Shown here: positions 1 to 64,000 of the stretch, in pieces
Layout of the letters: each line of letters opens with the position of its first letter
Numbering within the stretch: the stretch's first letter is position 1
NCBI GenBank assembly: GCA_017461985.1
Contig: JAFTSA010000004.1
Coordinates: forward strand, 262,053 to 326,052
DNA length: 64,000 nucleotides
Reading direction: 5' to 3'
Origin: Clostridia bacterium
GTDB taxonomy: Bacteria; Bacillota; Clostridia; Christensenellales; CAG-917
The notes under the pieces: model-generated
The model's input: the letters and a program-made list of their open reading frames with translations, nothing else
What the model was told of the DNA's origin: nothing
Databases searched by the model: none
Made by a program: the position numbers and the translations under genes

Positions 1-341
1 TTGAAATTGAAAAGAAACTTGACAACAATTATCTTTTCTATTCAATCCCCGATCCTATTGTTGATATGGATTTCAAGAAGTTTATGAGCGAACTTTTCAA
101 GAATATGCTTTCTGACCATGAAATCACACTCCTTGACCTTGTCAAGGAGAAAGTCTGTCAAATGGCTTGCAAGAGTGCAATCAAGGGCGGAGATAGGCTC
201 AATCCTGGTCAAATTGAAGACACTGTTATGTCTTTCCTTGACGAGGAAGGCAAACTGCCCGAGAAATGCCCCCACGGCCGTCCTGCGGTGGTTAGATTGA
301 CTCAAAAGGACATCGAAAAGATGTTCAAGCGCATTGTGTAA
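1..341 (+). CDS. mutL: DNA mismatch repair protein MutL, C-terminal fragment (5' end lies outside the window)
   Basis: The frame of ORF 66..341 stays open back to base 3. The C-terminal text GKLPEKCPHGRPAVVRLTQKDIEKMFKR carries the CPHGRP motif of MutL C-terminal domains. miaA follows, as is common in Firmicutes. Confidence 0.85.
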   Translation, partial: EIEKKLDNNYLFYSIPDPIVDMDFKKFMSELFKNMLSDHEITLLDLVKEKVCQMACKSAIKGGDRLNPGQIEDTVMSFLDEEGKLPEKCPHGRPAVVRLTQKDIEKMFKRIV

Positions 342-342
342 T

Positions 343-1293
343 ATGGACAAGTCTTTCGCACGTGAACCTATATATATTGTAGGGCCCACAGGCTCGGGAA
401 AGTCTTCGCTTGCAATGAAACTCGCATTGCTTATGGACGGTGTTATCATTTCTGCTGACAGTATGCAGATATACAAGACACTTGACATAGGAACTGCAAA
501 AGAAAGTGTTGAAAACCGAAGCAAAGTTAGACACGAGATGATTGACATTGTTGATGTGGACAGCGAGTTTTCCGTGGCAGAATATGCTGTTCAAGCAAGG
601 CAGCACATCAAAGATGTGCTTGATGCGGGAAAAACTCCCATCGTTGTTGGTGGAACAGGGCTTTATTTTGAAGCGTTGTTTTACCCTATGAGTTTTGGAA
701 AGACCAACAAAGATGAAAAAGTTCGCAGTCGGCTCGAAAGTGAACTTGAACAATTTGGTGCAGAATATATGCACGACAAACTGGCGGAAGTCGATCCCGA
801 AACTGCAGAAAAATTGCACGTCAACGACACAAGACGAGTGATTCGTGCCTTGGAGATTGCAATTTGTGGTGGAAAAACAAAGTCAGAAAGTCGCGATGAA
901 ATGGAAAAACCCAACGTTTTGGTGATTGGTCTCAACACAGACCGCGCAAAACTTTACGACAGAATCAACAAGCGCGTGGAAATTATGTTTGAAGAAGGCC
1001 TTGTCAACGAGGTTTATTCAGTGGGCAGTTTTGACTACCAAAGCATGAAAGCAATTGGATACAAGGAGTTTGCCGTGGCAAAGCCCGCAAAAAATGCGGA
1101 TGGGAAGTTTGTTCTTGACAAAAATGCCGAGGAAGAAATCAAAACGACAATCCAAAAAAATACGAGAAATTACGCAAAACGTCAGTTGACTTGGTTTAGA
1201 AGATACGATTTTGTCAATTGGTTTGACGTTGAGGACCACGAAGGCGCAATACGTTTTGTTCAAGAAAAATTATTGAAAAATCCGCAGAATTAA
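343..1293 (+). CDS. miaA: tRNA dimethylallyltransferase
   Basis: P-loop GPTGSGKS near the N-terminus, ADSMQIYKTLDIGTAK, GGTGLY and RQLTWFRR. The track start at 334 is a TTG. The first ATG is at 343, 2 nt after the mutL stop. Confidence 0.95.
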   Translation: MDKSFAREPIYIVGPTGSGKSSLAMKLALLMDGVIISADSMQIYKTLDIGTAKESVENRSKVRHEMIDIVDVDSEFSVAEYAVQARQHIKDVLDAGKTPIVVGGTGLYFEALFYPMSFGKTNKDEKVRSRLESELEQFGAEYMHDKLAEVDPETAEKLHVNDTRRVIRALEIAICGGKTKSESRDEMEKPNVLVIGLNTDRAKLYDRINKRVEIMFEEGLVNEVYSVGSFDYQSMKAIGYKEFAVAKPAKNADGKFVLDKNAEEEIKTTIQKNTRNYAKRQLTWFRRYDFVNWFDVEDHEGAIRFVQEKLLKNPQN

Positions 1294-1380
1294 GAAAAAT
1301 CAAGAAAAATTAAACAAAACCATTCTAAAAAACACGATATTTTAGGATTAAAACTAGAAATTATTGATATTTGGTGATAT

Positions 1381-2628
1381 ATGAACTTTACAAAAACCAC
1401 TGCTCGCCAATTCGTTCGTGAGTGCGAGCAAGAATTGAGAAATGATTTTGAACGCGTTGATGATATCGCACTTCACAATCAAGAAAAAGTGCTGAAAGCG
1501 TTTCAAAACAACGGAATTCAAGCACGTCATATGTTTGGCACTACGGGTTATGGCTATGACGATATAGGCAGAGATACTTTGGCAAGAGTTTTTGCCGAGG
1601 TTTTAGGTGCAGAATCTGCCCTTGTTTCCCCACATATCGTGTCTGGCACCCACGCCTTAACACTTATGTTGTTTGGTGTCCTTCGTCCTAACGACACGCT
1701 TTTGGCGGTGTCAGGTATGCCGTACGACACACTTTGTGACGTAATTTCAGGTGAAAACAAAGGCTCTCTTGCAGATTATGGCGTGAAATTTGATGTGGTT
1801 GAACTAAATACCGTGGACAAACAGCCTGTTTTTGACTTTGATGAAATCGAAAATCGCCTGAAATCACAAAAGATTAAGGCTGTTTTTGTGGCAAGAAGCC
1901 GTGGATATTGCTGGCGCAGTGCTATAAGTGTCGAGCAAATTGCAGAACTTGTGAAATTTGTCAAGAAAATCAGCCCCGAAACCCTTGTTATTGTTGACAA
2001 TTGCTATGGTGAGTTTGTTGAAAAGATTGAGCCAAACGACGTGGGTGCAGATTTGGTGGCCGGTTCACTCATCAAAAACATCGGTGGCGGAATTGTGCCT
2101 ACTGGTGGCTATGTTGCAGGCAAAGAAAAATGGGTTGAACAAGTGGCGTTTAGACTTACTTCACCCTCAATTGGTGCTGAAGTTGGCTCATTTATTGGTG
2201 GCTATTTGCAATATTTTGAAGGTTTATTCTTGGCGCCGTCTGTTGTAAAAAATGCCGTTAGAAGCGCACTTTTGTTTGCAAAAGCCTATTCGAAACTAGG
2301 CTTTGAAACATTGCCTGACGGAAAAACGCCTCCTTATGACATTATCTGCAGTTTGAAACTGAATTCTGCTGAAAGACTTATCGATTTTTGTGGCGCAATT
2401 CAAGAAATTTCACCCATTGACAGCAACGTTGTTCCCATGCCTTGGGCAATGCCTGGCTATCAAGATGAAGTTATTATGGCTGCAGGTGCATTTGTACAAG
2501 GAGCTTCAATCGAACTTTCTGCTGATTCACCTATAAAAGAACCTTATATTGCTTATATTCAAGGTGCTTTGACTTATGAACACGCACTTTTGGCGGTTGA
2601 ACACACCCTTGTAAAGACCGTCAAATAA
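1381..2628 (+). CDS. Methionine gamma-lyase family PLP enzyme (aluminium-resistance / YnbB type)
   Basis: 415 aa. The N-terminal text HNQEKVLKAFQNNGIQARHMFGTTGYGYDDIGRDTL and VSGTHAL are typical of the YnbB/aluminium-resistance family that often follows miaA(-hfq) in Firmicutes. Confidence 0.8.
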   Translation: MNFTKTTARQFVRECEQELRNDFERVDDIALHNQEKVLKAFQNNGIQARHMFGTTGYGYDDIGRDTLARVFAEVLGAESALVSPHIVSGTHALTLMLFGVLRPNDTLLAVSGMPYDTLCDVISGENKGSLADYGVKFDVVELNTVDKQPVFDFDEIENRLKSQKIKAVFVARSRGYCWRSAISVEQIAELVKFVKKISPETLVIVDNCYGEFVEKIEPNDVGADLVAGSLIKNIGGGIVPTGGYVAGKEKWVEQVAFRLTSPSIGAEVGSFIGGYLQYFEGLFLAPSVVKNAVRSALLFAKAYSKLGFETLPDGKTPPYDIICSLKLNSAERLIDFCGAIQEISPIDSNVVPMPWAMPGYQDEVIMAAGAFVQGASIELSADSPIKEPYIAYIQGALTYEHALLAVEHTLVKTVK

Positions 2629-2681
2629 TCAAAGTTTCGAAAAAAGCTTTGTTCAGCTTGAAATTTTAATATTTTGCATAA

Positions 2682-2707
2682 AGAACGGTCATTTGGCCGT
2701 TTTTTTG
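2682..2707 (+). terminator. Rho-independent terminator after the ynbB-like gene
   Basis: Stem AACGGTC / GGCCGTT with loop ATTT, followed by a run of six T (2701..2706). Confidence 0.7.
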
Positions 2708-2763
2708 TTGATTTTTTTGATAATTTGCATTGAATTAACCACTTATCAATGCGAATTTTTGGC

Positions 2764-2990
2764 ATATTTTTGGGTGATTTTCTTGGGATTTTAGCGGGAT
2801 TTTCAGCGGTAATTTGATCTTATTTTTACCGGTAAAACAATTGGTAATCTACACGGTAAAATAAATTGAGTTTTGTTGCGATTGTTAAAATTGATTTGTG
2901 GAATTTGCAGGAATTTTGCTTGGTAAATTGGCGAGATTTTTGTCGTCATTTTGTTGGGCAAAATTATGGGATTTTCAGCGGTAAACAAGC
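2764..2990. repeat. Array of about 20 T/A tracts phased at about 11 bp; includes three tandem GGGATTTT-type units and a repeated GGGATTTTCAGCGGTAA
   Basis: ATTTT/AATTT/AAAAT tracts begin at about 2766, 2777, 2788, 2799, 2811, 2822, 2834 ... 2902, 2912, 2925, 2936, 2948, 2960 and 2971. The 17-mer gggattttcagcggtaa occurs at 2796..2812 and 2968..2984. Confidence 0.6.
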
Positions 2991-3542
2991 CTACAGTCAA
3001 ATGGCGTTTTGTCGATGTAACTGAATGTGCAAATTTCAATGAAACAAATGTGGCTCATAAGGTGAGATTATTTGATAAAATACTAGACAGTAATAAACTG
3101 GCAAACAGTACAGGATCTTTAGCGGAAATATCGGTGGAATTGTCGCCGGATTGAGAGCCGACAATCCAACGGATTATGCGTTGAAATGATGAGATAATCG
3201 GTAGATTTGGTTATGCGAAATCAAAGGTTTATTTGAATAAATGATATATAAAAGATTCAAATTGAAATCAAATTTTGAAATAACATATTAAATATTCAAA
3301 ATATTTAAAATAGTTAACCTCCACTATTTAGTAGCATTTTTGCCACTTTTTATGCGTAAAAGCTGTGTTTTGCGAATAGTTTGAAATAGGTTCTCCACTC
3401 AGTATTCAATTCCAAAAATGCGGGAAAATTAAAAAAGCAACATCTCTGCTGCTTTTCATTTTAGTTACTTTTACAACTTAACTGTTCAAGTTTAATTCGC
3501 TTATTGGGTTGCCTTTGTTTGTTTTGAATATAACCAATGTGA

Positions 3543-4415
3543 CTATTTCAAAAGTTTGCTCTGCCAAATGTTTTTCATTTCCAGAGCGTCCTCACTTTGT
3601 GTTCCTGCTGACTCACTGAGGATGTGAGGCGTGAGATTATTCTTCACTATTACATCGGCAAATGAATCGAACTCAGGTCCGTAGATTTGGTCATCAAATG
3701 TAAGGTGTTTGATTTCTCCCTTAGGACCGTATTGTATCTTGCTGAAATGTACGTGCATATTTTTGGTCTTTTCTTCCCCAAGTCCGTCAAACATCTTGTC
3801 TACGATTGCTTGGAAATCGTCTTTGTTTTTGAGAATTCCGCCGTAAAGCGCATTGATATGACCAAAGTCTACGCAAGGATACACGTTGTCACCAAGTTTG
3901 CAAAGGTCGATGACCTCCTCTACTGTTCCTATTTGTGCGGATTTGCCCATAGTTTCAGGACATACCAGCATATCGTCAAGCCCTTGAGCCTTGATTTCAT
4001 CAAGAGCACGGATGAAGGCGTCTTTTGCCCTTGCGTATGCTTCTGCACGGGGTTTTCCGCCCTCTGAGCCTGTGTGGAAGATGCATCTTTGTCCGCCAAG
4101 TTGACGAAGTGCACGTAATGATGCGGTGAGATAACCAATTGAGTTGTCGACTTTTTCTTGCTCAACTGAGGCAAGTGAAATAAAATAAGGTGCATGAACG
4201 CTTATTTCAATGCCATACTCCGCTGCTTCTCTGCCAATTTCTCTAGCAGTTTTTTCACTGAGACGAACACCCTTTCCAAAGGAATATTCAAACAGTTCCA
4301 AACCAAGTGATGACACCCATTTGGGCATTTCGATGGTTGCTGAGTGGTCAAGCAAGAAACTTTCAGAGTGTCCAGAAGGACCGAATTTTGGTGTTTTAGT
4401 AAGTTTAATTTCCAT
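3543..4415 (-). CDS. Endonuclease IV-like TIM-barrel protein (xylose-isomerase-like fold)
   Basis: 290 aa. VHAPYFISLAS, IFHTGS, CPETMGK, CVDFGHINA and HVHFSKIQYG parallel the metal-ligand blocks of the Nfo/AP-endonuclease 2 family. The exact activity was not verified. Confidence 0.6.
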   Translation of the reverse strand: MEIKLTKTPKFGPSGHSESFLLDHSATIEMPKWVSSLGLELFEYSFGKGVRLSEKTAREIGREAAEYGIEISVHAPYFISLASVEQEKVDNSIGYLTASLRALRQLGGQRCIFHTGSEGGKPRAEAYARAKDAFIRALDEIKAQGLDDMLVCPETMGKSAQIGTVEEVIDLCKLGDNVYPCVDFGHINALYGGILKNKDDFQAIVDKMFDGLGEEKTKNMHVHFSKIQYGPKGEIKHLTFDDQIYGPEFDSFADVIVKNNLTPHILSESAGTQSEDALEMKNIWQSKLLK

Positions 4416-4438
4416 AATTTAAGCGGTTAGATGCTCGA

Positions 4439-5341
4439 TTAATTGAAAAATTCACGAGCCTCTTTTTCATCAATTTTCATTTGATTGCAAAGTGCGGGTA
4501 CGGAGGTAAACTTGGTCACTTCGCGGAGTTTTTTGTGGAATTCCACTTGAATTGTCTTTCCGTAAATGTCTTTGCTGAAATCAAGAATATGTGTTTCGAT
4601 GGTGTGATTGTTTTCTCCAAAAGTGGGCTTAGGACCAACGTTTGTTATGCCGATATACGATTTGCCATCAAGATACACTTTGGTGATATATATGCCTGTT
4701 GCAAGCATAGTTGTGTTGTTGTGCTCTTCTACGTTTGCTGTGGGATAACCGATTATTGTGCCACGATGTCTTGCGTGCACCACTTCACCGACAATGAAAT
4801 AAGGTTGTGTAAGAAGTGAGTTTGCAACTTGAATATCGCCGTCTTCCAAGAATTTTTTGATATATCTTGTGGAAATTTTCTTTGTGTTTGCTTTTTCAAA
4901 AGGAACAATCTTCACTTTTACGTTTTTTTCTGCAAAATATTCCTTCAAAAGGCATACGTTGCCCTCGGCACCCTTGCCGAAGGTGTAATCTCTGCCGGCA
5001 ACCACGCCGACGATATTAAATCTAGTGCAAAGGCTGTCAAGATATTGTATGGGTGTTTGCTCTGCAAACTCTTTTGTGAATTCTTCACAAATAACGTTGT
5101 CAATGCCTTGATTTTTGAATACGATTTTGCGTTCCTCAATTGAGTAAACCTGTGCTTTTTTGTTGAGGAGCGAATTGGGGTCATTGCCAAAAGTTGAAAT
5201 TGCAGTTTCGCCACCGACTTTGCCAGCCATTTTCTTTGCTTCGTTGATGAGTGCAAGATGTCCAAGGTGTACGCAATCGAAAAATCCTAATGCCAAAACA
5301 ATAGGTTTTTCATAATGGTCTGTGCTCAAAAAAACGTTCAT
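4439..5341 (-). CDS. ribF: Bifunctional riboflavin kinase / FAD synthetase
   Basis: N-terminal GFFDCVHLGHLALI nucleotidyltransferase block and C-terminal GYPTANV riboflavin-kinase block. Conserved truB-ribF pairing. Confidence 0.95.
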   Translation of the reverse strand: MNVFLSTDHYEKPIVLALGFFDCVHLGHLALINEAKKMAGKVGGETAISTFGNDPNSLLNKKAQVYSIEERKIVFKNQGIDNVICEEFTKEFAEQTPIQYLDSLCTRFNIVGVVAGRDYTFGKGAEGNVCLLKEYFAEKNVKVKIVPFEKANTKKISTRYIKKFLEDGDIQVANSLLTQPYFIVGEVVHARHRGTIIGYPTANVEEHNNTTMLATGIYITKVYLDGKSYIGITNVGPKPTFGENNHTIETHILDFSKDIYGKTIQVEFHKKLREVTKFTSVPALCNQMKIDEKEAREFFN

Positions 5342-5342
5342 A

Positions 5343-6212
5343 TTATACCAACCTCAATTTGATTGAAAGATTGCCGGCTACACTTTCAGCAAGGCCGAAA
5401 ACTTCACCATCTATTGTTGCTACAAACGTGCCCTCTGGCAAGTCATCAAATGCGACCTTGATGCCGTTGAGCACTTTTTTTCTATATTCTGGGCGGATTT
5501 CATAGAAAGGAAGAAATGAGAGTGCCTTTTCCATTGTGATTAGATGGTCAAAGGGTGCTGCCTCAAAGTCCTTTATATCCACTGAATTGTCAAGATTGAA
5601 AAGTCCACTTTCCGTGCGTGTGAGTGCGCTCATATAACCATAAGTGCCAAGGGCAGATGCAATATCTCTTGCAATGGCTCTTATATACGTGCCTGCTCCA
5701 CAAACTATTTCAAAGTGGAATTTGTTGTCCTCTCCGTCGATGAGTTTAATATCGTAGATATTAACTTTCTTTGCAGGGAGTGAAAGTTCCACGCCTTTTC
5801 TGGCATACTCGTATGCTCTTTTGCCGTCAACCGATTTTGCCGAATAGGTGGGAGGGATTTGGTCGATTTCACCAATAAGGCTTGGCAAAACCGATTCAAT
5901 TTGCTCTTTGGTGACGACTTTATCGTCACGATTTGTTTCGATGCCCCAAGCATCTAAAGTGTCTGTGGTGCGTCCGAAAACGAATTCTGCAACGTATGTC
6001 TTTCTCTTTTCACTTAGAAAATCAAAAAGCCTTGTTGCTTTGCCTATTGCAACAGGCAAAACACCAGTTGCCATAGGGTCAAGAGTGCCCATATGGCCGA
6101 CTTTGTATCTTTCACCAGTGACTCGGCGCATAATGCCTCTCAGAACTACGACGGCATCACTTGACGTCATATCCTGAGGCTTGCGTATGTTTACAAATGC
6201 GCAGACACTCAT
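5343..6212 (-). CDS. truB: tRNA pseudouridine(55) synthase
   Basis: KVGHMGTLDPMATGVLPVAIGKATR catalytic-Asp block and PPTYSAKSVDGKRAYE. Conserved position after rbfA/nrnA. Confidence 0.95.
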   Translation of the reverse strand: MSVCAFVNIRKPQDMTSSDAVVVLRGIMRRVTGERYKVGHMGTLDPMATGVLPVAIGKATRLFDFLSEKRKTYVAEFVFGRTTDTLDAWGIETNRDDKVVTKEQIESVLPSLIGEIDQIPPTYSAKSVDGKRAYEYARKGVELSLPAKKVNIYDIKLIDGEDNKFHFEIVCGAGTYIRAIARDIASALGTYGYMSALTRTESGLFNLDNSVDIKDFEAAPFDHLITMEKALSFLPFYEIRPEYRKKVLNGIKVAFDDLPEGTFVATIDGEVFGLAESVAGNLSIKLRLV

Positions 6213-7174
6213 AGCCTATCCCTTGCAACCTTCAAAAGTTTGTCGACAATGTCTTCATAGTAGCCGTTGAGACGGCAACCTGCTGCTCTATTGTGCCCAC
6301 CGCCACCAAATTCACGGGCGATGTCGCTGGCGTCTATGCCGTCCTTTGAGCGGATCATAATCTTGTATGACCTGTTGGCTGCCTCTGCAATTGCATACGC
6401 AACTTTGACGGTGTCAATGTCGATGACTCCAACGATTGTGCCAAGAGTGTCGTTCATTGACGTTGAGGTTTCCTCAAAGTCCTTTGCGGTGAAAGTTATG
6501 ATTGCAATTTGATTGTCATCAAAAAACTTGCATTTTGAAAGCACTCTGTTTTCAAGCATAAACTTGTTTACGCTAGTCTTTTTGAAGACGTCGTAAATGA
6601 CTTTTCCTCCATCAAAACCATAGGACATAAGCTCTCCTGCGATTTTGTGGGTGGTTTCATTGACGGATGAAAATTGAAAACAACCGCTGTCAGTGACGAT
6701 GCCTGCAAACAAAAGTTCTGCAACGTCTTTGCTCGTAAGCTTCATATAGGTCAACAGACGATATACGATTTCTGCACAGGCAGAAACATCGGTGTCAAGC
6801 AAAGTGACGTCAGCAAATTTTGCGTGAGTTTTGTGATGGTCAATGGCAATTTGCACCTTTGATGAAAGAAAAGATCTCATTGCATTGCCAATGCGTTCAA
6901 GACTGTCGCAGTCAACGGCAATTGACAAGTCGTGCACTTTCTTTTCAGGCAACTTGACGGAATCTGCCCCATTCAAAACACAAAGTGTTTTAGGCACAGG
7001 GTCTACTGAATAAACATCAACTTGTTTGCCAAGGGAAATCAGTGCAAGACGCAACGAAAGTGCGCAAGACAAAGTGTCGCAGTCAGGATTGACGTGTGTG
7101 TAAATTGACACGCTGTTTGCCTTTGCGATTTCTTTGGATACGCGGATAAACTTTTCTTTCTCGTTTTGAATCAT
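6209..7174 (-). CDS. nrnA: DHH/DHHA1 family phosphoesterase (NrnA-type nanoRNase / pAp phosphatase)
   Basis: HVNPDCDTLSC (DxD), AVDCDS, AIDHHKTH (DHH) and GGGGHNRAAG (DHHA1 GGGH) motifs. Confidence 0.85.
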   Translation of the reverse strand: MIQNEKEKFIRVSKEIAKANSVSIYTHVNPDCDTLSCALSLRLALISLGKQVDVYSVDPVPKTLCVLNGADSVKLPEKKVHDLSIAVDCDSLERIGNAMRSFLSSKVQIAIDHHKTHAKFADVTLLDTDVSACAEIVYRLLTYMKLTSKDVAELLFAGIVTDSGCFQFSSVNETTHKIAGELMSYGFDGGKVIYDVFKKTSVNKFMLENRVLSKCKFFDDNQIAIITFTAKDFEETSTSMNDTLGTIVGVIDIDTVKVAYAIAEAANRSYKIMIRSKDGIDASDIAREFGGGGHNRAAGCRLNGYYEDIVDKLLKVARDRL

Positions 7175-7187
7175 TGGTGTTTCAAGT

Positions 7188-7562
7188 TCAGTTTTCGTCC
7201 TCTTCTTCTGCGGGAGGAATCACCATTGTTGACAAAATTTTGTCAATATGCATACCGTAGTCCACGCTGTTGTCAATGACGAAGTTGAATTCGGGCATAA
7301 GGCGGATTTGAACTGCATCCTTGATTTTGTTGCGTATGAACATTCTGCTTCTAACCACGGTGTCAAATGCTTCTTTCTTTTTCTCGTCGCTGTCAGCATA
7401 GACGGAAAGATGCACTTTTGCATATTTAAGGTCGGGAGTTGTGTGAACTTTGGTCACGCTAACGATTGCACCTTGAAGACGAGGGTCTTTGATGTCGTTG
7501 GCAATGACCTTGGCGATTTGCCTTTGAAGTTCACCATTTACTCTATCAATACGTATTTTCAT
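7188..7562 (-). CDS. rbfA: Ribosome-binding factor A
   Basis: RVNGELQRQIAKVI...DPRL...VSVTKVHTTPDLKYAKV family text. The ATG overlaps the infB stop (TAATG). Confidence 0.95.
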   Translation of the reverse strand: MKIRIDRVNGELQRQIAKVIANDIKDPRLQGAIVSVTKVHTTPDLKYAKVHLSVYADSDEKKKEAFDTVVRSRMFIRNKIKDAVQIRLMPEFNFVIDNSVDYGMHIDKILSTMVIPPAEEEDEN

Positions 7563-10282
7563 TAGATTTGCTCCAATTGATATGCTTCGATCACGTCGTC
7601 AACCTTGACGTCGGGATAGTTCAAAAGCATGATGCCGCAATCGTAGTTTCTTGCGATTTCCTTGACATCGTCCTTGCCGTGGCGCAGTGATGCGATTTCT
7701 GTGTCGACTTCCACCTTGCCGTTGCGGATAAGACGTGCTCTTGCGTTGCGAAGAATCTTGCCGTCTGTACAGTGGCAACCTGCGATTGTGCCAACACCTG
7801 AAATCTTAAAGATTTCACGGACGTCTGCTTGACCGAGGACAACTTCTCTATACTTGGGTGCCAACAAGCCTTTGACTGCTGCTTCAATGTCTTCGATTGC
7901 CTTGTAGATGACGTTGTAGAAACGGATGTCAATCTTCTTTTGTGCTGCAAGTGATTTTGCGTTTGCATCAGGACGGACGTTGAAGCCAATGATGATTGCC
8001 TTTGCAGTGTCTGCAAGTGAAACGTCGCTTTCGTTGATTGCACCAACACCACCATGGATGATTTCAATGTTGACTTCTTCGTTGCCCAATTTGCCGAGAG
8101 ATTGCTTGACTGCTTCCAGTGAGCCTTGGACGTCTGCTTTGATGATGAGTTTGACTGTCTTAAGCTCACCCTTTGAAATCTTGTCAAAGAGGTCGTCCAG
8201 GTTGACTGCACCACTTGAATCGTCTTTCTTGGTTGCAAGTTTGAGTTTTCTTTCCGCAGAAAGATCTCTTGCAAAGCGATCGCTTTCAACAACGTCCATA
8301 ATGTCGCCTGCTTCGGGGAGTTCATCCCAACCAGTGACTGAAACGGGGGTTGAAGGACCTGCTTTCTTAACTTGCTTGCCCTTGTCGTCGATCATGACTT
8401 TGACTCTGCCGGTTGCGGTGCCTGCGATCATATCATCACCACATGAGAGTGTGCCTGATTGAACGAGGACTGTTGCAATCTTGCCAAGACCTTTGTCCAT
8501 ACGTGCTTCAATGATTGTGCCACGTGCGGTGAGTTTGGGATTTGCCTTGAGCTCTCTGATTTCTGCAAGGATGAGGACGTTTTCAAGGAGTTCTTCAACG
8601 CCTGTACCAACTTTTGCAGATACGTTCACAACAGGAGTTTCACCGCCCCAAATTTCGGGGAGCAGACCGTGTTCTGTCAATTGATTTAGCACTCTGTCGG
8701 GGTTTGCACTGACCTTGTCAATCTTGTTGCAAGCAACGATGATAGGCACGTTTGCTTGTCTTGCGTGGTTGATTGCTTCAATGGTTTGAGGCATAATGCC
8801 GTCATCTGCTGCGACCACGAGGATTGCAATGTCGGTTGCTTGTGCGCCTCTAGCACGCATTGTTGTAAATGCTTCGTGGCCAGGGGTGTCAAGGAACGTG
8901 ATGGGCTTGCCGTTGAGAGAAATGGTGTATGCACCGATATGTTGGGTGATTCCGCCCGCTTCTCCGCCGGTGACGTTTGACTTACGGATATAGTCAAGGA
9001 GTGACGTCTTGCCGTGGTCAACGTGACCCATAATACAAACCACGGGAGGACGTGTGACAAGACCGCCTTGTGCTGCTTGCTTTTCGCGCATTGCGATGAG
9101 TTCGTCTTCGTAGGTTGATTCGGGACGAAGTTCCAAGGTTATGGGATGGTCCTTGCTCAGTTCTGCGGTGACAAGTTCTGCAGTTTCAAAGTCAATGCTG
9201 CCATTGATATTTTTGATGATGCCAAGGAGGAACAGTGTGCTGATGATTTCTGCACCGGTCTTGCCAATCTTTTCGCTGAGAACTTTGATAGGCACAGGGT
9301 CTGTTGTGATGACTGCGTGCTCAATGACGATTGCGTTTTGTGCTGATTGTCCCTTTTGCTTGTTGCCGGACTTGTGACCACGCCACTTGAAGTCTTCATC
9401 ATCAGTCATGGCTCTTGTTTCGTCAACAATATAGCCACGCTTCATAAGTTGATACTTGTTTGCACCAGTTTCAGTAAACTTCTTTGATCCGTCGTTGGTC
9501 TTTCCACCCTTGTTATTTCTTTGATTTTGCTTGGGAGGGAATTGTTGAGCAGCGTTTTGCAATGAAACGTTGTTTGAGCCAACTTGTTGGTTGGGGCGAG
9601 GTGCATTGGGACGTTTGTCGGGTGCGCCTGCTCCGCCTACTTGTTGACCTTGAGGACGGGGACCTCTGGGTGCTCTTGTATCATATCCGCCGGGGAAAAC
9701 TCTAGTTTCAGTTTTCTTGGGTTTTTCGGGGGGAATATATTGTTCTCTTTGTGTGCCGTCAGAATATTTGATAAGCCAAACATTGGGCTTGCCGGTGGCA
9801 ATTCTTTCTATTTCAGCAGGTTGGGAGGATTGCTTTTTGGGTTGTGCAGGTTTGCCATCCTTCTTGCCTTCTGCGGGCTTTTCTTCTTTCTTTTGGGCGG
9901 GCTTGTTTACCTTTTCGGCCTTGACAGGTTTCACCTCGGGAGCGGGCTTTTCTACAACAGATTCTGCCTTTTTAGGTTCGGCAACTTCCACGGGTTTTTC
10001 TCCCGCTTTGGGTGCTTCGACCACTTCCGCCTTGAGTTCTTCTGCCTTGACTTCCTTCACTTCGGGCTTGACTTCCACTTCTTCTGCGACTGCTTCTGCT
10101 CTTTCTTTTTCAAGAGCAAGTTCGCGCAGTTGAGCCATCTTTGCCTTGATTGATTCCTTCAAAACTACGGCACGGCTCTTTTCACGTGAAATTTGTTGCA
10201 TCAATGATGCATACTTTTCGCCCTTATAGGATTGCAACAATTTGATGTTGTCTTGGGGGTTAGTTGTTTTGTTTTCGGCCAT
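7562..10282 (-). CDS. infB: Translation initiation factor IF-2
   Basis: 906 aa. Low-complexity K/E/A/P-rich N-terminus, then GTPase blocks [20 protein letters not shown] and NKID, and the IF-2 C-terminal domains. Confidence 0.97.
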
Positions 10283-10284
10283 AT

Positions 10285-10575
10285 TTACCTCAAATTATCT
10301 AAGATTGCATTGCCAAGTCCACTGTCTGTTATGGCTATGGCAAGCACTTGGTCGCGATGAACGGCGTTTGAAATTCCGTCCATAACAAATGCAGGGATCT
10401 CACTGCACTTTTTCAGCAGTCTTTCCTTGTATTTGTCCGTTGCGCTTTCATCTATAAGAACTATGACACAAGAGTTCAGTCTTTCAGAGATTTTGTCTTC
10501 GCCGAGCAAAATCCTGCCACTGCGCATTGCAAGTCCAATATACGATTGAATTTTAGAGTTGATTTTTGAGTTCAT
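10285..10575 (-). CDS. L7Ae-family RNA-binding protein YlxQ
   Basis: IGLAMRSGRILLGED matches the YlxQ N-terminus. Start placed at the ATG at 10575 (checked in the DNA). Conserved nusA-ylxR-ylxQ-infB order. Confidence 0.8.
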   Translation of the reverse strand: MNSKINSKIQSYIGLAMRSGRILLGEDKISERLNSCVIVLIDESATDKYKERLLKKCSEIPAFVMDGISNAVHRDQVLAIAITDSGLGNAILDNLR

Positions 10576-10807
10576 CGTAAACTTCCTTTGCAACAGCACC
10601 TTTGAACGCGGCATTGAGTGCGAATTTCTTTATGCAAGCGTCAATGCACTTTTCATTGCGGTGCACGTATGCGCCTCTACCGTCCATCTTTCCGGTTGTG
10701 TCAATTTTCACACCATCACTTGTTTTTACAAGACGGATGAGTTCAGACTTGTCTGCATGTTCCTTGCACACACAGCACTTTCTTGTGTTTTTGGGATTAC
10801 TAGGCAT
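10553..10807 (-). CDS. ylxR: YlxR/RnpM family protein (DUF448)
   Basis: 84 aa. RKCCVCKEHADKSELIRLV and DGRGAYV motifs of DUF448. Lies immediately downstream of nusA. Confidence 0.85.
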   Translation of the reverse strand: MPSNPKNTRKCCVCKEHADKSELIRLVKTSDGVKIDTTGKMDGRGAYVHRNEKCIDACIKKFALNAAFKGAVAKEVYDELKNQL

Positions 10808-11882
10808 TCTCTTCCTCGGTCTTCAAAGTTGATGCGGGCTTGACGTCTATCTTCCAGCCAGTGAGTTTTGCAGCAAGACGTGCATTTTGACCGTTTCTGC
10901 CGATTGCGAGGCTGAGTTTTTCGTCGCTGACGATGACTCTTGCATGCTTTTCTTCTTCATTGATTGAAACCATAAGCACTTGTGCAGGAGAGAGTGCGCG
11001 TGCGATATACTCAATAGGATCTGCGCAGTATTCAACAACGTCGATCTTTTCACCGCCAAGTTCTTGGACGACTTCGTTGACACGGATACCCTTGTTGCCA
11101 ATGCATGCGCCCACTGCGTCCACGTTGGGATCTTCGCTGTAGACAGCGATCTTTGTGCGGAAGCCTGCTTCACGGACGCAACCTGCGATTTTCACGAGGC
11201 CTGCCTTGATTTCGGGGACTTCAAGCTCGAAAAGTCTTCTGACAAAACCTGCTGCTGAACGAGATACGATGACTTGTGCTCCCTTCAAAGTTTCACGGAT
11301 TTTCTTGACGTAAACTTTGATCATATCGTTGAGGTTGTAGGTTTCGGTGGGGACTTGGTCCACTTGCATCATGACGCCTTCCATTTGTGTTCCGCTGATT
11401 TCAACGTAAACGTTGTTGCCTTCCTTTCTGCGGACGATTGCGCCGACGATTTCACCTTGCTTTTCGTTCATTTCGTTGAGGATATATTCCTTCTTTGCAT
11501 CGTTCAAACGTTGCATGACAACTTGTCTTGCTGTTTGTGCTGCGATACGACTGAAATCCTTGGGAGTGATGTCTTCAACGATGACTTCGCCAACTTGTGC
11601 GTTTTCCTTGATTTCAAGTGCGTCTTCAAGTGAAATTTGGCTTGCTTCGTCTTCGACTTCTTCAACGATAAGACGGTGTGCGTAGACTTTGATTGTACCC
11701 TTTTCTTCATTGAGACGGACTGCGATTGTTCTTGATTCGCCAAATTCCTTCTTGTATGCGGATACAAGTCCTGATTCCAATGCTTCAAGCATAACTTCCT
11801 TTGAGATCTTGGTTGCTTTTTCAAGATCTGCAAGTGCGGGGAAGAAATCTGCAGTGAAGTCTTCTTTTACTTTCTTTGCCAT
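10800..11882 (-). CDS. nusA: Transcription termination/antitermination factor NusA
   Basis: 360 aa with S1 and tandem KH region text (GACIGNKGIRV, IGRNGQNARLAAKLTGWKIDV). Confidence 0.97.
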   Translation of the reverse strand: MAKKVKEDFTADFFPALADLEKATKISKEVMLEALESGLVSAYKKEFGESRTIAVRLNEEKGTIKVYAHRLIVEEVEDEASQISLEDALEIKENAQVGEVIVEDITPKDFSRIAAQTARQVVMQRLNDAKKEYILNEMNEKQGEIVGAIVRRKEGNNVYVEISGTQMEGVMMQVDQVPTETYNLNDMIKVYVKKIRETLKGAQVIVSRSAAGFVRRLFELEVPEIKAGLVKIAGCVREAGFRTKIAVYSEDPNVDAVGACIGNKGIRVNEVVQELGGEKIDVVEYCADPIEYIARALSPAQVLMVSINEEEKHARVIVSDEKLSLAIGRNGQNARLAAKLTGWKIDVKPASTLKTEEENA

Positions 11883-11891
11883 AAGGTCCTC

Positions 11892-12359
11892 CTAAAACCT
11901 GATATACGGTTGTATTTTTACGTTTGTTTTTGAGATTGTTATTTCTTTAGGGTTTTTGTCCCCTGTGAGAATTGTGAATGAGTTTTCGTCGTGAGAGATG
12001 AGTTTTCCGTGGCGTTTGCCCTCTTCGTCCTTGACTTCGATTTCGGTGTCAAGTGCTCTGCGGAAGTCATCCATTGTGACGATGGGACGATCAAGTCCTG
12101 ATGAAGACACGTTGAGGACGTATTCTTCGGGGAAAAGCTCCTCGTATTTGTCCATAATGGGGTCAAGTGCGTTGTGGACTGTTTCGCATCCGTTGAGGTC
12201 AACGCCGTCTTTTGACCAAATGAAGACCGTGAGATTGTATCTGCCGTATTCCTTGAAGTATTTGATTTCAACCACTTCATAGCCATTTGCTTCAACAACT
12301 TCGGTTATGGACTTTTCAATGAGTTCTGCGGCTTCTGCGCTTACAAATTTGTCTGCCAT
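11892..12359 (-). CDS. rimP: Ribosome maturation factor RimP
   Basis: 155 aa with YELVEIKY-type N-terminal block and SSSGLDRP. Directly upstream of nusA. Confidence 0.9.
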   Translation of the reverse strand: MADKFVSAEAAELIEKSITEVVEANGYEVVEIKYFKEYGRYNLTVFIWSKDGVDLNGCETVHNALDPIMDKYEELFPEEYVLNVSSSGLDRPIVTMDDFRRALDTEIEVKDEEGKRHGKLISHDENSFTILTGDKNPKEITISKTNVKIQPYIRF

Positions 12360-12379
12360 TTTAACTCCTTATAATGAGA

Positions 12380-12403
12380 AGAGTGAACCTTTCGGCTCAC
12401 TCT
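12380..12403 (-). promoter_or_regulatory. 10-bp GAAA-tetraloop hairpin in the rimP-nusA leader, just 5' of the Shine-Dalgarno
   Basis: The minus strand reads AGAGUGAGCC GAAA GGUUCACUCU, followed by UCUCAUUAUAAGGAG and the rimP ATG. A TTGCAA-17-TAATAT promoter lies about 70 nt upstream. Confidence 0.5.
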
Positions 12404-12546
12404 ATCTAGCGTTTACTATTTAGCATAGTGATATTAACATATAAAAATACTTTTTGCAAGCAAAATTGATGATTATTTTTGACCTAAATATAAAATATTT
12501 ATGTGCAAAGTCAAAATCATCAAGGATTTTGCCGATTTTGCTCTAT

Positions 12547-14130
12547 TTATGACAATCTTTTTGCAAGGACTTTCAACAGTTCCGCCGTGGCATACACGTC
12601 TGCGATTGCGCGGTGCGCGTTTTCGTGAGAAATGTTCAAGTTCTTTGACAAACTGCCAAGGTCAAAACGTTTGAATTCCTTGAGGTGTTCTCTTGCAAGA
12701 AGCAAGGTGTCCACCAAGTCGTTGTCAAATTTGTAGCCCTCTTCTCTTGCATACTTTTCAAGCAAAGGATAATCGTAGCCAGAAATGTTATGACCTACAA
12801 GAACTGCATCTCTTGTAAACTTGAAGAAGTCAGGAAGAACCTCTTCAAATTTGGGTGCAAACTTGACCATTTCGTTTGTGATTGAAGTGAGGTCGGTTAT
12901 GAAATCTGAAATGAGTTCATTGGGTTTGACAAAAGTTTGGAAGACCTCTGTGAGTTTGCCGTTTACCATTTTCACTGCAGCAAGTTCAATTGGCTCAGCA
13001 GTATTGATATATTTGTCGGTTGCCTCAAAGTCAAAGATGACAAAAGTCTTGTCTTTCAAGAACTCAGGCACAACCACTTCACCTGCAAACAAACTGTCTT
13101 GAGAAATGGTGTTGTAAGGTGTCGGGAGCACCTTGTTGTACTTTGCAGGGCAAGGCTTGTTTTGAACCGTTTGAATTGAATCGAATTGGATAGAACACCT
13201 AAAAATGCCGTCAAGGGTGTATGACAATGCTCCGTTGTAAGTGGAGATTGACACGTTGCCAACGCAGATGACTTCTTCCCCTTCATTCAGTGATTTCAGT
13301 GCTTCAACGTCGTTTTGTCTAGGGAAACAAACACATTCAATTTTTGCCGTCGTGTCGTCTATTATGCACCTAAACATAGGCTTCATTTCAGGCTCACGGG
13401 AATTGGGGTCGTCAGGATTGTACTTCTTGTTTTTGAATTCTCTATGTTGAATTCCACTGATTTTTCCACAAAGAACAACGTTTTCAGCAGGATTTTTGAT
13501 GTCACAAATGTAGTTGGGCATTTGATTTATGCCACTGATTTTGCCTCTTGCATACACTTTGTCGCAACCATCGGTTTTGATGAGTCTAAATGATTGTCCT
13601 GTTGTAAAGGTACGCTTAGGCATTAGGTCCTCTGCCTTGATATTTTCAGGGTCAACCACTCTTTCTATGTAGGTGACTTCAACTGTGCCGTTGAAGGATT
13701 CATCAAGATACTCCTTCAATTTCACGTCGGATTCCTTAGATTTCAAAATCAAGTATGTAGGGCTGTCAAATGTTATTTTTACAATGATTTCATTGTCTTC
13801 AACGGTGACAGAAACATTTTCATCACCAAGAAATTTGAAAAGCATTTGCTCATATTTGTTGAAATACTCGTAGATTTTGTTGGTGACAACCGTTTTGTCT
13901 GCATAAGTGCGGATATACGTAACGTTAATGTTGATGCCGGGAAAAATTTCCTCAACAACCTTTTGCACCTCTGCCTTTTTCTTGTCATCATAGAATTTTG
14001 AATCAAAAGCGGAGATGATGAAACGCACGTCAAGGGAGTGCTTTTCTCTATAATAAGTTGCTGAATTGAACTTCAATTCAGGAAAAGCACCATCTGATTT
14101 TGTCAAAAACTCTTCAAAGAACTTTGTCAT
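12547..14130 (-). CDS. PolC-like N-terminal/OB-fold protein fused to a DEDDh 3'-5' exonuclease, with no polymerase or PHP domain
   Basis: 527 aa. ExoI FVIFDFEATD, ExoII LVGHNISGYDYPLL, ExoIII HRAIADVYATAELL. Upstream is an OB-like segment (VVLCGKISGI...IECVCFPRQNDVEALKSLNEGEEVICVGNV). It occupies the polC slot between ispG and rimP. Confidence 0.75.
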   Translation of the reverse strand: MTKFFEEFLTKSDGAFPELKFNSATYYREKHSLDVRFIISAFDSKFYDDKKKAEVQKVVEEIFPGININVTYIRTYADKTVVTNKIYEYFNKYEQMLFKFLGDENVSVTVEDNEIIVKITFDSPTYLILKSKESDVKLKEYLDESFNGTVEVTYIERVVDPENIKAEDLMPKRTFTTGQSFRLIKTDGCDKVYARGKISGINQMPNYICDIKNPAENVVLCGKISGIQHREFKNKKYNPDDPNSREPEMKPMFRCIIDDTTAKIECVCFPRQNDVEALKSLNEGEEVICVGNVSISTYNGALSYTLDGIFRCSIQFDSIQTVQNKPCPAKYNKVLPTPYNTISQDSLFAGEVVVPEFLKDKTFVIFDFEATDKYINTAEPIELAAVKMVNGKLTEVFQTFVKPNELISDFITDLTSITNEMVKFAPKFEEVLPDFFKFTRDAVLVGHNISGYDYPLLEKYAREEGYKFDNDLVDTLLLAREHLKEFKRFDLGSLSKNLNISHENAHRAIADVYATAELLKVLAKRLS

Positions 14131-14157
14131 ATGTCACCTATAATATCTAATCAATGA

Positions 14158-15204
14158 TTAGATAAATTGTTCAAGCAGAGCCATAAACTCTTGCATAAGT
14201 ATTTCGCTGGGCACGGTTTTGTAGATTTCACCATTTTTCAAAAGCACGGATTTTTCCTTTCCACCGGCAATGCCGAGGTCACTGCCCTCGCCTTCGCCGA
14301 TGCCATTCAAAGGACAGCCCATAACAGAGATTTTAAGGGGTTTTGTCACGTGGGCGGTCAATCTTTCAACCTCTTCTGCAAGGCCTTGCACGTCGATTTC
14401 TGTGCGTGCACAAGTGGGACAAGACACAACTTCTACTCCGCTGTTTCTAAGGCCTAGGGCGCGTAATATTGCCTTGCCTGCATAAACTTCTTCAACAACG
14501 GGTGCGGACAATGAAACTCTAATTGTGTCACCGATGCCTTCTTCAAGAAGTGTGCCGATGCCAATTGAGGACTTGATAAGTCCGCTCTTCAGTGTGCCTG
14601 CCTCGGTGACGCCAAGGTGCAAAGGATAATCGCATACTTTTGCAAGTTTGCGGTTGGATTCAATCATTGTGAGGACGTTTGAAGCCTTGATTGCTACGAT
14701 AATATTTGAAAAACCAAATTTTTCAAAGGTGTCTGCAGTTGAAAGCGCGCTTGCGACAAGAGCGTCATCTTCGCTCATGCCCTTGAATTGCTTGTCAAGA
14801 CTGCCTCCATTTACGCCAATGCGCACGGGCACATTGTAATCGTTGAGAATTGCAACGAGATTTTTTATGTGCTCACCGTCAGTTGCCATATTGCCGGGAT
14901 TCATGCGGAGTTTTTTTGCTCCTGCTTTCACGGCAAGTTCTGCAAGTTTGTATGAGTAATGGACGTCTGCAATAAGAGGCAAACCACAGCGGTCGGCAAT
15001 GACCTTGAATGCCTCTGCGGACTTCTCGTCAGGCACGGCAAGACGGATAAGGTCGCAACCAGCGTTTTTGAGGTCTGCTATTTGTTGCAATGAGCCTTCA
15101 ACGTCGGTGGTTTTTGTGTTGAGCATAGATTGCACCGTTATGGGTGCATTTCCGCCGACTTTTATATCCCCTATGCTTATTTCTCGTGAGTATCTTCTTA
15201 TCAT
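14158..15204 (-). CDS. ispG: 4-hydroxy-3-methylbut-2-en-1-yl diphosphate synthase
   Basis: GGNAPITVQSMLNT, DLIRLAVPD and C-terminal cysteine ligands (VSCPTCART, MGCPLNGIGE). Confidence 0.95.
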   Translation of the reverse strand: MIRRYSREISIGDIKVGGNAPITVQSMLNTKTTDVEGSLQQIADLKNAGCDLIRLAVPDEKSAEAFKVIADRCGLPLIADVHYSYKLAELAVKAGAKKLRMNPGNMATDGEHIKNLVAILNDYNVPVRIGVNGGSLDKQFKGMSEDDALVASALSTADTFEKFGFSNIIVAIKASNVLTMIESNRKLAKVCDYPLHLGVTEAGTLKSGLIKSSIGIGTLLEEGIGDTIRVSLSAPVVEEVYAGKAILRALGLRNSGVEVVSCPTCARTEIDVQGLAEEVERLTAHVTKPLKISVMGCPLNGIGEGEGSDLGIAGGKEKSVLLKNGEIYKTVPSEILMQEFMALLEQFI

Positions 15205-15240
15205 AATCTTTATATTAACTCGTTAATATACTTTTCTTCG

Positions 15241-16524
15241 TTATCCGTTGACTAGGTGGAATACGTCTAGGAAAACCACTAGCAACAGCATCAAAACAAG
15301 ACCTATTGTGTGGATTATGCCCTCTATCTTTCTAGGCACAGGTTTGCGGAATATCATTTCTATTGCGGTGAACACCATACGTGAGCCGTCAAGTGCAGGG
15401 ATAGGCAAAAGGTTCATAACTGCAAGGTTTGCTGATATGATTGCCACAACGTACATAAAACTGCCAAATCCTTGTGAACTGACTTCTGCAATCGTTTTGA
15501 CAACGGTTATAGTTCCACCTGCGCTCTCTAAGCCGATTTGACCTGTGATAAGTGCGCCTAGTGAAGCAAGGATTTTGAACACTATGAAGAAAGCAAATCC
15601 AAATGCACGGGAGAAAGCCAAGAAGAAATTAAGCTTTTGTTGGGTTATGGAATAAGATATTCCATAGCCGTGTCTTGTTTCACTGACTTGGAATTCATTG
15701 CCGTCTGCATCTTTTTCTGTTGCTTCGTAGTGATAATCGGTGCGGTGTGCGGTGAATTTGATGATTTCGCCATTTCTTAAAACCTTGAATGTTGCGCTAT
15801 CGTCAAGGTCACTGAACACTGCTGTCACGTCATCGGGAGTCATAATGTTTACTTGTTTGCCGTTGACTGCAAGAATCACGTCCCCTTCAACAAATTGTTG
15901 CTCGTAGCCATAAAGTTCGTGTGTGTCCACAACCATGGGCAAAATTTGTCCGTATGCGGTGAAATAGATGGTTATGATGACAATTGAGCTCAAAAAGTTG
16001 AAAAATGCGCCAGAAAACAGCACGATAAGGCGTTTCCATGCAGGATGGTCATTGAAATACGGACCTTTGACAGGTTCGTTCAAATATGAAAGCACGCCCT
16101 TTTTGCCGTCGGTTGCCACTGCGCTGTTGACGTTTGAAGGGATTTTGACACCTTCTGCGGTCACTGCCGTGTCCTTGACAATATATGCGAGGATGCCGTC
16201 TTTACCGTTTTTTGCTACGCTTTGATTGACGTAAGGATTTTCCTTGTCTGCGCCCTCTTGGTCTTCACCATGAAATGCGCAAAAACCGCCTACGGGAATA
16301 GGACGGATTGAGAAAACTTCCCCATTCTTTTTATTTTTTCTTTTGAAGATGGCAGGTCCAAAACCAATAGAAAACTCGTCAATGCGAAAACCCAGCATCT
16401 TACCCGCTAGATAATGTCCACTTTCGTGGATGATTATCATCAGCATAAGGGCGAGGATTGCCACAATGATGAATCCAATATATTTGAAAACTTCTCCTGC
16501 CGATGCAGCCAAAAGGTTGATCAC
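15241..16524 (-). CDS. rseP: RIP metalloprotease RseP (M50 site-2 protease)
   Basis: HESGHY zinc motif in TM1, an internal PDZ-like segment, and NLLPIPALDG. GTG start overlaps the dxr stop by 1 nt. Confidence 0.9.
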   Translation of the reverse strand: MINLLAASAGEVFKYIGFIIVAILALMLMIIIHESGHYLAGKMLGFRIDEFSIGFGPAIFKRKNKKNGEVFSIRPIPVGGFCAFHGEDQEGADKENPYVNQSVAKNGKDGILAYIVKDTAVTAEGVKIPSNVNSAVATDGKKGVLSYLNEPVKGPYFNDHPAWKRLIVLFSGAFFNFLSSIVIITIYFTAYGQILPMVVDTHELYGYEQQFVEGDVILAVNGKQVNIMTPDDVTAVFSDLDDSATFKVLRNGEIIKFTAHRTDYHYEATEKDADGNEFQVSETRHGYGISYSITQQKLNFFLAFSRAFGFAFFIVFKILASLGALITGQIGLESAGGTITVVKTIAEVSSQGFGSFMYVVAIISANLAVMNLLPIPALDGSRMVFTAIEMIFRKPVPRKIEGIIHTIGLVLMLLLVVFLDVFHLVNG

Positions 16525-17672
16525 TATTTTGCTCCTATGGAATAAGTATATTTTCTTGCTTCGGTGTCTATGCGTGTGACGTCGTCAAGGTTGACGTTGC
16601 CGATTTTCTCAAATTTGCTCAGTACTTTTTCAAGTTTTGTGGGAATATCGGTCAGTTTAATCTTGTATTTGAGATATTGCTCAACAAGGACTTCGTCCGC
16701 GGCAGACACTGCAATACAAGCGCCGTCACCCTTCTTTGCCATTTCTCTTGCAATTGAAAGGCAGGGGAATTTGTCGTAGTCGGGTGCTTCAAAGGTCAGT
16801 GAGCCAACTTCAGTAAGGCTCAGTGATGACACACTGTTTGTGTTTTTCTCGGGATAGTACAATGCTCTATCGATTGAAAGAGTGATGTTGGGGGTTGAAA
16901 GCAAAGCTTTCATACTGTTATCACTGAATTCAACCAGTGAGTGAATTATACTCTCACGGTGTATTACAACGTCAATTTTGTTTTCAGGCACTTCAAAAAG
17001 ATGCATGGCTTCAATGATTTCAAGTCCTTTGTTGAAAAGAGTTGCTGAATCAATTGTTATCTTTTTGCCCATTTTCCAAACGGGGTGTGAAAGTGCTTGT
17101 TCAGGAGTGACTTTTGCAAATTGTGATTTGGGTACGTCACGAAGTGCACCACCGCTGGCTGTCAAGATGAGTTTCTTGATATATTTGTCGTTTTCACCTT
17201 CAAGGCAACTTGCAATTGCGGAGTGCTCCGTGTCAAGAGGGATAATCTTTCCGCCGTATTTCTTTTCAAGAGCCTTCAAGTGTCTGCCTGCAGCAACTAT
17301 GCTCTCTTTGTTTGCGATTGCAAGAGTGCCACCGCGTTTCAACACTGCAACCGCAGACCAAAGTCCTGCAATGCCACTGACTGCAGAAACGACGATATCC
17401 GCAGGAATTTCAGCAAGTTCTTCAAGTGAGCCAAGGCACTTTGTGTTTTTTTCGTCTTCAAGGAAATCAAAAAGTGAACTTTGCACTTCAACTGCACCAC
17501 CGGGGAAATAATAATGGGTGGGGTTGAACTTGGTGATTTGTTGACGGAGAAGATTTTCGTTTGAATATGCCGAAAGCCCGACCACCTTGAAGCGATCGGG
17601 ATGTTTTGCGATTGAATTTAGCACCTGGACACCGACTGCCCCTGTGCTTCCAAGAATTGTGACTGTTTTCAT
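16524..17672 (-). CDS. dxr: 1-deoxy-D-xylulose 5-phosphate reductoisomerase
   Basis: ILGSTGAVG N-terminus, LANKESIV, PLDTEHSAI and HPVWKMG blocks. Confidence 0.95.
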   Translation of the reverse strand: MKTVTILGSTGAVGVQVLNSIAKHPDRFKVVGLSAYSNENLLRQQITKFNPTHYYFPGGAVEVQSSLFDFLEDEKNTKCLGSLEELAEIPADIVVSAVSGIAGLWSAVAVLKRGGTLAIANKESIVAAGRHLKALEKKYGGKIIPLDTEHSAIASCLEGENDKYIKKLILTASGGALRDVPKSQFAKVTPEQALSHPVWKMGKKITIDSATLFNKGLEIIEAMHLFEVPENKIDVVIHRESIIHSLVEFSDNSMKALLSTPNITLSIDRALYYPEKNTNSVSSLSLTEVGSLTFEAPDYDKFPCLSIAREMAKKGDGACIAVSAADEVLVEQYLKYKIKLTDIPTKLEKVLSKFEKIGNVNLDDVTRIDTEARKYTYSIGAK

Positions 17673-17722
17673 TTTGACCTACAATATCAAAGATATTGGT
17701 TGTTATTTTCTATTTAGTTGGT

Positions 17723-18673
17723 TTAGAAACCGAAAATGCAAAGCATTGCGATTGTCACGATGACAAGGCTGAAAGTTATGCTGTCAAGACGGTCCATAAT
17801 TCCACCGTGACCGGGGAAGATTTTGCCGTAGTCCTTGACGCCGATTGCACGCTTGATTCTTGATGCGGCAAGGTCACCAAGTTGACCGAATACTGCGCCA
17901 ACAAGACCGATTGCAAGATAGATCAGTGCGCTCTTCCACTCCCAGCCACTCACTGTATGAGGAATGAAAGGTGTGTATGCTTGTCCACTGGGGGCAACAC
18001 CGACAACGCTGAAATATTCAAATATTGTCCAGAAGATGATTGCCACTGCCATACCGCCGACAAGACCGCCTACTGCTCCGGCGATAGTCTTTTTAGGGCT
18101 GATTTTGGGACAAAGTTTTTTGCCTTTTATCATTGAGCCAAACCAGTATGCAAAGGCGTCACATCCGCAAGGCATAAAGACGGCAAGCATAATGGTGAAC
18201 ACTGCGTAGTATTTGTATGAGAGTCCCCAGGCAAGTGCCATAAACAACACGGGATACACTAAGATGAATACGTTTGCAAACAAATCCTTGATTTCGCAGG
18301 CTTTTTTAAGTTCACCTTCGGTGAGTTCGTTTTCACCACCTTTTGCAGGACGGAAAGTGAATTCTATGAGTGCTGCCATCACTGCAACCAGCAAAACGCA
18401 AAGCAATGCAATGAATCCTACGTTTGACGTGGGGCTTGTAAAGTGATTTGCAAGATAAAATGCAGGATATCCAGCGGTCAGCACAATGACTGAGGGGGCG
18501 ATGAAGGTTTTGTAGCCTGCTGATCTAAAACAATGATGCAGTTCATACAATGCCCCAGCTGTGAAGATAAGCACAAGCATGTCAACGAAAATTGCGCTGA
18601 CGTAGTGTGAGGCAAGGATGACGCCAATGATCATTGCTGCAAGAGCAAGGCCGGTGAGAGTTCTTTTCAACAT
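17723..18673 (-). CDS. cdsA: Phosphatidate cytidylyltransferase
   Basis: Polytopic membrane protein with the C-terminal SRIKRAIGVKDYGKIFPGHGGIMDRLDS signature. Start set to the ATG at 18673 (MLKRTL...). Confidence 0.9.
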   Translation of the reverse strand: MLKRTLTGLALAAMIIGVILASHYVSAIFVDMLVLIFTAGALYELHHCFRSAGYKTFIAPSVIVLTAGYPAFYLANHFTSPTSNVGFIALLCVLLVAVMAALIEFTFRPAKGGENELTEGELKKACEIKDLFANVFILVYPVLFMALAWGLSYKYYAVFTIMLAVFMPCGCDAFAYWFGSMIKGKKLCPKISPKKTIAGAVGGLVGGMAVAIIFWTIFEYFSVVGVAPSGQAYTPFIPHTVSGWEWKSALIYLAIGLVGAVFGQLGDLAASRIKRAIGVKDYGKIFPGHGGIMDRLDSITFSLVIVTIAMLCIFGF

Positions 18674-18758
18674 AACAAACCTATGTTGCTTGACTAGGAT
18701 TAAATTTTCATTAATCTTGCGCGCTTGCGCGGCGCGCAAAGAAAAAATCCTTCAAGCA

Positions 18759-19412
18759 TTACGCACCAAAGGTGCGTTTTCTTTTTTCAAATAATTCAAT
18801 GATTTTATCCACGTCAGTTTCATCCATATCAGGCCAATTTTTGACGAGGAAAATAAGTTCCGCGTAAGCGGCTTCATATAGCATAAAATTGCTCAGTCGC
18901 ATTTCACCACCTGTGCGGACAACGCAGTCCAAAGGAGGCAAATGTGAGCTTGCCAGTGCTCTTTCAAAAGTTTCTTTTGAAAATCTGCCGTGAGAAAAGC
19001 ATATTTCTGCTGCATGAAGAAGGTCGTCACGACCACCATAGTTGAAACAAATGTTCAAAACAGTGCCGGGATTGTCCTTTGTTCGATCTTCAATTTCACA
19101 GATGCTGTCTTCAAGATAATCAGGAAGCATGGCAATATTGCCTGAATAAGTGATTTTGGTGTCGCCGTCATAAGTGCGGTTGAAGGTGTCAACCACCTTG
19201 AATATTGCTTCCTTTTCGCTGTCTGGTCTTGCCCAGTTTTCAGTTGAAAAGGCGTAAACAGACACTGCTTCTACCCCTCTTTCCTTACATCTTGAAATAA
19301 CACGACGCAGGGCTAAAAGCCCTGCGGGATATCCGTCAGCACGGGATAGGCCTTGTGCCGTGGCCCATCTGCCGTTGCCGTCCATAATAAAACCAATGTG
19401 TCGAGGTGTCAT
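18759..19412 (-). CDS. uppS: Undecaprenyl (isoprenyl) diphosphate synthase
   Basis: HIGFIMDGNGRWA, FSTENWARP and RTGGEMRLSNFMLY. The ATG at 19412 overlaps the frr stop (TAATG). Confidence 0.95.
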   Translation of the reverse strand: MTPRHIGFIMDGNGRWATAQGLSRADGYPAGLLALRRVISRCKERGVEAVSVYAFSTENWARPDSEKEAIFKVVDTFNRTYDGDTKITYSGNIAMLPDYLEDSICEIEDRTKDNPGTVLNICFNYGGRDDLLHAAEICFSHGRFSKETFERALASSHLPPLDCVVRTGGEMRLSNFMLYEAAYAELIFLVKNWPDMDETDVDKIIELFEKRKRTFGA

Positions 19413-19987
19413 TAGATTTCGAGGATTTCTGCTTCTTTGTTCTTGCACATCTTTTCCAGTTCTTCAACTGCCTTTGCAAGAGCCTTGTCCACGTCTGCTG
19501 TGAAATCTTTGAGGTCGTCTTCTGTGATGTCAGATGACTTTTCAAGTTTCTTCAATTCATCGATTGCATCACGACGTGCGTTGCGGAGGACGACTTTGGT
19601 GTTTTCGCAACCAGTTTTGATGTCCTTGACCAATGCTTTTCTTCTTTCTTGTGTAAGTTCGGGAAAAACAAGGCGAATCACGATACCATCGTTGTTGGGG
19701 GTGACGCCGAGGTTTGCGGCGAGGATTGCCTTTTCCACGTTTTTGAGTTGTGATTTATCCCAAACAGAGATGACGATCAGTCTTGCTTCAGGGACTGTGA
19801 TGTTTGCCATCTTGTTCAGTTGGGTGTCAACACCATAATAGTTGACGAAAACTCTGTCGAGAAGGTGAGGGTTGGCACGTCCTGCTCTGACCATTTTGAG
19901 TTCGTTTTCATAATTGTTGGTGGTTTTTGCAAATTTTTCTTGCATATCGTCGAAAATCATATCGACGAGATCAATTCCGTATGACAT
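19412..19987 (-). CDS. frr: Ribosome recycling factor
   Basis: 191 aa. RAGRANPHLLD, ITVPEARL and LTQERRKALVK family text. Confidence 0.97.
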   Translation of the reverse strand: MSYGIDLVDMIFDDMQEKFAKTTNNYENELKMVRAGRANPHLLDRVFVNYYGVDTQLNKMANITVPEARLIVISVWDKSQLKNVEKAILAANLGVTPNNDGIVIRLVFPELTQERRKALVKDIKTGCENTKVVLRNARRDAIDELKKLEKSSDITEDDLKDFTADVDKALAKAVEELEKMCKNKEAEILEI

Positions 19988-20084
19988 AAAATTGCCTCCT
20001 AGTTTTATATGGGATAATTATACCAAAGTATAATTAAAAAATCAACACATTTTATTTTTTCGCGACACTTATTAAATAATAAAT

Positions 20085-20110
20085 AAAAGAACGGAAATTT
20101 CCGTTCTTTT
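20085..20110 (-). terminator. Symmetric hairpin terminator between pyrH and frr
   Basis: AAAAGAACGGAAATTTCCGTTCTTTT: perfect 8-bp stem flanked by A and T runs. Confidence 0.7.
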
Positions 20111-20159
20111 AATCATATTTTAGAATGTCGTTTTTGTTTTAATTGATGGGGTTAGAATA

Positions 20160-20870
20160 TCACTTTCCAATGTAAGTGCCAACTGCTTCTCCACTGATGG
20201 CTTTCTTCATTGCATCTTTTTCCATAAGGCTGAATGCGATGACGGGGATTTCATTTTCCATACACATTGTGATTGCAGTTGTGTCGGTTGCTTTCAATCC
20301 TTGTGAGATGACGTCCATATAGGTGAGAGTGTCATATTTCTTTGCATTAGGGTTGGTCTTGGGGTCACTGTCATAGACACCGTCCACGTTCTTTGCAAGA
20401 AGAAGTGCGTTTGCACCAACTTGTGCTGCTTTCAGTGCTGCGCCTGTGTCTGTTGAGAAATAGGGGTTGCCTGTTCCGCATGCGAAGATGATGACTCTGC
20501 CCTTTTCAAAGTGACGAAGTGCACGTTTGAAGATGAACTTCTCTGCCACGTCAGGCATTTCAAGTTCGGTCATAACTCTTGATGCAACACCTTTTCTTTC
20601 AATTCTGTCTTGAATTGCCAGTGCATTGATGACTGTTGCAATCATACCCATATGGTCTGCGGTTGTGCGGTTCATACCGGGGTCTGCTTGTCTTCCTCTC
20701 CAGAAGTTGCCTGCGCCCACAACGATACCGATTTCTGCGCCCAGTTCCTTCACTGCAAGGATTTGGTCAACAACAAAGGACAACTTGTCGTTGTCGATGC
20801 CCATACCGTTGTCTTTTGCAAGTGCTTCTCCTGAAATTTTGATGATAACTCTCTTGTATTTCACTGACAT
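20160..20870 (-). CDS. pyrH: UMP kinase
   Basis: YKRVIIKISGEAL, VVGAGNFWRG and GTGNPYFSTDT. Start set to the ATG at 20870, preceded by GAGG. Confidence 0.95.
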   Translation of the reverse strand: MSVKYKRVIIKISGEALAKDNGMGIDNDKLSFVVDQILAVKELGAEIGIVVGAGNFWRGRQADPGMNRTTADHMGMIATVINALAIQDRIERKGVASRVMTELEMPDVAEKFIFKRALRHFEKGRVIIFACGTGNPYFSTDTGAALKAAQVGANALLLAKNVDGVYDSDPKTNPNAKKYDTLTYMDVISQGLKATDTTAITMCMENEIPVIAFSLMEKDAMKKAISGEAVGTYIGK

Positions 20871-20935
20871 AATAACCTCATACAAGTTTTTGTGTAAAAA
20901 AAGGGAACGCAAGAGCGTCCCCTTTGGATTTTGTC

Positions 20936-21796
20936 TTATTTAAGACCTGCTTGTTGCATAACTTCTTCTGCGAAGTTGTCTTCTCTCTTTTGGAGACCTT
21001 CGCCCATTGCGTAGCGGACGAAACGATAGATCTTTGCGCCGTTGAGATATTGTGCGATTGTGAGGTCGCTGTTCTTGACGAACACTTGGTCAAGCAAGCA
21101 GATTTCTTTGAAGAACTTGTTGATTCTGCCTTCGATCATTTTTTCGATGATTGCGAGGGGCTTGGGGTTCTCTTCATTGAGAGATTGTGCCTTCAAGATT
21201 TCTTTTTCGTGTGCGACGACTTCTGCGGGAACGTCGTTCTTTGAGATGTATTGTGCAGATGCTGCTGCGATTTGGAGTGCGACGTCGTGGAGGACTTCGT
21301 CACTGCAGCAACCACATGCTTCGACCATGACGCCGATCTTGCCACCCATGTGGATATAGGTGTCAACTTTGCTGTCATTTTCTGCAAACACTGTGAAGCG
21401 GCGGATTGAGAGTTTTTCGCCCATCTTCATGACGTATTCGTTGGTGACGGGAGTCATTGCTGTGATGACTTCTTCGACGGTTGCGGTGTCATTGTCAAGA
21501 ATGTAATCTGCAACTTGTGCAACGTATTCGCGGAAAACAGGACCGCCTGCCACGAAGTCTGATTCGCAGTTGACTTCGAGAAGAACGCTCTTGCCGTTTT
21601 TGCTTGCTGAGAAGACGATGCCTTCTGCTGCAATACGTGATTCCTTCTTTGCTGCGGTTGCGATACCCTTTTCACGGAGGTAGTCGATTGCGGCTTCCAT
21701 ATCACCATCGGTTGCGACGAGTGCCTTCTTGCAATCCATCATACCGACGCCGGTTCTGCCACGGAGTTCCATAACATCTTTGCTTGTGAATGCCAT
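20936..21796 (-). CDS. tsf: Elongation factor Ts
   Basis: MELRGRTGVGMMDCKKAL N-terminal UBA-like block. Follows rpsB. Confidence 0.97.
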   Translation of the reverse strand: MAFTSKDVMELRGRTGVGMMDCKKALVATDGDMEAAIDYLREKGIATAAKKESRIAAEGIVFSASKNGKSVLLEVNCESDFVAGGPVFREYVAQVADYILDNDTATVEEVITAMTPVTNEYVMKMGEKLSIRRFTVFAENDSKVDTYIHMGGKIGVMVEACGCCSDEVLHDVALQIAAASAQYISKNDVPAEVVAHEKEILKAQSLNEENPKPLAIIEKMIEGRINKFFKEICLLDQVFVKNSDLTIAQYLNGAKIYRFVRYAMGEGLQKREDNFAEEVMQQAGLK

Positions 21797-21820
21797 ATAT
21801 ATTCTCCTTTCAGTGTTCGA

Positions 21821-22639
21821 TTATTTGTTTTGGCTTTCTTTTTCTGCGATTGCCTTTTCAAGTGCATCTGCAGGTGAAAGTTTTTCTTCTTTTGCGGGTG
21901 CTTCGACAACGGGTTGTTCTGCAACGACTTCTTTTGCCTTGGGTGCGGTGTGTGATTCACCTTGTCTGCCTTCGATGACTGCGTCTGCCATGAGTGATGC
22001 AAAGAGTTGGATTGCACGGATTGCATCGTCATTGCCGGGGATGACGTAATCGACGAGATCGGGATCGCAGTTGGTGTCAACGACTGCAACGATGGGGATG
22101 TTGAGCTTGCGTGCTTCTTTGATTGCGATTTCTTCTTTCTTAAGGTCGACTACAAAGAGGCAGCCGGGGAGACCACGCATATTCTTGATGCCGCCAAGGT
22201 TCTTTTCGAGGTCGTCACGTTCTTTCTTGAGTGATGCCACTTCTTTCTTGGGGAGCATTTCAAATTCGCCAATGATTTCTCTTTGGTTGATTTTGTTGAG
22301 TCTGTCGATTCTGGTGCGGATGGTCTTGAAGTTGGTGAGTGTACCACCGAGCCATCTTTGGTTGATGTAGTACATATCGCAACGTTCTGTTTCTTGTTGG
22401 ATTGCATCTTGAGCTTGTTTCTTTGTGCCGACGAAAAGAACTGACTTTCCTTCTGCTGCGATGCTCTTCACAAATTGATATGCTGCTTCGACGTGGTCGA
22501 CGGAGATTGCAAGGTCAATGATGTGAATATCATTACGTTGTGTGTAGATGTACTTTGCCATCTTGGGGTTCCAGCGTTTTGTCTGGTGACCGAAGTGTAC
22601 GCCTGCTTCAAGCAAGGTCTTCATTGATGTAACTGCCAT
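21821..22639 (-). CDS. rpsB: 30S ribosomal protein S2 (with an extended acidic/K-rich tail)
   Basis: [19 protein letters not shown] and the conserved S2 core. Confidence 0.97.
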
Positions 22640-22741
22640 GTTTTAGGCCTCCTAAATTTGTTTATTACCTCCCTCGGCTTCAGCGATTTGGCTACCTAAT
22701 GGAACAACCAAAACTCCACCGAAGTGTGCGGTGCGTGTAGG

Positions 22742-22770
22742 ATTATATAATAATTAAAAAAATAAAGCAA
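22742..22770 (-). promoter_or_regulatory. Predicted sigma-70 promoter of rpsB-tsf
   Basis: On the minus strand: TTGCTT (22770..22765), 17-nt spacer, TATAAT (22747..22742). This leaves a 5' UTR of about 100 nt. Confidence 0.55.
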
Positions 22771-22808
22771 GAAAAAACAACAACAATTTCGTCAAAATTT
22801 CAACTTTT

Positions 22809-23126
22809 TTATTTGTTGTCTTCTTCTTCCCATTCTTCAAGCATTGCCATGAATTCGTTGAACACTTTTTCTAGGACTGCTTGATCTTCGATTGCTGCAA
22901 AGTTTGAGTTGCCGTCTTTGTCTTCGATGATTTCGTAAATGAGGACTTCGTCTTCTGCGATGTCAGGAAGTTCTTCAACGGGTTTCATGACGATATACCA
23001 CTTGTTGTCAACGTCAAGAGTTGCAAGTTCATAAAACTCTTCATCTTTATCAGTTGCTTCGTTGTAAAGGACGATGATATCGTCTTCTTCTGTCATATCC
23101 ATTTGGTCTTTGAAATAATCTGCCAT
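22809..23126 (-). CDS. DUF1292 (UPF0473) family protein
   Basis: Small acidic protein with EEFYELATLDVDNKWYIVMKPVEE-type text. ATG at 23126 preceded by AAGGAG. Usual partner of ruvX. Confidence 0.8.
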   Translation of the reverse strand: MADYFKDQMDMTEEDDIIVLYNEATDKDEEFYELATLDVDNKWYIVMKPVEELPDIAEDEVLIYEIIEDKDGNSNFAAIEDQAVLEKVFNEFMAMLEEWEEEDNK

Positions 23127-23201
23127 AATATTCTCCTTTGCAGTTGCCTGCATTTCGTATTCATATTTTCAGTAGGATTTCACCGAAATCGGCGTTCTAA
23201 C

Positions 23202-23633
23202 CTACCATTTTTTGAAAGATTGTCCGTCAAGGTATGATTGCAAAATGATGGTTGCAGCCACCTTGTCGATGACCTGTTTTCTCTTTTCTCTGCGGACGTC
23301 AGCGCCAATCAACATGCGCTCTGCAGACACCGTTGTAAGACGCTCGTCAACATAGATGACTTGAAGTCCACTGGCCTCTTTCAATGCCTCGCCAAACTCT
23401 CTTGTCACTTCTGCTCTAGGACCTTCAGTGCCGTCCATATTCATAGGCAATCCAATGACAAAAGCGTCGGCATCCTCTTCTTTTGCGTACTTCACAAAAT
23501 AGTTGATGTCGTCTTCATAGGTTTTGCCCTTTCTTACGTATGTTTCTCTTGGGTTGGCGGTGATGCCCAGCATATCGCTGACAGCAACCCCGATACGGAC
23601 GTCGCCAACGTCAAGTGCCACTTTTCTTTTCAT
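23202..23633 (-). CDS. ruvX: Holliday junction resolvase-like protein RuvX/YqgF
   Basis: VALDVGDVRIGVAVSD N-terminus and DERLTTVSAER. Start set to the ATG at 23633 (the track start at 23654 is a TTG). Confidence 0.9.
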   Translation of the reverse strand: MKRKVALDVGDVRIGVAVSDMLGITANPRETYVRKGKTYEDDINYFVKYAKEEDADAFVIGLPMNMDGTEGPRAEVTREFGEALKEASGLQVIYVDERLTTVSAERMLIGADVRREKRKQVIDKVAATIILQSYLDGQSFKKW

Positions 23634-23657
23634 AATATCCTTTGCAATAATCAAAGA

Positions 23658-24989
23658 TTATTGATGGTGTCTATAGGTGTAGCCGTGCTTTTTCTCGGCA
23701 AAGTGTTTTCTTTCCTCTTGGCGCTCATTGATGACCTTTTCAAAACCGTTTTCGGTCGGCTCATAGAAAACTCTATCTTTGATTTCGTCAGGGAGATATT
23801 GTTGCTTTACCCATCCGCCGTAGTCGTGAGGATATTTGTATCCTGACACCTTTTCTGTTTTGTAGTTGGTGTCACGAAGGTAAATGGGCACGGATTCGTG
23901 CCTTATTGTCTTGACCGCATCTTCTGCACTGAACATAGCCTCGACAACTTTGTTTGATTTGGGTGCTTCAGCAACGTAAATAATGCCCTCGGTCAAAGGG
24001 ATTCTGCCTTCGGGCAGACCAATTTTTTCATATGCTTGCATCGCAGACACTGCAACGTTCAATGCATTAGGGTCTGCAAGACCTACGTCTTCTGCAGCGT
24101 GTATGACAATTCTGCGAGCGATAAGCATAGGATCGCAACCAGCATCAATAAGGCGCATGGCCCAGTACACAGCGGCATTTGAGTCGCTTCCGCGCATGCT
24201 CTTGATGAAAGCGGAAATGATGTCGTAATACATGCTTTCGTCAAAGGACAATGCTTTCTTTTGGATTGACTGCTCTGCAACCTCTTTTGTTATGTGCACA
24301 ACACCATCTTTTCCTGCGTTTGTTGTGATTGCTGCAAGTTCAAGTGCGTTGAGTGCTGTGCGAAGATCTCCACCAGCTGCCCAAGCCAAATGATGCAACG
24401 CATCATCGTCCGCATTAATTTGCATAAATCCAAGGCCACGCTCGGTGTCAACAAGGGCACGCTTTAGTCCTTGCAAAATGTCTTTTTCGGTCAGTCTAGA
24501 AAACTCGAAAACACGGCATCTTGACACGATTGCCCTAGTCATATTTGCGTAAGGATTTTCGGTGGTCGAGCCTATGAAAATGATATGACCTTGCTCTACT
24601 GCCTGCAAAACGCTGTCACTTTGTGCCTTGTTCCATCTATGGCATTCGTCAAGAAGCAAATAAGTTTGTTTGCCATACATACGAAGAAGACTCTTTGCCT
24701 CTTCTATGACCTTTTTGGCGTCAGCAACCCCTGCGGTGACCGCATTAAGTTTGACAAAGTTTGCATTGGTGTTTTCTGCGATAATGTTGGCAAGAGTGGT
24801 TTTTCCTGTGCCGGGAGGACCATAGAAAATGCAACTGCCAAGACGTCCTGCTGAAATTGCACGACGAAGCAACGAGCCGTTGCCGACAATCTTTGATTGT
24901 CCTATAAACTCGTCAATTGTTCTTGGACGCATTCTTTCAGCAAGAGGCGCAAGTTTTTCTTCATGTTGTTGAAGGTCAAATAAATCCAT
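23658..24989 (-). CDS. rarA: Replication-associated recombination protein A (AAA+ ATPase)
   Basis: FYGPPGTGKTTLA Walker A, LLLDECHRWNK Walker B, and the MgsA C-terminal text DAAVYWAMRLIDAG. Confidence 0.95.
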   Translation of the reverse strand: MDLFDLQQHEEKLAPLAERMRPRTIDEFIGQSKIVGNGSLLRRAISAGRLGSCIFYGPPGTGKTTLANIIAENTNANFVKLNAVTAGVADAKKVIEEAKSLLRMYGKQTYLLLDECHRWNKAQSDSVLQAVEQGHIIFIGSTTENPYANMTRAIVSRCRVFEFSRLTEKDILQGLKRALVDTERGLGFMQINADDDALHHLAWAAGGDLRTALNALELAAITTNAGKDGVVHITKEVAEQSIQKKALSFDESMYYDIISAFIKSMRGSDSNAAVYWAMRLIDAGCDPMLIARRIVIHAAEDVGLADPNALNVAVSAMQAYEKIGLPEGRIPLTEGIIYVAEAPKSNKVVEAMFSAEDAVKTIRHESVPIYLRDTNYKTEKVSGYKYPHDYGGWVKQQYLPDEIKDRVFYEPTENGFEKVINERQEERKHFAEKKHGYTYRHHQ

Positions 24990-25066
24990 ACGATTTTATT
25001 ATAATTAATAAAACCGAAAATGTAAAGACAAACACGAGATTTGTCTTCAAATTGACCAAATAGACT

Positions 25067-26512
25067 TTAATCCTTAGGTGGCACTTTGAGGTGTATGTCA
25101 AGGGGCTTATCTTTCAGTTGTATCACGGGTATTCCCGTGTATTTTGTTCCGTTGCAGTAGAGTTCACGACAGTCACCCTTTTCAATTTTTAAGTGGTGAT
25201 TTACGCCGAATTCTGTGAAATGCACGTCAACCTCATTGATTTTTCTTGAGAGAAGTGGATTTATGCTCAGCTTGCCATTTGACACAAAAACACCGAGTTT
25301 TATGGTGTTTTGTTGTTGATAATTTGCAAAAGTATTCTTGAAAACGCTCTTTTTTAGAATTATTTTCTTGTTTTGACCACCAAATATAGTGATCATAGCA
25401 TATCTTGATGATAGTGCCGTTGCAAGAAGTTTCATATCCTTTTTGAATAAAGACAGGACAACCTTCTTCCCTGCCAAATTTGTTGAAAATGAAGGCGTGT
25501 ATCTGTTTGTTGCTCTATCCACGTACTTCTTCAAGGCATATGAAAAGGCAAATTCGTCCATATTCAGTTTTGACGATTGACTGCTTACTTCGGTCAAAAA
25601 TGCAGATTTAACTTCATCAGGTGACGAAGCAAAATTTTCATAGTTTTCAAAAATTTCGATGGGAGAGTAAAATTTGACAAAACCCACCAAATCAACAAAT
25701 TTCAGTCCATCGAAAATTTTTGAGGTCAAAGAGCACAAATTTTGCAATACGTCAAAGTAAACAATAGTTGCATAAGTACAATCTTCTCCCCTATGCTTTG
25801 CAGTTAGATGCAAAAACACGTTGTTGTCCTTCAACCCGTTGTAAAACTTGTTTTGCTCATAGTTTTTTGGGTGACGTGCAACTTTCAATGCATATTTGTC
25901 CAATTTCACCAAATTCACTACTCTTTTTGAGATATAGTAGAGTTTTTCTAGATATAGAAACTTTATCATCAATGAAAAGTTGTCGATTTCTGTGTAGGTC
26001 AAGGTGCTGACTTTGTTGAAAATTTCAAAGCAAGTGGCAATCTTTTCCTCAACAAGCAGAAAATCATTATGCTCAAGGAGTGCCCTTGCAACAATTTCAA
26101 TTCGTGCGCCATTTTCAAAAGATGGCATATCTCCAAGTTTTGAGAAATCAAGTTTTTTGAGTTTCTTCAAATCCTTCGTATTGTTTTCTATTTCCGCGAC
26201 AAAGTGTTTCAGTTCAGTTGTTTGACGATGCTTGTTGTCTAAGTGTCGTTTTGCAACAAATTTTGCAAAACCAATGTATCGCACAAACTTTTTTACGGAA
26301 TACTCCTTTTTTCCGTTTTCCTTTGGGAGCTTGTTTGATGATGCAAATTTTTCAAGTTTTTCCTTGAAGGCGTCATCATTAAGTTTTTTAGTGAATGACT
26401 CTCTGTCTTTAGGTTTAAGTGCAAAATAAAGAAACACAAAGAAAATCGTCACCACCGCTGATATTGCATATTCCATATGATGATTGTATCCAAAATACTG
26501 AAAAACAAGCAA
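25067..26512 (-). CDS. Hypothetical protein with one N-terminal TM helix (AT-rich, K-rich)
   Basis: Long ORF with no family motif that I can name with confidence. Start uncertain: TTG at 26512 or ATG at 26476, neither with a clear SD. Confidence 0.55.
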   Translation of the reverse strand: MLVFQYFGYNHHMEYAISAVVTIFFVFLYFALKPKDRESFTKKLNDDAFKEKLEKFASSNKLPKENGKKEYSVKKFVRYIGFAKFVAKRHLDNKHRQTTELKHFVAEIENNTKDLKKLKKLDFSKLGDMPSFENGARIEIVARALLEHNDFLLVEEKIATCFEIFNKVSTLTYTEIDNFSLMIKFLYLEKLYYISKRVVNLVKLDKYALKVARHPKNYEQNKFYNGLKDNNVFLHLTAKHRGEDCTYATIVYFDVLQNLCSLTSKIFDGLKFVDLVGFVKFYSPIEIFENYENFASSPDEVKSAFLTEVSSQSSKLNMDEFAFSYALKKYVDRATNRYTPSFSTNLAGKKVVLSLFKKDMKLLATALSSRYAMITIFGGQNKKIILKKSVFKNTFANYQQQNTIKLGVFVSNGKLSINPLLSRKINEVDVHFTEFGVNHHLKIEKGDCRELYCNGTKYTGIPVIQLKDKPLDIHLKVPPKD

Positions 26513-26630
26513 AAAGCCCTGATATTTATATGTTTAGCTTTTTTGACGATTTATGTGTCAAGATGCGGTCAAAACCAGTGTTTCATGGCGGTTTCGCAAA
26601 AAATATACAACAAAATTTACATGGACAAAG

Positions 26631-26664
26631 GAAAAAGAAAAACACCACTTCATGCAGTGGTGTT
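26631..26664 (-). terminator. Terminator of rnpB
   Basis: On the minus strand: hairpin AACACCAC UGCAUGAA GUGGUGUU, followed by UUUCUUUUUC. Confidence 0.7.
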
Positions 26665-26670
26665 TTTCAC

Positions 26671-27003
26671 GTGTGCGAGATTAGTCTATAAGCCGAGTTC
26701 TGTCTTGAACGGTCATCTATCTAGGCGGTACGTTGCCGTATCGCTCAAGCGACTTGTGGAGCGGGCGGGCAACCCATATTGCTCCGTGTCTTGCATCGGG
26801 TGGGGTTTACATCGCGCCTCGTCACCGATTTGCGGGTGAGCTCTTACCTCGCCTTTCCATCCTTACCCGAGTGTTCGGGCGGTTTTTTTCTGTTGCACTT
26901 TCCTTAAAGTCGCCTTCACAGGCATTTCACCTGCACCCTTGCCCTGTGATGCTCGGACTTTCCTCACGGTATTACTACCCCGCGACCGTCCGGCTAACTC
27001 GCA
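26671..27003 (-). ncRNA. rnpB: RNase P RNA
   Basis: The minus strand carries the universally conserved P4 strands GAGGAAAGTCCGAGC (26965..26951) and ACAGAACTCGGCTTA (26703..26689). A P1 helix pairs GCGAGTTAG at the 5' end with CTAATCTCGC at the 3' end. It has its own promoter and terminator. The only ORFs here are spurious plus-strand ones. Ends are within about 5 nt. Confidence 0.88.
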
Positions 27004-27008
27004 GTGGT

Positions 27009-27037
27009 ATAATATCACACAAGCCTACACTTTGCAA
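27009..27037 (-). promoter_or_regulatory. Predicted rnpB promoter
   Basis: On the minus strand: TTGCAA (27037..27032), 17-nt spacer, TATTAT (27014..27009). The predicted start site coincides with the 5' strand of P1. Confidence 0.6.
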
Positions 27038-27086
27038 CGAAATAAAGAAAAAATCAAGCCAATTTGACTTGATTTTGTGTTGATAT

Positions 27087-27647
27087 CTATTGTTTTGGCT
27101 CATTATACCATTTGTCGAAATACTTTTGTGGGATGTGAAAATACTCTTTCAACTGTTTTGCTTTTATTCTAGTCAGCTGTCCTTTTTGCAAAAGAAGTTT
27201 TACGCTAAACAAAAGATTGATGTAAACTGACTCGAAATCAACAGGAATATCCAATCCGCTTTTTAAGAGATAATTCAACACGTGATATCCTGTGCCTATA
27301 ATAGCTCCATCTTTAGAATTTACCTTATAAACTACTTCGGACCGCGTATTGTATGCCGCAATAGTAATATATATTTTTTCTATTTCTGATAGCTTTATTT
27401 GAACCTCTTTAGATCTTATGTTTCGTTTTACCAAAAAGATTTGTCCGTCCAAGTCCGCCTCAACGCTGCCAGAACATAGTATAATATTCCAAAAACATAT
27501 CAGCCAAAGAAACACATCGACAATAATGCTTGTCAACAAAGTTTTAGTCGTATGCTCAAATACGGAAAATGTAATGGCAGTAAACACGACAGGAATCAAA
27601 ACTAACAATGCTATCGCACCCGGATGAAAATAAATTCGTTTTTTCAT
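27087..27647 (-). CDS. Hypothetical membrane protein (two N-terminal TM helices plus a soluble C-terminal domain)
   Basis: 186 aa. Hydrophobic segments GAIALLVLIPVVFTAITFSVF and LLTSIIVDVFLWLICFWNIILC. No recognisable motif. Confidence 0.55.
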   Translation of the reverse strand: MKKRIYFHPGAIALLVLIPVVFTAITFSVFEHTTKTLLTSIIVDVFLWLICFWNIILCSGSVEADLDGQIFLVKRNIRSKEVQIKLSEIEKIYITIAAYNTRSEVVYKVNSKDGAIIGTGYHVLNYLLKSGLDIPVDFESVYINLLFSVKLLLQKGQLTRIKAKQLKEYFHIPQKYFDKWYNEPKQ

Positions 27648-27672
27648 ATTTTGCTAAAACAAAGAAAAGTAA

Positions 27673-29361
27673 TTACAAACTTGCCTTGTATCTTTCTGCC
27701 CAGGCTTTCATTTCTTTTGCGTGAGGAATTGCGTGGGATGAATAATCTTTGCCACCGATAAGTCTTGCAACTTCTTCAGTGTCATCTTCAAGAAGGTCAA
27801 GATGGGTGTGGGTTTTGCCATTTTCGGTTGATTTTGCAATGAGGAAATGGTTGTCTGCCATAGCGGCAAGTGAAGGCATATGGGTGACTGCGATGACTTG
27901 ACGTTTTCTTGAAATGTTGCACATTTTTTCAGACACTACTGCTGAGATGTTACCTGAAATGCCTGTGTCGATTTCGTCGAAAATCATTGTGCCGATATGG
28001 TCAATGTCTGCAAGTATATTCTTCAAAGCAAGCATAAATCTTGACATTTCACCGCCAGATATGATTTTTGCAAGAGGTTTCAAGGGTTCACCCACGTTGG
28101 GTGAAATCAAAAATTCAACCTTGTCTGCGCCGTTTGAAGTGCAATCTTCTACTTCAACCGCACTGTCAATCTTCACGGTGAAGGTGCTTCCGCCCATACC
28201 AAGGTCGCCAAGTTCTTTTATAATTGACTTTTCAAATTTGTCCGCAATCTTTCTTCTTGATTCGGTGAGATCTTCGCAGGCAGAGGTCAAGTCCTTGACG
28301 GCTTTTTTCAGTTCATCTTCAAGTTTTGCAACTCTATCCCCAGCGTTTTCAAGACGATCTCTTTCTTCAACGGCCTTTTCGTAGAATTTTGTCAGCGCAT
28401 CAAAACTACCGCCATACTTTCTTTGAAGCATACGGACAAGTTCAAGCCTTTCTTCCACTTGATCTGCGCTATGACGGTCAAAGTCAAGCTCGTCAAGAAT
28501 TGATTTGACTGTGTCTGCCACGTCTATGATTTCTGCTCTAGCATCTTCAAGGCGCTCGTTGAGTCCGTCAATACGATTGTCGTATTGAGAGATCATATTG
28601 AGGGTTGAGATTGTGGTTTTAAGTTCAGGGCTGACTGCGGTGCTATCATATCCATCAAGAAGGTTTTTGGCGTTTGTGAGAGCCTCCAAGATGCGCTCAA
28701 CGTTGCGTATGCGCTTGCGCTTGTCGAGGAGTTCATCTTCCTCGCCTTCTTGCACGTCGCCCTTTTCAATTTCTGCAATTTGATATGCGAGGATATCCAA
28801 TCTGCGGACACGCTCATCTTCATCACCAAATGAAGAAAACTCTCTTTTGAGTGATGTATAGTTTTTGTATGTTTCCTTGACTTCGTCAAGGAGTTTCATA
28901 TGCTTTTCACCGCCAAGACCGTCCAAAAGCCCAACGTGATTATTGGGATTGAGGAGAGATTGGTGCTCGTGTTGACCGTGTATGTCAACAAGGAGTTCGG
29001 TGAGTCCTTTTAGTGTTGAAAGAGTGGTCACTCTGCCGTTGATGCGGCAGGAGTTTTTGCCCTCAACGGTCATCTTTCTGTTGAGGATAAGCACTTCTTC
29101 GTCCTCAATGCCGATTTCGTCAAGATATTCCTTGACGGCAGGTGTGAGATAATCGCTGAATACCGCTTCAACCACAGCATAGTCTGTGCCGTAGCGGATA
29201 AGCGAGCGGTCCGCTCTTTCGCCCAAAACGAAAGACACGGCGTCAATGATGATTGACTTACCTGCGCCGGTTTCACCACTCAAAATATTCAGCCCGCTGC
29301 CAAGTTCAACTTGAAGTTTCTCAATGAGGGCTATGTTTTCAACTGAAAGACTTTGAATCAT
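27673..29361 (-). CDS. recN: DNA repair protein RecN
   Basis: SGETGAGKSIIIDA Walker A, long coiled-coil middle, ISGGEMSRFMLAL signature and IFDEIDTGISG Walker B. Confidence 0.95.
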   Translation of the reverse strand: MIQSLSVENIALIEKLQVELGSGLNILSGETGAGKSIIIDAVSFVLGERADRSLIRYGTDYAVVEAVFSDYLTPAVKEYLDEIGIEDEEVLILNRKMTVEGKNSCRINGRVTTLSTLKGLTELLVDIHGQHEHQSLLNPNNHVGLLDGLGGEKHMKLLDEVKETYKNYTSLKREFSSFGDEDERVRRLDILAYQIAEIEKGDVQEGEEDELLDKRKRIRNVERILEALTNAKNLLDGYDSTAVSPELKTTISTLNMISQYDNRIDGLNERLEDARAEIIDVADTVKSILDELDFDRHSADQVEERLELVRMLQRKYGGSFDALTKFYEKAVEERDRLENAGDRVAKLEDELKKAVKDLTSACEDLTESRRKIADKFEKSIIKELGDLGMGGSTFTVKIDSAVEVEDCTSNGADKVEFLISPNVGEPLKPLAKIISGGEMSRFMLALKNILADIDHIGTMIFDEIDTGISGNISAVVSEKMCNISRKRQVIAVTHMPSLAAMADNHFLIAKSTENGKTHTHLDLLEDDTEEVARLIGGKDYSSHAIPHAKEMKAWAERYKASL

Positions 29362-29816
29362 TATTGCAAAATGTTTTCGAGAGCGTCAATCACTCCATCA
29401 ACGTGGTCAACAGAATCAACAGCCACAAAAATGGTGTTGTCGCCTGCGATTACGCCAAGGATTTCTTCATATTCAAGGCGGTCAATAAGCTCTGCTGCTG
29501 CACTTGCAGCGCCTTGTTCTGTTTTGAGAATCACAAGATTTTCTGCTGAGCGGATTGAAAGCACTGTGTTGCGGAAAATTTTGATAAATTTGTCTGCGGT
29601 TGATGGCTCTTTGGGTTGTTGAGCCACGTACTTGTAGTGTCTGCCGTCATCAGTGAAAGTCTTGATGATGTTCATGTCTTTGATGTCACGGCTCACTGTG
29701 GCTTGTGTCACTGAATAGCCGTCTTCACGAAGACGTGCAACCAATTCTTCTTGTGTGTCGATGTCGTGTTTTGCGATGATTTCAAGAATTTTGAGTTGTC
29801 TTGATGCTCTTGCCAT
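29361..29816 (-). CDS. argR: Arginine repressor
   Basis: RQLKILEII...TQEELVARLREDGYSVTQATVSRDIKD winged-helix block and a C-terminal GVIAGDNTIFV oligomerisation block. ATG at 29816 preceded by GGAGGA. Confidence 0.9.
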   Translation of the reverse strand: MARASRQLKILEIIAKHDIDTQEELVARLREDGYSVTQATVSRDIKDMNIIKTFTDDGRHYKYVAQQPKEPSTADKFIKIFRNTVLSIRSAENLVILKTEQGAASAAAELIDRLEYEEILGVIAGDNTIFVAVDSVDHVDGVIDALENILQ

Positions 29817-29835
29817 TATATCCTCCAAACATAGG

Positions 29836-30621
29836 TCAGCACGTAGTGCCCCATCTGTTCATTTTTTCTAAAAGTTTATTGTAGAAGTCGCGCTTGTCCA
29901 CGTCGACAAATCTTGCGGTTTTAGACGACTTTTTGATTTTTATTGTGTTTGTCACGTTTGCGCAGTTTTCACTGTCTGCAAACACAATTGCCCCCTCATC
30001 GTCTACAGTGATTTCAACTGTACTGTCACCGCTTACAACAAGTGTGCGTGAGTGCAATGAGTGAGGGCAAATCGGGTTGATGACCATGGCGTCAACGTCG
30101 GGTGCAAGCACAGGGCCGCCTGCGGACAATGAATAAGCTGTTGAGCCAGTGGGTGTTGACACGATGATGCCGTCCGCATGATATTTGTCAACAAATTGTC
30201 CGTCAACCGACACTGAAAGTGTGATAGGTCTTGCAGTTGTGCTCTTCACTGTCAAATCGTTGAGAGCAACAAGTGTCATGCCTTCAACTTTAGTTTCAAT
30301 AAGGCTTCTTGTGACTACTTTACCGCACTTGACCGCTTTTGCAATGTCTTCTGCGGTCACTGATGATTCAAATTGTGTCAAAAAACCAACGTTGCCAAGG
30401 TTCACGCCAAGAATTGGCAAGTCAAAAGTGGTTGCGGCAGTGAGCATTGTGCCGTCTCCGCCAAACACCAAAAGGCAATCCGCGCCGGCATGAGCGCTAT
30501 CCGCCTTCGCCTCAACAACATCAAAGCCAAGCCTTTTGAGATTTTCCGTCAACTCAACCTTTCGAGGCTGTGAGGACAGACTTTCTTTTGAAAAAATTGC
30601 CAATTTCATAACATACAGCAT
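29836..30621 (-). CDS. nadK: NAD kinase
   Basis: LVFGGDGTML, ALNDL and STPTGSTAYSLSAGGP motifs. Start is either the ATG at 30621 or the ATG at 30609. Confidence 0.9.
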   Translation of the reverse strand: MLYVMKLAIFSKESLSSQPRKVELTENLKRLGFDVVEAKADSAHAGADCLLVFGGDGTMLTAATTFDLPILGVNLGNVGFLTQFESSVTAEDIAKAVKCGKVVTRSLIETKVEGMTLVALNDLTVKSTTARPITLSVSVDGQFVDKYHADGIIVSTPTGSTAYSLSAGGPVLAPDVDAMVINPICPHSLHSRTLVVSGDSTVEITVDDEGAIVFADSENCANVTNTIKIKKSSKTARFVDVDKRDFYNKLLEKMNRWGTTC

Positions 30622-30742
30622 TATACATTAATATTCATTTTTATACAAGACATTTTCAAAATTTAAAGACAAAATTTTGATTGATTTTTATAGAATATAA
30701 AACCACCCGATTAGACCACCGAAAGTGGTTTTCTCTTTTTCA

Positions 30743-30771
30743 TTGACAAATTGACTTTGTGGCACTATAAT
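30743..30771 (+). promoter_or_regulatory. Consensus sigma-70 promoter driving the small ORF
   Basis: TTGACA (30743..30748), exactly 17 nt, TATAAT (30766..30771). Only 6 nt separate the -10 box from the ATG at 30778. Confidence 0.65.
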
Positions 30772-30777
30772 CAAGGT

Positions 30778-30897
30778 ATGATAAACACTCTTCTTTGCAT
30801 TGATGATTTTACAGTCAGCGTACTGGGCGGTGTGGCTGGACTTGCAGTTGCAGTCATCATCATCGTCGTTTGCATTGTAAAAAAGAAGCGCCACTAA
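30778..30897 (+). CDS. 39-aa hydrophobic peptide with a basic C-terminus (candidate leaderless small membrane protein)
   Basis: My translation: MINTLLCIDDFTVSVLGGVAGLAVAVIIIVVCIVKKKRH. It is below the 60-aa cutoff of the ORF track. One TM helix followed by KKKRH. The perfect promoter puts the start site at or next to the ATG. A terminator hairpin lies downstream. Confidence 0.4.
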   Translation: MINTLLCIDDFTVSVLGGVAGLAVAVIIIVVCIVKKKRH

Positions 30898-30940
30898 TTG
30901 ACGCCTGTTTTATAGTTCTAACTTTCAAAACAACTAAATT

Positions 30941-30980
30941 GCAAACAAAAAAATCAACCAAAGGTTGATTTTCTTTTTTA
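30941..30980. terminator. Bidirectional terminator shared by tlyA (minus) and the small ORF (plus)
   Basis: AAATCAACC AAA GGTTGATTT, flanked by an A-run on the left and TTCTTTTTT on the right. Confidence 0.7.
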
Positions 30981-31691
30981 TTTGCTTTTTTTCAAGTGCA
31001 AAAGATACTCCACGTTTTTGTTTTCATAAAAGATTGGTGAGGTTGTAAGCCCTAAAACATCAAAACCACTTGAAACTGCGTATCCTTTTACTAGGTTGAT
31101 TGCTCTTTGTCTGTCCTTTTCATTTAGGACAATGCCCTTTTTGCTGAGGGCAGACTTTTCAAGTTCAAATTGAGGCTTTATGAGGACAACCGCTTCTCCG
31201 CCCACTTTCAATAATTTGAATATTGAGGGCAAAATAAGGCGAAGTGAAATGAAACTGACGTCACTGCATACAAAATCTTTCAAGGAATCCACAACAAGAT
31301 CTCGTGCATTTTGCTGTATAAAAGTGACTCTACCGTCGTTTAGAATACGCTCGGGCAAATCGCATTCTGCCACGTCAACTGCAAGGACAGAATTGACGTT
31401 TTGACGAAGCATCACGTCGGTGAATCCACCGTTGCTGCAACCTATATCTGCGGTGTCAAATCCTTGAAGATTAAGGTTGAAAGCACGGATTGCTTCAACA
31501 AGTTTGTATGCGCCTTGTGAAGCGTAGCCTTCGTCTTCAATTATCTCAACAACCATACTCTCTTTAACGTCAAAAGACGGCTTCAAGATAACTTTGCCGT
31601 CTAATTTGACTTTGCCTTTCAGAACAAGGTTTTCCGCATAAGTCCTTGAAGGCGTAAGGTTATTTTCAGTGAGATACTTGTCAATCCTCAA
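30978..31691 (-). CDS. tlyA: TlyA-family rRNA (cytidine-2'-O)-methyltransferase (S4 plus FtsJ domains)
   Basis: LRIDKYLTENNLTPSRTYAENLVLKGKVKLDG (S4 domain) and DIGCSNGGFTDVML SAM motif. Start uncertain. The track start at 31796 is a TTG 116 nt inside the upstream gene. An in-frame TTG at 31691 sits just before the S4 domain. Confidence 0.85.
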   Translation of the reverse strand: MRIDKYLTENNLTPSRTYAENLVLKGKVKLDGKVILKPSFDVKESMVVEIIEDEGYASQGAYKLVEAIRAFNLNLQGFDTADIGCSNGGFTDVMLRQNVNSVLAVDVAECDLPERILNDGRVTFIQQNARDLVVDSLKDFVCSDVSFISLRLILPSIFKLLKVGGEAVVLIKPQFELEKSALSKKGIVLNEKDRQRAINLVKGYAVSSGFDVLGLTTSPIFYENKNVEYLLHLKKSK

Positions 31692-32382
31692 CGTTTTGCT
31701 TTTCCTTTTCTTCTTCGAATTTCTTTTGTTTTTCTTTTTGATGTTTGCGTCTACGTCTTTCTTCAGGATTGAAGATTGCAATAATTCGTGCCACAAACAT
31801 TATGAACTCTTTTGAGTTGGATATAGCAATGTTTTTAAGGAACGCCTTGCCACCAATAGTCAGTGCTGAAACAAGGGCTGATATGCCAATTGTCACCCAT
31901 TGTTGCCACTTTTGGTCCATACCAACCACAAGTTTAACAACAATTGCTGCCGAGCAAGCACCGGAAATTATGCCGAAAATATCTCCTATGACGTCATTGC
32001 AGACATTGGACACTTTCTCGTTGTTTTTGACAAGCCATAGCGCTGTCTTTGCACCATATACCTTGCGTGACGCCATTGACACAAAGGGAGTAATATCGCA
32101 GGAAGTTGATGCAACGCCGATGCCGTCAAACAAAATACTGCACAAAATCAGGAAGAACAACAGCATTATTGTGACGATGATATGTTCACTTGATGCCGTC
32201 AGTTCGCTAAGAAAACTGATAAACGCAGAAATAAATAAAGAAACAACCGTAATTTTCACGCTCCAAAGGTTGCGCTTCTTTTTCGGTTGCTTTTTCTGTT
32301 TCTTTTCGTCTTGAGAAATAGGACGAGTTTCTTCGTCCTTGTTGATGCCTATACTACTGTGGCCGTCCTCTTGTTTTTCCAT
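31681..32382 (-). CDS. Four-TM membrane protein, OapA-like (OLE-associated protein candidate; possibly DUF21-like)
   Basis: ATG at 32382 preceded by AGGAG. Four hydrophobic segments (ITVVSLFISAFISFL, IIVTIMLLFFLILCSILF, IGDIFGIISGACSAAIVV, VTIGISALVSALTIGG) with K/E-rich tails. Immediately 3' of the large RNA candidate. The track's upstream TTG extension to 32484 runs into the RNA and is discarded. Confidence 0.6.
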   Translation of the reverse strand: MEKQEDGHSSIGINKDEETRPISQDEKKQKKQPKKKRNLWSVKITVVSLFISAFISFLSELTASSEHIIVTIMLLFFLILCSILFDGIGVASTSCDITPFVSMASRKVYGAKTALWLVKNNEKVSNVCNDVIGDIFGIISGACSAAIVVKLVVGMDQKWQQWVTIGISALVSALTIGGKAFLKNIAISNSKEFIMFVARIIAIFNPEERRRRKHQKEKQKKFEEEKEKQNVED

Positions 32383-32402
32383 ATTTCTCCTAAATTGATT
32401 GA

Positions 32403-32992
32403 AATGGTGGCAACAATTCGAGTAAACCTTGCGCCATAGGTTCGGTAGGTTTTCCCGAAGCAACAACTTGTCGTCGCCGACCAAGACGTTTCCGATTACG
32501 TTGCAACCAGCGTGGTTTCCCTACGCTTCACCGAATCGCCACTAAGTGCACACTATAATCCCCGAACTGCTTACGAGAACAGTCTAGAAGATTTCCTTGG
32601 CAACATCACTCCGACCTAGTCCTGTTTTGCAGTCAAGATTTCAAAAGGCCATCGGCAAAGTCCGTCGGCCGACGAACGATAACCGTTCCTTTATCCCTGC
32701 GAGACCACTCAAGGCAGGCTACACTGTCCACAGCGCACGAGCCACCGCATGACAGGTTTAATCCCAGTCAGTAGACCATTCATCTAGAATATGTCCACCG
32801 ATTTGGGTCTCCACGACGATTGGGTCGCCCTTCGCATGCCGTTGCGACACGCCCAAAAGCCTTAACTCCCAGCAACAGCCCAAGTTTGGGCAACAAAAGC
32901 CATCACCAGAAACTTCATCGATATGCCCTTTGGCGATATTTTACCCCCGCCTTCGGTTCGGATAATGCTGACTAGAATACTGCGCCACCATT
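32403..32992 (-). ncRNA. Large structured non-coding RNA candidate, OLE-like (about 590 nt)
   Basis: No ORF of 60 aa or more in any frame across 32485..33147, although the DNA is more G+C-rich than its flanks. It has its own consensus promoter. The 5' AAUGGUGGC (32992..32984) is complementary to the 3' GCCACCAUU (32411..32403). Many GC-rich hairpins. The context (4-TM gene, tlyA, nadK, argR, recN) matches published OLE loci. Not checked against a covariance model. Confidence 0.55.
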
Positions 32993-32999
32993 CAACTAT

Positions 33000-33027
33000 A
33001 TTATACATAATAATGAAAAAATGTCAA
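33000..33027 (-). promoter_or_regulatory. Predicted promoter of the large RNA / 4-TM protein transcript
   Basis: On the minus strand: TTGACA (33027..33022; a second overlapping TTGACA at 33034..33029), 16-nt spacer, TATAAT (33005..33000). Confidence 0.6.
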
Positions 33028-33060
33028 ATGTCAACTGAAGATGAGTCCTTGTCCGCAAAT

Positions 33061-33090
33061 AAAAGCCAAAAACCGCCAAAATAGGCGGTT
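33061..33090 (-). terminator. Terminator after recG
   Basis: On the minus strand: AACCGCC UAUUUU GGCGGUU, followed by UUUGGCUUUU. Confidence 0.65.
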
Positions 33091-33147
33091 AGATGGAGTG
33101 AAAACCAAAGCAATTTAATAGAATTAAATTATTTTTTGAATTTTGCG

Positions 33148-35235
33148 TCAACTGTTGAGTGTCACAGACTTCAATTTGTTTTCAAAATCTGAATAATCCG
33201 CACCAAACAAATCACTCATTATGGTGGTCAACCCGTCATATCTAGAGTCTTTTGACATTTCTTTGGCTTTCATAAGCACTTTGACGTTTGAGGGGAGATT
33301 GAAATATGGTGAAAGTGTGACGCCTTTCTGTTTTGTGCCAAGGAAATCACCTGCCCCACGCATTTCAAGGTCTTTTTCAGCAAGCATAAGGCCATCGTCA
33401 ATGTTTTCCATAGCAAGCAGTCTTTCAAGCGCAGTTGCCCCTGCAGTTTTAACGTGAAGGAAACAATATGCTTGACTGCCGTCTCTTCCCACTCTTCCTC
33501 GAAGTTGATGGAGTGATGCAAGGCCGAATCTGTCAGCATTGAGCACGGCGATAATGCTTGCTTTTGTGTCGATGCCAACTTCAACCAAAGATGTGGCAAT
33601 GAGCACTTGAGTTTTGCCAGCGGAAAACTCTTCCATGGCTGTTCTCTTTTCGGTGGCTGAAAGCTTTCCGTGAAGAATTGATACGTTTAGATTGCTGAAT
33701 TTGCTTGAATACAAGGAATAGAATTTGTCAACTGAGTAAATGTCCAGCCCATCACTATCCTTGATTGTAGGACAAACGATAAAGGCTTGTTTATGGTGCT
33801 CCCTACACTCATCGGCAATATACGAAACCAAATCATCAAGTTTATGTTCAAGGACTATTTTTGTTGATATCGAAGTCTTCGCGCTCTCACGTTTTGTTAT
33901 TGATGACACGTCAATATCATCATAAAGCGTCAGTGCAAGAGTGCGAGGTATAGGTGTTGCTGTCAGTGTCAAAACGTCAACTGCACCTTTATTTTCAAGT
34001 TCTGCCCTGCAAGAAACGCCAAATTTGTGTTGCTCATCAATGACTGCAAGAGAAAGATTGTTATACTCCACGTCTTTTCCTACAAGTGAGTGTGTACCGA
34101 AGATAACTGAAATTTCTCCTGCTTTCAGTCCGTTGAGTATCTCATGTCTTTCCGCTGACTTTGTAGATGATGTCAGCACAGCAACCGAGATTGACAACTT
34201 CTCAGCAATTTTCTTATATGCGGAATATTGCTGTATTGCAAGGATTTCGGTGGGACACATATATGCGGATAGTTTTCCGCACATTGATGCGTAAGTCAAA
34301 GCAAAATATGCAACAACCGACTTTCCTGACCCAACATCACCGCTGACAATACGTGACATATTGACTGAGGAACACAGATCCTTTTCGATTGCATCCATTG
34401 CCGTGGATTGTGAGGGGGTAATAGGGAAAGAAAGCACATTTTCAATGTCAAGTTTTACATTATTTTGGGTTTTATAGAATACTTTTCTTTCTTTATCGGC
34501 GGATATTTTGGATTTGTGGTAGGTTTTTAGGCCCATTGCAAAATCTACTGCTGACAATGTTTCTATGGCTTCTCTGCACTCTTTTTCGTCTTTTGGGAAG
34601 TGAATTTTGTATAGTGTGTCAAAAAGCGCATATTGACTATCAGTTAGGTTTTCGCCCTTGATTATTCCCTTTTCTGAAGCCAATTCAATGGGCGTCTCGT
34701 TGCCTTCGCACACACCTTCAACCGTTGGCTTATATCCAAGTGAATTGAAGCATTCGTAGACCAACTTTTTGAAGGTGCGTTGGCCTATTTCATTTCTTAA
34801 AGGATAAACCGTGTAAATACCTTTGGTGAGAAGTTTGAGCTTGTCAACTGGCTCTATTGTAGGATTTATAAGGAGAGATACTCCCCCGTCTGTGATTTTT
34901 GAAAAAAGTCTAAACTTTCTGCCTATTTCAAACTCAACTTTCAAATAAGGTTGGTTGTAGAAGATTGCATTGAAATAAACAGGCTTTGTTGAAACGGAGT
35001 CCTTGAAGGTGACGGTAAAAGCTTTTTTACGACTCGAAGTTTCTCTAAGGCGGACAACTTCTCCTTCAAATAAATAAAATTGCCCTTCTTCTGCTATGAT
35101 AACAGAAGTGGGCAATCCTAAATCAACGTATTTAGACGGGAAAAAGGACAACAAATTGCCGACGCTGGCAATTCCAAGGGCACAAAGCTTCTTTTCAAGT
35201 TGTGCGCCGATGCCTTTAATCTCAGTCAGTTTCAT
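33148..35235 (-). CDS. recG: ATP-dependent DNA helicase RecG
   Basis: Wedge/OB N-terminus, SGDVGSGKSVVA Walker A, VIDEQHKFG (DEQH) and QLRGRVGR motif VI. Start set to the ATG at 35235 (MKLTEIKGIG), just after the yloV stop. Confidence 0.95.
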   Translation of the reverse strand: MKLTEIKGIGAQLEKKLCALGIASVGNLLSFFPSKYVDLGLPTSVIIAEEGQFYLFEGEVVRLRETSSRKKAFTVTFKDSVSTKPVYFNAIFYNQPYLKVEFEIGRKFRLFSKITDGGVSLLINPTIEPVDKLKLLTKGIYTVYPLRNEIGQRTFKKLVYECFNSLGYKPTVEGVCEGNETPIELASEKGIIKGENLTDSQYALFDTLYKIHFPKDEKECREAIETLSAVDFAMGLKTYHKSKISADKERKVFYKTQNNVKLDIENVLSFPITPSQSTAMDAIEKDLCSSVNMSRIVSGDVGSGKSVVAYFALTYASMCGKLSAYMCPTEILAIQQYSAYKKIAEKLSISVAVLTSSTKSAERHEILNGLKAGEISVIFGTHSLVGKDVEYNNLSLAVIDEQHKFGVSCRAELENKGAVDVLTLTATPIPRTLALTLYDDIDVSSITKRESAKTSISTKIVLEHKLDDLVSYIADECREHHKQAFIVCPTIKDSDGLDIYSVDKFYSLYSSKFSNLNVSILHGKLSATEKRTAMEEFSAGKTQVLIATSLVEVGIDTKASIIAVLNADRFGLASLHQLRGRVGRDGSQAYCFLHVKTAGATALERLLAMENIDDGLMLAEKDLEMRGAGDFLGTKQKGVTLSPYFNLPSNVKVLMKAKEMSKDSRYDGLTTIMSDLFGADYSDFENKLKSVTLNS

Positions 35236-35236
35236 T

Positions 35237-36907
35237 TTATTCTGCTGAAAGAATATAGTAATAGTGGGGTTGACCGCCATAGTATGCGGCAACTTCAAGG
35301 TCGGGATACTCAGCTTCGATGACTTCGGCAACATGCATTGCTTCGTTTTCAGCGACGCCTTCGCCGTAGTACAAAGTGACCATATCGCAATCCGTACAAA
35401 TTTTTCTCACGCTGTTGAGGGTTGCTTCGGTGATTGAAGTGCTCTTTGCAATAATCTTCTTGTTGCTGATTGCAATGATGTCGCCTTCCTTCACCGAGAA
35501 ACCGTTCATACGAGTGTTGCGCACTGCGTGGGTGACTTCAACAGTTTTGATACCACCGAATGAAGCCTTCATGTTTTCATAGTTTTCTTCTGCAGTGCAG
35601 TCAGGACTAAATGCAAGTGCAGCAGAAATGCCCTCAGGGGTGCAGGTTGTAGGAATGACGAATACGTTGACGTCTGCAAGTTCCTTGGCTTGTTCTGCGG
35701 CAAAGATAATGTTGGGATTGTTGGGAAGAACGTAAACGTTCTTGCCACCGGCAGAATTGATTGCGCCAAGAATGTCATATACGCTAGGATTCATTGTTTG
35801 GCCGCCTTCCACAACGACATCAACCATCAGATCCTTGAAGATTGCGCTGAGACCGTCACCGGCACAAATAGAAACCATTGCAAAGTCCTTTTCAGGTTCT
35901 CTCTTGGTCTTCTTCTTTGAGTCGTTTTCGCCCTTGATTTTGCGGTTTTGTTCCACCATATTTTCAATCTTGACGCCGTCAAGCTCACCGAGTTTCAGTG
36001 CGGCTTTAAGTGCTTGATCGGGGTGATTGGTGTGGACGTGGGTTTTGACAAGTTCAAGATCGCCAATGACGAGGACGCAGTCGCCGATTGTCATAAGATA
36101 ATCACGGAATTTGTCTATATTGCTGAGAGTTGTTGTTGAATTAAGGTGTGTGATGAAGAATTCCGTGCAATATTGGAAGGTGATGTTGTCATAGTCGTTG
36201 ACAAGGATATCTTCCTCAGTGGCTTCAGTGCCATTTGCATTGACGATGAGGGCTGCAGGACGCACTGCGTCGTCCTTGATCATCTTGATTTCTTCACCAG
36301 TGAGGACAGCATAAAAACCTTCAAAAATGGTCATAAGACCACGGCCGCCTGCATCGACCACTCCTGCTTTTGCAAGGACGGGAAGCATTTCGGGAGTTTT
36401 TGCAAGGATTTGTTCACCTGCTTCAATGACTTGTGACAGGAACTTGACAAAGTCAACGTTTCTGCCCTTTGCAAATTTGACTGCATTTTCACTGGCAACT
36501 CTGATGACGGTGAGGATTGTGCCTTCCTTAGGCTTTGTCACTGCGCCGTAAGCAATCTCAGTGCCCTTCTTCATTGCTTCAGCAAAATCCTTTGCAGTCA
36601 GTTCAGTCTTGTTGTCAAGAGCAACTGCAAAGCCTTTGAAGATTTGTGAAAGGATGACGCCACTGTTTCCGCGTGCGCCTTTGAGTGCTCCCTTTGAAAA
36701 TGCAAGAGCGATTTTGTCAAGCTCGTTGGTGTCTGCAAGACCCACTTCACGCATTGCGGTTGAAATGGTCAGAGACATATTTGTGCCTGTATCTCCGTCA
36801 GGAACGGGAAAAACGTTCAATTCGTCGATAAGTGCACGATTGAGCTCTAATGCTTTAACTCCCCCAGCAAGCATTTCTTTGAATGTTGTGCCGTTTATAC
36901 TGTTCAT
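35237..36907 (-). CDS. DAK2 domain fusion protein YloV
   Basis: N-terminal DAK2 text (LNVFPVPDGDTGTNM, RGNSGVILSQ) plus the YloV C-terminal domain. Conserved asp23-yloV-recG order. Confidence 0.9.
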   Translation of the reverse strand: MNSINGTTFKEMLAGGVKALELNRALIDELNVFPVPDGDTGTNMSLTISTAMREVGLADTNELDKIALAFSKGALKGARGNSGVILSQIFKGFAVALDNKTELTAKDFAEAMKKGTEIAYGAVTKPKEGTILTVIRVASENAVKFAKGRNVDFVKFLSQVIEAGEQILAKTPEMLPVLAKAGVVDAGGRGLMTIFEGFYAVLTGEEIKMIKDDAVRPAALIVNANGTEATEEDILVNDYDNITFQYCTEFFITHLNSTTTLSNIDKFRDYLMTIGDCVLVIGDLELVKTHVHTNHPDQALKAALKLGELDGVKIENMVEQNRKIKGENDSKKKTKREPEKDFAMVSICAGDGLSAIFKDLMVDVVVEGGQTMNPSVYDILGAINSAGGKNVYVLPNNPNIIFAAEQAKELADVNVFVIPTTCTPEGISAALAFSPDCTAEENYENMKASFGGIKTVEVTHAVRNTRMNGFSVKEGDIIAISNKKIIAKSTSITEATLNSVRKICTDCDMVTLYYGEGVAENEAMHVAEVIEAEYPDLEVAAYYGGQPHYYYILSAE

Positions 36908-36920
36908 ATTTCCTCTATTG

Positions 36921-37271
36921 TTAAACTCTGATGCCGACCACGTTGACTTGGACTTTTTTCACTCTCATGCTGGTGAAGTTTTCAAGTGCAAACTTGACTG
37001 TGTCAGCAACAGACTTTTTGACCGCTTCGATATTTACGCCGATCTTCAAGACCACGTATACTTCGATGAACATAAGGTTGTCAACGGAATTGACCTTGAC
37101 ACCTTTGCCACCTGAGGTTTTGCCCCAAAGGTTGCCAATGTTATCGCTAAAACGGCGTGATACCATTTCGACCACGCCATAGCATTCAGATGCGGCTTGT
37201 GACGCGATAATCGCAACTGCCTCGTCTGATATAGAAATTTTTCCATAAATGTTGGATGTTGTAAGCGACAT
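36921..37271 (-). CDS. Asp23/Gls24 family envelope stress protein
   Basis: 116 aa. ISDEAVAIIASQAASECYGVV is typical Asp23 family text. Confidence 0.9.
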   Translation of the reverse strand: MSLTTSNIYGKISISDEAVAIIASQAASECYGVVEMVSRRFSDNIGNLWGKTSGGKGVKVNSVDNLMFIEVYVVLKIGVNIEAVKKSVADTVKFALENFTSMRVKKVQVNVVGIRV

Positions 37272-37403
37272 ATTGATTACCTTTCGCTATGATTTTACTA
37301 TATGTAAAAATATTTTGCAAGTAAATGAATAATTTTGTGTAAATCGGTTGCCAAACTTATCGTAATTTGTTAAAATGTCAATGTTTTTAAGGAGGTACTA
37401 GAT

Positions 37404-37595
37404 ATGTCCAGAGTATGTAGCGTATGCGGTAAAGGTAAAATGAGCGGCAACCAAGTCAGCCACTCCAACAGAAAGACCAGACGTAGTTGGGCACCCAACG
37501 TCCAAAAGGTTAAGGTCAAAACTGCAACTGGTGGCGCAGAATACACCTATGTCTGCACACATTGTCTTCGTTCAGGCAAAGTTGACCGCGTGTAA
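37404..37595 (+). CDS. rpmB: 50S ribosomal protein L28
   Basis: [39 protein letters not shown] sits 8 nt upstream of the ATG. Confidence 0.97.
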
Positions 37596-37618
37596 TTAAT
37601 ATTTACAAGCATAACACT

Positions 37619-37648
37619 TGCCCGTCAATTAGACGGGCATTTTTCTTT
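37619..37648 (+). terminator. Terminator after rpmB
   Basis: TGCCCGTC AATTA GACGGGCA followed by TTTTTCTTTT. Confidence 0.8.
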
Positions 37649-37762
37649 TCTAAGTTTTTTGAAAAAACGAAACAATGGTTTCAGCACTTTAGGTACACTT
37701 ACACAAACAATTTTCATATTCACCTCAAATTAAAATATGCTGCGATATGAACATTTGTCACT

Positions 37763-37791
37763 AAAAAAGAAAATCGGCGGTTTGCCGATTT
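37763..37791 (-). terminator. Terminator after the MazG-like gene
   Basis: Hairpin AAATCGGC GGTT TGCCGATTT, with a T-run on the minus strand (the A-run at 37763..37773 on plus). Confidence 0.65.
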
Positions 37792-37798
37792 TTCCTTT

Positions 37799-38122
37799 TT
37801 ATTCTTCTTCATAAGTCACTGACTTCAAAAGTATCTTTTGTTCAAAGCCTCCCCTCTCATCCGCTTTGCTCACACGAATTTTTTCAAATTCTTCAACAGA
37901 TAATCCGCGGGATTTTGCTATGGCATATATCACTTCGACGATGTCTGCAAGTTCTTCAACGCTTTTGTCTTGATGATATTCAAGCATTTCTTCAAAAAGT
38001 TTTTGGTCAAGAAGTTCAGCGTATTTTTCGTCGTCCAAAACCTCTGTTGAGCATGCTTTGCCAGACTTCATTATTATTTCGGGGATTTTGTCCCTGACCA
38101 ATTTGTCGTAGATCTTTTCCAT
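37799..38122 (-). CDS. MazG-like all-alpha nucleoside triphosphate pyrophosphohydrolase
   Basis: 107 aa. The KLVRDKIPEII N-terminus and EEMLEY...EELADIVEVIYAI helix pair are typical of small house-cleaning NTP-PPases. Confidence 0.7.
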   Translation of the reverse strand: MEKIYDKLVRDKIPEIIMKSGKACSTEVLDDEKYAELLDQKLFEEMLEYHQDKSVEELADIVEVIYAIAKSRGLSVEEFEKIRVSKADERGGFEQKILLKSVTYEEE

Positions 38123-38135
38123 ATATATGCGCGCG

Positions 38136-38792
38136 TTAGTACTCTATTTGCATTGACTTGACTGCCTCGGCAGGATTTGTTGCCTTGAACACTGCACTGC
38201 CTGCAACAACAACGTTTGCGCCTGCTTCAACACACTCGTGTATATTGCTGGGACAAACGCCGCCGTCAAGTTGGATATGATAGTTGTAGCCCTTTTCATC
38301 TTTGATTTGTTTCACTTTTCTTGTCATTTCAAGACGTTCTCTCATGAAACTTTGTCCGCCAAAACCTGCTTGCACGGTCATGATGAGCACCATGTCAACC
38401 TTGTCAAGGAAAGGCTCAATAACACTGAAAGGTTGGTCCGCATTGAGGACTACACCACACATTTTGCCTTTTGACTTGATAGTGTCAAGGGCTTTCATGG
38501 GGTCTTTGCTCGCTTCGGGGTGGAAGGTGACCATATCTGCACCGCTGTCGCAAAATTCACCCACGTACTTTTCAGGCTCGGTTATCATAAGATGTACGTC
38601 AAAAAACATATCGCTGTTTTTGCGAAGTGCCTTGACCATAGGCATGCCAAATGTGATATTGGGTACGTACACGCCGTCCATAACGTCACAATGCACCCAA
38701 TCTGCGCCCCAAACTTTGAGGTCGCTGACGGCGTCTGCCATTTTTCCAAAGTCTGCTGATAAAATGCTCGGTGCAACCAAAACCTTACTCAT
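38136..38792 (-). CDS. rpe: Ribulose-phosphate 3-epimerase
   Basis: APSILSADF, HCDVMDG, FDVHLM, TVQAGFGGQ and LDGG blocks. Start set to the ATG at 38792, overlapping the rsgA end by 8 nt. Confidence 0.95.
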   Translation of the reverse strand: MSKVLVAPSILSADFGKMADAVSDLKVWGADWVHCDVMDGVYVPNITFGMPMVKALRKNSDMFFDVHLMITEPEKYVGEFCDSGADMVTFHPEASKDPMKALDTIKSKGKMCGVVLNADQPFSVIEPFLDKVDMVLIMTVQAGFGGQSFMRERLEMTRKVKQIKDEKGYNYHIQLDGGVCPSNIHECVEAGANVVVAGSAVFKATNPAEAVKSMQIEY

Positions 38793-39651
38793 ATTTGTTT
38801 TTTCTCCTTTCGGTGAGTTCATCGTAGATAAGTTTGTATCTATCATATCTGCCCTGTCCAATCTCTTTGCCAACGTGAGGCTTGACAGCACATTCAGGCT
38901 CGTTTATGTGGGTGCAAGTGTTGAATTTGCACTGAGGTCTAAACACCTCTAAATCGTCAAAATAAAGGCGCAATGATTCAGGCTCAATATCAACTGCATC
39001 AAGCATACTGAATCCACAAGTGTCCATAAGATAAGTGCCGCCAAGGTTGTAGATCTCAATGCGTCGAGTTGTGTTTTTACCGCGTTTAATCTTCTTGGCA
39101 AGTTCACCAACTTCGCACTCGTCACTGTCCAAAATTGCGTTGATGAGAGAACTCTTGCCAACGGCAGACTGCCCTGCAAGGCACACCGTTCTGCCTTTTA
39201 CGTAGTCAAAGACAGAGGACACACCAAGACCTGTTTCTGCTGATATTTCAAAAAACTTGACGATGGTTGCGTATTCACTCAAATCTATCTTTGATATATC
39301 GCACTTGTTTGCAAGAATAACGGGCTCAATGCCCTCTACCAAGCAGTTGACTATGACCTTGTCAACCAACAAAAAGTCAGGTTCAGGCTCGGGTGCTATG
39401 ACAATAAGGCAAACGTCAACATTGCTGACATACGGACGAATGAGTTGATTTTTTCGGTCTTCCACCTTTTCAATGACAAACACGTCGCGGTCTTTTGCGA
39501 TCTCAACGTAGTCGCCCACGTAGATATTGCCGTCAAATTTAAGTTTTTTGCGTGCAAAACAGACCTTGACTCCGCCTTCAGTGTCAACGAAAAATTTTGA
39601 GGCTACTGCCTTTACAACTCTTCCGCTTATTGTCTTTGTTGTTTTTGCCAT
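38785..39651 (-). CDS. rsgA: Ribosome small-subunit-dependent GTPase A
   Basis: OB N-terminus (GRVVKAVASKFFV), NKCDI, GQSAVGKSSLIN P-loop, and a C-terminal zinc knuckle (CKFNTCTHINEPECAV). Start set to the ATG at 39651, just after the rlmN stop. Confidence 0.9.
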   Translation of the reverse strand: MAKTTKTISGRVVKAVASKFFVDTEGGVKVCFARKKLKFDGNIYVGDYVEIAKDRDVFVIEKVEDRKNQLIRPYVSNVDVCLIVIAPEPEPDFLLVDKVIVNCLVEGIEPVILANKCDISKIDLSEYATIVKFFEISAETGLGVSSVFDYVKGRTVCLAGQSAVGKSSLINAILDSDECEVGELAKKIKRGKNTTRRIEIYNLGGTYLMDTCGFSMLDAVDIEPESLRLYFDDLEVFRPQCKFNTCTHINEPECAVKPHVGKEIGQGRYDRYKLIYDELTERRKNKYE

Positions 39652-39652
39652 A

Positions 39653-40684
39653 CTATCCTTTGTTTTCAAGATATCTTCTTCTAAGTTGTCCGCAAGCACC
39701 TTCAATGTCGTTGCCAAGTGAGCGACGAATTGTTGCAGAAACGCCCAGTGATTCCAGTTTCTTCAAAAAGTCCTTTGTGGCATCTTCTGTAGGTGCTTGA
39801 TGATCTCTTTCTTTCACCTCGTTGAGACGGATGAGATTGACGTGTGAGGGAAAACCCTTTGTCAGTTTTGCAAGTTCCAACGCGCAAGCGTTTGAATCGT
39901 TTGTGCCCTTGATGAGAGTATATTCAAAGATGACGCGCCTACCTGTCTTTTCAAAATAATATTTTGAAGCGGACACGATTTCACCGATATTGTACTTTTT
40001 GTTGACAGGCATAATGCTACTGCGCAAGGTGTCAAATGGTGCGTGCAACGAGATTGACAAGGTCACCTTGTGACCGCTGTCTGCAAACTCTCTAACCCTA
40101 TTTGCAAGGCCTGATGTGGAAAGTGATATGTTTCTTTCACCTATGTTTATGCCTTTTTCTGCGCCGACAAGGTCAAGGAATTTTAACACGTTGTCATAAT
40201 TGTCAAAAGGCTCACCGCTTCCCATAAGTACGAGATTGGTGACTGCTCTGTCTTTAATATTTCCGCCGTTGTCACGATTGACTGCGATGACTTGTCCAAG
40301 CATTTCACCGGGGGTTAGGTTGCGAAGAAGTCCGTCAAGACCACTTGCGCAAAAACTGCAACCCATTCTGCAACCGATTTGTGTTGAAAGACAAAGTGTA
40401 TTGCCATAGTCGTGAGGCATATACACGCCCTCAATTAGATTGCCGTCAGTCAACTCAAACAAATATTTGATTGTGCCAGACTTGCCTACGAATTTTTCAC
40501 GGATTGCAACAGGATTTGCGACATATTCTTCCTTCAGCTTTTCGCGCAAGTCCTTTTTGAGTGAGGTCATCTCATCAAAAGTCGCGCCGTTATGTAGAAA
40601 CGGGAAAATCTGCCCTGCCAAATATTTGGGTTCAGGGAAAAGTTCCTTAAGTTCTTTTAGGCTCAGTGAAAGAAGGTCTGTCAT
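39653..40684 (-). CDS. rlmN: 23S rRNA/tRNA adenine-C2 methyltransferase RlmN (radical SAM)
   Basis: CLSTQIGCRMGCSFCASG radical-SAM cysteine cluster, GSGEP and ACGQL. ATG at 40684, 1 nt downstream of the rsmB stop codon (40688..40686). Confidence 0.92.
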   Translation of the reverse strand: MTDLLSLSLKELKELFPEPKYLAGQIFPFLHNGATFDEMTSLKKDLREKLKEEYVANPVAIREKFVGKSGTIKYLFELTDGNLIEGVYMPHDYGNTLCLSTQIGCRMGCSFCASGLDGLLRNLTPGEMLGQVIAVNRDNGGNIKDRAVTNLVLMGSGEPFDNYDNVLKFLDLVGAEKGINIGERNISLSTSGLANRVREFADSGHKVTLSISLHAPFDTLRSSIMPVNKKYNIGEIVSASKYYFEKTGRRVIFEYTLIKGTNDSNACALELAKLTKGFPSHVNLIRLNEVKERDHQAPTEDATKDFLKKLESLGVSATIRRSLGNDIEGACGQLRRRYLENKG

Positions 40685-40685
40685 A

Positions 40686-41936
40686 TCAGTTCTTTTGCAG
40701 TTTTGCAATGAAGAATCCGTCACTGCCGTCGGTGGGCAAAATGCGGATTGTTGATTTATCATTAGGAAGACATTCACAGTCAAAATTGACGAGTCCCACG
40801 TCATTTGACAGCACTGAATTTACTACGTCAATGTTTTCAACATTGAAGAGTGTGCAAGTTGAATATACTATCGTGCCACCATTCTTTGTATATTTGATTG
40901 CATTTTCTAATATTTTCTTTTGAGTTTCAGCAATCTTCAACGAATCACTAAAGTCACGATTGAGGAATACGTCCGGGTGCTTTTTGTACGTGCCAAAACA
41001 AGAGCAAGGGGCGTCAACAAGAACATAGTCAAACTGACCAAGCCACTCCTTTTTCAGTTTCACGGCATCGTTTTGAACGGAAGTTATATTGTCTACCCCC
41101 ATACGTTTTGCATATTTGTCAATGAGTTCAACTCTATGCTTGTAGAGGTCGCAAGCTGTCACTTCGCTTTCAGGTGAAAGCTCTGCAATCAACACTGCTT
41201 TTCCGCCAGGGGCTGAACACAAGTCAAGGACTTTGCCACCTTTCGCGTTGAGAGCCTTTACAGCCTTGATTGAGGACGTTGCTTGGAACGTTATCCAGCC
41301 ACTGTTGAACATGTCCTTGACGGCTCTATTATCTGCCGATGCAAGGATTGTGCCACACTCGCCAAAGGTGTATTTGACTTTAGCTTTGTCAAGTTTGTAA
41401 GTGACTTCCTTGACGTCAGTATTGGTGTTTATGCGGACTGACTCCTCTGTTGTCAAGTCACTTTCAAGCAAAGCTTGAACCTCGTCCTTATCGTACTCCA
41501 AGAAGAGTTGGTCAATGAACCATTGTGGCAAAGAATATTTGACGGAAAGATAATTCTTGTCAGTTGGTTTAGGAAGGCGATATTCCTTTCTAGAAACGCG
41601 TTTGAGCACTGCATTGACAAATCCGCTTTGACCGTGAAGTCCGTTGGATTTTGCCACTTCTACGCACTCACTGACCACTGCGAATGCGGGCACGTTGTCA
41701 AGATGCATAAGTGCATACGTGCCGATTTTGAGAAGAGTGTATGCCTTTCCTTTGGGTTGCTTTTTTACAAGGGTTGAAAGCAAGTATTCAATTTCAACGT
41801 TTCTTTCAAGCACACCATAGACAAGCATTGTTGTCATGTCTGCGGTTTTGTCAGTTGACAAAGCGCGATTGGAATAACTTCCATCGTCAAAAACCTTTGT
41901 AAGGATTTTCAGTGCGTTGTCAAAATACTTTCTCAA
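40686..41936 (-). CDS. rsmB: 16S rRNA (cytosine967-C5)-methyltransferase
   Basis: NusB-like N-terminus plus methyltransferase motifs DLCSAPGGK, VDAPCSCFG and YSTCT. TTG start overlaps the fmt stop. Confidence 0.9.
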   Translation of the reverse strand: MRKYFDNALKILTKVFDDGSYSNRALSTDKTADMTTMLVYGVLERNVEIEYLLSTLVKKQPKGKAYTLLKIGTYALMHLDNVPAFAVVSECVEVAKSNGLHGQSGFVNAVLKRVSRKEYRLPKPTDKNYLSVKYSLPQWFIDQLFLEYDKDEVQALLESDLTTEESVRINTNTDVKEVTYKLDKAKVKYTFGECGTILASADNRAVKDMFNSGWITFQATSSIKAVKALNAKGGKVLDLCSAPGGKAVLIAELSPESEVTACDLYKHRVELIDKYAKRMGVDNITSVQNDAVKLKKEWLGQFDYVLVDAPCSCFGTYKKHPDVFLNRDFSDSLKIAETQKKILENAIKYTKNGGTIVYSTCTLFNVENIDVVNSVLSNDVGLVNFDCECLPNDKSTIRILPTDGSDGFFIAKLQKN

Positions 41937-42862
41937 CCCAGTTTTACTCCGACAACTATATCTTTGTTTCCATTGAGGAAGGAAAGGTCGTCTGTCTTTC
42001 CCTTGCCTTCAATTTGTATGCGAGTGAGGCGGACTGCTCCGTCTAAGCACTTCACAACAATGCCGTGTTGTCTGTCAGCATAGATGACCGTGCCAGTCTC
42101 TACGTCGCTGTCATCTTCAACAGGGATAAGGTCAATGACTTTGAGTTGTTTGCCACCCACAAATGTGTATGCAGAGGGCCAAGGATTCATTGCGTGGACA
42201 AAATTGCGCAGTGCCCCACCGTCTTTGTTGAAGTCGATTTGCCCTTCTGCCTTTGTGATTTTTATGCAATGTGTTGCCTCATCGTGATTTTGAGGTGTAA
42301 ATACTGCCTCACCACTTTCTATGAGACGAACTGCCTCAACCACCGCTTCTCCGCCAATGACTGCCATTTTGTCAAAGAGTGTGTCAGCATAGTCCTCGGG
42401 AGAAATTTCGATTTCTCTCTTGAGAAGCATATCGCCTGCGTCAACTTCCTTGACTGTTTTCATAATGGTGATGCCTGTCACTTTATCCCCTGCCAACATT
42501 GCAGATTGAATGGGTGATGCACCACGATGCTTAGGAAGGAGTGATGCGTGAACGTTGATGACACCATGCTTGGGGATAGCAAGGAATCTGTCTGACAAAA
42601 TTTGTCCAAATGCTGCTGTGATGACAAGGTCAGGCTCAAGTGCTTCAATATCTTCAATTCCTTGACGAGAAACTCTCTCATATTGAAGGACAGGGACGCC
42701 TGCATTCATTGCCGCAACTTTCAAAGGACAAGGTGTGAGCACCATCTTTCTGCCAACGGGTTTATCTACGCCGGTGACCACTGCACTCACGGGATATACG
42801 CTATTCAGTTTTTCAAAGACAACTGCCGAAAAATCGGGAGTGCCCATAAATATTATTTTCAT
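41933..42862 (-). CDS. fmt: Methionyl-tRNA formyltransferase
   Basis: IIFMGTPDFS, INVHASLLPKHRGASPIQ and the C-terminal Fmt domain. Confidence 0.95.
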   Translation of the reverse strand: MKIIFMGTPDFSAVVFEKLNSVYPVSAVVTGVDKPVGRKMVLTPCPLKVAAMNAGVPVLQYERVSRQGIEDIEALEPDLVITAAFGQILSDRFLAIPKHGVINVHASLLPKHRGASPIQSAMLAGDKVTGITIMKTVKEVDAGDMLLKREIEISPEDYADTLFDKMAVIGGEAVVEAVRLIESGEAVFTPQNHDEATHCIKITKAEGQIDFNKDGGALRNFVHAMNPWPSAYTFVGGKQLKVIDLIPVEDDSDVETGTVIYADRQHGIVVKCLDGAVRLTRIQIEGKGKTDDLSFLNGNKDIVVGVKLG

Positions 42863-43317
42863 TCTTCGTCATCCATAAGGTCTGAGCACTTGCTTGTGTA
42901 CACGATGCCATCAAGATGGTCGATTTCGTGTTGGAAAGCACGTGCAGTGAATCCACTTACTTTGTAAGTGTGCTTTTTGCCATATCTATCTTGTGCGATG
43001 ACAGTGACATCATTTGCTCTTGTCACAGTGCCATATTTGCCCTTAACTGAAAGACAGCCTTCAAGGCCTGTTTGTTCTCCTTTCATTGATTTGATGACGG
43101 GGTTGATGAGTTCATAAAAACCATCTTCAGTGTCAACGAGAGCAACACGCTTCAACACTGCCACTTGAGGAGCAGCAAGACCAGCGCCGTTTGCGTCAAG
43201 CAACGTGTCTTTCATATCATCAAGAAGTGTCCAAAGTCTTTCATCAAACTTGTCAACTTCTCTACACTTTTTTGCAAGGATAGGATCGGGAACTTGCACA
43301 ATAAGTCTTTTTGCCAT
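42859..43317 (-). CDS. def: Peptide deformylase
   Basis: GAGLAAPQV, EGCLS and QHEIDHLDG metal-binding motifs. Confidence 0.95.
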   Translation of the reverse strand: MAKRLIVQVPDPILAKKCREVDKFDERLWTLLDDMKDTLLDANGAGLAAPQVAVLKRVALVDTEDGFYELINPVIKSMKGEQTGLEGCLSVKGKYGTVTRANDVTVIAQDRYGKKHTYKVSGFTARAFQHEIDHLDGIVYTSKCSDLMDDEE

Positions 43318-43326
43318 ATTTCACCT

Positions 43327-45501
43327 TTAATAAAGATTTTGCGGATTGATTTCAACGAAAGCCGTACCCTTTTTAGGTCGATTTTCGCCTACGATTTTGT
43401 ATGTATCATTGAGGATCATTTGAGAGTTTACAGTCTCAAGCCTCATAACGATTTGATAGCGGAATTGTCCGCTGAGTTTTTTGAGAGGAGATGCGGTCAA
43501 ATTCAAAAACGGGAATTTGCCATAAGTCCTTTGCAGCTCGCGCACAGCCAAATATATTGCCTTCGCACTATTTCTTCCGTCTTCGACTTCAGATGAGGTT
43601 ATCATCACGCGGACAAGGTCCTTGTATGGAGGAAATCCTGTGACAAGTCTGCGGTTGTTTTCAACTCCAAAGAAGCCAGTATAATCATAGGTCTTTGCAA
43701 ACTTAAAGACGTAGTGAGAGGGCCAAAATGCTTGAAGGATAACTCTGCCCTTTTTCTCCGCTCTACCTGCTCTTCCTGCCACCTGTGTCACCAGTTGGAA
43801 AGTGCGTTCACTTGCTCGATAGTCCGACATAAAAAGTGCTGCATCTGCTTCAATTATGCCGACCAAGGTCACGTTTGGGAAGTCGTGTCCCTTTGCAATC
43901 ATTTGCGTGCCTACAAGTATATCTGCTTCACCCTTTGAAAATTTGTCGAGGATTTTGAAGTAGGCATCTTTTCCGCTTGTAGTGTCGTTGTCCATACGCA
44001 GACACTTGACGTCAGGGAAAATAGACTGCAACTCTTCAACGATTTTCTCAGTGCCTACACGCCCTTCCTTGACGTTGTGAGAGCCACATTCAGGGCAAAC
44101 TGTCATTGGGGCCTTTGTTGTGCCACAATAGTGACACTTCAGGCTGTTTTCGTGCTTGTGATAGGTCATTGACACGTCGCAAAGGTCACATTTTGGAATG
44201 TAGCCACAATCCCTACAACGCATAAATGAAGCAAATCCGCGTCGATTGAGAAAAAGGATAACCTGCTCTTTTCGTTCAATAGCTTGACCTATTGCATCAA
44301 TAAGTTCGTGTGAAAAAGGTGACCTATTGCCACTGCGGAATTCATAGGTCATATCTATGATTTCCATGTCGGGCAACTTGTGGGCAGAAATTCTGTCAGG
44401 CAAAGTTATGAGATTATACTTGCCGTCTGCCGCCTTTTGATATGTGCATATATCAGGAGTTGCCGAGCCAAGCACAAGAACTGCTCCTGCAATCCTTGCT
44501 CTTTCTTCTGCAACTTCTCTTGTGTCGTATCTAGGGTTTGACTCACTGAGATAACTGGTGTCATGCTCTTCGTCAATAAAGATTGCGCCAAGATTTTCAA
44601 GAGGTGCAAAAATGGCACTACGTGCACCTATAGCAATTTGTGCTTGACCGGTGCGAAGGCGTTTCCATTCGTCATATCTTTCACTGGCATTAAGCCCTGA
44701 GTGAAGGATTGCAACTTTGTCTCCAAATCTTGCCCTAAATATGCCAAGCATTTGAGGAGTCAAAGATATTTCAGGCACAAGCATAATTGACGTCTTTCCT
44801 TTGGAAAGAAAGTGCTCAATTACGTGGAGATAGATTTCAGTTTTGCCACTGCCCGTGACGCCGTGCAAAAGATAGACACCTTGTCCGCTTACAATTTGAT
44901 CAACAGCGGATTGTTGAGCGTCAGTCAAGGTGACAACTTTGTCTTTGCGGTCAAGACTGCCAAGAGGGACTCGTCTTTCGTGTACGTCGCTTTCGGTGAC
45001 AACACCCTTTTCACGAAGTCCATTGACAGCAGAAACACCATACAGATTGACCATTTGAGAGAGGAATCCACCTCCCTTTTCAGTCAAAAAGTCAAAAAGT
45101 TCAATTTGTTTTTTTGCCCTTGTGCCGATAAGTGCCTTAGCTTCATCACAGGAATATTTGCTGTTGGGACTAAGATAAATCCTCGTATATTCTGGATTTT
45201 TTTCCTCACGTAATTTAGTGGGCAAAAACAGACGCAAAACGTCAATATGGCGCAGGTTGTACTTACTGCGCATATAGTCCATAAGTTTCAGTTGTTTTTC
45301 GTCAATGGGGCTGTCAATTAAGGTGGCTTTTTTAAGATTTGGAAAGGTTGAGGTTTCTTTTTTGCCTACTACAAAGCCAAGGAGTCGCTTTCTTCCAAAT
45401 TCAACAGAAACACGACTTCCAAGTGGTATGTCATCGCCAAGATAGTCAAATGTTCTATCCACCTCGGCGCTTGATATATCAACAATAACCTCTAAAATCA
45501 T
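43327..45501 (-). CDS. priA: Primosomal protein N' (PriA helicase)
   Basis: LHGVTGSGKTEIY Walker A, DEEHD, and cysteine-rich zinc fingers (CRDCGYIPKCDLCD...CHYCG...CPECGS). Confidence 0.95.
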   Translation of the reverse strand: MILEVIVDISSAEVDRTFDYLGDDIPLGSRVSVEFGRKRLLGFVVGKKETSTFPNLKKATLIDSPIDEKQLKLMDYMRSKYNLRHIDVLRLFLPTKLREEKNPEYTRIYLSPNSKYSCDEAKALIGTRAKKQIELFDFLTEKGGGFLSQMVNLYGVSAVNGLREKGVVTESDVHERRVPLGSLDRKDKVVTLTDAQQSAVDQIVSGQGVYLLHGVTGSGKTEIYLHVIEHFLSKGKTSIMLVPEISLTPQMLGIFRARFGDKVAILHSGLNASERYDEWKRLRTGQAQIAIGARSAIFAPLENLGAIFIDEEHDTSYLSESNPRYDTREVAEERARIAGAVLVLGSATPDICTYQKAADGKYNLITLPDRISAHKLPDMEIIDMTYEFRSGNRSPFSHELIDAIGQAIERKEQVILFLNRRGFASFMRCRDCGYIPKCDLCDVSMTYHKHENSLKCHYCGTTKAPMTVCPECGSHNVKEGRVGTEKIVEELQSIFPDVKCLRMDNDTTSGKDAYFKILDKFSKGEADILVGTQMIAKGHDFPNVTLVGIIEADAALFMSDYRASERTFQLVTQVAGRAGRAEKKGRVILQAFWPSHYVFKFAKTYDYTGFFGVENNRRLVTGFPPYKDLVRVMITSSEVEDGRNSAKAIYLAVRELQRTYGKFPFLNLTASPLKKLSGQFRYQIVMRLETVNSQMILNDTYKIVGENRPKKGTAFVEINPQNLY

Positions 45502-46682
45502 TTTTGTTTTGCTATTGTATCAAGAATAAGGTGTGCGAGATCATCTTTTGAAACGAGTCCGCTATCCACACTATATCCTGATTTGCTGATTATGGTTGCA
45601 ACGTTTGTGTCGGTGTAGAAGCCTGCACCCACCTTTGTCACATCATTTGCAACAACGTAATCCGCATTCTTTCTTTGGAGTTTACCGCTGGCATTGGCAA
45701 TGAGATTTTCTGTTTCCGCAGAGAAAATGACAAGGGTTTTATCACCTTTATTTTCACCTACGTATTTTGCCACGTCAGGGTTCTTTTCGAGCTCAAGAAC
45801 AATGCTATCCGCCTTGATTTTTTGGCTTGATCTGTTTTTGACACGATAGTCTGCAGGCGCTGCCGCCATAATGAAGACGTCATTGTCCATATTGTCCTTG
45901 ACTGCATCAAGAAGTTGACAAGTGGTGGTCACCTTCACTTCTTTATAGACGCTAGAAGGTGTTTCAACGGACATCTTGCCTCTGACAAGAGTGACCTCTG
46001 CTCCGCGGTCTGCAAGGGCTCTGGCGATTGCACAACCCATTTTACCGCTAGAATGATTGGTTATTACACGGACACCGTCTATATCCTCTTCGGTTGCCCC
46101 TGAGGTGACAAGGACTTTTTTGCCCTTGAAGTCTTGAACAGGTTGGAGGATTTCTTCAACAATGCGGACGATATCAATGGGCTCTGCCATCTTACCTTTG
46201 CCCACGTCACCACAAGCAAGGCGACCTTCAACAGAGTCGATGATGGTGACACCTCGGTCCTTCAAAATGCCAATATTTTGTTGGACTGCTTCGCTTTCAT
46301 ACATATTTGTGTTCATGGCAGGACAAACCACTTTGGGTGCTTTTGATGCCATATATGTGGTTGAAAGCATATCATCGGCAATGCCCCTGGCAAATTTGCC
46401 AATGACGTTTGCCGTTGCAGGTGCAACCAAAAACAAATCAGCCTTTTTTGCAAGGGATACGTGTTTTACGTCAAACTCGTCCACTCTCTTGAAAGTGTCA
46501 GTGACAACGGCGTTGTTTGACAAGGTTTCAAAAGAAAGAGGCGCAACAAACTGGCAAGCATTGTCCGTCATGATGACGTAAACGTTTGCACCGAGTTTTT
46601 TAAGACGAGACACAATGTCGCAAGCCTTGTAGGCTGCGATACAACCCGTCACACCAAGGACGACGTTCTTTCCGTAAAGCAT
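45498..46682 (-). CDS. coaBC: Bifunctional phosphopantothenoylcysteine decarboxylase / phosphopantothenate-cysteine ligase
   Basis: GVTGCIAAYK flavoprotein N-terminus, PAMNTNM and ITNHSSGKMG in the CoaB half. Confidence 0.95.
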   Translation of the reverse strand: MLYGKNVVLGVTGCIAAYKACDIVSRLKKLGANVYVIMTDNACQFVAPLSFETLSNNAVVTDTFKRVDEFDVKHVSLAKKADLFLVAPATANVIGKFARGIADDMLSTTYMASKAPKVVCPAMNTNMYESEAVQQNIGILKDRGVTIIDSVEGRLACGDVGKGKMAEPIDIVRIVEEILQPVQDFKGKKVLVTSGATEEDIDGVRVITNHSSGKMGCAIARALADRGAEVTLVRGKMSVETPSSVYKEVKVTTTCQLLDAVKDNMDNDVFIMAAAPADYRVKNRSSQKIKADSIVLELEKNPDVAKYVGENKGDKTLVIFSAETENLIANASGKLQRKNADYVVANDVTKVGAGFYTDTNVATIISKSGYSVDSGLVSKDDLAHLILDTIAKQK

Positions 46683-46684
46683 AA

Positions 46685-46882
46685 TTAGTTCTCTCTAGTG
46701 ATGATTCTCTTGTCTTCGTAGATTTCTTTACAAGCAAGAGTGATTGCTTTTTCACCGCTCTTTTCAAGGGTTGAGCTTTCGCTGGTGAGAAGTTCACGTG
46801 TGCGCTTTGCTACTGCGCATGTGAGAGCATAACGGCATTCTGCGTGTTTGATAAGTTTGTCAATGGGGGGATCGATCATCAT
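46685..46882 (-). CDS. rpoZ: DNA-directed RNA polymerase subunit omega
   Basis: 65 aa. RYALTCAVAKRTRELL. Lies between gmk and coaBC as in Bacillus. Confidence 0.9.
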   Translation of the reverse strand: MMIDPPIDKLIKHAECRYALTCAVAKRTRELLTSESSTLEKSGEKAITLACKEIYEDKRIITREN

Positions 46883-46939
46883 AGTAAGTTTCTCCTATAC
46901 CGTTCTATCTTTGATAGAAATTGAATTTATTTTGGGAGG

Positions 46940-47512
46940 TCAGTTGCCTCTTTTTGCGTGTTCTGTGCTAATAATGTCAAGAATTTTGCCTGCGCAATCT
47001 TTTGCAACATCGTTGACGAGGACGTGATCGTATTCGTGGATCTTTGTGCGCTCGAAATCGATTTCAGCAAGGCGTCTTGCAAGGGTTTCAGGTGTTTCGC
47101 TCTTTCTGCCAATAAGACGTGCTTTCAGCTCGTCAATTGAAGGAGGATCAACAAAGATGGTTACGCAGTCGTCTGGATAAAGTTTTTTGATGTTTGCCGC
47201 GCCAACTACGTTCAGTTCAAGAAGAATGTCAAGACCGGCTTCAAGGCGACGGTCTATTTCACTCTTCAAAGTGCCGTAGTGGTAAGTGAACGTCCTTGTG
47301 TATTCAACAAATGCGTCTTCTTCGATATATTTGTCAAACTGTTCTTCGCTGACAAAATAATAGTTGACGCCATCCACTTCATAACTTCTAGGTTTTCTTG
47401 TGGTGCAAGAAACTGAAAATTGCATGTTGGGCAAGGCTTCTCTTACGATATCAATAACCGTGCTTTTGCCAACACCACTGTGTCCTGAAATAACGATTGC
47501 AAGTCCTTTCAT
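46940..47512 (-). CDS. gmk: Guanylate kinase
   Basis: ISGHSGVGKST P-loop, TTRKPRSYEVDGVNYYF and RLIGRKSE. Confidence 0.95.
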   Translation of the reverse strand: MKGLAIVISGHSGVGKSTVIDIVREALPNMQFSVSCTTRKPRSYEVDGVNYYFVSEEQFDKYIEEDAFVEYTRTFTYHYGTLKSEIDRRLEAGLDILLELNVVGAANIKKLYPDDCVTIFVDPPSIDELKARLIGRKSETPETLARRLAEIDFERTKIHEYDHVLVNDVAKDCAGKILDIISTEHAKRGN

Positions 47513-47526
47513 CTGTATCTCCTGTG

Positions 47527-48399
47527 TTATTCAACGTTTTGTGCTTGTTCACGAATCTTTTCGATTTCGTTTTTCAATGCCAAAACTTCTTCTGTGATTT
47601 TCAAGTTGTTTGCTTTGCTACCGATTGTATTTGTTTCCCTATTCATTTCTTGAACGCGGAAGTCAAGGTCTCTGCCGATAGGCTTTTCAAGGGAAAGGGT
47701 TTTCTTCATAATTTCGATGTGTGCACCGAGACGAGTGATTTCTTCATCAATACAGCACTTGTCAGCATACACAGCAACCTCTGTTGCAAGACGGGATTCA
47801 TCCACCACTCCGTCCACTGCTTCACGGATACGGGCATGGAGTTTGTCACGATATTCTGCGGTGACTGTGGGTGCAAGAGCCTTGATTGTGTCCAATGACT
47901 TTTGCATATTGTCAAGCTTTGAAGTGAGGTCCGCCTTGATTGAAAGACCTTCCTTTTCTCTTGCTTCAACAAGTGCTTTGAGTGCATCATTGAGAGCCGA
48001 GAAGGTCAATTCTTGAAGTGCACTTTCATCTTCCTCATTTTCTACGCGAGTGACTATGTCACCGTTGCGGATAAGGGATGTGACTGTCACGTCGTTTACT
48101 GCACCAGTCTTTTCCTCAATTTCCTTGGCTGTTTTGAGATAACTGTCAAGGAGGTCAAAGTCCACAGTGTATCCGCCCTTTGCACTTTCAGATTGCTCGT
48201 AGGAAAGATACATATCAACGTGGCCTCGAGTGACACTCCTGCCTATTGTCTTTTTGATTCCGTCTTCCAAAAACATAAAAGTCTTGGGGAATTTAAGTAC
48301 AAAATCAAGATATCTGTGGTTGACAGTTTTGATTTCTATTGTGATCTTCTTGCCATCGGCCTCGGCAATTCCTTTGCCGTAGCCAGTCATACTGCGCAT
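47527..48399 (-). CDS. yicC: YicC/YloC family endoribonuclease-like stress protein
   Basis: MRSMTGYGKG start, then SVNHRYLD-like TVNHRYLD, and C-terminal QEMNRETNTIGSKAN. Start set to the ATG at 48399. Confidence 0.9.
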   Translation of the reverse strand: MRSMTGYGKGIAEADGKKITIEIKTVNHRYLDFVLKFPKTFMFLEDGIKKTIGRSVTRGHVDMYLSYEQSESAKGGYTVDFDLLDSYLKTAKEIEEKTGAVNDVTVTSLIRNGDIVTRVENEEDESALQELTFSALNDALKALVEAREKEGLSIKADLTSKLDNMQKSLDTIKALAPTVTAEYRDKLHARIREAVDGVVDESRLATEVAVYADKCCIDEEITRLGAHIEIMKKTLSLEKPIGRDLDFRVQEMNRETNTIGSKANNLKITEEVLALKNEIEKIREQAQNVE

Positions 48400-48578
48400 A
48401 TACGTGTGCCCGCCTATAGATATAATTTTGTCTAGTATAACAAAACTTAAAAAGACTGACAACATTTCAGCGCTAGTTTTTAAAAAATTCTTAAAAAATC
48501 TTTGATTTTTAAAGGAAAAAGTGCAAAAACAAGCAAATATCGTAGATATTTAATTAGGTTCAAGATGACAAAGCGGCT

Positions 48579-48609
48579 AAAAAAGAAAACGCAGGCTATA
48601 CCTGCGTTT
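48579..48609 (-). terminator. Terminator after ligA
   Basis: On the minus strand: AAACGCAGG UAUAG CCUGCGUUU, followed by UCUUUUUU. Confidence 0.75.
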
Positions 48610-48633
48610 CAAATTTGATAGTTCGTTTTATGT

Positions 48634-50580
48634 CTATTTTCCAATCATTGAAAGAAATTCATCTTCACTGATGATTTTGATGCCGAGCTTCTCCGCCTTT
48701 TGAAGCTTGCTTCCTGCGTCTTCACCGGCAAGAACAATATCCACCGTCTTAGACACAGATGATGCAACTTCTCCGCCGTTTTGCTCTATGAGCAGAGTTG
48801 CTTCACCACGCTTCAAGGTAGGCAAACTGCCAGTAAGGACAAACTTGAGGCCTTTAAGTGCGCCGTCAATCTCTTCTTTTTCTTCAAGAATAATTCCGCT
48901 TTCAAGCAAATCTGCAACCAATTTTCGATTGCCTTCATCACTGAAATAGTCAACTATATTTTTTGCGAGTATACCGCCAATTCCGTCAACAGATGCAAGT
49001 TCATCTTCGGTGGCTTCCGCAAGATTTTTCAGCGTTCTAAACCGCTTGATTAAGTCTTTTGCCGTCTTCTTGCCTATGCCGTCAACACCCAATGCATACA
49101 AAAATCTGTCTGCTGTCGTCTTCTTTGATTTCTCAATTGAGCCGATTAGATTGCTGATTTTCTTATCTCCAAAGCCTTCTAGACCAAACATATCTTCAGG
49201 CTTCAAATTCATCAAATCGACGAGAGTGCGAAGGCCAATTTCATTGTAGAATTGCTCTGCTGTCTTTTCAGAAAATCCCTCGATGTCCATAGCGTCTTTT
49301 GATGCAAAGTGATCAAGAGCGGAAATCACTTGAGGAGCACAATGCTCGCCGGTACAATACAAGAATGCTCCAACCTCTTTCACTGGTGCGCCACAAGCAG
49401 GACAGACCGTAGGCTTCTCTACTTGTTTTGAGTGGTCGTAGGTTTCTGCCACGCCCATGATTTCTGGGATAACGTCATTTGACCTGCGGATGAACACTCT
49501 ATCCCCTATTTTGACGTTTTTGCGGAGAATATCTCCATAGTTGTTGAGGGTGGCTTTCTTCACCGTCACACCGCCGATGTCGACAGGCTCAAGGACAGCA
49601 AGGGGATTGAGCTTTGCGCTTCTTGACACTTGCCACACAACGTCGTTAAGTGTTGTGGTCATTTCATCAGCCTTGAACTTGTAAGCTATTGCCCATTTAG
49701 GGAATTTTTCAGTGTAGCCAAGCTCATCACGATATGCGAGATTGTTGACTTTGAAGACAAGACCATCAATGAGATAGTCAAGCCCACCTCTCATCTTCTC
49801 TGCACGATTGATATACTCTTCAATCTCTTCCCTTGTGCCGACAAGGGCAAAGTCTCCTTCTGTCTCAAAGCCTTGTTCAATTAGGAAATCACGGATATCC
49901 TTTTGTGTTTCAAAAGTTTTGTCGCTGTAGCCAACGTTGTATGCAAAGAAAGATATGTTTCTTTCTGCGGTGACTGCAGGATTAAGATTGCGGATTGCGC
50001 CTGCAACACCGTTTCTAGCATTTTTTAAGGGCTCTACAGCGGTAAGATTATATTTGTTGAAATTTGATAGGCGAAGTATGCCTTCTCCTTGGATTTCAAT
50101 TTTGCCCTTATATTCAATTTCTCTAGGTAGCTTTGAGATTGTGCGCACTTGTGCGGTGACAATTTCACCAGTGACGCCGTCACCGCGGGTTGTGGCTTGC
50201 ACAAGCTTACCATTATCGTACAAAAGATTGAGGGTAAGACCGTCAAACTTGTATTCTGCAGTCAACGTAGGGAGAGGTGAAACAACCTTCTCAGTGCGGG
50301 CACACCACTCATAAAACTCTTCAATGCTTTGGCACTTGTCAAGAGAGTAAAGACGACGCAAATGTTTTGATTGCTCAAATTTCTTTTGAGGTGCTCCACC
50401 AACTCTATGTGTAGGAGAATTTTTGAGAGAATAACCTTCACTTTCTTCAAGTCTTCTAAGCTCGTCGTATAAGGCATCGTACTCCGCGTCAGAAACCACG
50501 GGAGCATCTTGCTCATAATAGAGAGAAGCATATTTGTTGAGCAGGTCAACAAGCTCTTTCATTCTTGAATAGTTGTCCAT
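48634..50580 (-). CDS. ligA: NAD-dependent DNA ligase
   Basis: AEYKFDG adenylation lysine motif, CPACGAP...C zinc finger, HhH repeats and a BRCT tail. ATG at 50580 preceded by GAGGAG (the track start at 50586 is a GTG). Confidence 0.97.
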   Translation of the reverse strand: MDNYSRMKELVDLLNKYASLYYEQDAPVVSDAEYDALYDELRRLEESEGYSLKNSPTHRVGGAPQKKFEQSKHLRRLYSLDKCQSIEEFYEWCARTEKVVSPLPTLTAEYKFDGLTLNLLYDNGKLVQATTRGDGVTGEIVTAQVRTISKLPREIEYKGKIEIQGEGILRLSNFNKYNLTAVEPLKNARNGVAGAIRNLNPAVTAERNISFFAYNVGYSDKTFETQKDIRDFLIEQGFETEGDFALVGTREEIEEYINRAEKMRGGLDYLIDGLVFKVNNLAYRDELGYTEKFPKWAIAYKFKADEMTTTLNDVVWQVSRSAKLNPLAVLEPVDIGGVTVKKATLNNYGDILRKNVKIGDRVFIRRSNDVIPEIMGVAETYDHSKQVEKPTVCPACGAPVKEVGAFLYCTGEHCAPQVISALDHFASKDAMDIEGFSEKTAEQFYNEIGLRTLVDLMNLKPEDMFGLEGFGDKKISNLIGSIEKSKKTTADRFLYALGVDGIGKKTAKDLIKRFRTLKNLAEATEDELASVDGIGGILAKNIVDYFSDEGNRKLVADLLESGIILEEKEEIDGALKGLKFVLTGSLPTLKRGEATLLIEQNGGEVASSVSKTVDIVLAGEDAGSKLQKAEKLGIKIISEDEFLSMIGK

Positions 50581-50582
50581 AA

Positions 50583-52820
50583 TCACTCCTCTATCACAGT
50601 GAGATGTTGAGCGGCGATTGCAAGGGAGAATCTCTTGACGCCCAAACCCTTAAAGGCTATTGCAGCAGTCTTATCTTCTCCGTCACCAACGGTTGAAATA
50701 ATTATGCCTTTGCCAAACTTTGAGTGCTCAACCATGACACCTTGCTTGTACATAGAATAGTCCACGTTTGACTTGGCTTTTTGTTGAGGTTTTTGTGATG
50801 AAGCCACCATTGTTTTGTTGAATTGTGACTTGCCTTCAACGCCATAAACCGCATTTGCGATCGCCTTTTGTACGTCAAAATTGTATTTGTTTGTTGCGCC
50901 TTGATACATGCTGTTTGTTGCACGAACTGACACTTTACCACCTTGCATTTCAGTGATAAAACGGCTCTTCGGCGCATACGTCATTTCACCAAAGCGGAAT
51001 CTTTGTCTTGCATTGATTGCATATAGACGACGTTTTGCACGGGTGATTGCAACGTACATAAGACGCCTTTCTTCCTCTATGTCACCGCTTGCAATTGCTC
51101 TGTTTACAGGGAAAATCCCCTCTTCAAGACCAATAATAAATACGGTGTCAAATTCAAGTCCTTTCACTGCGTGGACTGTGGCGATTGTCACATAGTTGTC
51201 GTCATCCATTTCATCGGTGTCAGACACCAATGCGACCGATTGCATGAAGTCTGCAATGGTGCTGTCGGGGTTGTCCTTGATGAAGCCTTCCACTGCCCCA
51301 ACCAGTTCAAAAACGTTTTCAAGAGCGTTGGTGTCTTCCTTTTCCTTTGCCAACATAAGAGCATTTTCTATGCCACTTCTACGGATGACGTATTGCATAA
51401 ATTCAACGGGAGAAAGTGTGTTTCTCTTCTCAATAATGTCCATTGCAATGTCAAGGAAAGGTGACAATTTCTTGGCGGTGTTAGAGTTCAAAAATCCCGG
51501 GTTGATGAGCACTGAAAACATAGTCATATTGTTTGACTGTGCCACTTGTTTCAACTCTTCAACAGACTTTGCGCCTATGCCACGACTGGGATAATTGATG
51601 ATACGAAGCAAGCTGTCGTTGTCACTAGGATTGAGGGCGAGGCGGACGTATGCCAACGTATCTTTGATTTCCTTACGCTCGAAGAAGCGGAAACCACCAA
51701 ATACTTTATATGGGATGCCGTGCAGGTTGAAATCTTCTTCAAAAAGACGAGTCAATGAGTTGGCTCTTACAAGCACTGCAATGTCCTTATATTCTACACC
51801 AATGGACACAAGCCAGTTGATTTGACGAGACACGTAGGTTGCCTCATCTCTGTCACTGTATGCTTCGAAGTATTCAATGCAATTATCGTCACGGTGCTCG
51901 CTCCAAAGATTTTTCTTGTTGCGTGCTACGTTATGCTTTATGACGTTGTTTGCAGCGTCAAGAATACCTGTTGAACTGCGATAGTTTTGTTCAAGTTTGT
52001 ATACTTTTGCTCCCTCAAAATCTTTGGGGAATCCAAGGATGTTCTTGATTTCTGCCCCGCGCCAGCTATATATATTTTGGTCCTCATCGCCAACGACAAA
52101 CACGTTTCCGTGCTTTTCTGCCAACATTTTTACAAGACGATATTGGAGCACGTTGGTGTCTTGAAACTCATCAACGTTGATATATTCAAAGCGGTTTTGA
52201 TATTTTTCAAGGACGTCGGGACAAGTTGAAAACAATTCAACCGTCTTCAAAAGAAGGTCGTCAAAGTCCAGTGCGTTTGAGGATTTCAGTTCTCTTTCAT
52301 AGGCGGAATACACACTGAAAATCACTTTTGCATCGTGATAGTCCTTGTTGATTTCGTAATAATACTCCTCAGGAGACATAGCAAGTGTCTTCGCGTTTGA
52401 AATATGCCAAAGATAATCACCTTTCTTTTTGACGTCTGCACCGGGGATGTTGGGACAAAGTCGTTTGACAACTCTTTCACTTTCTAGGTCGGTGTATATT
52501 GTAAAGTTGGAGTCATAACCCAAGCGGTCACAATCATATCTTAAAATGCGCGCACACATTGCGTGGAAGGTGCTCACCCATATAGATGAATTCATGCCAA
52601 GCGCTGACTCAATACGATTCTTCATCTCTCCTGCTGCTTTGTTGGTGAAAGTGATTGCAAGGATATTGTAAGGATTGACACCTTTTTCAACTAAATGGCA
52701 AATCCTCGCAGTGAGGACACGGGTCTTTCCGCTTCCTGCTCCTGCGATGACAAGCACTGCGCCCTCGGTGTCTTGGACGGCCTTCAGTTGAGCATCGTTG
52801 AGATCAAAATTGTTGTACAT
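50583..52820 (-). CDS. pcrA: ATP-dependent DNA helicase PcrA (UvrD family)
   Basis: AGAGSGKTRVLT Walker A, VDEFQDTN, YRS and VAITRAK motifs. pcrA-ligA pairing as in Firmicutes. Confidence 0.95.
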   Translation of the reverse strand: MYNNFDLNDAQLKAVQDTEGAVLVIAGAGSGKTRVLTARICHLVEKGVNPYNILAITFTNKAAGEMKNRIESALGMNSSIWVSTFHAMCARILRYDCDRLGYDSNFTIYTDLESERVVKRLCPNIPGADVKKKGDYLWHISNAKTLAMSPEEYYYEINKDYHDAKVIFSVYSAYERELKSSNALDFDDLLLKTVELFSTCPDVLEKYQNRFEYINVDEFQDTNVLQYRLVKMLAEKHGNVFVVGDEDQNIYSWRGAEIKNILGFPKDFEGAKVYKLEQNYRSSTGILDAANNVIKHNVARNKKNLWSEHRDDNCIEYFEAYSDRDEATYVSRQINWLVSIGVEYKDIAVLVRANSLTRLFEEDFNLHGIPYKVFGGFRFFERKEIKDTLAYVRLALNPSDNDSLLRIINYPSRGIGAKSVEELKQVAQSNNMTMFSVLINPGFLNSNTAKKLSPFLDIAMDIIEKRNTLSPVEFMQYVIRRSGIENALMLAKEKEDTNALENVFELVGAVEGFIKDNPDSTIADFMQSVALVSDTDEMDDDNYVTIATVHAVKGLEFDTVFIIGLEEGIFPVNRAIASGDIEEERRLMYVAITRAKRRLYAINARQRFRFGEMTYAPKSRFITEMQGGKVSVRATNSMYQGATNKYNFDVQKAIANAVYGVEGKSQFNKTMVASSQKPQQKAKSNVDYSMYKQGVMVEHSKFGKGIIISTVGDGEDKTAAIAFKGLGVKRFSLAIAAQHLTVIEE

Positions 52821-52947
52821 CTTGGTTATATTCTACCATATGTAGTGCAAAAACTCAATTTTTTTGCAAAAAAACAAGAAAACTATCTTGAAAAATTATA
52901 TTAACTGTGTTAATATATTATCAATTCACGGATGGAGGAGTTTTTTT

Positions 52948-54225
52948 ATGGAAAAAAACACCATTTTTGACGAGGAAATCATCTTCTTCGACGCCGAAAT
53001 CATGGACGACGATGATGATGCTCCTGTTGGCACTCTTGTAGTTAGACCTGAAGCCCCCACAACTGAAGCAACCACTGACGATACAGCAGACCAAGAGTCT
53101 GTTGCAGATGAACCCGTGGCAGAGGCAGCACCTATTGTCGATGAAGCACCTGCTCCCGCAGTCGATGAAGTTATCCCTGCTCCCATTGCAGAAGAAAAGG
53201 TTGCACCTCAACCTGCTCCTAAGAAGGCAAAAGCGCCCAAAGCAGAAGCCCCCGCAGAAGAAAAACCCGTCCACGTGAACACAAGCAAAAACGTCCTCGG
53301 TGACAGTTTTGGTCAAGGATCGATGGATATGTCATACGACTATAAGATTGATCTCGCCCCAACCCCTCAACCCGAGCCCAAGAAGAAAGCCCCCGCAAAG
53401 CCCAAAACTGCTCCTGTCAAAAAGGAAGTGACCGAGGCAGATATTTGGGGTACAGCATCAATTGCTCCCAAAAAGAAAGCAACACCTGCCCCCGAAGCGG
53501 TTGAAGAACCTGCCCCCAAGAAAGCCCCCAAGGCAGCACCTACACCTAAAAAAGCAGTGAAGGAAGTTGAACCCGAAGCCGAAAAACCCGCGCCCAAGAA
53601 AGCTGCTCCCCAAAAAGCCAAGGCAGAGCCTGAAGTCCAAGTGGCTGAAGAAACTCCTGTCGAAACCGTCGCCCCTGCGCACGCCAAAAAGACACGCAAA
53701 AAGGCCGACCCCAAACCCGATGCCAACGATGTTGAGATAAAAAATACAAATGAGGAGGAAAACAAAGTGGCAAAAGAAACAACAAAAGCAGCAGCAACCC
53801 CCGAACAAATTCTCGTAGAAGGTACTGGTCAATACCATGGCAAGTTTGTCATCAAAAAGACAGACAAAGGTAACTTTGTTTACAAACTCTTTGCATATGG
53901 CAACAAGTGCGTTGCAATCGGTGCACAAGCATATGAAAGCTTGGGTGGTGTCAAAGGTGGCATTGCAAGCGTCTCAAGAATCGCAGCAACTTCACCCATC
54001 GAAAACCAAACCCTCAAATCATACGAAACACTCAAGTTCCCTAAATGGGAAATCTATGCAGACAAGAAAGGTGAATTCCGTCTCCGTCTTTATGCAGCAA
54101 ACGGCAACCTCGTTGCAACAACCAATGATGGCTATCTCAGCGTAAGCGCAGCAAAGAAAGGCATCGAATCAGTTGCACGTGCAGCAGAAGGTGCAGCAAT
54201 CGTCAGAAACGACAATCTCTGGTAA
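52948..54225 (+). CDS. Protein with an acidic N-terminus, a long A/P/K-rich (histone-H1-like) region and two C-terminal YegP/DUF1508 domains
   Basis: ATG at 52948 preceded by GGAGGAG. KKAPAKPK/APKKAPKAAPTPKK repeats. Two DUF1508-like units: GKFVIKKTDKGNFVYKLFAYGNKCVAIGAQAYESLGGVKGGIASV and WEIYADKKGEFRLRLYAANGNLVATTNDGYLSVSAAKKGIESV. Confidence 0.7.
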   Translation: MEKNTIFDEEIIFFDAEIMDDDDDAPVGTLVVRPEAPTTEATTDDTADQESVADEPVAEAAPIVDEAPAPAVDEVIPAPIAEEKVAPQPAPKKAKAPKAEAPAEEKPVHVNTSKNVLGDSFGQGSMDMSYDYKIDLAPTPQPEPKKKAPAKPKTAPVKKEVTEADIWGTASIAPKKKATPAPEAVEEPAPKKAPKAAPTPKKAVKEVEPEAEKPAPKKAAPQKAKAEPEVQVAEETPVETVAPAHAKKTRKKADPKPDANDVEIKNTNEEENKVAKETTKAAATPEQILVEGTGQYHGKFVIKKTDKGNFVYKLFAYGNKCVAIGAQAYESLGGVKGGIASVSRIAATSPIENQTLKSYETLKFPKWEIYADKKGEFRLRLYAANGNLVATTNDGYLSVSAAKKGIESVARAAEGAAIVRNDNLW

Positions 54226-54244
54226 TCTCAACCTGACATAAATG

Positions 54245-54273
54245 AAGCGTATTCATATGAATACGCTTTTTTT
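54245..54273 (+). terminator. Terminator after the YegP-domain gene
   Basis: AAGCGTATTCATATGAATACGCTT perfect palindromic hairpin followed by TTTTT. Confidence 0.8.
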
Positions 54274-54449
54274 ATTTGCAAATTTTCACTTTATCCCATT
54301 CTCTATTCTTCATCAGGATTAAGATAACCCAACTGATTTTTAAGCATTGTCTGTGAGCCTCTAAAAAGCATTTAAGCTAATATGACATTTGGACGACTAG
54401 CTGTTCAACTTCTCTACTTATCTTTGTTGAAATCAATTTCATGCCTTAC

Positions 54450-54488
54450 AAAAGCAAAAGAAAATCGCCCACGTGAGTGAGCGATTTC
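54450..54488 (-). terminator. Terminator after the 267-aa lipoprotein gene
   Basis: On the minus strand: AAAUCGC UCACUCACGUGG GCGAUUU, followed by UCUUUUGCUUUU. Confidence 0.55.
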
Positions 54489-54506
54489 TTATTAAGAGTT
54501 TTTTGA

Positions 54507-55310
54507 TTAAGGAGTGTATTTGCCTGCGATTGAAATACCGAGGACTTCGTTTCGCCACACGATGGTTTCTTTGCCATTTTCATAGACGGTATATGAGAAG
54601 TTCATATAAGGCAGAGTGTCTGAGTCGTGGGTGCCCACTGTTGCAAATGTCCAAACCTTTGCAGTTTCACCATTTTCGGTGACAGTTTCAGTTGCATCGA
54701 GAAGTTTGTAAGGTCCTTGAATCTTGATGCCAATTGCATCGGGCAACTTGCTGAGGTCAAGATCTTCGGGAATAAGACGATCGTTGTTGGGATCTTCGAT
54801 GCAGTCAAAGAGCTTGTCAACTTCACTATTTGAGCGGTCAAGACCGAAGATTTCAACGCCCATTGAGTTTGTGAGAAGTGCAAGTGAGCCTTCAACGTCG
54901 CTGAGGTCAAATCCAGGGAACATAACCTTGACGTAGCCATTGATTGTGCCCATCAAAGATGACTTTGTAAGGGTTTCCGTTGCTGTGCCAATGTCAAAAT
55001 CACCGAGAAGTGAGCCAACAAGTTCCAACGTACCTGCTACGTCAATTGTGAGAATACAGGTGAAAGTTCCACTAGGGCTAAGTTCAAAATAACTATTTCC
55101 CTTGTCAAGAGCCACATCAAGTATGGTTGACAAAAGAAGGCCGGGAACGCTATCGAGTTTTGTGTTGACGGTATCGATATCAAAGGTCAAGGGGACGCTA
55201 GGAAGATAGCCGTGTTCGATTTCGCCACATGCAGTGAACATAACTGCTGATGAAAGTGCAACAACGAGGACGAGAACTGTGATGATGATTTTTGTCATAT
55301 TCTTTTTCAT
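54507..55310 (-). CDS. Hypothetical lipoprotein
   Basis: Signal peptide MKKNMTKIIITVLVLVVALSSAVMFTAC with a lipobox cysteine. No recognisable domain. Confidence 0.6.
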   Translation of the reverse strand: MKKNMTKIIITVLVLVVALSSAVMFTACGEIEHGYLPSVPLTFDIDTVNTKLDSVPGLLLSTILDVALDKGNSYFELSPSGTFTCILTIDVAGTLELVGSLLGDFDIGTATETLTKSSLMGTINGYVKVMFPGFDLSDVEGSLALLTNSMGVEIFGLDRSNSEVDKLFDCIEDPNNDRLIPEDLDLSKLPDAIGIKIQGPYKLLDATETVTENGETAKVWTFATVGTHDSDTLPYMNFSYTVYENGKETIVWRNEVLGISIAGKYTP

Positions 55311-55324
55311 AGCACGGCACCTCC

Positions 55325-56659
55325 TTATTTATTGTTTGCGTAGTTCGGGACTACATATGTGAAGATAGGATATGCTCTGTCGCCGTTGCGATTTGCTACT
55401 TCGTCAAAGTATTTCGGTCTTGTGATTGCATTGAAGTATGCAAGATTTGCTTCGTATGCCGTTGTAGCATTGTTGATTGCTGCCTTTGCTGCTGCAACGT
55501 CAACGGGTGAGCCTGCATATGAGAACATTCTGTCAAGTTGTTCGCATCTTATTGCTTTGATTTCTGCAAGATAGTTTGCGCCTGCAAGACCAAGTTCAAC
55601 AAGTTTGTCTTGTGTGACGTCTGCGATCATTGCATGACCTTCGTTGGAAGGATGAATATAGTCTTGTGAGAAAAGTCTACGAGAATATGCTTGACCTTCA
55701 GAAGTGTCTGCATTGTGATATTCCATAAATCTATCGTGGATTTCAACAACTTCGATTGTGCCGGGATGGTCTTCAGCATAGTCGCGGACGATGTTGTTCA
55801 TCAGTTCAATAAGGAAATCGCCAAGTTCACGATAATCAGCAGGTGTCACGCCGTAGTCTTGAAGGAGGATTTCACGGGTTGTACGTGTGTCATCGTTCCA
55901 GCATTTTGTTGTGCCTTCTGTATCAACGTATGTGATTGGTTGTTCAAGGACCAACGTGCTCGTGTCAAAGATAGGATTGTAAACTGTTTGTACAAGAAGA
56001 GTCACGTCGGGGTTGAGGTCATAAAGTCTTTCAATGATTGCTGCAAAGTTGTCGGTTGAGTTGTTGGGATTGGGTTCACCTTTAACCTTTCCAAGTGCCT
56101 CCTCTGCATCATTGTAGCCTGCATATTGATAGACGTCGTTGAAGAGGATATCATTGACATAGTCAAGTTTGTCACTTTCGCCCTTTTCTTCCATTTCTTC
56201 AAGATATTGGCAAGTCATAACGAGGAGTTTGCCAAGGTTGTCTTGAAGGATGTCGTTGCCAAGAATTGAAAGCTCGATGATGTCTGCTCTTTGCAACAAT
56301 TCAGTTGTAAATGCTGCTTCGTCATCCTTGTATGCATTGTCAGTGAGGTAGGTGAGCAATTGACTTGATTTCCAACCTGAAACTGACTTGTTCACATATG
56401 TGAAATCATTGCCCTTGCCAAGCATTGCATAGTAGGCATAGTTTTCTCTTTCACTGAGAGGTGAAGGACCTGCGATGCCTTCAGCAATTGAGTCACCAAT
56501 CCAAACCATAAGGGTTTTGCCGTCGAAGTCAAAGTAGTCGAGATGTGTAGGTGTTTCGTCGGCGGGTTCATCGGCTGTGGGATCACAAGCAACGAAGCTG
56601 ATTGCGCAAGTCAGCACAAGGATAAGTGCCAAAACCAGCGTGCAAAGTTTTCTTCTCAT
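55325..56659 (-). CDS. SGNH/GDSL-family hydrolase lipoprotein
   Basis: Lipobox ISFVAC. Block I WIGDSIAEG (catalytic Ser), block V DYIHPSNEGH (Asp-x-x-His). Confidence 0.8.
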   Translation of the reverse strand: MRRKLCTLVLALILVLTCAISFVACDPTADEPADETPTHLDYFDFDGKTLMVWIGDSIAEGIAGPSPLSERENYAYYAMLGKGNDFTYVNKSVSGWKSSQLLTYLTDNAYKDDEAAFTTELLQRADIIELSILGNDILQDNLGKLLVMTCQYLEEMEEKGESDKLDYVNDILFNDVYQYAGYNDAEEALGKVKGEPNPNNSTDNFAAIIERLYDLNPDVTLLVQTVYNPIFDTSTLVLEQPITYVDTEGTTKCWNDDTRTTREILLQDYGVTPADYRELGDFLIELMNNIVRDYAEDHPGTIEVVEIHDRFMEYHNADTSEGQAYSRRLFSQDYIHPSNEGHAMIADVTQDKLVELGLAGANYLAEIKAIRCEQLDRMFSYAGSPVDVAAAKAAINNATTAYEANLAYFNAITRPKYFDEVANRNGDRAYPIFTYVVPNYANNK

Positions 56660-56793
56660 AATTATCTCCTTAAATAAGATATAAATATCTTAACACCTTT
56701 TTTCAATCACTTCAATAGTAAACTTTATTTTTGCCATATTTTTTGAGATAATCAACAAAATCTATGATTTTGTCGGGGCTTTCACCGATAAGA

Positions 56794-56823
56794 TTGACGG
56801 ATAGTGCCCTTTTATGCTAAAAT
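56794..56823 (+). promoter_or_regulatory. Predicted promoter of the DHH-DHH-surE operon
   Basis: TTGACG (56794..56799), 18-nt spacer ending in TGC (extended -10), TAAAAT (56818..56823). Confidence 0.55.
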
Positions 56824-56845
56824 GATTTGATAAATAGGAGTTATT

Positions 56846-57796
56846 ATGCAAAATTACGACATTAAGAAGTCAATTGAACTCATCAAGCTTTTTGACACCA
56901 TCATCATACACAGACATTCAAGCCCCGACGGCGATGCAATCGGCTCCCAAATCGGTATGAGAAAGCTTCTTCAAGCCAACTTCCCCGAAAAGCGCATCTA
57001 TGCTGTTGGTGACCATCCCGGCAGATATGCATTTGTTGATGATGCCATTATGGATGATATTGGTGACGAAACCTATCAAGGTGCTCTCTGCATACTACTT
57101 GATATGGGTGCCGCTCATCTTGTCAGCGATGATAGATATCGTCTTGCTCAAAAGACAATTCGCATAGACCACCATCAACACGTGGAAAACTTCGCGGATT
57201 TTGAACTGGTTGACACAAGTTTTGAAAGCTGCGCTGGTCTTGTTGCTTATCTGGCACAAGAATGGGGTCTTGTTGTGCCCTCAGACGCCGCCAAAGCCCT
57301 TTTCACGGGTATGGTGACAGACAGCGGACGTTTCCGCTACGACTCCACCAACGCACGCACTTTCCGCATTGCATCTTTCCTCTTTGAGCAAGGCTTTGAC
57401 GCCAGTGACATTTACCAAAATCTCTATGGTGACGACCTTGATATGATTCAAATTAGAGCAAGTTTCGTTCTTCGCATACAACTGACCGAGCACGGTGTTG
57501 CATACATCTACACCGACAAACAACTTGCCGAAAGCCTTGGTATCAGCACTTTCACGATTTCACGCGGCATGGTGAACACTATGGCGGAAATCAAAGGAGT
57601 TAACACTTGGGTTAACTTCACCGAAACAGAGGAAGGTGTGCTCTGCGAACTCCGTTCAAAAAATCAAAACATAAACCAAATCGCTGTAAAATACGGCGGT
57701 GGCGGACATATTAAAGCAAGCGGTGCAATGGTTAAGGATAGAGCCGAAGCCATGGCAATGCTTCATGATCTCGACCAAATGCAAATAGGTGAATAA
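56846..57796 (+). CDS. DHH/DHHA1 family phosphoesterase (NrnA-like), paralogue 2
   Basis: HRHSSPDGDAIGS, LLDMGA, RIDHHQH and GGGGHIKASG. Confidence 0.85.
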   Translation: MQNYDIKKSIELIKLFDTIIIHRHSSPDGDAIGSQIGMRKLLQANFPEKRIYAVGDHPGRYAFVDDAIMDDIGDETYQGALCILLDMGAAHLVSDDRYRLAQKTIRIDHHQHVENFADFELVDTSFESCAGLVAYLAQEWGLVVPSDAAKALFTGMVTDSGRFRYDSTNARTFRIASFLFEQGFDASDIYQNLYGDDLDMIQIRASFVLRIQLTEHGVAYIYTDKQLAESLGISTFTISRGMVNTMAEIKGVNTWVNFTETEEGVLCELRSKNQNINQIAVKYGGGGHIKASGAMVKDRAEAMAMLHDLDQMQIGE

Positions 57797-58776
57797 TGAA
57801 CTACGAAATCAAAAAACAAATTCTTGACAAAATTAAGGAATACAACAAAATCATAATTTCACGCCATATTCGTCCCGACGGCGACTGCACTGGCAGCACT
57901 AAAGGCTTGAAAGCCATTTTAGAGGCATCTTTCCCCGATAAGGAAATCTACCTCGTCAACAGCGACTACAGCGAATTCCTGTCCTTTTTAGGCGGCGAAG
58001 ACGAGCAATTTGATGACGACTTCTACGCTGACGCCCTCCTCATCGTCCTTGACACCGCTTCAACAGATAGAATCTCAAACAAGAAATTCCATCTCGCCAA
58101 AGAAATCATCAAGATTGACCACCACATCGACATAGCACCCTATGGTGATTTGAGTTGGGTTGAGAACCTTCGTTCATCTCTCTGCGAAATGATTGTTGAC
58201 TTCTACAACACTTTCCGTGACGAACTTGTGATGACAAAAGAGGCTGCAACCTGCCTTTACACAGGTATGATCACCGACACCGGCAGATTTAGATTCCGTT
58301 CAGTAAGCGGTGATACAATGCGCCTTGCAGGTCTACTCCTTGACCAAGGAATCGACACAGATACTCTGTTTGCAAGGCTCAACCTCGAGGACTATGATTA
58401 TCTCCTCTTCAAGGCCTATGCTCTGAAAGAAATCAAGATGACCGAAAACGGCGTTGCATATATCCACGTTGACAAAGCAATGCAAGAAAGATTTGGTCTT
58501 TCAAAAGAAGATAGCAGTGCGACCGTGTCCTTCCTTGAAAACATCAAAGGCTCTCTCATCTGGGCGTCATTCATTGACAATCCTGACGGCACAATTAGAG
58601 TGCGTCTCCGCTCACGTTTTGTCTATTGCCACGACATCGGTGAAAACTGGCGCGGTGGCGGACACGAATGTGCTTGCGGTGCGACACTCTACTCCAAAGA
58701 CGAAATCGACCAACTTCTTGCCGAAGCAGACAAGAAACTCAAGGAATACAAAGAAACACACGAGGGCTGGCTATGA
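57796..58776 (+). CDS. DHH/DHHA1 family phosphoesterase (NrnA-like), paralogue 3
   Basis: SRHIRPDGDCTGS, VLDTAS, KIDHHID and RGGGHECACG. The ATG overlaps the upstream stop (TAATG). Confidence 0.85.
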   Translation: MNYEIKKQILDKIKEYNKIIISRHIRPDGDCTGSTKGLKAILEASFPDKEIYLVNSDYSEFLSFLGGEDEQFDDDFYADALLIVLDTASTDRISNKKFHLAKEIIKIDHHIDIAPYGDLSWVENLRSSLCEMIVDFYNTFRDELVMTKEAATCLYTGMITDTGRFRFRSVSGDTMRLAGLLLDQGIDTDTLFARLNLEDYDYLLFKAYALKEIKMTENGVAYIHVDKAMQERFGLSKEDSSATVSFLENIKGSLIWASFIDNPDGTIRVRLRSRFVYCHDIGENWRGGGHECACGATLYSKDEIDQLLAEADKKLKEYKETHEGWL

Positions 58777-59510
58777 TGAAAATTCTTCTTACAAACGATG
58801 ACGGCATCGATGCAGAAGGTTTGCGTGTTGTTGCTGACTGGGCAAAAAACCTCGGTCACGTGACAGTTTGCGCCCCCAAAGTGCAACAAAGTGGTAAATC
58901 TCATGCAATAAACATCTATACACCTTTTGAAATCAAAAAGGTTGACTATGAAGGCGCAGATGAAGCATATGCAGTGGACTCCTCCCCTGCCGACTGTGTC
59001 CGTTTTGGTACAATTGGACTTGACCGCCACTATGACCTTGTTTTATCTGGCGTAAACAAAGGCCTCAATATGGGTGAAGACATCATGTATTCAGGCACTG
59101 CCGGCGCAATCTTTGAGGCTTGCACAAGAGGAATGAAAGGCATAGCCTTCTCCACCGGGGTTGCTCACTTTGACAGCGCAAGACAATGGATTGACAGAGT
59201 GTATCAATTTGTCGTTGAAAACAAAATATTCAACTGCTGTGACGTCCTCAACGTCAACATCCCTATCGGTGACGTAAAAGGCTTCCGCATCACAAAACAA
59301 GGCGGACCTTTCTACACAGACAGTTTTGCAGAGGTTGAAAAGAATATGTGGAAACAAACCGGCTACTGTGTCCATCAAAACCGCCATGACCTCTCCATTG
59401 ACAGCGATGCAACCACAGACGGCTACATAACAATCACTCCTCTCACCATCGAGCGCACCAATATGAAAGCCTACGAAACAATCTGCGACCGCATCGGTCA
59501 AGACAAATAA
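58773..59510 (+). CDS. surE: 5'/3'-nucleotidase SurE
   Basis: MMKILLTNDDGIDAEG N-terminus, SGVNKGLNMGEDIMYSGTAGA. The ATG at 58773 overlaps the upstream stop (ATGA). Confidence 0.92.
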   Translation: MMKILLTNDDGIDAEGLRVVADWAKNLGHVTVCAPKVQQSGKSHAINIYTPFEIKKVDYEGADEAYAVDSSPADCVRFGTIGLDRHYDLVLSGVNKGLNMGEDIMYSGTAGAIFEACTRGMKGIAFSTGVAHFDSARQWIDRVYQFVVENKIFNCCDVLNVNIPIGDVKGFRITKQGGPFYTDSFAEVEKNMWKQTGYCVHQNRHDLSIDSDATTDGYITITPLTIERTNMKAYETICDRIGQDK

Positions 59511-59545
59511 TAATCGTACGGCTCTGAAAACAAAATAGTAGAACA

Positions 59546-59605
59546 AAACCTCACGAAATCGTGAGGTTTTTTCAAAGTTAAAGGCACTCCGAAGAGTGCC
59601 TTTTG
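59546..59605. terminator. Two adjacent terminator hairpins between surE (plus) and the large lipoprotein gene (minus)
   Basis: AAACCTCAC GAAATC GTGAGGTTT followed by TTT; then AAGGCACTC CGAA GAGTGCCTT followed by TTG. Confidence 0.75.
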
Positions 59606-59640
59606 TTTTATCTTTTCAATGAAAGAGTTTTGTTTGTTGA

Positions 59641-62178
59641 TTATTCTGCATCTGCAAAGTAGACAACGATTTCAAAAATGAAGACTCTCTTTGAAATGTC
59701 GATTGTGACAACGTTGCTTGCTTCGCCAAGTTCAAATGTCAACACTGCGGGTGTACCATCTTCCGCATAAGGTGCAAGTTGTGTTGCTGAGCCATTGACT
59801 GCAACTGTGTTGCTGTTTGTGGGAAATTCTTCTGACTTCTTGTACCAGTCATGGCACTTGATTTCAACCTTGGTCACGTTTGAACCAAATGTGAGGACGA
59901 TTTGGCCTGCTACACTGCCTGTACCTGTCTTAATGAAGCCACCTTGACTGGGATATGCACCACCAGAACCATTACCATCGTAGATCTTTGTCACTGCAAC
60001 TGATGTAAGTCCGCTTTCTGCACTTTGGCTGCTTTTGAAAAGGGCAAGTGCGCTTTCAGCATTCAATTCAGTTCCTTTCTTTGTTGATGAAGTAGCAAAG
60101 CTGAATGTAACTGTGCTGCTTGCGGGTTTGACAACGGGAGTGTCTCCGCCTTCATCAGGAGTTTCACTGCCTGCGGGGGTTGAGAATGAGATGAGAACTG
60201 CGTTTTTGATTTCAAGTGTGCCGTTGTAGTTTTGGAGATAACCACGCAAGCAGATAAGATCGCCTTGCTTGAAGGGGATTTCTGCGATGTCACGGCTTGT
60301 ACCATATCTGTTTTCACCATCTACTGCATAGAGGCCATAGACAAGAATAGAGTTTGTGCCATCTGTAAGGTCAAAGTTGCAGTAGTCTGCTGTAGGTGCT
60401 GTGCCGACTGTGCCATAGAAGAAATATTCTTCTGTGCTTGTTTCTTTTGATGCACCATCAAGTTTGCCTGCTTCTTCAACTGCTTCTTTTGCTGTGTAAG
60501 GATTGCAGATTGCTGTGCCTTGTGCGGGTGTTTCTACGAGAACTGCATTCTTGATTTCAAGTGTGCCGTTGAAGTTTTGGAGATAACCACGCAAGCAGAT
60601 AAGATCGCCTTGCTTGAAGGGGATTTCTGCGATGTCACGGCTTGTACCATATCTGTTTTCACCATCTACTGCATAGAGGCCATAGACAAGGATTGAGTTT
60701 GTGCCATCTGTAAGGTCAAAGTTGCAGTAGTCTGCTGTAGGTGCTGTGCCGACTGTGCCATAGAAGAAATATTCTTCTTTGCTTGTTTCTTTTGATGCAC
60801 CATCAAGTTTGCCTGCTTCTTCAACTGCAAATGTTGCATCTTTCCAATCGATGATTGCTGACTTGACTGTGACGGTGAATTCTTTTGTTGCGGGAGTTGC
60901 ATCGCCCTTTGCAATTGTTGCTGTGAGGGTGATTGTGCTTTCATCTTCGGGAAGTTCTGCAACTGTGAGGACGTTGCCTTCAAGAGTTGCAACGGTTGTT
61001 GTTGAAAGTGCCCAAGTGATTGCTGCATCTGAGTAGATACCAGTGCCAGCGGTGGGAAGTTCAACTGTGCCTGCTTCTTTGATTGTGTCAACGATTGTGA
61101 GTGCTTCTTTTGCTCCGTCAACAACTTGTTGATCTGTGAGTTCAGGTGCTGCAATGTTGCTGATTGCGTTTGCTGAAACAGGAGTGAGATAGAATGCACC
61201 ACTGTAAATGGTGATGAGACCTGTGACGTCTGCTGTTGCACCATAGCTTGCAGTGAATGTATCTCTGAATGCGGTTTGTTCTGCAGTTGTCATGGGGCAT
61301 GATGAGCCAGAAATTCTGATATAGCTCTTCTTGCCTGCAAGTTCGAAGTAGTAGTAGCTGCCATCATCACCACCAACTGTGCCGATTGTGACGCCCTTGA
61401 TTGTGACGAGGAGTGCTTGCTTTTCAACAAGTGCTTCGTCCTTGAGGTCTTCTGCGTTGGTGTAGATTTCTGTGTAGTCAACGGGAGTGACTGTGGTTAC
61501 GTTTGCATCAAGGACTTCGTAGGTTGAGTTCTTGAGTTCGTGTGTGCCGTTGTAGACGTCCTTTGTGCCCTTAACTCTGATGGTTTGACCAACTGTGAGT
61601 TCTGCACCGCTGGTTTGATAGACGTAAACGCCACCGCCATCGAGGGTGTTCATATAGAAACCATCGTTGGTTGCGCCATTGCCCTTGGGAAGGATACCGG
61701 TGACAATACCATCAATGACGATTGATTCACCTGCTTCTGCTGCAACGTATTCTGCAAATGTGTTGACTGCAAACTTAGGAATCATGTGATTGTAAGTCAA
61801 TGTTGTGGAGTTGCCATTTGCATCGGTGATGGTTGCAGTAAGTGTGTAAAGTGTGTCTTCTGTGACTGTTTCATCAACTTCTTCGATGTCGATTGTGACA
61901 GTGCCATCTTCGTTGTCAACAATGGTGATGGTTTGAGGACCAGAAGTTACACTTGCTGTCCATTCAACGGTGAATGTTGCTGTGCCAACTTTCAATGTTG
62001 CAAGACGTTCAAAATCGCCGAGAGTATTTGTTGCTGCCTCGCGATATTGGTTTTGCAAGTAAGCTTTTGCGCTGTTGAGGCCTGAGAGGTCGGGTGTTGT
62101 GTCATCCGTGGGATTACATGCAACGAATGCTGTAATGCACATCACAAGCACGAGAACGCAGACAAGAATTTTTTTCAT
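59641..62178 (-). CDS. Large surface lipoprotein with Ig-like modules and several OB-fold-like modules (two nearly identical)
   Basis: Lipobox ITAFVAC. Segments of the type ...VIDGIVTGILP...GFYMNTLDGGGVYVYQ...GQTIRVKGTKDVYNGTHELKN resemble the OB folds fused to secreted nucleases. A 115-aa unit (AVEEAGKLDGASKETS...GTLEIKNAVL) occurs twice. The domain call is by eye only. Confidence 0.65.
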   Translation of the reverse strand: MKKILVCVLVLVMCITAFVACNPTDDTTPDLSGLNSAKAYLQNQYREAATNTLGDFERLATLKVGTATFTVEWTASVTSGPQTITIVDNEDGTVTIDIEEVDETVTEDTLYTLTATITDANGNSTTLTYNHMIPKFAVNTFAEYVAAEAGESIVIDGIVTGILPKGNGATNDGFYMNTLDGGGVYVYQTSGAELTVGQTIRVKGTKDVYNGTHELKNSTYEVLDANVTTVTPVDYTEIYTNAEDLKDEALVEKQALLVTIKGVTIGTVGGDDGSYYYFELAGKKSYIRISGSSCPMTTAEQTAFRDTFTASYGATADVTGLITIYSGAFYLTPVSANAISNIAAPELTDQQVVDGAKEALTIVDTIKEAGTVELPTAGTGIYSDAAITWALSTTTVATLEGNVLTVAELPEDESTITLTATIAKGDATPATKEFTVTVKSAIIDWKDATFAVEEAGKLDGASKETSKEEYFFYGTVGTAPTADYCNFDLTDGTNSILVYGLYAVDGENRYGTSRDIAEIPFKQGDLICLRGYLQNFNGTLEIKNAVLVETPAQGTAICNPYTAKEAVEEAGKLDGASKETSTEEYFFYGTVGTAPTADYCNFDLTDGTNSILVYGLYAVDGENRYGTSRDIAEIPFKQGDLICLRGYLQNYNGTLEIKNAVLISFSTPAGSETPDEGGDTPVVKPASSTVTFSFATSSTKKGTELNAESALALFKSSQSAESGLTSVAVTKIYDGNGSGGAYPSQGGFIKTGTGSVAGQIVLTFGSNVTKVEIKCHDWYKKSEEFPTNSNTVAVNGSATQLAPYAEDGTPAVLTFELGEASNVVTIDISKRVFIFEIVVYFADAE
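60193..60828 (-). repeat. Tandem direct duplication with a 345-bp period inside the lipoprotein gene
   Basis: 60193..60483 and 60538..60828 are nearly identical, with only a handful of mismatches by eye. The offset is exactly 345 bp (115 codons). Confidence 0.9.
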
Positions 62179-62236
62179 TGTTTTTCTCCTTGTTTTATGT
62201 TTGTTTTTTTTTGTTGTTTTTTGTTGCTACTTATCC

Positions 62237-63604
62237 TTAGACAAATGAAATGTCGCGGGTTCTATAAACTTTAATTTGGTAGTCACCACTGAAATAATCA
62301 ACAATACCTTTGACAGAAATTTTCTTGCCCATAAAGTATTCTTCGGTGAGCACGTTGCCCTCTTCGTCTTTCAAAACAACTGTTCTGATTGTGACGATAG
62401 TGCCGTCTTCTGCTTTACAAGTCAAGGTCATTGCTCCCTTTTGTGAGCTTTCTTCATTGGTTGTTGTATAAACTTCAGTGACGGTGAGGTTTTCCATTGA
62501 GATTGATGAACTCATAGCAAGAGCCTTAAAATCAAATGTCTTTGTTGTGATTTGATCTTCTTCATCGTACTCAATTGTCACTTTTCCATTGACAAAGTCG
62601 TTTGCTGAAACAAGAGTATATGCACCCTCTTTGTCTTCACTGATAAGTTGGAGGTTGTCAGGATCATCAGGATTGAAGGGATCATAAGGCTTGAGGCCTG
62701 AGATTTGATATGTGCCACCAGTTTCATAGTATTGAACTGTGCCAACAATTCTCACTTCATTTCCCATGCTGAGGACCACTGAATCACGACCTGAAAGACC
62801 GAAACCATAGTAAACGGAAATGCCATAGTACATATCAGTTTCTTCATCGTATGCTTCAACGTAAACAGTGTTGGAAAAGTTTTGGACAACAATGCCTTCA
62901 ACTGCAACTTTGACACCAGTGTATTCTTCGATATTGACACGGAGTTCTCTCATTGACACGGGGACTGCTTCTCCCTTATAGACTTCGGGGTCAGCAACAC
63001 CTGAGTGAACGTTGAGTTTCTCTGCCTTTGCTTGGTTGAGAGCATTCATTGCTATTGTGCCATATCTGTTTCCGCCAGTATTCTTTGCAATTGCAAGACC
63101 GTTTTGCAAAAGTTCAAGGTTGAGGTTGCGATATTCACCATTTGCGCTTGTCTTATACCAAACCCAAACGAGGTATCTTTCACCGGTTGAGTCAGCATTC
63201 CATTTGTTGTTGTCTGATTCAATGATGATTGATACTGCGCTTCTCAACTTTTCTTTTGTGAAACGTGATGCTTTGTGACCATAGTCTTCAATTTGTCCAG
63301 TTGATTCAGGAGTGTCAACTGCAAGATATCTTGCCTTCAAAACACCTGTGTCAACCACGTCATTGTCGACGTAAAAATGTGTTGTGTCGCCATCAACAAA
63401 GTTCTTGACAGTCACTTCTTCTTTCAAAGAATCGGTTGACATATCAAGTTTCAGTTGTGATGCGTAATCAATGTGTTCAACGGCAGGAGGCGTATTGTTG
63501 CCTCCTCCACCGTTGTTGTCGTCGACGTCGCCACATGCCACGAAGAGAACTCCGAGCATGCAGACGATCATCAACAAACTAATAATTTTGAATTGCTTAT
63601 TCAT
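62237..63604 (-). CDS. Staphylococcal-nuclease (SNase/thermonuclease) family lipoprotein with C-terminal OB-fold-like domains
   Basis: Lipobox VLFVAC. VDGDTTHFYV, ARYLAVDTPES, GERYLVWVWY and NLELLQNGLA align with the S. aureus nuclease blocks IDGDTVKL, RLLLVDTPE, GRGLAYIY and NEALVRQGLA. First ATG at 63604. Confidence 0.88.
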   Translation of the reverse strand: MNKQFKIISLLMIVCMLGVLFVACGDVDDNNGGGGNNTPPAVEHIDYASQLKLDMSTDSLKEEVTVKNFVDGDTTHFYVDNDVVDTGVLKARYLAVDTPESTGQIEDYGHKASRFTKEKLRSAVSIIIESDNNKWNADSTGERYLVWVWYKTSANGEYRNLNLELLQNGLAIAKNTGGNRYGTIAMNALNQAKAEKLNVHSGVADPEVYKGEAVPVSMRELRVNIEEYTGVKVAVEGIVVQNFSNTVYVEAYDEETDMYYGISVYYGFGLSGRDSVVLSMGNEVRIVGTVQYYETGGTYQISGLKPYDPFNPDDPDNLQLISEDKEGAYTLVSANDFVNGKVTIEYDEEDQITTKTFDFKALAMSSSISMENLTVTEVYTTTNEESSQKGAMTLTCKAEDGTIVTIRTVVLKDEEGNVLTEEYFMGKKISVKGIVDYFSGDYQIKVYRTRDISFV

Positions 63605-63638
63605 ATACAAAATATATTACTTAAGTTAAGAAATCAAA

Positions 63639-64000
63639 TTATGCACCGTAGTGGTAGACGCATTCATTGATTGCTGCTTGGAAGAGTGCATCGATATCTG
63701 ATTCATTTGCGCAAAGGAGTGCTGCTGAGAGCAATTGACCAACTTGGTCACGTGCTTTTGATGAACCGTTGAATGCGGGTGAGGTGTAGTATGCTCTTTC
63801 TTGTTCAAGGCAGACCTTTGCTGAAAGTGCTGCGATGAAGTCACCACCGTCTGCTCCGGCAAGCCATTCTGCATAAACGGGGTTTGATGCAACTGACTTC
63901 AAAACGGGAACATAACCTGATGCCATTGAGAATGCTGCTTGGAATTCAATGTCTGTTGTCATGAACTTGACAAAGAGCCATGATGCGATAACTTCTTGAG
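63639..64000 (-). CDS. ABC transporter extracellular solute-binding protein, C-terminal fragment (5' end lies outside the window)
   Basis: The frame is open to the window edge. The C-terminal text SGYVPVLKSV...YYTSPAFNGSSKARDQVGQLL resembles family-1 solute-binding proteins. The substrate is not inferable. Confidence 0.6.
   Translation of the reverse strand, partial: QEVIASWLFVKFMTTDIEFQAAFSMASGYVPVLKSVASNPVYAEWLAGADGGDFIAALSAKVCLEQERAYYTSPAFNGSSKARDQVGQLLSAALLCANESDIDALFQAAINECVYHYGA

Follow-up and report, generated by a model that had tools for sequence, protein, structure and literature searches.

In a genome of the clostridial order Christensenellales, the slot that in relatives is filled by the gene of the polymerase PolC holds a shorter gene, here termed gene X, whose descent from polC is established by homology, synteny and distribution and whose product cannot polymerise DNA. 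PolC is regarded as the defining and essential replicase of the Firmicutes, and a large and coherent group of gut Clostridia that has dismantled this enzyme and replicates with DnaE1 alone breaks this textbook rule. We consider it probable (about 0.6) that the product of gene X is a PolC-derived accessory subunit of the DnaE1 replisome, which would combine clamp-tethered proofreading in trans with a role as scaffold.

The window, by which we refer to the entire analysed stretch of 64,000 nucleotides, contains on its minus strand the genes rpsB-tsf-pyrH-frr-uppS-cdsA-dxr-rseP-ispG-X-rimP-nusA-ylxR-ylxQ-infB-rbfA, where gene X is an intact open reading frame that extends from ATG to TAA and encodes 527 residues. 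A first-pass annotation of the sequence had recognized the order cdsA-dxr-rseP-ispG-[X]-rimP-nusA-ylxR-ylxQ-infB and ascribed the position of X to polC, and both statements are confirmed, since relatives (L009-L012) carry PolC, a protein of 1,330-1,500 residues, between ispG and rimP/nusA. In Clostridia and Bacilli, polC resides between ispG or rseP on one side and rimP-nusA-infB on the other. The ispG-X-rimP/nusA order is kept in 55 of 80 species-level gene X loci. The features of the region, all on the minus strand, are the following:

14158-15204, minus strand: ispG, the upstream neighbour, with its stop codon 27 bp before the start of gene X.
12547-14130, minus strand: gene X including its stop codon, coding for a PolC-derived protein of N-terminal domain, OB fold, linker and DEDDh exonuclease (open reading frame list and translation; colinear hhalign match to PolC 7-584; AF2 model).
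13900-14130, minus strand: first half of the N-terminal domain, residues 1-77, α-β-β-α-α-β, type II KH-like (AF2 secondary structure; hhalign to the PolC N-terminus).
13651-13899, minus strand: second half of the N-terminal domain, residues 78-160, α-β-β-α-α-β (AF2 models; hhalign of residues 1-165 to PolC 28-169).
13579-13650, minus strand: disordered spacer from the N-terminal domain to the OB fold, residues 161-184 (pLDDT below 50 at residues 169-180; variable alignment columns).
13177-13578, minus strand: OB-fold domain homologous to the OB fold of PolC, residues 185-318 (Pfam tRNA_anti-codon at 248-303; hhalign; Foldseek).
13060-13176, minus strand: shortened linker between OB fold and exonuclease, residues 319-357 (Y331 and P336 invariant in 63 sequences; spacer length; hhalign).
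13087-13101, minus strand: candidate sliding-clamp-binding motif QDSLF, residues 344-348 (translation; column counts; in a low-confidence, probably disordered stretch).
12550-13059, minus strand: DEDDh 3'-5' exonuclease domain of the PolC type, residues 358-527 (Pfam RNase_T; best NCBIfam and PDB matches to PolC exonuclease).
12360-12546, minus strand: 187-bp spacer between gene X and rimP, free of polymerase remnants (six-frame search with a PolC model).
11892-12359, minus strand: rimP, the downstream neighbour, which opens the rimP-nusA-infB block (gene order).

As had been noted earlier, the reading frame ends cleanly 187 bp ahead of rimP, with nothing polymerase-like beyond it when the whole genome was searched in six frames, and the gene is not the product of a simple truncation, being conserved to below 30% identity and containing a spacer of 41 residues between OB fold and exonuclease, compared to 91-92 residues in PolC. 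Part of the N-terminal piece of the PHP domain has thus been deleted too. A conserved linker segment of about 15 residues with the consensus K-P-x-P-x-x-Y-x-x-V-x-P-x-P-Y, whose V-x-P-x-P-Y part is placed by hhalign on V-Q-A-F-P-x-A-Y of PolC, is possibly a vestige of this piece.

The occurrence of an intact reading frame of about 500-560 residues in 80 species-level genomes and in every PolC-less genome sampled demonstrates that gene X is neither a chance product nor an assembly artefact. Among 121 genomes sampled from the order, 63 encode PolC and 58 gene X, with none containing both, and polC has thus been replaced by gene X in about half of the order. In a set of 251 genomes from the class, full-length gene X is confined to this order, and PolC-bearing relatives in the order sample contain no separate copy of its architecture. 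The mutual exclusion and the restricted distribution show that gene X has replaced PolC rather than being added to it. Gene X takes the place of polC in at least 18 family-level groups of this one order. Its family comprises 132 clusters with identities down to 28%, which speaks for a functional gene. Its size was also measured with a profile of the N-terminal domain that was searched against 1.84 billion representatives, yielding 406 clusters at 50% identity with E ≤ 1e-10, of which the best 150 are all of the length and type of gene X, with PolC matches not visible among these 150. Together, homology, synteny and distribution place the loss in a single ancestor inside the order, where polC lost roughly 50 residues from the N-terminal part of PHP and everything past the exonuclease, including the C-terminal PHP piece, palm, thumb, fingers, HhH and the C-terminal clamp motif. 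The organisms that carry gene X are uncultured MAGs.

Pfam detects the RNase_T/DEDDh domain at residues 364-519 (E 1.7e-33; PF00929 score of 116.9 against a cut-off of 24) and an OB fold at 248-303 (E 4.9e-7), and the AF2 model has a mean pLDDT of 86.5, with a value of 94.5 for a separate model of the N-terminal domain alone. The exonuclease motifs quoted in the first-pass annotation are all found (FDFEATD at residues 366-372, HNISGYDYPLL at 447-457, HRAIADVYA at 506-514), and the catalytic residues D367, E369, D453, H506 and D511 are intact. The five positions are invariant in sets of 63 and 81 family members, the latter collected with a pattern requiring exonuclease motif I and therefore biased towards their retention. 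The score exceeds the cut-off of the DnaQ/epsilon-family model TIGR00573 (82.7 vs 71.5) and is far below that of the proteobacterial dnaQ model TIGR01406 (54 vs 223). In the host genome, gene X encodes the only strong exonuclease of the DnaQ/PolC type, and a search for a second DnaQ returned just a weak DEDDh protein of 277 residues with a basic tail.

In the proposed accessory role, the protein would be anchored to the β sliding clamp next to DnaE by a Q-x-S/T-L-F motif in the flexible linker preceding the exonuclease. Its OB fold may hold single-stranded template or a frayed primer, and wrongly incorporated nucleotides at the 3' end would be excised in trans by the exonuclease, which would share proofreading with the PHP site of DnaE. 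The motif columns contain Q in 44/63, S/T in 46/63, L in 53/63 and F/L in 53/63 sequences, and the pattern Q.[STDN][LMIF][FLIM] is found in 55 of 81 linkers compared to 0.02 expected. Its form equals that of the C-terminal clamp motif Q[ILV][ST]LF of PolC in relatives and of QMSLF in the DnaE of the host, and in the AF2 model QDSLF is located in a stretch of low pLDDT. Several observations argue against this assignment. In hhalign, the clamp-like motif coincides with what is a PHP strand in PolC, from which its shape could be partly inherited, and 26 of the 81 linkers depart from the strict pattern. The protein stops with the last helix of the exonuclease (residues 508-526) and thus contains no segment of the kind used by E. 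coli epsilon to bind the PHP domain of the α subunit. Moreover, the intact PHP site of DnaE may proofread alone, and in certain lineages the exonuclease of gene X has lost its catalytic residues.

These lineages comprise the families f26 and f42, accounting for 7 of the 58 PolC-less genomes, in which all DEDDh residues are replaced. The tree demands two independent inactivations, and the respective orthologues, with a length of 500-550 residues, still occupy the polC slot and preserve the N-terminal domain, the OB fold and the linker motifs KP.P..Y and Q..F. Since gene X was kept with a dead exonuclease in two families, a non-catalytic role must also be needed, and proofreading cannot be its sole, nor even an indispensable, function. 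The module consisting of N-terminal domain, OB fold and linker would thus perform a binding or scaffolding task in the replisome that would by itself suffice to preserve the gene. Based on the same lineages, it is possible, although we would not call it probable, that the N-terminal module of PolC, with its KH-like domain and OB fold, fulfils an essential task in the replisome of Firmicutes independently of the polymerase. This lineage would then represent a natural dissection of PolC, with the task surviving in a separate DnaE1 subunit that was retained where the exonuclease died twice. The persistence of these domains in the dead proteins, combined with the intact PHP proofreading site of DnaE in the same families, also raises the possibility that gene X is mainly a non-catalytic adaptor, in which an essential binding function of these domains towards DnaE, the clamp or its loader, helicase/primase or SSB outlasted the polymerase and the exonuclease is a dispensable passenger. 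We regard this as rather unlikely, because the remaining 51 PolC-less genomes sampled keep all five catalytic residues, which together with their invariance in the sets of 63 and 81 sequences indicates that catalysis is under selection in most lineages. To our knowledge, there is also no known partner of the N-terminal domain of PolC, which counts against such an adaptor.

A 3'-5' exonuclease could alternatively act off the fork, in DNA repair or recombination, comparable to ExoI/ExoX or the N-terminal exonuclease of DinG. Proteins that process single-stranded DNA ends commonly combine an OB fold with a DEDDh exonuclease, clamp motifs are found in repair proteins too, and Foldseek matches include ExoI, ExoX, TREX1 and the exonuclease domain of DinG. 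Conversely, the top Foldseek match is the PolC of E. faecium (9qpc) with 400 columns, in line with best NCBIfam and PDB matches to PolC exonuclease. The nearest relatives of the exonuclease are those of PolC, with 35-42% identity to the PolC exonucleases of the order, among which the gene X domains form a single clade (SH-aLRT 94). Given in addition its strict exclusion of PolC, its position in the polC slot of a housekeeping operon, and the lack of a separate copy in PolC-bearing relatives, we attach little credence to a PolC-derived repair enzyme and favour the accessory subunit at the fork.

The kinship of the N-terminal part with PolC is visible solely to profile-profile comparison. When a gene X family profile was compared by hhalign to 44 PolCs from the same order, it proved colinear with PolC residues ~7-584, with residues 1-165 matching PolC 28-169 (Prob 93.9, E 1.6e-7), residues 166-345 matching PolC 206-331 (Prob 97.6, E 3.4e-12) and a combined E of 5.5e-18 for residues 1-345, whereas reversed-alignment controls gave E ≥ 0.38. 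The layout specific to PolC, with an N-terminal domain and then an OB fold, both located N-terminal to the catalytic part, is thus borne out as previously claimed, and the comparisons that had been suggested with PolC at the level of sequence and structure (BLASTP, hhalign, AF2 with Foldseek) concur in the exonuclease and extend to the N-terminal 345 residues by hhalign. In the predicted models, the N-terminal domain consists of two α-β-β-α-α-β halves, which equals the topology predicted for the N-terminal domain of PolC (PMC3919608). A direct structural comparison is precluded, as this domain is unresolved in the structure 9QPC (PMC12592400). A fold search with the N-terminal domain alone returned generic tandem α/β domains (BON, T3SS ring motif, NusA KH), with domain V of Tau absent from the top 50 matches, a result that fits a KH-like fold and leaves homology unsettled.

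With respect to PolC as defined by NF001688 and TIGR01405 and by the structures 3F2B and 9QPC, gene X shares the slot and a homologous, colinear arrangement of N-terminal domain, OB fold and DEDDh exonuclease, whereas the PHP domain except for the presumed vestige, palm, thumb and fingers, HhH and the C-terminal clamp motif are missing. Scores thus remain far below the cut-offs of both models (147.4 bits vs 873 and 134 vs 1043), and Pfam detects neither DNA_pol3_alpha, finger or HHH_6 nor a PHP domain, with nothing following the exonuclease. A fusion of a generic DnaQ-like exonuclease with unrelated N-terminal domains, residing beside rimP by coincidence, might be invoked because the Pfam and NCBIfam models of the PolC N-terminus miss gene X, with NI and NII undetected by Pfam in all 63 family members, and because BLASTP against the PolC of relatives aligns the exonuclease only. 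In view of the significant colinear match with clean controls, the shared topology, the synteny and the mutual exclusion with PolC, such an origin is very improbable.

In the host genome, a draft of 10 contigs that is 98.5% complete, no PolC above cut-off was found, and the six-frame search with the PolC model detected the exonuclease part at gene X and cross-matches to DnaE on another contig. The single match to PF07733 is a full polymerase of the DnaE1 type, which scores 1329.6 bits on NF005298 (cut-off 1260), contains PHP, palm, fingers, HhH, OB and C-terminal parts and has all nine PHP ligands intact. The PHP metal site of DnaE is intact in every genome inspected, including those with exonuclease-dead gene X. 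The host hence has a DnaE1-only replication system, with the distinction from DnaE3 drawn from architecture and the intact PHP motif and not from a tree. With this DnaE1-type enzyme as only remaining C-family polymerase, it would have to copy both strands in genomes bearing gene X. The first-pass annotation had offered two alternatives, of which a stand-alone PolC-derived proofreader or clamp-interacting module is favoured by our data, while a relocated replicase is rejected by the genome-wide hunt for polC and dnaE, as is a split PolC. An interpretation of gene X as a pseudogene in decay, as polC with a frameshift or an assembly error, or as half of a split gene, for which only the shortness of the gene and the draft state of the genome could speak, can be practically discounted in light of an intact frame that recurs with this length throughout 80 species and over 400 clusters at 50% identity, the genome and the spacer without PolC polymerase part, and an orthodox DnaE as sole α subunit that is also present in PolC-bearing relatives. 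A further candidate role, as substitute for a lost C-terminal domain of tau, was rejected since DnaX, with 498 residues, has its own C-terminal domain.

The accessory proofreader has counterparts in known systems. In B. subtilis, DnaE is proofread in trans by the exonuclease of PolC, in a complex that unites DnaE, PolC and template (PMC5627055), and gene X could preserve exactly this activity of a PolC-type exonuclease on primer ends made by DnaE via physical contact, although the B. subtilis exonuclease belongs to a complete and active PolC, and the DnaE there is a DnaE3-type enzyme that lacks PHP activity. The non-canonical DnaQ of mycobacteria binds the clamp and co-proofreads with the PHP site of DnaE1 (PMC11348249), thus similarly combining an intact PHP metal site with an accessory DEDDh exonuclease; the clamp route for gene X is predicted, domain make-up and ancestry differ, and the mycobacterial clamp motif is dispensable for the antimutator effect (PMC11348249). 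Finally, epsilon of E. coli, an exonuclease that is tethered and has a clamp motif of its own (PMC3664792), like gene X stands alone beside a sole DnaE1 replicase and carries the clamp-type motif in a flexible segment adjoining the exonuclease. Unlike gene X, epsilon contains neither N-terminal domain nor OB fold, binds the PHP domain of α by its C-terminal segment and places the motif after instead of before the exonuclease, and gene X originates from PolC and not from the dnaQ lineage.

Reported variants of C-family polymerases include Clostridia with DnaE1 only, PolC without exonuclease insert and a Bacteroidetes DnaE1 fused to an N-terminal exonuclease, which illustrate that Clostridia readily alter their PolC + DnaE1 system in evolution and that exonuclease modules undergo shuffling, but none is a PolC without polymerase (PMC3919608, PMC12926913). 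These surveys were based on complete genomes and left truncated sequences out of consideration (PMC3919608, PMC12926913), and in the literature we found no description of the gene X architecture and in C-family surveys no mention of Christensenellales. Gene X documents a step from PolC + DnaE1 to DnaE1 only, and from a built-in proofreader to a separate subunit as epsilon in E. coli. If the N-terminal module of PolC does have a polymerase-independent role, gene X would represent a novel type of replisome subunit and would exemplify, in living bacteria, how an integral proofreader becomes a separate one. The retained parts show what of PolC is worth keeping without polymerase and make the role of its N-terminal domain and OB fold testable, with the exonuclease-dead lineages as natural controls that separate catalytic from structural roles. 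Antibiotics targeting PolC are in development (PMC12592400) and would presumably meet no polymerase target in gut commensals bearing gene X, which bears on the sparing of the microbiome. Finally, the host genome retains a strong gene-strand bias without PolC, an observation that bears on the link proposed between PolC and strand bias (PMC4070872).

The minus strand of the window carries the genes rpsB-tsf-pyrH-frr-uppS-cdsA-dxr-rseP-ispG-X-rimP-nusA-ylxR-ylxQ-infB-rbfA-nrnA-truB-ribF, where X, encoding a PolC-derived protein, is found between ispG and rimP in the polC-slot gene order described in the first-pass annotation. Its start is located 27 bp downstream of ispG and its stop 187 bp upstream of rimP. 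The gene and a short motif within it have the following positions.

12547-14130, minus strand: gene X, an open reading frame from ATG to TAA encoding 527 amino acids
13087-13101, minus strand: candidate clamp motif QDSLF in the linker connecting the OB fold and the exonuclease of X

Pfam assigns an RNase_T (DEDDh) exonuclease to residues 364-519 of X (E 1.7e-33) and an OB fold to residues 248-303 (E 4.9e-7), whereas the first 240 residues show no Pfam match. All three exonuclease motifs cited in the annotation are found in the translation. The top NCBIfam match is the PolC model, which is covered at positions 419-588 with 147 bits vs a cut-off of 873, and the protein also scores above the own cut-off of a generic dnaQ-domain model. 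By sequence, the closest solved structures are the PolC exonuclease domains of Enterococcus faecium (9QPC) and Thermotoga maritima (2P1J).

Our comparisons show that X descends from a polC gene at the same position and has lost the polymerase part. In each of four genomes from the order that possess PolC, polC is located between ispG and rimP/nusA and thus in the slot of X. While BLASTP against the PolCs of these genomes detects the exonuclease alone (35-42% identity), the hhalign comparison of profiles from 63 X family members (alignment A1) and 44 PolCs of the order places the full protein colinear with PolC 7-584. In this comparison, residues 1-165 match PolC 28-169 (Prob 93.9, E 1.6e-7) and residues 166-345 match PolC 206-331 (Prob 97.6, E 3.4e-12), and the combined region 1-345 reaches an E of 5.5e-18, bearing out the PolC-like layout of N-terminus and OB fold proposed earlier; a control with a column-reversed PolC alignment gave a best E of 0.38. 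AF2 models of the entire protein and of its N-terminal domain alone (mean pLDDT 86.5 and 94.5) contain two successive alpha-beta-beta-alpha-alpha-beta units in residues 1-157, an arrangement that corresponds to the pair of type II KH-like domains predicted for the PolC N-terminus, as PMC3919608 states in citing Timinskas & Venclovas 2011. Among PDB entries, Foldseek matches the complete model best to E. faecium PolC, over 400 columns encompassing OB fold and exonuclease. The model of the N-terminal domain alone, whose PolC counterpart is missing from all solved structures, 9QPC included (PMC12592400), retrieves generic tandem alpha/beta domains only, including NusA KH. The OB fold and the exonuclease are separated by 41 residues in X vs 91-92 in PolC; the N-terminal PHP piece has therefore been shortened by about 50 residues, in addition to the loss of everything downstream of the exonuclease, in agreement with the earlier view that X is not a simple truncation. 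An invariant V-x-P-x-P-Y of X is placed by hhalign on V-Q-A-F-P-x-A-Y of PolC and may be all that remains of the PHP domain.

The genome of the window (G000; 1.41 Mb, 10 contigs, 98.5% complete) replicates with one DnaE1-type polymerase. In a six-frame search of the whole genome, the PolC model detects only the exonuclease part of X and, as weak cross-matches, one long open reading frame on contig 9, the only one in the genome that matches the catalytic domain of Pol III alpha. This frame encodes a DnaE of 1,196 residues (NF005298 score 1329.6 vs a curated cut-off of 1260) with PHP, palm, fingers, HhH, OB and C-terminal regions, and all nine metal ligands of its PHP proofreading site are legible in the alignment (pattern HHDHEH[C/H]DH, PMC12926913). 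The search for a full-length polC and for dnaE that had been suggested from the sequence thus returned no polC and one DnaE, which makes this a DnaE1-only system as already known from some Clostridia (PMC3919608).

Among 121 genomes of the order, 63 contain a PolC above cut-off and 58 do not, with presence being all-or-none within family-level groups. An X-profile match was found in 57 of the latter, in most cases over almost the full length of the model, with a few truncated at contig ends or reported in pieces, and in frames of about 500-560 residues where complete. The 58th genome (G038) contains X as well, and the proposed survey of relatives thus recovered the short gene in every PolC-less genome. 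In PolC-bearing genomes, the match is confined to the exonuclease within the PolC frame; X excludes PolC in this sample, as none of the 121 genomes was found to hold both. Since the PolC-bearing relatives also carry a DnaE of about 1,160-1,220 residues, the ancestor would have contained PolC and DnaE1, with PolC subsequently replaced by X. X-bearing genomes of the order comprise about 0.8-2.3 Mb (typically about 1.6 Mb) and PolC-bearing ones about 1.3-3.9 Mb (typically about 2.2 Mb), suggesting that polymerase loss accompanies genome reduction. Small stand-alone PolC-type exonucleases of 190-300 residues occur in some genomes of both kinds.

X is a conserved, vertically inherited gene. In 251 genomes sampled across the class its full-length form is restricted to this order. 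Each of 80 species-level genomes contains a full-length X, directly between ispG and rimP/nusA in 55 and between rseP and rimP in most others. Carriers include Christensenellaceae-like MAGs (Candidatus Coproplasma, Onthoplasma, Scatosoma, Gallimonas), and X-bearing lineages appear to be known from MAGs only. A phylogeny built from 143 exonuclease domains sets the 81 X sequences apart by a single branch (SH-aLRT 94), surrounded by PolC domains whose deeper order is not resolved, which fits a single origin. A profile of the N-terminal domain, searched against 1.84 billion representatives, matched 582 clusters at 50% identity (406 with E<=1e-10), the best 150 of which are all of X length or fragments; databases name these proteins 'hypothetical' or 'exonuclease domain-containing'. 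Surveys of C-family polymerases, which were based on complete genomes and excluded truncated sequences, report DnaE1-only Clostridia, exonuclease-less PolC and fusions of an exonuclease to DnaE1, and a polymerase-less PolC is not among their variants (PMC3919608, PMC12926913). Phrase searches of the literature turned up no description of it either. In 41 of the 251 class genomes (e.g. the family-level groups f43, f56, f65, f82 and most of f63) no PolC-type exonuclease matched at E<=1e-25; they may represent additional cases of the DnaE1-only Clostridia, or of those whose PolC lacks an exonuclease, described in PMC3919608, and the X architecture occurs in none of them.

The linker between OB fold and exonuclease is variable except for the stretch K-P-x-P-x-x-Y-x-x-V-x-P-x-P-Y, followed a few residues on by Q-x-[ST]-L-[FL]-[DE] (Q in 44, S/T in 46, L in 53 and F/L in 53 of 63 sequences). 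Variants such as QADLF, QTDMF, QSDLF and QDNLF are found among 81 species-level sequences, and 55 of these linkers contain Q.[STDN][LMIF][FLIM], whereas the frequency of the pattern in the remainder of the proteins predicts 0.02, with the others mostly containing Q-x-G-L-F or x-x-x-[LV]-F-D. The motif resembles Q-[ILV]-[ST]-L-F at the C-terminal end of PolC from relatives and, in the window's protein, the internal clamp motif QMSLF of the DnaE of the same genome. Within the linker, it falls in the only segment that is modelled with low confidence (residues 341-350, mean pLDDT 56 in AF2), as would be expected of a short linear motif. Judged from its sequence, it is of clamp-binding type and a candidate for interaction with DnaN.

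We consider it probable, at roughly 0.6, that X combines proofreading in trans with a scaffolding role in the DnaE1 replisome. The linker motif would tether the protein to the clamp, its OB fold would act on single-stranded DNA and its exonuclease would work alongside the DnaE PHP site. This proposal builds on three known cases: the exonuclease of B. subtilis PolC, which corrects DnaE in trans within a DnaE-PolC-template complex (PMC5627055), mycobacterial DnaQ, which is clamp-bound and co-proofreads with the PHP site of DnaE1 (PMC11348249), and E. coli epsilon, a tethered exonuclease carrying its own clamp motif (PMC3664792). A predominantly scaffolding function is less likely, but draws on two family-level groups, f26 (4 genomes) and f42 (3 genomes), in which every DEDDh residue of X is lost. 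None of motifs I, II and III survives in these proteins of 500-552 residues (e.g. FDFEAT is replaced by VLHYNGT or TAAIRAI), which retain the N-terminal domain and OB fold together with the KP.PP..Y stretch and a Q-x-x-F in an unchanged slot (dxr-rseP-ispG-X-rimP-nusA-infB; two orthologues checked per family). The retention of the gene shows that a non-catalytic function of the N-terminal, OB and linker module suffices for its maintenance. A phylogeny of 88 X proteins recovers each group as a clade (100) and requires two changes to the inactive state, with the caveat of long branches. Five of these genomes, like G000, have an intact set of PHP ligands in DnaE, and DEDDh is kept in all 63 and all 81 other X sequences, the 81 having been retrieved by a pattern that demands motif I. 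That X would be a repair nuclease acting away from the fork appears improbable next to the combined role at the replisome.

Several minor features concern the same proteins and genome. In f42, X (L159-L161; G042, G074, G101) contains an additional helical, charged insertion of about 30 residues after the third strand of the OB fold. In f26, DnaE (L166-L168; G115, G061, G089) harbors an insertion of about 40-52 residues inside the PHP domain, in a family whose X has an inactive exonuclease, and the DnaE of the window's genome (G000:C9:170741-174331) contains an 18-residue PHP insertion, HQVFKKDDEGKLKSVTAY, and an acidic one near the OB domain; these DnaE insertions could be lineage-specific contact sites. 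The only other RNase_T-like match in this genome, located outside the window (G000:C8:49850-50704), is a protein of 277 residues whose N-terminal part is a DEDDh-like exonuclease (FFDIECS ... HKSDDDAH; 26 bits on PF00929) and which ends in a long, basic tail rich in K, Q and S. On contig C2, which includes the window at 262053-326052, about 80% of the frames of at least 200 residues lie on the plus strand at 0-240 kb and about 88% on the minus strand at 280-326 kb, and the switch at about 240-280 kb, close to the window start, probably marks an origin or terminus of replication. Such a strong gene-strand bias in a genome without PolC is relevant to the suggestion that PolC and the biased distribution of genes between strands are linked.

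Follow-up and report, generated by a model that had tools for sequence, protein, structure and literature searches.

The open reading frame at positions 31681..32382 on the minus strand of the window, by which we mean the whole 64,000-nucleotide stretch of DNA analyzed here, is oapA, and its 233-residue product (ATG at 32382, TGA at 31683-31681) is an orthologue of OapA. The explanation that best accounts for the observations overall, and that we consider very probably correct, is that this is a four-helix inner-membrane partner of the OLE RNA and likely a Mg2+-handling module. OapA is described in the literature as a protein with four transmembrane helices that binds OLE and localizes it to the membrane (PMC11332333, PMC12265935), and the Halalkalibacterium halodurans protein is reported to bind OLE RNA at a ratio of at least 2:1 and to bring the RNA to the membrane (Block et al. 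2011).

The identification is carried by homology to proteins encoded next to OLE in other bacteria. A survey of 150 genomes sampled across the phylum, 151 with that of the window, found OLE in 113. From this survey were taken the 30 best OLE loci, which come from many families, all other than that of the window, and every one of them has an ORF of 183-214 aa starting 6-178 nt after the RNA. All 30 ORFs match, in hmmsearch, an HMM of the close family of the window protein (E 1e-31 to 7e-54), and blastp comparison of the window protein with them gives 33-44% identity (E 5e-17 to 3e-41). The window protein is therefore homologous to canonical OapA. Relatives of the protein are encoded at 59 loci in a species-level genome collection, with OLE directly upstream on the same strand in 50 and elsewhere in the genome in 2 more; for 6 no OLE was found in the genome, of which at least 2 may reflect assembly gaps. 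The loci of the relatives were searched with single-sequence nhmmer and the 8 nhmmer-negative loci rescanned with cmscan, which were also negative; the genome searches used a pre-filter, and L055 was covered through its whole genome only. The preliminary description had proposed an OapA-like partner of OLE, to be checked by homology to OLE-adjacent proteins and by co-occurrence with the upstream RNA across genomes. Both comparisons bear the proposal out, as do the presence of the DxxxD motif and the overall architecture.

With the OapA proteins BH2780 of H. halodurans and CLB_RS09010 of Clostridium botulinum, the window protein has in common its position directly 3' of ole, four predicted transmembrane helices, of which TM3 carries DxxxD, basic residues on the presumed cytoplasmic face, a faint likeness to the CNNM/DUF21 domain, and no soluble domains. 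It differs in length, 233 aa against the 183-214 aa of the sampled canonical proteins, in an N-terminal extension of ~38 residues that ends in a poly-Lys cluster, and in its neighbors, recG and tlyA, where canonical loci have ispA and dxs. The order across the phylum is ispA-ole-oapA-dxs; more distant members of the clade of the window have recG-ole-oapA-dxs-tlyA, and the closest members, like the window itself, recG-ole-oapA-tlyA-nadK.

The 233-aa ORF is a real gene, with 957 database proteins matching its product at E <= 0.001 and the closest homologues sharing its N-terminal start, M-EKQED. The ATG at 32382 is preceded, after a 4-nt spacer, by a Shine-Dalgarno sequence AGGAG (32387..32391, minus strand; read from the sequence), so that the start noted in the preliminary description is indeed there. 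The ORF listing also contains a longer frame of 267 aa from a TTG at 32484, and the true gene might in principle be this one, with the 3' end of the supposed upstream RNA being coding sequence. A similar N-terminal extension, "...ILPNLWRKVYP...", occurs in two database proteins (P0093 and P0101); against this, the extension falls within the Rfam match to OLE, among its paired helices, it is absent from 28 of 30 aligned homologues, and an AGGAG-ATG start is available at 32382. Such conservation as the extension has is explained by that of the RNA. We regard a coding 3' end as vanishingly improbable and have rejected the 267-aa frame, which runs through the paired, conserved 3' domain of OLE, as an artefact.

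The RNA itself is full-length. Rfam model RF01071 matches 32391..33004 on the minus strand over model positions 1-616 (425.3 bits, E 1.6e-121), and the gap between the end of the match and the ATG of oapA, on the same strand, is 8 nt. The unpaired 3' tail of the model reaches the Shine-Dalgarno sequence of oapA, which shares one base, the last of the match, with it. According to the cmscan alignment, 29 nt separate the ATG from the closing helix, whose 3' strand stops near 32412; a conserved CCAC comes after the helix and finishes ~24 nt ahead of the start codon. The preliminary description had put the helix at about 20 nt from the ORF, which is approximately correct.

A promoter and terminator scan suggests that ole, oapA, and tlyA may be made as one transcript. 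A consensus scan places a promoter-like site, TTGACA and TATAAT separated by 16 nt (12/12 matches), at 33000..33027 on the minus strand, at the 5' edge of the Rfam match, and just upstream of it a terminator-like hairpin that ends recG (33090-33071, minus strand). The same scan found no terminator-like site between OLE and oapA, nor any on the minus strand before the hairpin and T-run at 30886..30906, where the first such site downstream of the 33027 promoter is met. Between oapA and this hairpin lies a tlyA-type rRNA methyltransferase gene with S4 and FtsJ domains (30978..31691, minus strand; Pfam FtsJ 3.2e-31, S4 1.1e-9). Its start is probably the TTG at 31691, to judge by the sequence and the M-R-L-D of the L056 homologue, which would make it overlap the end of oapA by 11 nt. 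With a promoter before ole and the first terminator only after tlyA, the predicted unit is ole-oapA-tlyA, running from 33027-33000 to 30906-30886. For H. halodurans, the ole cluster has been reported as one polycistronic transcript.

The four hydrophobic helices of the preliminary description are recovered, one of them less strongly than the rest. By the Kyte-Doolittle scale with a 19-residue window, segments 44-62 (1.86), 67-85 (2.83), and 135-153 (2.26) pass the classical threshold, and 163-181, the fourth, reaches a moderate 1.56 (1.95 when the window is shortened to 15 residues). An AlphaFold2 model computed from a 30-sequence alignment (mean pLDDT 72.9, the tails being of low confidence) has four long helices, H39-62, H65-94, H121-154, and H158-188, besides short helical stretches within the 95-120 loop and, at low confidence, a C-terminal helix spanning 206-232. 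There are 8 K/R and 1 D/E in residues 26-40, 5 K/R in loop 2 (residues 93-129), 4 K/R in the segment after TM4, and 11 K/R and 9 D/E in residues 206-233. By the positive-inside rule, the N-terminal lysine cluster, loop 2, the post-TM4 segment, and the C-terminal tail are placed in the cytoplasm, so that OapA would be an inner-membrane protein with both ends and loop 2 on the cytoplasmic side and only the short loops 60-68 and 153-161 outside.

Among 84 OLE-associated homologues, D86, D130, G133, D134, G178, K179, and K183 are each 100% conserved, and at least 88-100% of these proteins keep the motifs DxxxD, FD.IG.A, and GGK..K. The DxxxD motif, D130-V-I-G-D134, lies at the start of TM3 (31981..31995, minus strand) and is conserved in homologues, with D130, G133, and D134 invariant in the close-homologue alignment. 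It has been named as the hallmark of OapA (PMC11332333), and its two aspartates are the residues mutated in the dominant-negative PM1 protein (PMC7936274). Charged residues inside the membrane that are as fully conserved as D86, D130, D134, and K179 point to a function in the bilayer itself.

The charged termini reported earlier, KKQKKQPKKKRN and ERRRRKHQKEKQKKFEEEKEKQ, are both found in the protein, and the K/R and D/E counts agree. At the N terminus, a basic cluster, KKQKKQPKKKR (residues 27-37; 32272..32304, minus strand), directly precedes TM1, and K35, K36, N38, and W40 are invariant or nearly so in the clade; the same is true, among the basic residues, of K107, K112, K119, K179, K183, R209, and K213. 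At the other end is a K/R/E-rich tail (residues 206-233; 31684..31767, minus strand), in which the clade conserves PEERRR..K, the remainder being variable and of low complexity. Canonical OapA has here an amphipathic post-TM4 segment that finishes in a short basic stretch (median 19 aa, 6 K/R, 2 D/E), whereas the clade of the window has instead the K/R/E-rich tail (median 34 aa, range 11-125, 12 K/R, 8 D/E). Within the charged ends, conservation is limited to KKKRN.W at the N terminus and PEERRR..K in the proximal part of the tail; farther out, the sequence is of low complexity and its length differs between proteins. The juxtamembrane basic clusters are thus constrained, while no sequence conservation is seen along the long K/E-rich stretches. 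Two features are specific to the clade, the longer K/R/E-rich C-terminal tail and the gene order recG-ole-oapA-tlyA. It is plausible that the basic tails make putative contacts with RNA, a suggestion that echoes published speculation on a cytoplasmic basic cluster.

A resemblance to DUF21/CNNM modules had been offered in the preliminary description as an impression, and several comparisons now put figures to it. Pfam CNNM (PF01595, formerly DUF21) matches residues 74-204 with E 4.6e-7 and 30.1 bits, just above the gathering score of 28.4, over profile positions 2-127 of 181, and homologues carry the database names "DUF21 domain-containing protein" and "Mg2+ and Co2+ transporter CorB". The first four Foldseek matches of the AlphaFold2 model are MtCorB (7M1T, chains B and A, and 7M1U) and the CorC transmembrane domain (7CFG); they are weak (E 5.5e-3 to 0.57, TM-score 0.34-0.47), and below them is noise. 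In hhalign, 60 OapA sequences compared with residues 1-230 of 12 MpfA-type proteins, found via their CorC_HlyC domain, align with a probability of 84% (E 7.8e-6) over 142 columns, OapA residues 66-209 corresponding to CNNM 7-159. An NCBIfam scan of the protein gave nothing near any cut-off, and when the family alignment was used as a sequence profile against the PDB, neither CorB nor CorC came up, the only return being a chance match to PurE (E 0.13). The relation to CNNM is visible only via Pfam, fold search, and profile-profile comparison. Fernando & Breaker 2024 had already described OapA as a protein with weak CNNM homology, a DxxxD motif, and a missing proline, with 7M1U as its top structural match and four transmembrane helices against three (PMC11332333).

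The alignment also defines where the two families part. OapA TM2-TM4 align to CNNM TM1-TM3, which leaves OapA TM1 as an additional helix. The segment G178-K179-A-F-L182-K183 (31834..31851, minus strand) is aligned by hhalign to the motif G-E-x-x-P-K in the last transmembrane helix of CNNM proteins, with lysine in place of glutamate and leucine in place of proline, and DxxxD, which is absent from CNNM domains, aligns to the "Q.G" region of CNNM TM2. The glutamate of the GE..PK motif is a ligand of Mg2+ in CorC. Its replacement by Lys179 means that the CorC-like Mg2+ site is not conserved. The 233-aa protein ends 29 residues past its last hydrophobic segment, and a Pfam scan found in it neither a CBS nor a CorC_HlyC domain, which marks it as a distant relative rather than a strict member of the MpfA/CorB family, whose proteins carry tandem CBS domains and a CorC_HlyC domain. 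What OapA has in common with MpfA, CorB, and CorC is probably the transmembrane fold, a distant likeness seen by Foldseek, Pfam, and hhalign, and a physiology, tolerance of Mg2+, that the literature links to both.

These data bear on whether the gene could instead encode a stand-alone Mg2+/Co2+ transporter of the CorB/CNNM type that acts independently of RNA and whose place beside ole is only a matter of synteny. The Pfam score over its cut-off, the names CorB and DUF21 in source databases, and the rank of CorB and CorC as best structural matches would all fit such a protein, and a few related genomes keep the gene without OLE, so that RNA-independent activity may exist. We nevertheless consider it very unlikely, since the CBS and CorC_HlyC domains are missing, GE..PK reads GK..LK, DxxxD is specific to OapA, most relatives are linked to OLE, and OLE-adjacent OapA proteins (E down to 7e-54) are matched much more strongly than CNNM (E 5e-7).

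Given that the protein is OapA, it may still be asked whether it does anything more than hold the RNA. Were it to serve OLE only passively, as a shield or as an anchor in the membrane, it would have no ion-related activity, and its likeness to CNNM would be an evolutionary relic; the loss of the CNNM glutamate and proline agrees with this, as does a literature in which RNA binding and membrane localization are the only activities shown for OapA. However, the polar intramembrane residues D86, D130, D134, and K179 are 100% conserved, the OLE-less genomes included, and a dominant-negative DxxxD mutant (PMC7936274) and Mg2+ sensitivity have been published. On balance, a purely passive role is unlikely.

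The preferred reading, an OLE partner with a likely part in Mg2+ handling, can be set out as follows. In fold, OapA would be a reduced CNNM/DUF21-like transmembrane module, without CBS and CorC_HlyC domains and with an additional helix at its N terminus. By homology to the H. halodurans protein, OapA would dimerize and bind OLE RNA cooperatively, and binding would hold the ~600-nt RNA at or in the membrane to form the OLE ribonucleoprotein, which protects cells against Mg2+, cold, alcohol, and carbon-source stress; in recent cryo-EM work, the RNA is even proposed to span the membrane. Given the CNNM ancestry, the molecular role would most likely be a putative handling of divalent cations, in particular Mg2+, and the OLE RNA may supply the regulatory functions that in MpfA/CorB proteins belong to the CBS and CorC domains. 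For the OapA of the window, the analysis establishes position, homology, motifs, likeness of fold, and co-occurrence with OLE, and RNA binding, dimerization, and physiological role are presumed from the literature.

The genome from which the window comes measures 1.41 Mb in 10 contigs and is 98.5% complete. Its sole CNNM match is oapA, and no CorC_HlyC match was found anywhere in the assembly, which makes it a genome with OLE and OapA and without an MpfA-type protein. OapA is published to anticorrelate with MpfA. Among 40 other genomes, which are related rather than independent and therefore give a tally only, a CorC_HlyC protein is present in 9 of 9 without OLE and in 12 of 31 with it; this agrees in direction with the anticorrelation in the literature. 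The genome also has one Ribosomal_L7Ae match (C8:3255-3482, 29.7 bits), for which the candidates are OapC/YbxF or YlxQ; according to the literature, the gut clade with reduced genomes usually is without OapB or OapC.

Adjacent OLE is absent from nine of the 59 relatives, which differ among themselves. Two genomes (L051 and L052) have a full-length OLE elsewhere, without oapA after it. Of the six in which OLE was not found, one is a closed chromosome of 1.53 Mb (CP091734.1, L056), where oapA begins ~35 nt after the preceding gene and is followed by tlyA. In L054, L057, and L058, the genes run xseA-ispA-oapA-dxs, and no more than roughly 60-130 nt separate oapA from ispA. Short gaps of this kind mean that the slot of ole is empty in all four. 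Their proteins keep every intramembrane conserved residue and deviate at loop 2 residues whose conservation elsewhere is 88% or more: P99, G110, and A111 in four of four and A114 in three of four. The same proteins deviate at N129 and G89, each in three of four. The remaining two, L042 and L055, have a canonical loop and possibly stem from incomplete assemblies. The pattern suggests that ole was lost, oapA retained, and loop 2 relaxed, and is to be taken as a lead, as it comes from pre-filtered genome searches and involves only two independent lineages.

A tentative extension of the mechanism, one that we hold to be possible while rating it as fairly unlikely, joins these relatives to the clade-specific ends of the protein. 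In this clade, which is without MpfA, the enlarged poly-Lys N-terminal cluster and the long K/R/E-rich C-terminal helix may have taken over RNA-contact or RNA-folding roles that belong to accessory proteins in other bacteria. Loss of the loop 2 motif (P99, G110, A111) in the OLE-less L054 and L056-L058 would, in turn, mark loop 2 as an RNA-dependent surface and the membrane core as RNA-independent.

Much of this is already known. The gene of the window matches published OapA throughout, and the likeness to CNNM has also been published (PMC11332333, PMC12265935); for the window itself, the finding matters little beyond the fact that a gene labeled "DUF21 domain-containing protein" or "CorB" in databases can now be annotated as oapA. 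A gut Clostridia genome of 1.4 Mb has a complete OLE-OapA device and no MpfA-type transporter, which fits the published anticorrelation. The only lead that is even mildly new lies outside the window, in the OLE-less relatives with a decayed loop 2. Genomes that have oapA and no detectable ole are natural experiments that may separate the RNA-dependent surface of OapA from the function of its membrane core.

The 5' limit of oapA in the window is complicated by an open frame beginning at TTG 32484 (-), which crosses the 3' domain of the OLE RNA and continues into oapA to give a product of 267 amino acids. This frame was rejected because the extension (window 32383-32484) is translated OLE RNA. 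The equivalent N terminus ('...ILPNLWRKVYP...'), which is present on two database homologues of OapA, P0093 and P0101, is a recurrent gene-calling artefact. At the other end of oapA, the gene for the tlyA-type methyltransferase probably starts from a TTG codon and shares the final 11 nt of oapA (window 31681-31691 (-)); this overlap suggests that the two genes are translationally coupled. The longer tlyA of the ORF listing, reaching 31796, was discounted, being produced only by the absence of an intervening stop. Some 5 kb downstream of the oapA region, after recN and in the same orientation, lies a bacterial class A RNase P RNA (window 26672-27001 (-), 245 bits).

No OLE RNA was detected in six oapA-bearing genomes (loci L042, L054, L055, L056, L057, and L058). 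In four of these, the canonical ole slot beside the oapA homologue is empty: L054 (2926-3579), L057 (2980-3630), and L058 (2941-3621), where the genes run ispA-oapA-dxs, with ispA and oapA ~60-130 nt apart, and L056 (2962-3576), a closed chromosome (CP091734.1) with the order xseA-oapA-tlyA. All four proteins retain the DxxxD and GGK..K core and have lost the loop-2 residues Pro-99, Gly-110, and Ala-111, which are conserved across OLE-linked OapAs.

A different arrangement is found in two genomes (oapA loci L051 and L052), where ole and oapA are unlinked. Full-length OLE (371-397 bits; L060:1501-2122 and L061:1501-2124) is followed by a MarR-like or NAD synthetase gene, and the oapA homologue is located elsewhere, before dxs.

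The genome carrying the window (1.41 Mb, 98.5% complete) has a single Ribosomal_L7Ae-family match (contig C8, 3255-3482, locus L093; 29.7 bits), which could be OapC/YbxF or YlxQ. Its sole CNNM match is oapA itself (window 31771-32163), and no protein with the CorC_HlyC domain that marks MpfA-type proteins was found in the whole genome. Across a 40-genome sample, such a protein is encoded by all nine OLE-less genomes, compared with 12 of the 31 that bear OLE.

Follow-up and report, generated by a model that had tools for sequence, protein, structure and literature searches.

The minus strand of the 64-kb window (the whole stretch of DNA that was analysed) almost certainly encodes, at 32992..32403, a full-length member of the OLE (ornate, large, extremophilic) RNAs; the host is an uncultured gut bacterium of the Clostridia. 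This RNA family has been known since 2006, and a curated Rfam model for it exists. When the whole window was scanned with Rfam 15 at gathering thresholds, this model (RF01071, gathering score 50) matched 33004..32391 on the minus strand at 425.3 bits (E = 1.6e-121). The match is not truncated, and its 614 nt cover positions 1 to 616 of the 616 in the model, with nine model positions deleted and seven nucleotides inserted. The only other match to reach its gathering threshold anywhere in the window is an RNase P RNA (27001..26672). An earlier note on this DNA, made from the letters alone, had proposed an OLE homologue at this place and named RF01071 as the decisive test, and the full-length match bears the proposal out.

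The RNA proper, taken from the first to the last base of the closing helix P1 (32403..32992, minus strand), is about 590 nt long, and both this length and its many strictly conserved nucleotides are as expected for OLE RNAs, which measure about 600 nt. Comparison of the cmscan alignment with the window sequence gives identity at 228 of the 249 highly conserved (upper-case) consensus nucleotides (92%), and 135 of the 157 consensus pairs retained in the window are canonical. The region is also richer in G+C than the spacers, as had been remarked before, with fractions of 0.50-0.52 across 32400-33000 versus 0.34-0.40 in the adjoining spacer and 0.432 in the whole window. Nothing argues against membership of the OLE family; the locus is an ordinary full-length copy of an already described RNA, with no departure from the published picture.

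A search of species-representative genomes with the downstream protein (OapA) yielded 20 homologous loci, all of them in metagenome-assembled genomes. Of these, 17 carry the label Clostridia, Clostridiales, Christensenellales or Candidatus Limadaptatus and are gut-derived, and three carry the label Bacteroidaceae. From the gut habitat, the host is presumed to be anaerobic; we count it among the anaerobic or extremophilic Bacillota in which OLE RNAs are expected. An OLE match lies directly upstream of the oapA-type gene in 19 of the 20 genomes (165-440 bits), where two of the 19 matches are cut by contig ends and the twentieth locus offers just 164 nt of upstream sequence. At the best locus (CALABJ010000013.1) the OapA protein is 99% identical and the OLE RNA agrees with that of the window at 610 of 614 bases (99.3%), leaving four differences. 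Therefore, the source organism, or a very close relative of it, is already in public collections. The discovery value of the locus is accordingly small, in that it adds one more copy to a known family and a 99.3% identical copy is public. It does illustrate that a large structured RNA can be recognized by a first-stage reader from sequence alone.

Promoter, transcription unit and the downstream gene

The gene upstream of ole is recG (35334..33148, minus strand; identified with Pfam and NCBIfam). The terminator assigned to it in the earlier note, at 33061..33090 on the minus strand, is recovered as a terminator-like pattern, composed of a 7-bp stem with five G-C pairs (33090..33071) followed by the T-tract TTTGGCTTTT. 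Downstream of it, the near-consensus promoter that had also been pointed out is a sigma-70/SigA-type element (33000..33027, minus strand) that matches the consensus at 12 of 12 positions, with a -35 TTGACA (33027..33022), a 16-nt spacer and a -10 TATAAT (33005..33000). The promoter pattern by itself is weak evidence, given that the region holds four such sites where shuffled sequence would hold 3.1. In all 16 homologous loci compared, however, TTGAC and TATAAT are unchanged and lie 16-17 nt apart, within flanks that are otherwise unalignable, and in these 16 loci TATAAT ends approximately 7-13 nt before P1. There is thus good comparative evidence that a dedicated ole promoter is real, and a strictly conserved ole promoter is hereby documented in uncultured gut Clostridia. 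The spacing alone would place the transcription start at about 32993/32992, the first base of P1. For comparison, the proximal promoter of Halalkalibacterium (Bacillus) halodurans raises OLE expression more than 100-fold (Wallace et al. 2012, PMC3413148).

The junction between the RNA and the coding region is short. No terminator-like site was found on the minus strand between P1 and the start of oapA (32403-32382), the GGAG ribosome-binding site of oapA (32387..32390, minus strand) begins 12 nt after the last P1 base, and the oapA ATG stands at 32382, 20 nt after P1. The oapA gene itself (31681..32382, minus strand) is followed by tlyA (30978..31691, minus strand), which encodes a member of the rRNA 2'-O-methyltransferase family and probably starts at a TTG at 31691, a choice of start that would make it overlap the end of oapA by 11 nt. 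Beyond tlyA, a terminator-like hairpin (30886..30906, minus strand), identified by pattern match, is the probable end of an ole-oapA-tlyA transcription unit. The unit is therefore likely to consist of the promoter, ole, oapA and tlyA, with a start, a 3' end and a processing that are predicted. Judged from the promoter spacing and the missing terminator, one transcript from approximately 32993 would run through ole, oapA and probably tlyA, and the stable RNA of about 590 nt would either be trimmed from this transcript or remain attached to it. A discrete, stable OLE RNA with this start site and 3' end is a prediction for the source organism.

This arrangement could also be read to mean that the region is just a long 5' leader that acts in cis on the oapA-tlyA mRNA, for instance as a riboswitch or attenuator, and has no function as an RNA of its own. 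The promoter directly upstream, the terminator-free junction and a ribosome-binding site so close to P1 are all features of a leader, and they do suggest that the RNA and the mRNA are made as one transcript. However, the sequence matches the OLE model over its full length at 425 bits, and no expression platform is apparent, given that terminator-like sites are lacking between P1 and oapA and that no riboswitch model matches. Moreover, the OLE RNA of H. halodurans, which is likewise driven by a proximal promoter and precedes oap, accumulates as a single, very stable and abundant RNA that acts with OapA (PMC3413148). We therefore consider it very unlikely that the region is only a leader, and prefer an OLE RNA that is co-transcribed with its partner gene. 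A more elaborate proposal would treat the ole-oapA-tlyA genes of this clade as a compact unit with an invariant promoter, detached from the isoprenoid genes that accompany ole elsewhere, in which the folding of P1 or the processing of the RNA might control OapA translation directly because the oapA ribosome-binding site follows P1 so closely. We give this proposal little credence; if true, a coupling between P1 and OapA translation would be a form of regulation not described for OLE.

The protein encoded downstream has 233 amino acids and is the OLE-associated membrane protein OapA, as indicated by its domain match, its DxxxD motif, its predicted fold and its linkage to ole. The sole domain matched is the Pfam CNNM domain, and this match is weak (30.1 bits, cut-off 28.4); CBS and CorC domains are lacking. 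Residues 130-134 read DVIGD, a DxxxD motif of which D130 and D134 do not vary among 33 aligned homologues. The hydrophobic core is bordered by conserved basic clusters, KKKR ahead of the first helix and EERRR behind the last one. In the AlphaFold2 model (mean pLDDT 72), four long helices occupy residues 39-63, 65-94, 121-154 and 158-188, and three of these four spans pass a strict hydropathy threshold. The product is thus predicted to be a small integral membrane protein that spans the membrane about four times and has basic clusters on either side of the spans. The best fold matches of the model in the PDB are 7m1t and 7m1u, both of the archaeal CNNM protein MtCorB (probability 1.00, TM 0.45-0.47 normalized to query length, approximately 140 columns, E 0.02-0.12), and we regard this predicted resemblance as weak but specific. 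A sequence search against PDB chains gave chance matches only, so that CorB was reached by comparison of folds, and a search of NCBIfam, which has no model naming OapA, gave no match. Among 957 relatives, few have a name in their source record, and these are called DUF21 or CorB proteins.

The same traits are given for the OapA protein of H. halodurans, which matches CNNM weakly, carries the distinctive DxxxD motif and finds its best structural match in 7M1U (Fernando and Breaker 2024, PMC11332333), and for this reason the downstream gene is called oapA. Compared with the MpfA/CorB/CNNM Mg2+ transporters, which are relatives of OapA, the protein resembles them in its weak match to the CNNM domain and in superposing best on MtCorB. 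It differs from them in its length of only 233 amino acids, in its lack of CBS and CorC domains and in its DxxxD motif, which sets OapA apart and is not present in CNNM domains (PMC11332333).

Covariation, the closing helix and internal hairpins

The earlier note had suggested that homologous intergenic regions be collected and examined for covariation. Our alignment for this purpose contains 18 essentially full-length copies, one of which lacks the first 17 model positions, and it represents a single clade in which mean column identity is 83% and many pairs are invariant. The structure evaluated was the Rfam consensus structure, supplemented by the closing helix that the note had proposed, as projected onto this alignment. 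Across the 18 homologues, 86.4% of cells are paired, versus 38-43% after the 3' partners have been shifted by one to three columns. Changes on both sides occur at 58 pairs and in 224 cells, where shuffling gives means of 41.6 and 85.9, and the observed covariation score was reached in none of 500 shuffles; shuffling may exaggerate significance when the sequences are related, whereas the shifted-partner control is not so affected. The consensus secondary structure is thus maintained by compensatory changes among the relatives. For the 590-nt RNA, the minimum-free-energy fold reaches no more than a modest z-score of -2.1. The case for structure is therefore built on the covariance model and on covariation, and not on folding energy.

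The closing helix deserves separate mention. Its 5' strand is the 9-nt segment AAUGGUGGC (32992..32984, minus strand), and this is the exact reverse complement of the 3' strand GCCACCAUU (32411..32403, minus strand). Among the 18 homologues, the helix is 93% paired, and in four of its nine pairs both partners have changed. One column pair is C-G in nine copies, G-C in seven and A-U in one, and another is U-A in 12 and C-G in four. The prediction that one helix joins the two ends of the whole element is therefore upheld. The Rfam consensus structure leaves this helix unannotated, with both ends marked as unpaired. The consensus letters at the two ends are complementary to each other (GUGGU near the 5' end and ACCAC near the 3' end). 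Relative to these letters, the helix in the window carries a compensatory swap of U-A to C-G. The clade alignment thus supplies clean covariation for a helix that is absent from the Rfam consensus structure.

This closing helix is the published P1 stem. The identification follows from the mapping of H. halodurans OLE 5' ends to the start of P1, near the start site of the proximal promoter (PMC3413148). The pairing of P1 with the 3' end is demonstrated here.

Five internal hairpins had been singled out in the earlier note, and these fared unevenly. The complementary segments of all five are present, but only CGUC-GGCC-GACG (32674..32663) fits the fold that covariation supports. Three of its four pairs are consensus pairs, 96% of its cells are paired, and it covaries, with CG, UA, GC and AU all occurring in one column pair. 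The remaining four do not fit. All five pairs of GCCCA/UGGGC conflict with the supported fold, and its 88% pairing in homologues is uninformative because the segments are invariant. Likewise, all five pairs conflict in GAACG/CGUUC (49% paired in homologues) and in GUCGC/GCGAC (68% paired). The segments CCUGC/GCAGG consist of conserved residues without covariation and do not form a consensus helix.

Several loops and hairpins can be related to named parts of other OLE RNAs. The palindromic GGCC loop (32667..32670, minus strand) at the tip of a long stem, published as L9/L9.3, is invariant in the 18 homologues, and its stem covaries. In cryo-EM dimers, two OLE molecules contact each other through this loop in a symmetric kissing interaction (Kretsch et al. 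2025, PMC12286853; Lyon and Breaker 2025, PMC12265935), a role that is assigned to the loop in the window by homology only. The cmscan alignment also places a hairpin, AAGCG-U-AGG-GAAA-CCACGCUG, with a GNRA tetraloop and a single bulged U at 32508..32528 (minus strand). This hairpin (helix 16) shows changes on both sides at six of its eight pairs among the 18 homologues. It corresponds to P13, the primary binding site for OapB, and it keeps the OapB-binding determinants (GNRA and bulge) that have been defined on OLE (Yang et al. 2021, PMC7936274); OapB presumably binds at this site in the source organism as well. In the naming of PMC7936274, the GGUCG-GCGA-CGAC hairpin with its GCGA tetraloop (32470..32482, minus strand) is P14.1, the weak second OapB site. 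Its stem (helix 18) is only 49% paired across the clade. Two conserved loops are complementary, UGCC (within 32893..32884) and GGCA (within 32844..32835), and may be the counterparts of the P5.1-P6.1 loop-loop contacts that have been reported. The segments GCAGU...CUAG (32983..32968) and CUAG-ACUGU (32590..32578), which were considered as a candidate for a published long-range stem, are both invariant in the clade, which makes covariation uninformative about their pairing.

Imperfect pairing raises the question of whether the locus might be a decaying, non-functional remnant of an OLE RNA. Such a view could draw on the 22 of 157 consensus pairs that are non-canonical in the window and on the poor pairing of the P14.1-like stem. 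However, this stem pairs poorly throughout the clade, and its poor pairing is therefore a feature of the lineage rather than a sign of decay in this copy. The match is full-length with 228 of the 249 conserved positions intact, promoter and RNA are conserved with compensatory changes across at least 18 species-level genomes, and an intact oapA follows. We consider decay extremely unlikely, and retain the reading of an intact OLE RNA.

The earlier note had also allowed for a different large RNA in the place of OLE, and ROOL, GOLLD, HEARO, raiA or an undescribed class would be candidates. A permissive scan of 32200..33200 (E up to 10) gave no match to ROOL, GOLLD, HEARO, raiA or any riboswitch, and no Rfam family other than OLE exceeded 17 bits there; the residual matches (17 bits or less) are at chance level and all lie outside the RNA or on the opposite strand. 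With every other family below 18 bits, and with OLE matching end to end and 92% of its conserved nucleotides identical, the probability that another structured RNA occupies this slot is negligible. The absence of open reading frames of 60 amino acids or more on either strand between 32485 and 33147 was confirmed, the longest in the RNA region on either strand being five of 41-53 amino acids. The notion that these encode one or more small proteins and that RNA structure is incidental can be dismissed as practically without weight, because variation among the homologues is concentrated in paired positions and is compensatory, because their length differences are indels of irregular length in hairpin tips, as expected from selection on RNA structure and not on a reading frame, and because none of these frames is needed to explain the conservation.

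Genomic neighbourhood and relation to known OLE systems

The window comes from a housekeeping part of a Clostridia chromosome, with rpsB-tsf-pyrH-frr-uppS-cdsA-dxr-rseP-ispG and then rimP-nusA-infB-rbfA-truB-ribF, followed by a block with RNase P RNA, recN-argR-nadK, tlyA-oapA-ole and recG-fakA-asp23, and by rpe-rsgA-rlmN-rsmB-fmt-def-priA-coaBC-rpoZ-gmk, with ligA and pcrA beyond. The order downstream of ole that the earlier note had read as the OLE context, oapA and then tlyA, the NAD kinase gene, argR and recN, is confirmed, with nadK at 30621..29836, argR at 29828..29361 and recN at 29361..27673 (all minus strand); these three complete the typical ole gene cluster. Both tlyA and recN are members of the classical ole cluster. 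The genes argR and nadF are associated with ole (PMC10898510), as are isoprenoid, DNA-repair and ribosome-related genes more generally (PMC10898510; PMC12265935).

Neither oapB nor oapC was recognized in the 64-kb window when selected open reading frames were compared with Pfam and part of them also with NCBIfam. A single candidate emerged, an open reading frame (10285..10614) inside the nusA-infB operon with a weak resemblance to L7Ae/YlxQ, which was rejected as oapC and is, by its position, the counterpart of ylxQ. The oapB and oapC genes, which encode a KOW-motif protein and a member of the YbxF family, need not be linked to ole. From published profiling, both would be expected in the complete genome and mpfA would be expected to be missing.

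OLE RNAs are known as abundant and stable transcripts that are localized to the membrane via OapA and confer stress tolerance, and OapA binds the RNA cooperatively with two proteins per RNA. To our knowledge, a biochemical activity has been established for no member of the family. By homology to H. halodurans and to the two structures solved by cryo-EM from Clostridium, the OLE RNA of the window would dimerize, with the GGCC kissing loop among the contacts. OapA dimers would bind the RNA and hold it at or across the cell membrane, and further proteins would be recruited, with OapB, for example, at the GNRA-plus-bulge hairpin. The resulting particle would help the cell to cope with stresses, among them alcohols, cold, excess Mg2+ and poor carbon sources. 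Binding, membrane localization, dimer formation and stress tolerance are all transferred here from other species. OLE is biologically intriguing and may span the membrane, and the present locus gives no new handle on its function.

Among known systems, the OLE RNA of H. halodurans C-125 offers the closest comparison of parts. It has about 600 nt and the same conserved blocks and helices, including P1, and it possesses its own proximal promoter with a start at the foot of P1 (PMC3413148). There too, ole is directly followed by oapA and has argR and the NAD kinase gene close by (PMC10898510), and a GNRA-plus-bulge P13 hairpin is present, which in that species binds OapB (PMC7936274). The hosts differ, in that the window derives from an uncultured gut Clostridia lineage and not from an alkaliphilic relative of Bacillus. 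The upstream neighbours differ as well, because ole in the window is preceded by recG with its own terminator, whereas the H. halodurans cluster, in the 2006 description of OLE, reportedly has isoprenoid and exonuclease genes upstream of ole.

The OLE RNAs of Clostridium acetobutylicum and C. botulinum, whose dimers have been visualized by cryo-EM (Kretsch et al. 2025; Wang et al. 2025), belong to the same family and likewise come from Clostridia. The palindromic GGCC loop that bridges these dimers also occurs, without variation, in the clade of the window. More broadly, approximately 2,800 representatives of the family have been catalogued in Bacillota (Fernando and Breaker 2024, PMC11332333). 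These include OLE variants 1 and 2 (TANB77, RF39), which resemble the present case in coming from uncultured gut Bacillota known only from metagenome assemblies. However, the variants have shortened or missing P7, P8 and P9 and often lack the OapB site (PMC11332333). Since all 616 model positions are covered with only nine deletions, and since the GNRA-plus-bulge hairpin is kept, the OLE RNA of the window is, by its alignment, of the full-length type and not a reduced variant.

A small peptide gene between tlyA and nadK

In the spacer between tlyA and nadK, the stretch 30743..30972 (plus strand) carries a gene for a hydrophobic peptide of 39 amino acids (30778..30897, plus strand; MINTLLCIDDFTVSVLGGVAGLAVAVIIIVVCIVKKKRH), which is convergent with the minus-strand tlyA. 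A single membrane helix followed by a basic tail is predicted for the peptide. Its gene is preceded by a promoter that matches TTGACA-17-TATAAT at 12 of 12 positions (30743..30771, plus strand), and is followed by a terminator-like hairpin (30950..30972, plus strand). Because only 7 nucleotides separate the end of the -10 box from the ATG of the peptide, the resulting mRNA may be leaderless. Counterparts were found by tblastn at the equivalent site in five of the related-genome loci, with identities of 100% in the closest locus (L001), 65% in L003, 47% in L002, 38% in L004 and 27% in L015. Searches of Pfam and NCBIfam with the ORFs that overlap the gene produced no match. It may represent either a small membrane protein or a peptide of the type I toxin-like kind.

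OapA length and the labelling of related loci

Many OapA relatives of this clade are 260-390 amino acids long in the homologue alignment, and the OapA protein of the window has 233. The larger size of these relatives is due to long, low-complexity, charged extensions at the N- and C-termini, both of which are short in the window protein. What is conserved across the aligned homologues is the membrane core together with clusters of basic residues.

Three of the related loci (L004, L008 and L015) exhibit a Clostridia-type ole-oapA arrangement, yet their records are named 'uncultured Bacteroidaceae bacterium'. These names probably reflect a binning or labelling error of the assemblies, which agrees with the published remark that OLE matches outside Bacillota resemble contamination or transfer (PMC11332333).

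RNase P RNA and a YlxQ-like protein

A full-length class A bacterial RNase P RNA (RF00010, 245.4 bits) is encoded at 26672..27001 on the minus strand and is followed by a strong terminator-like hairpin (26668..26637, minus strand). The gene is flanked by minus-strand ORFs of 481 amino acids (25067..26512) and 186 amino acids (27087..27647), neither of which has a match in Pfam or NCBIfam. In one related locus (L013), oapA and the RNase P RNA gene are only ~1.5 kb apart, on opposite strands.

Judged by its position between nusA and infB, an ORF of 109 amino acids (10285..10614, minus strand) is the ylxQ counterpart; its similarity to L7Ae/YlxQ-family RNA-binding proteins is weak (30 bits, under the cut-offs). 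This protein family (YbxF) also includes OapC, one of the components of the OLE particle.

ORFs with partial domain matches

The polC gene usually resides between ispG and rimP-nusA. The sole ORF at this site (12547..14130, minus strand; 527 amino acids) combines an OB fold with a DEDD exonuclease domain, the latter corresponding to residues 419-588 of the 1445 in PolC; the polymerase part is absent, and the gap between the ORF and rimP is only 187 nucleotides. The product could be a genuine exonuclease-only protein; alternatively, polC could have been split, or the assembly could be at fault here. Elsewhere, an ORF of 453 amino acids (52864..54225, plus strand), whose neighbours lie on the opposite strand, is recognisable only in its C-terminal domain of the DUF1508 / HVO_2922 family (residues 394-447).
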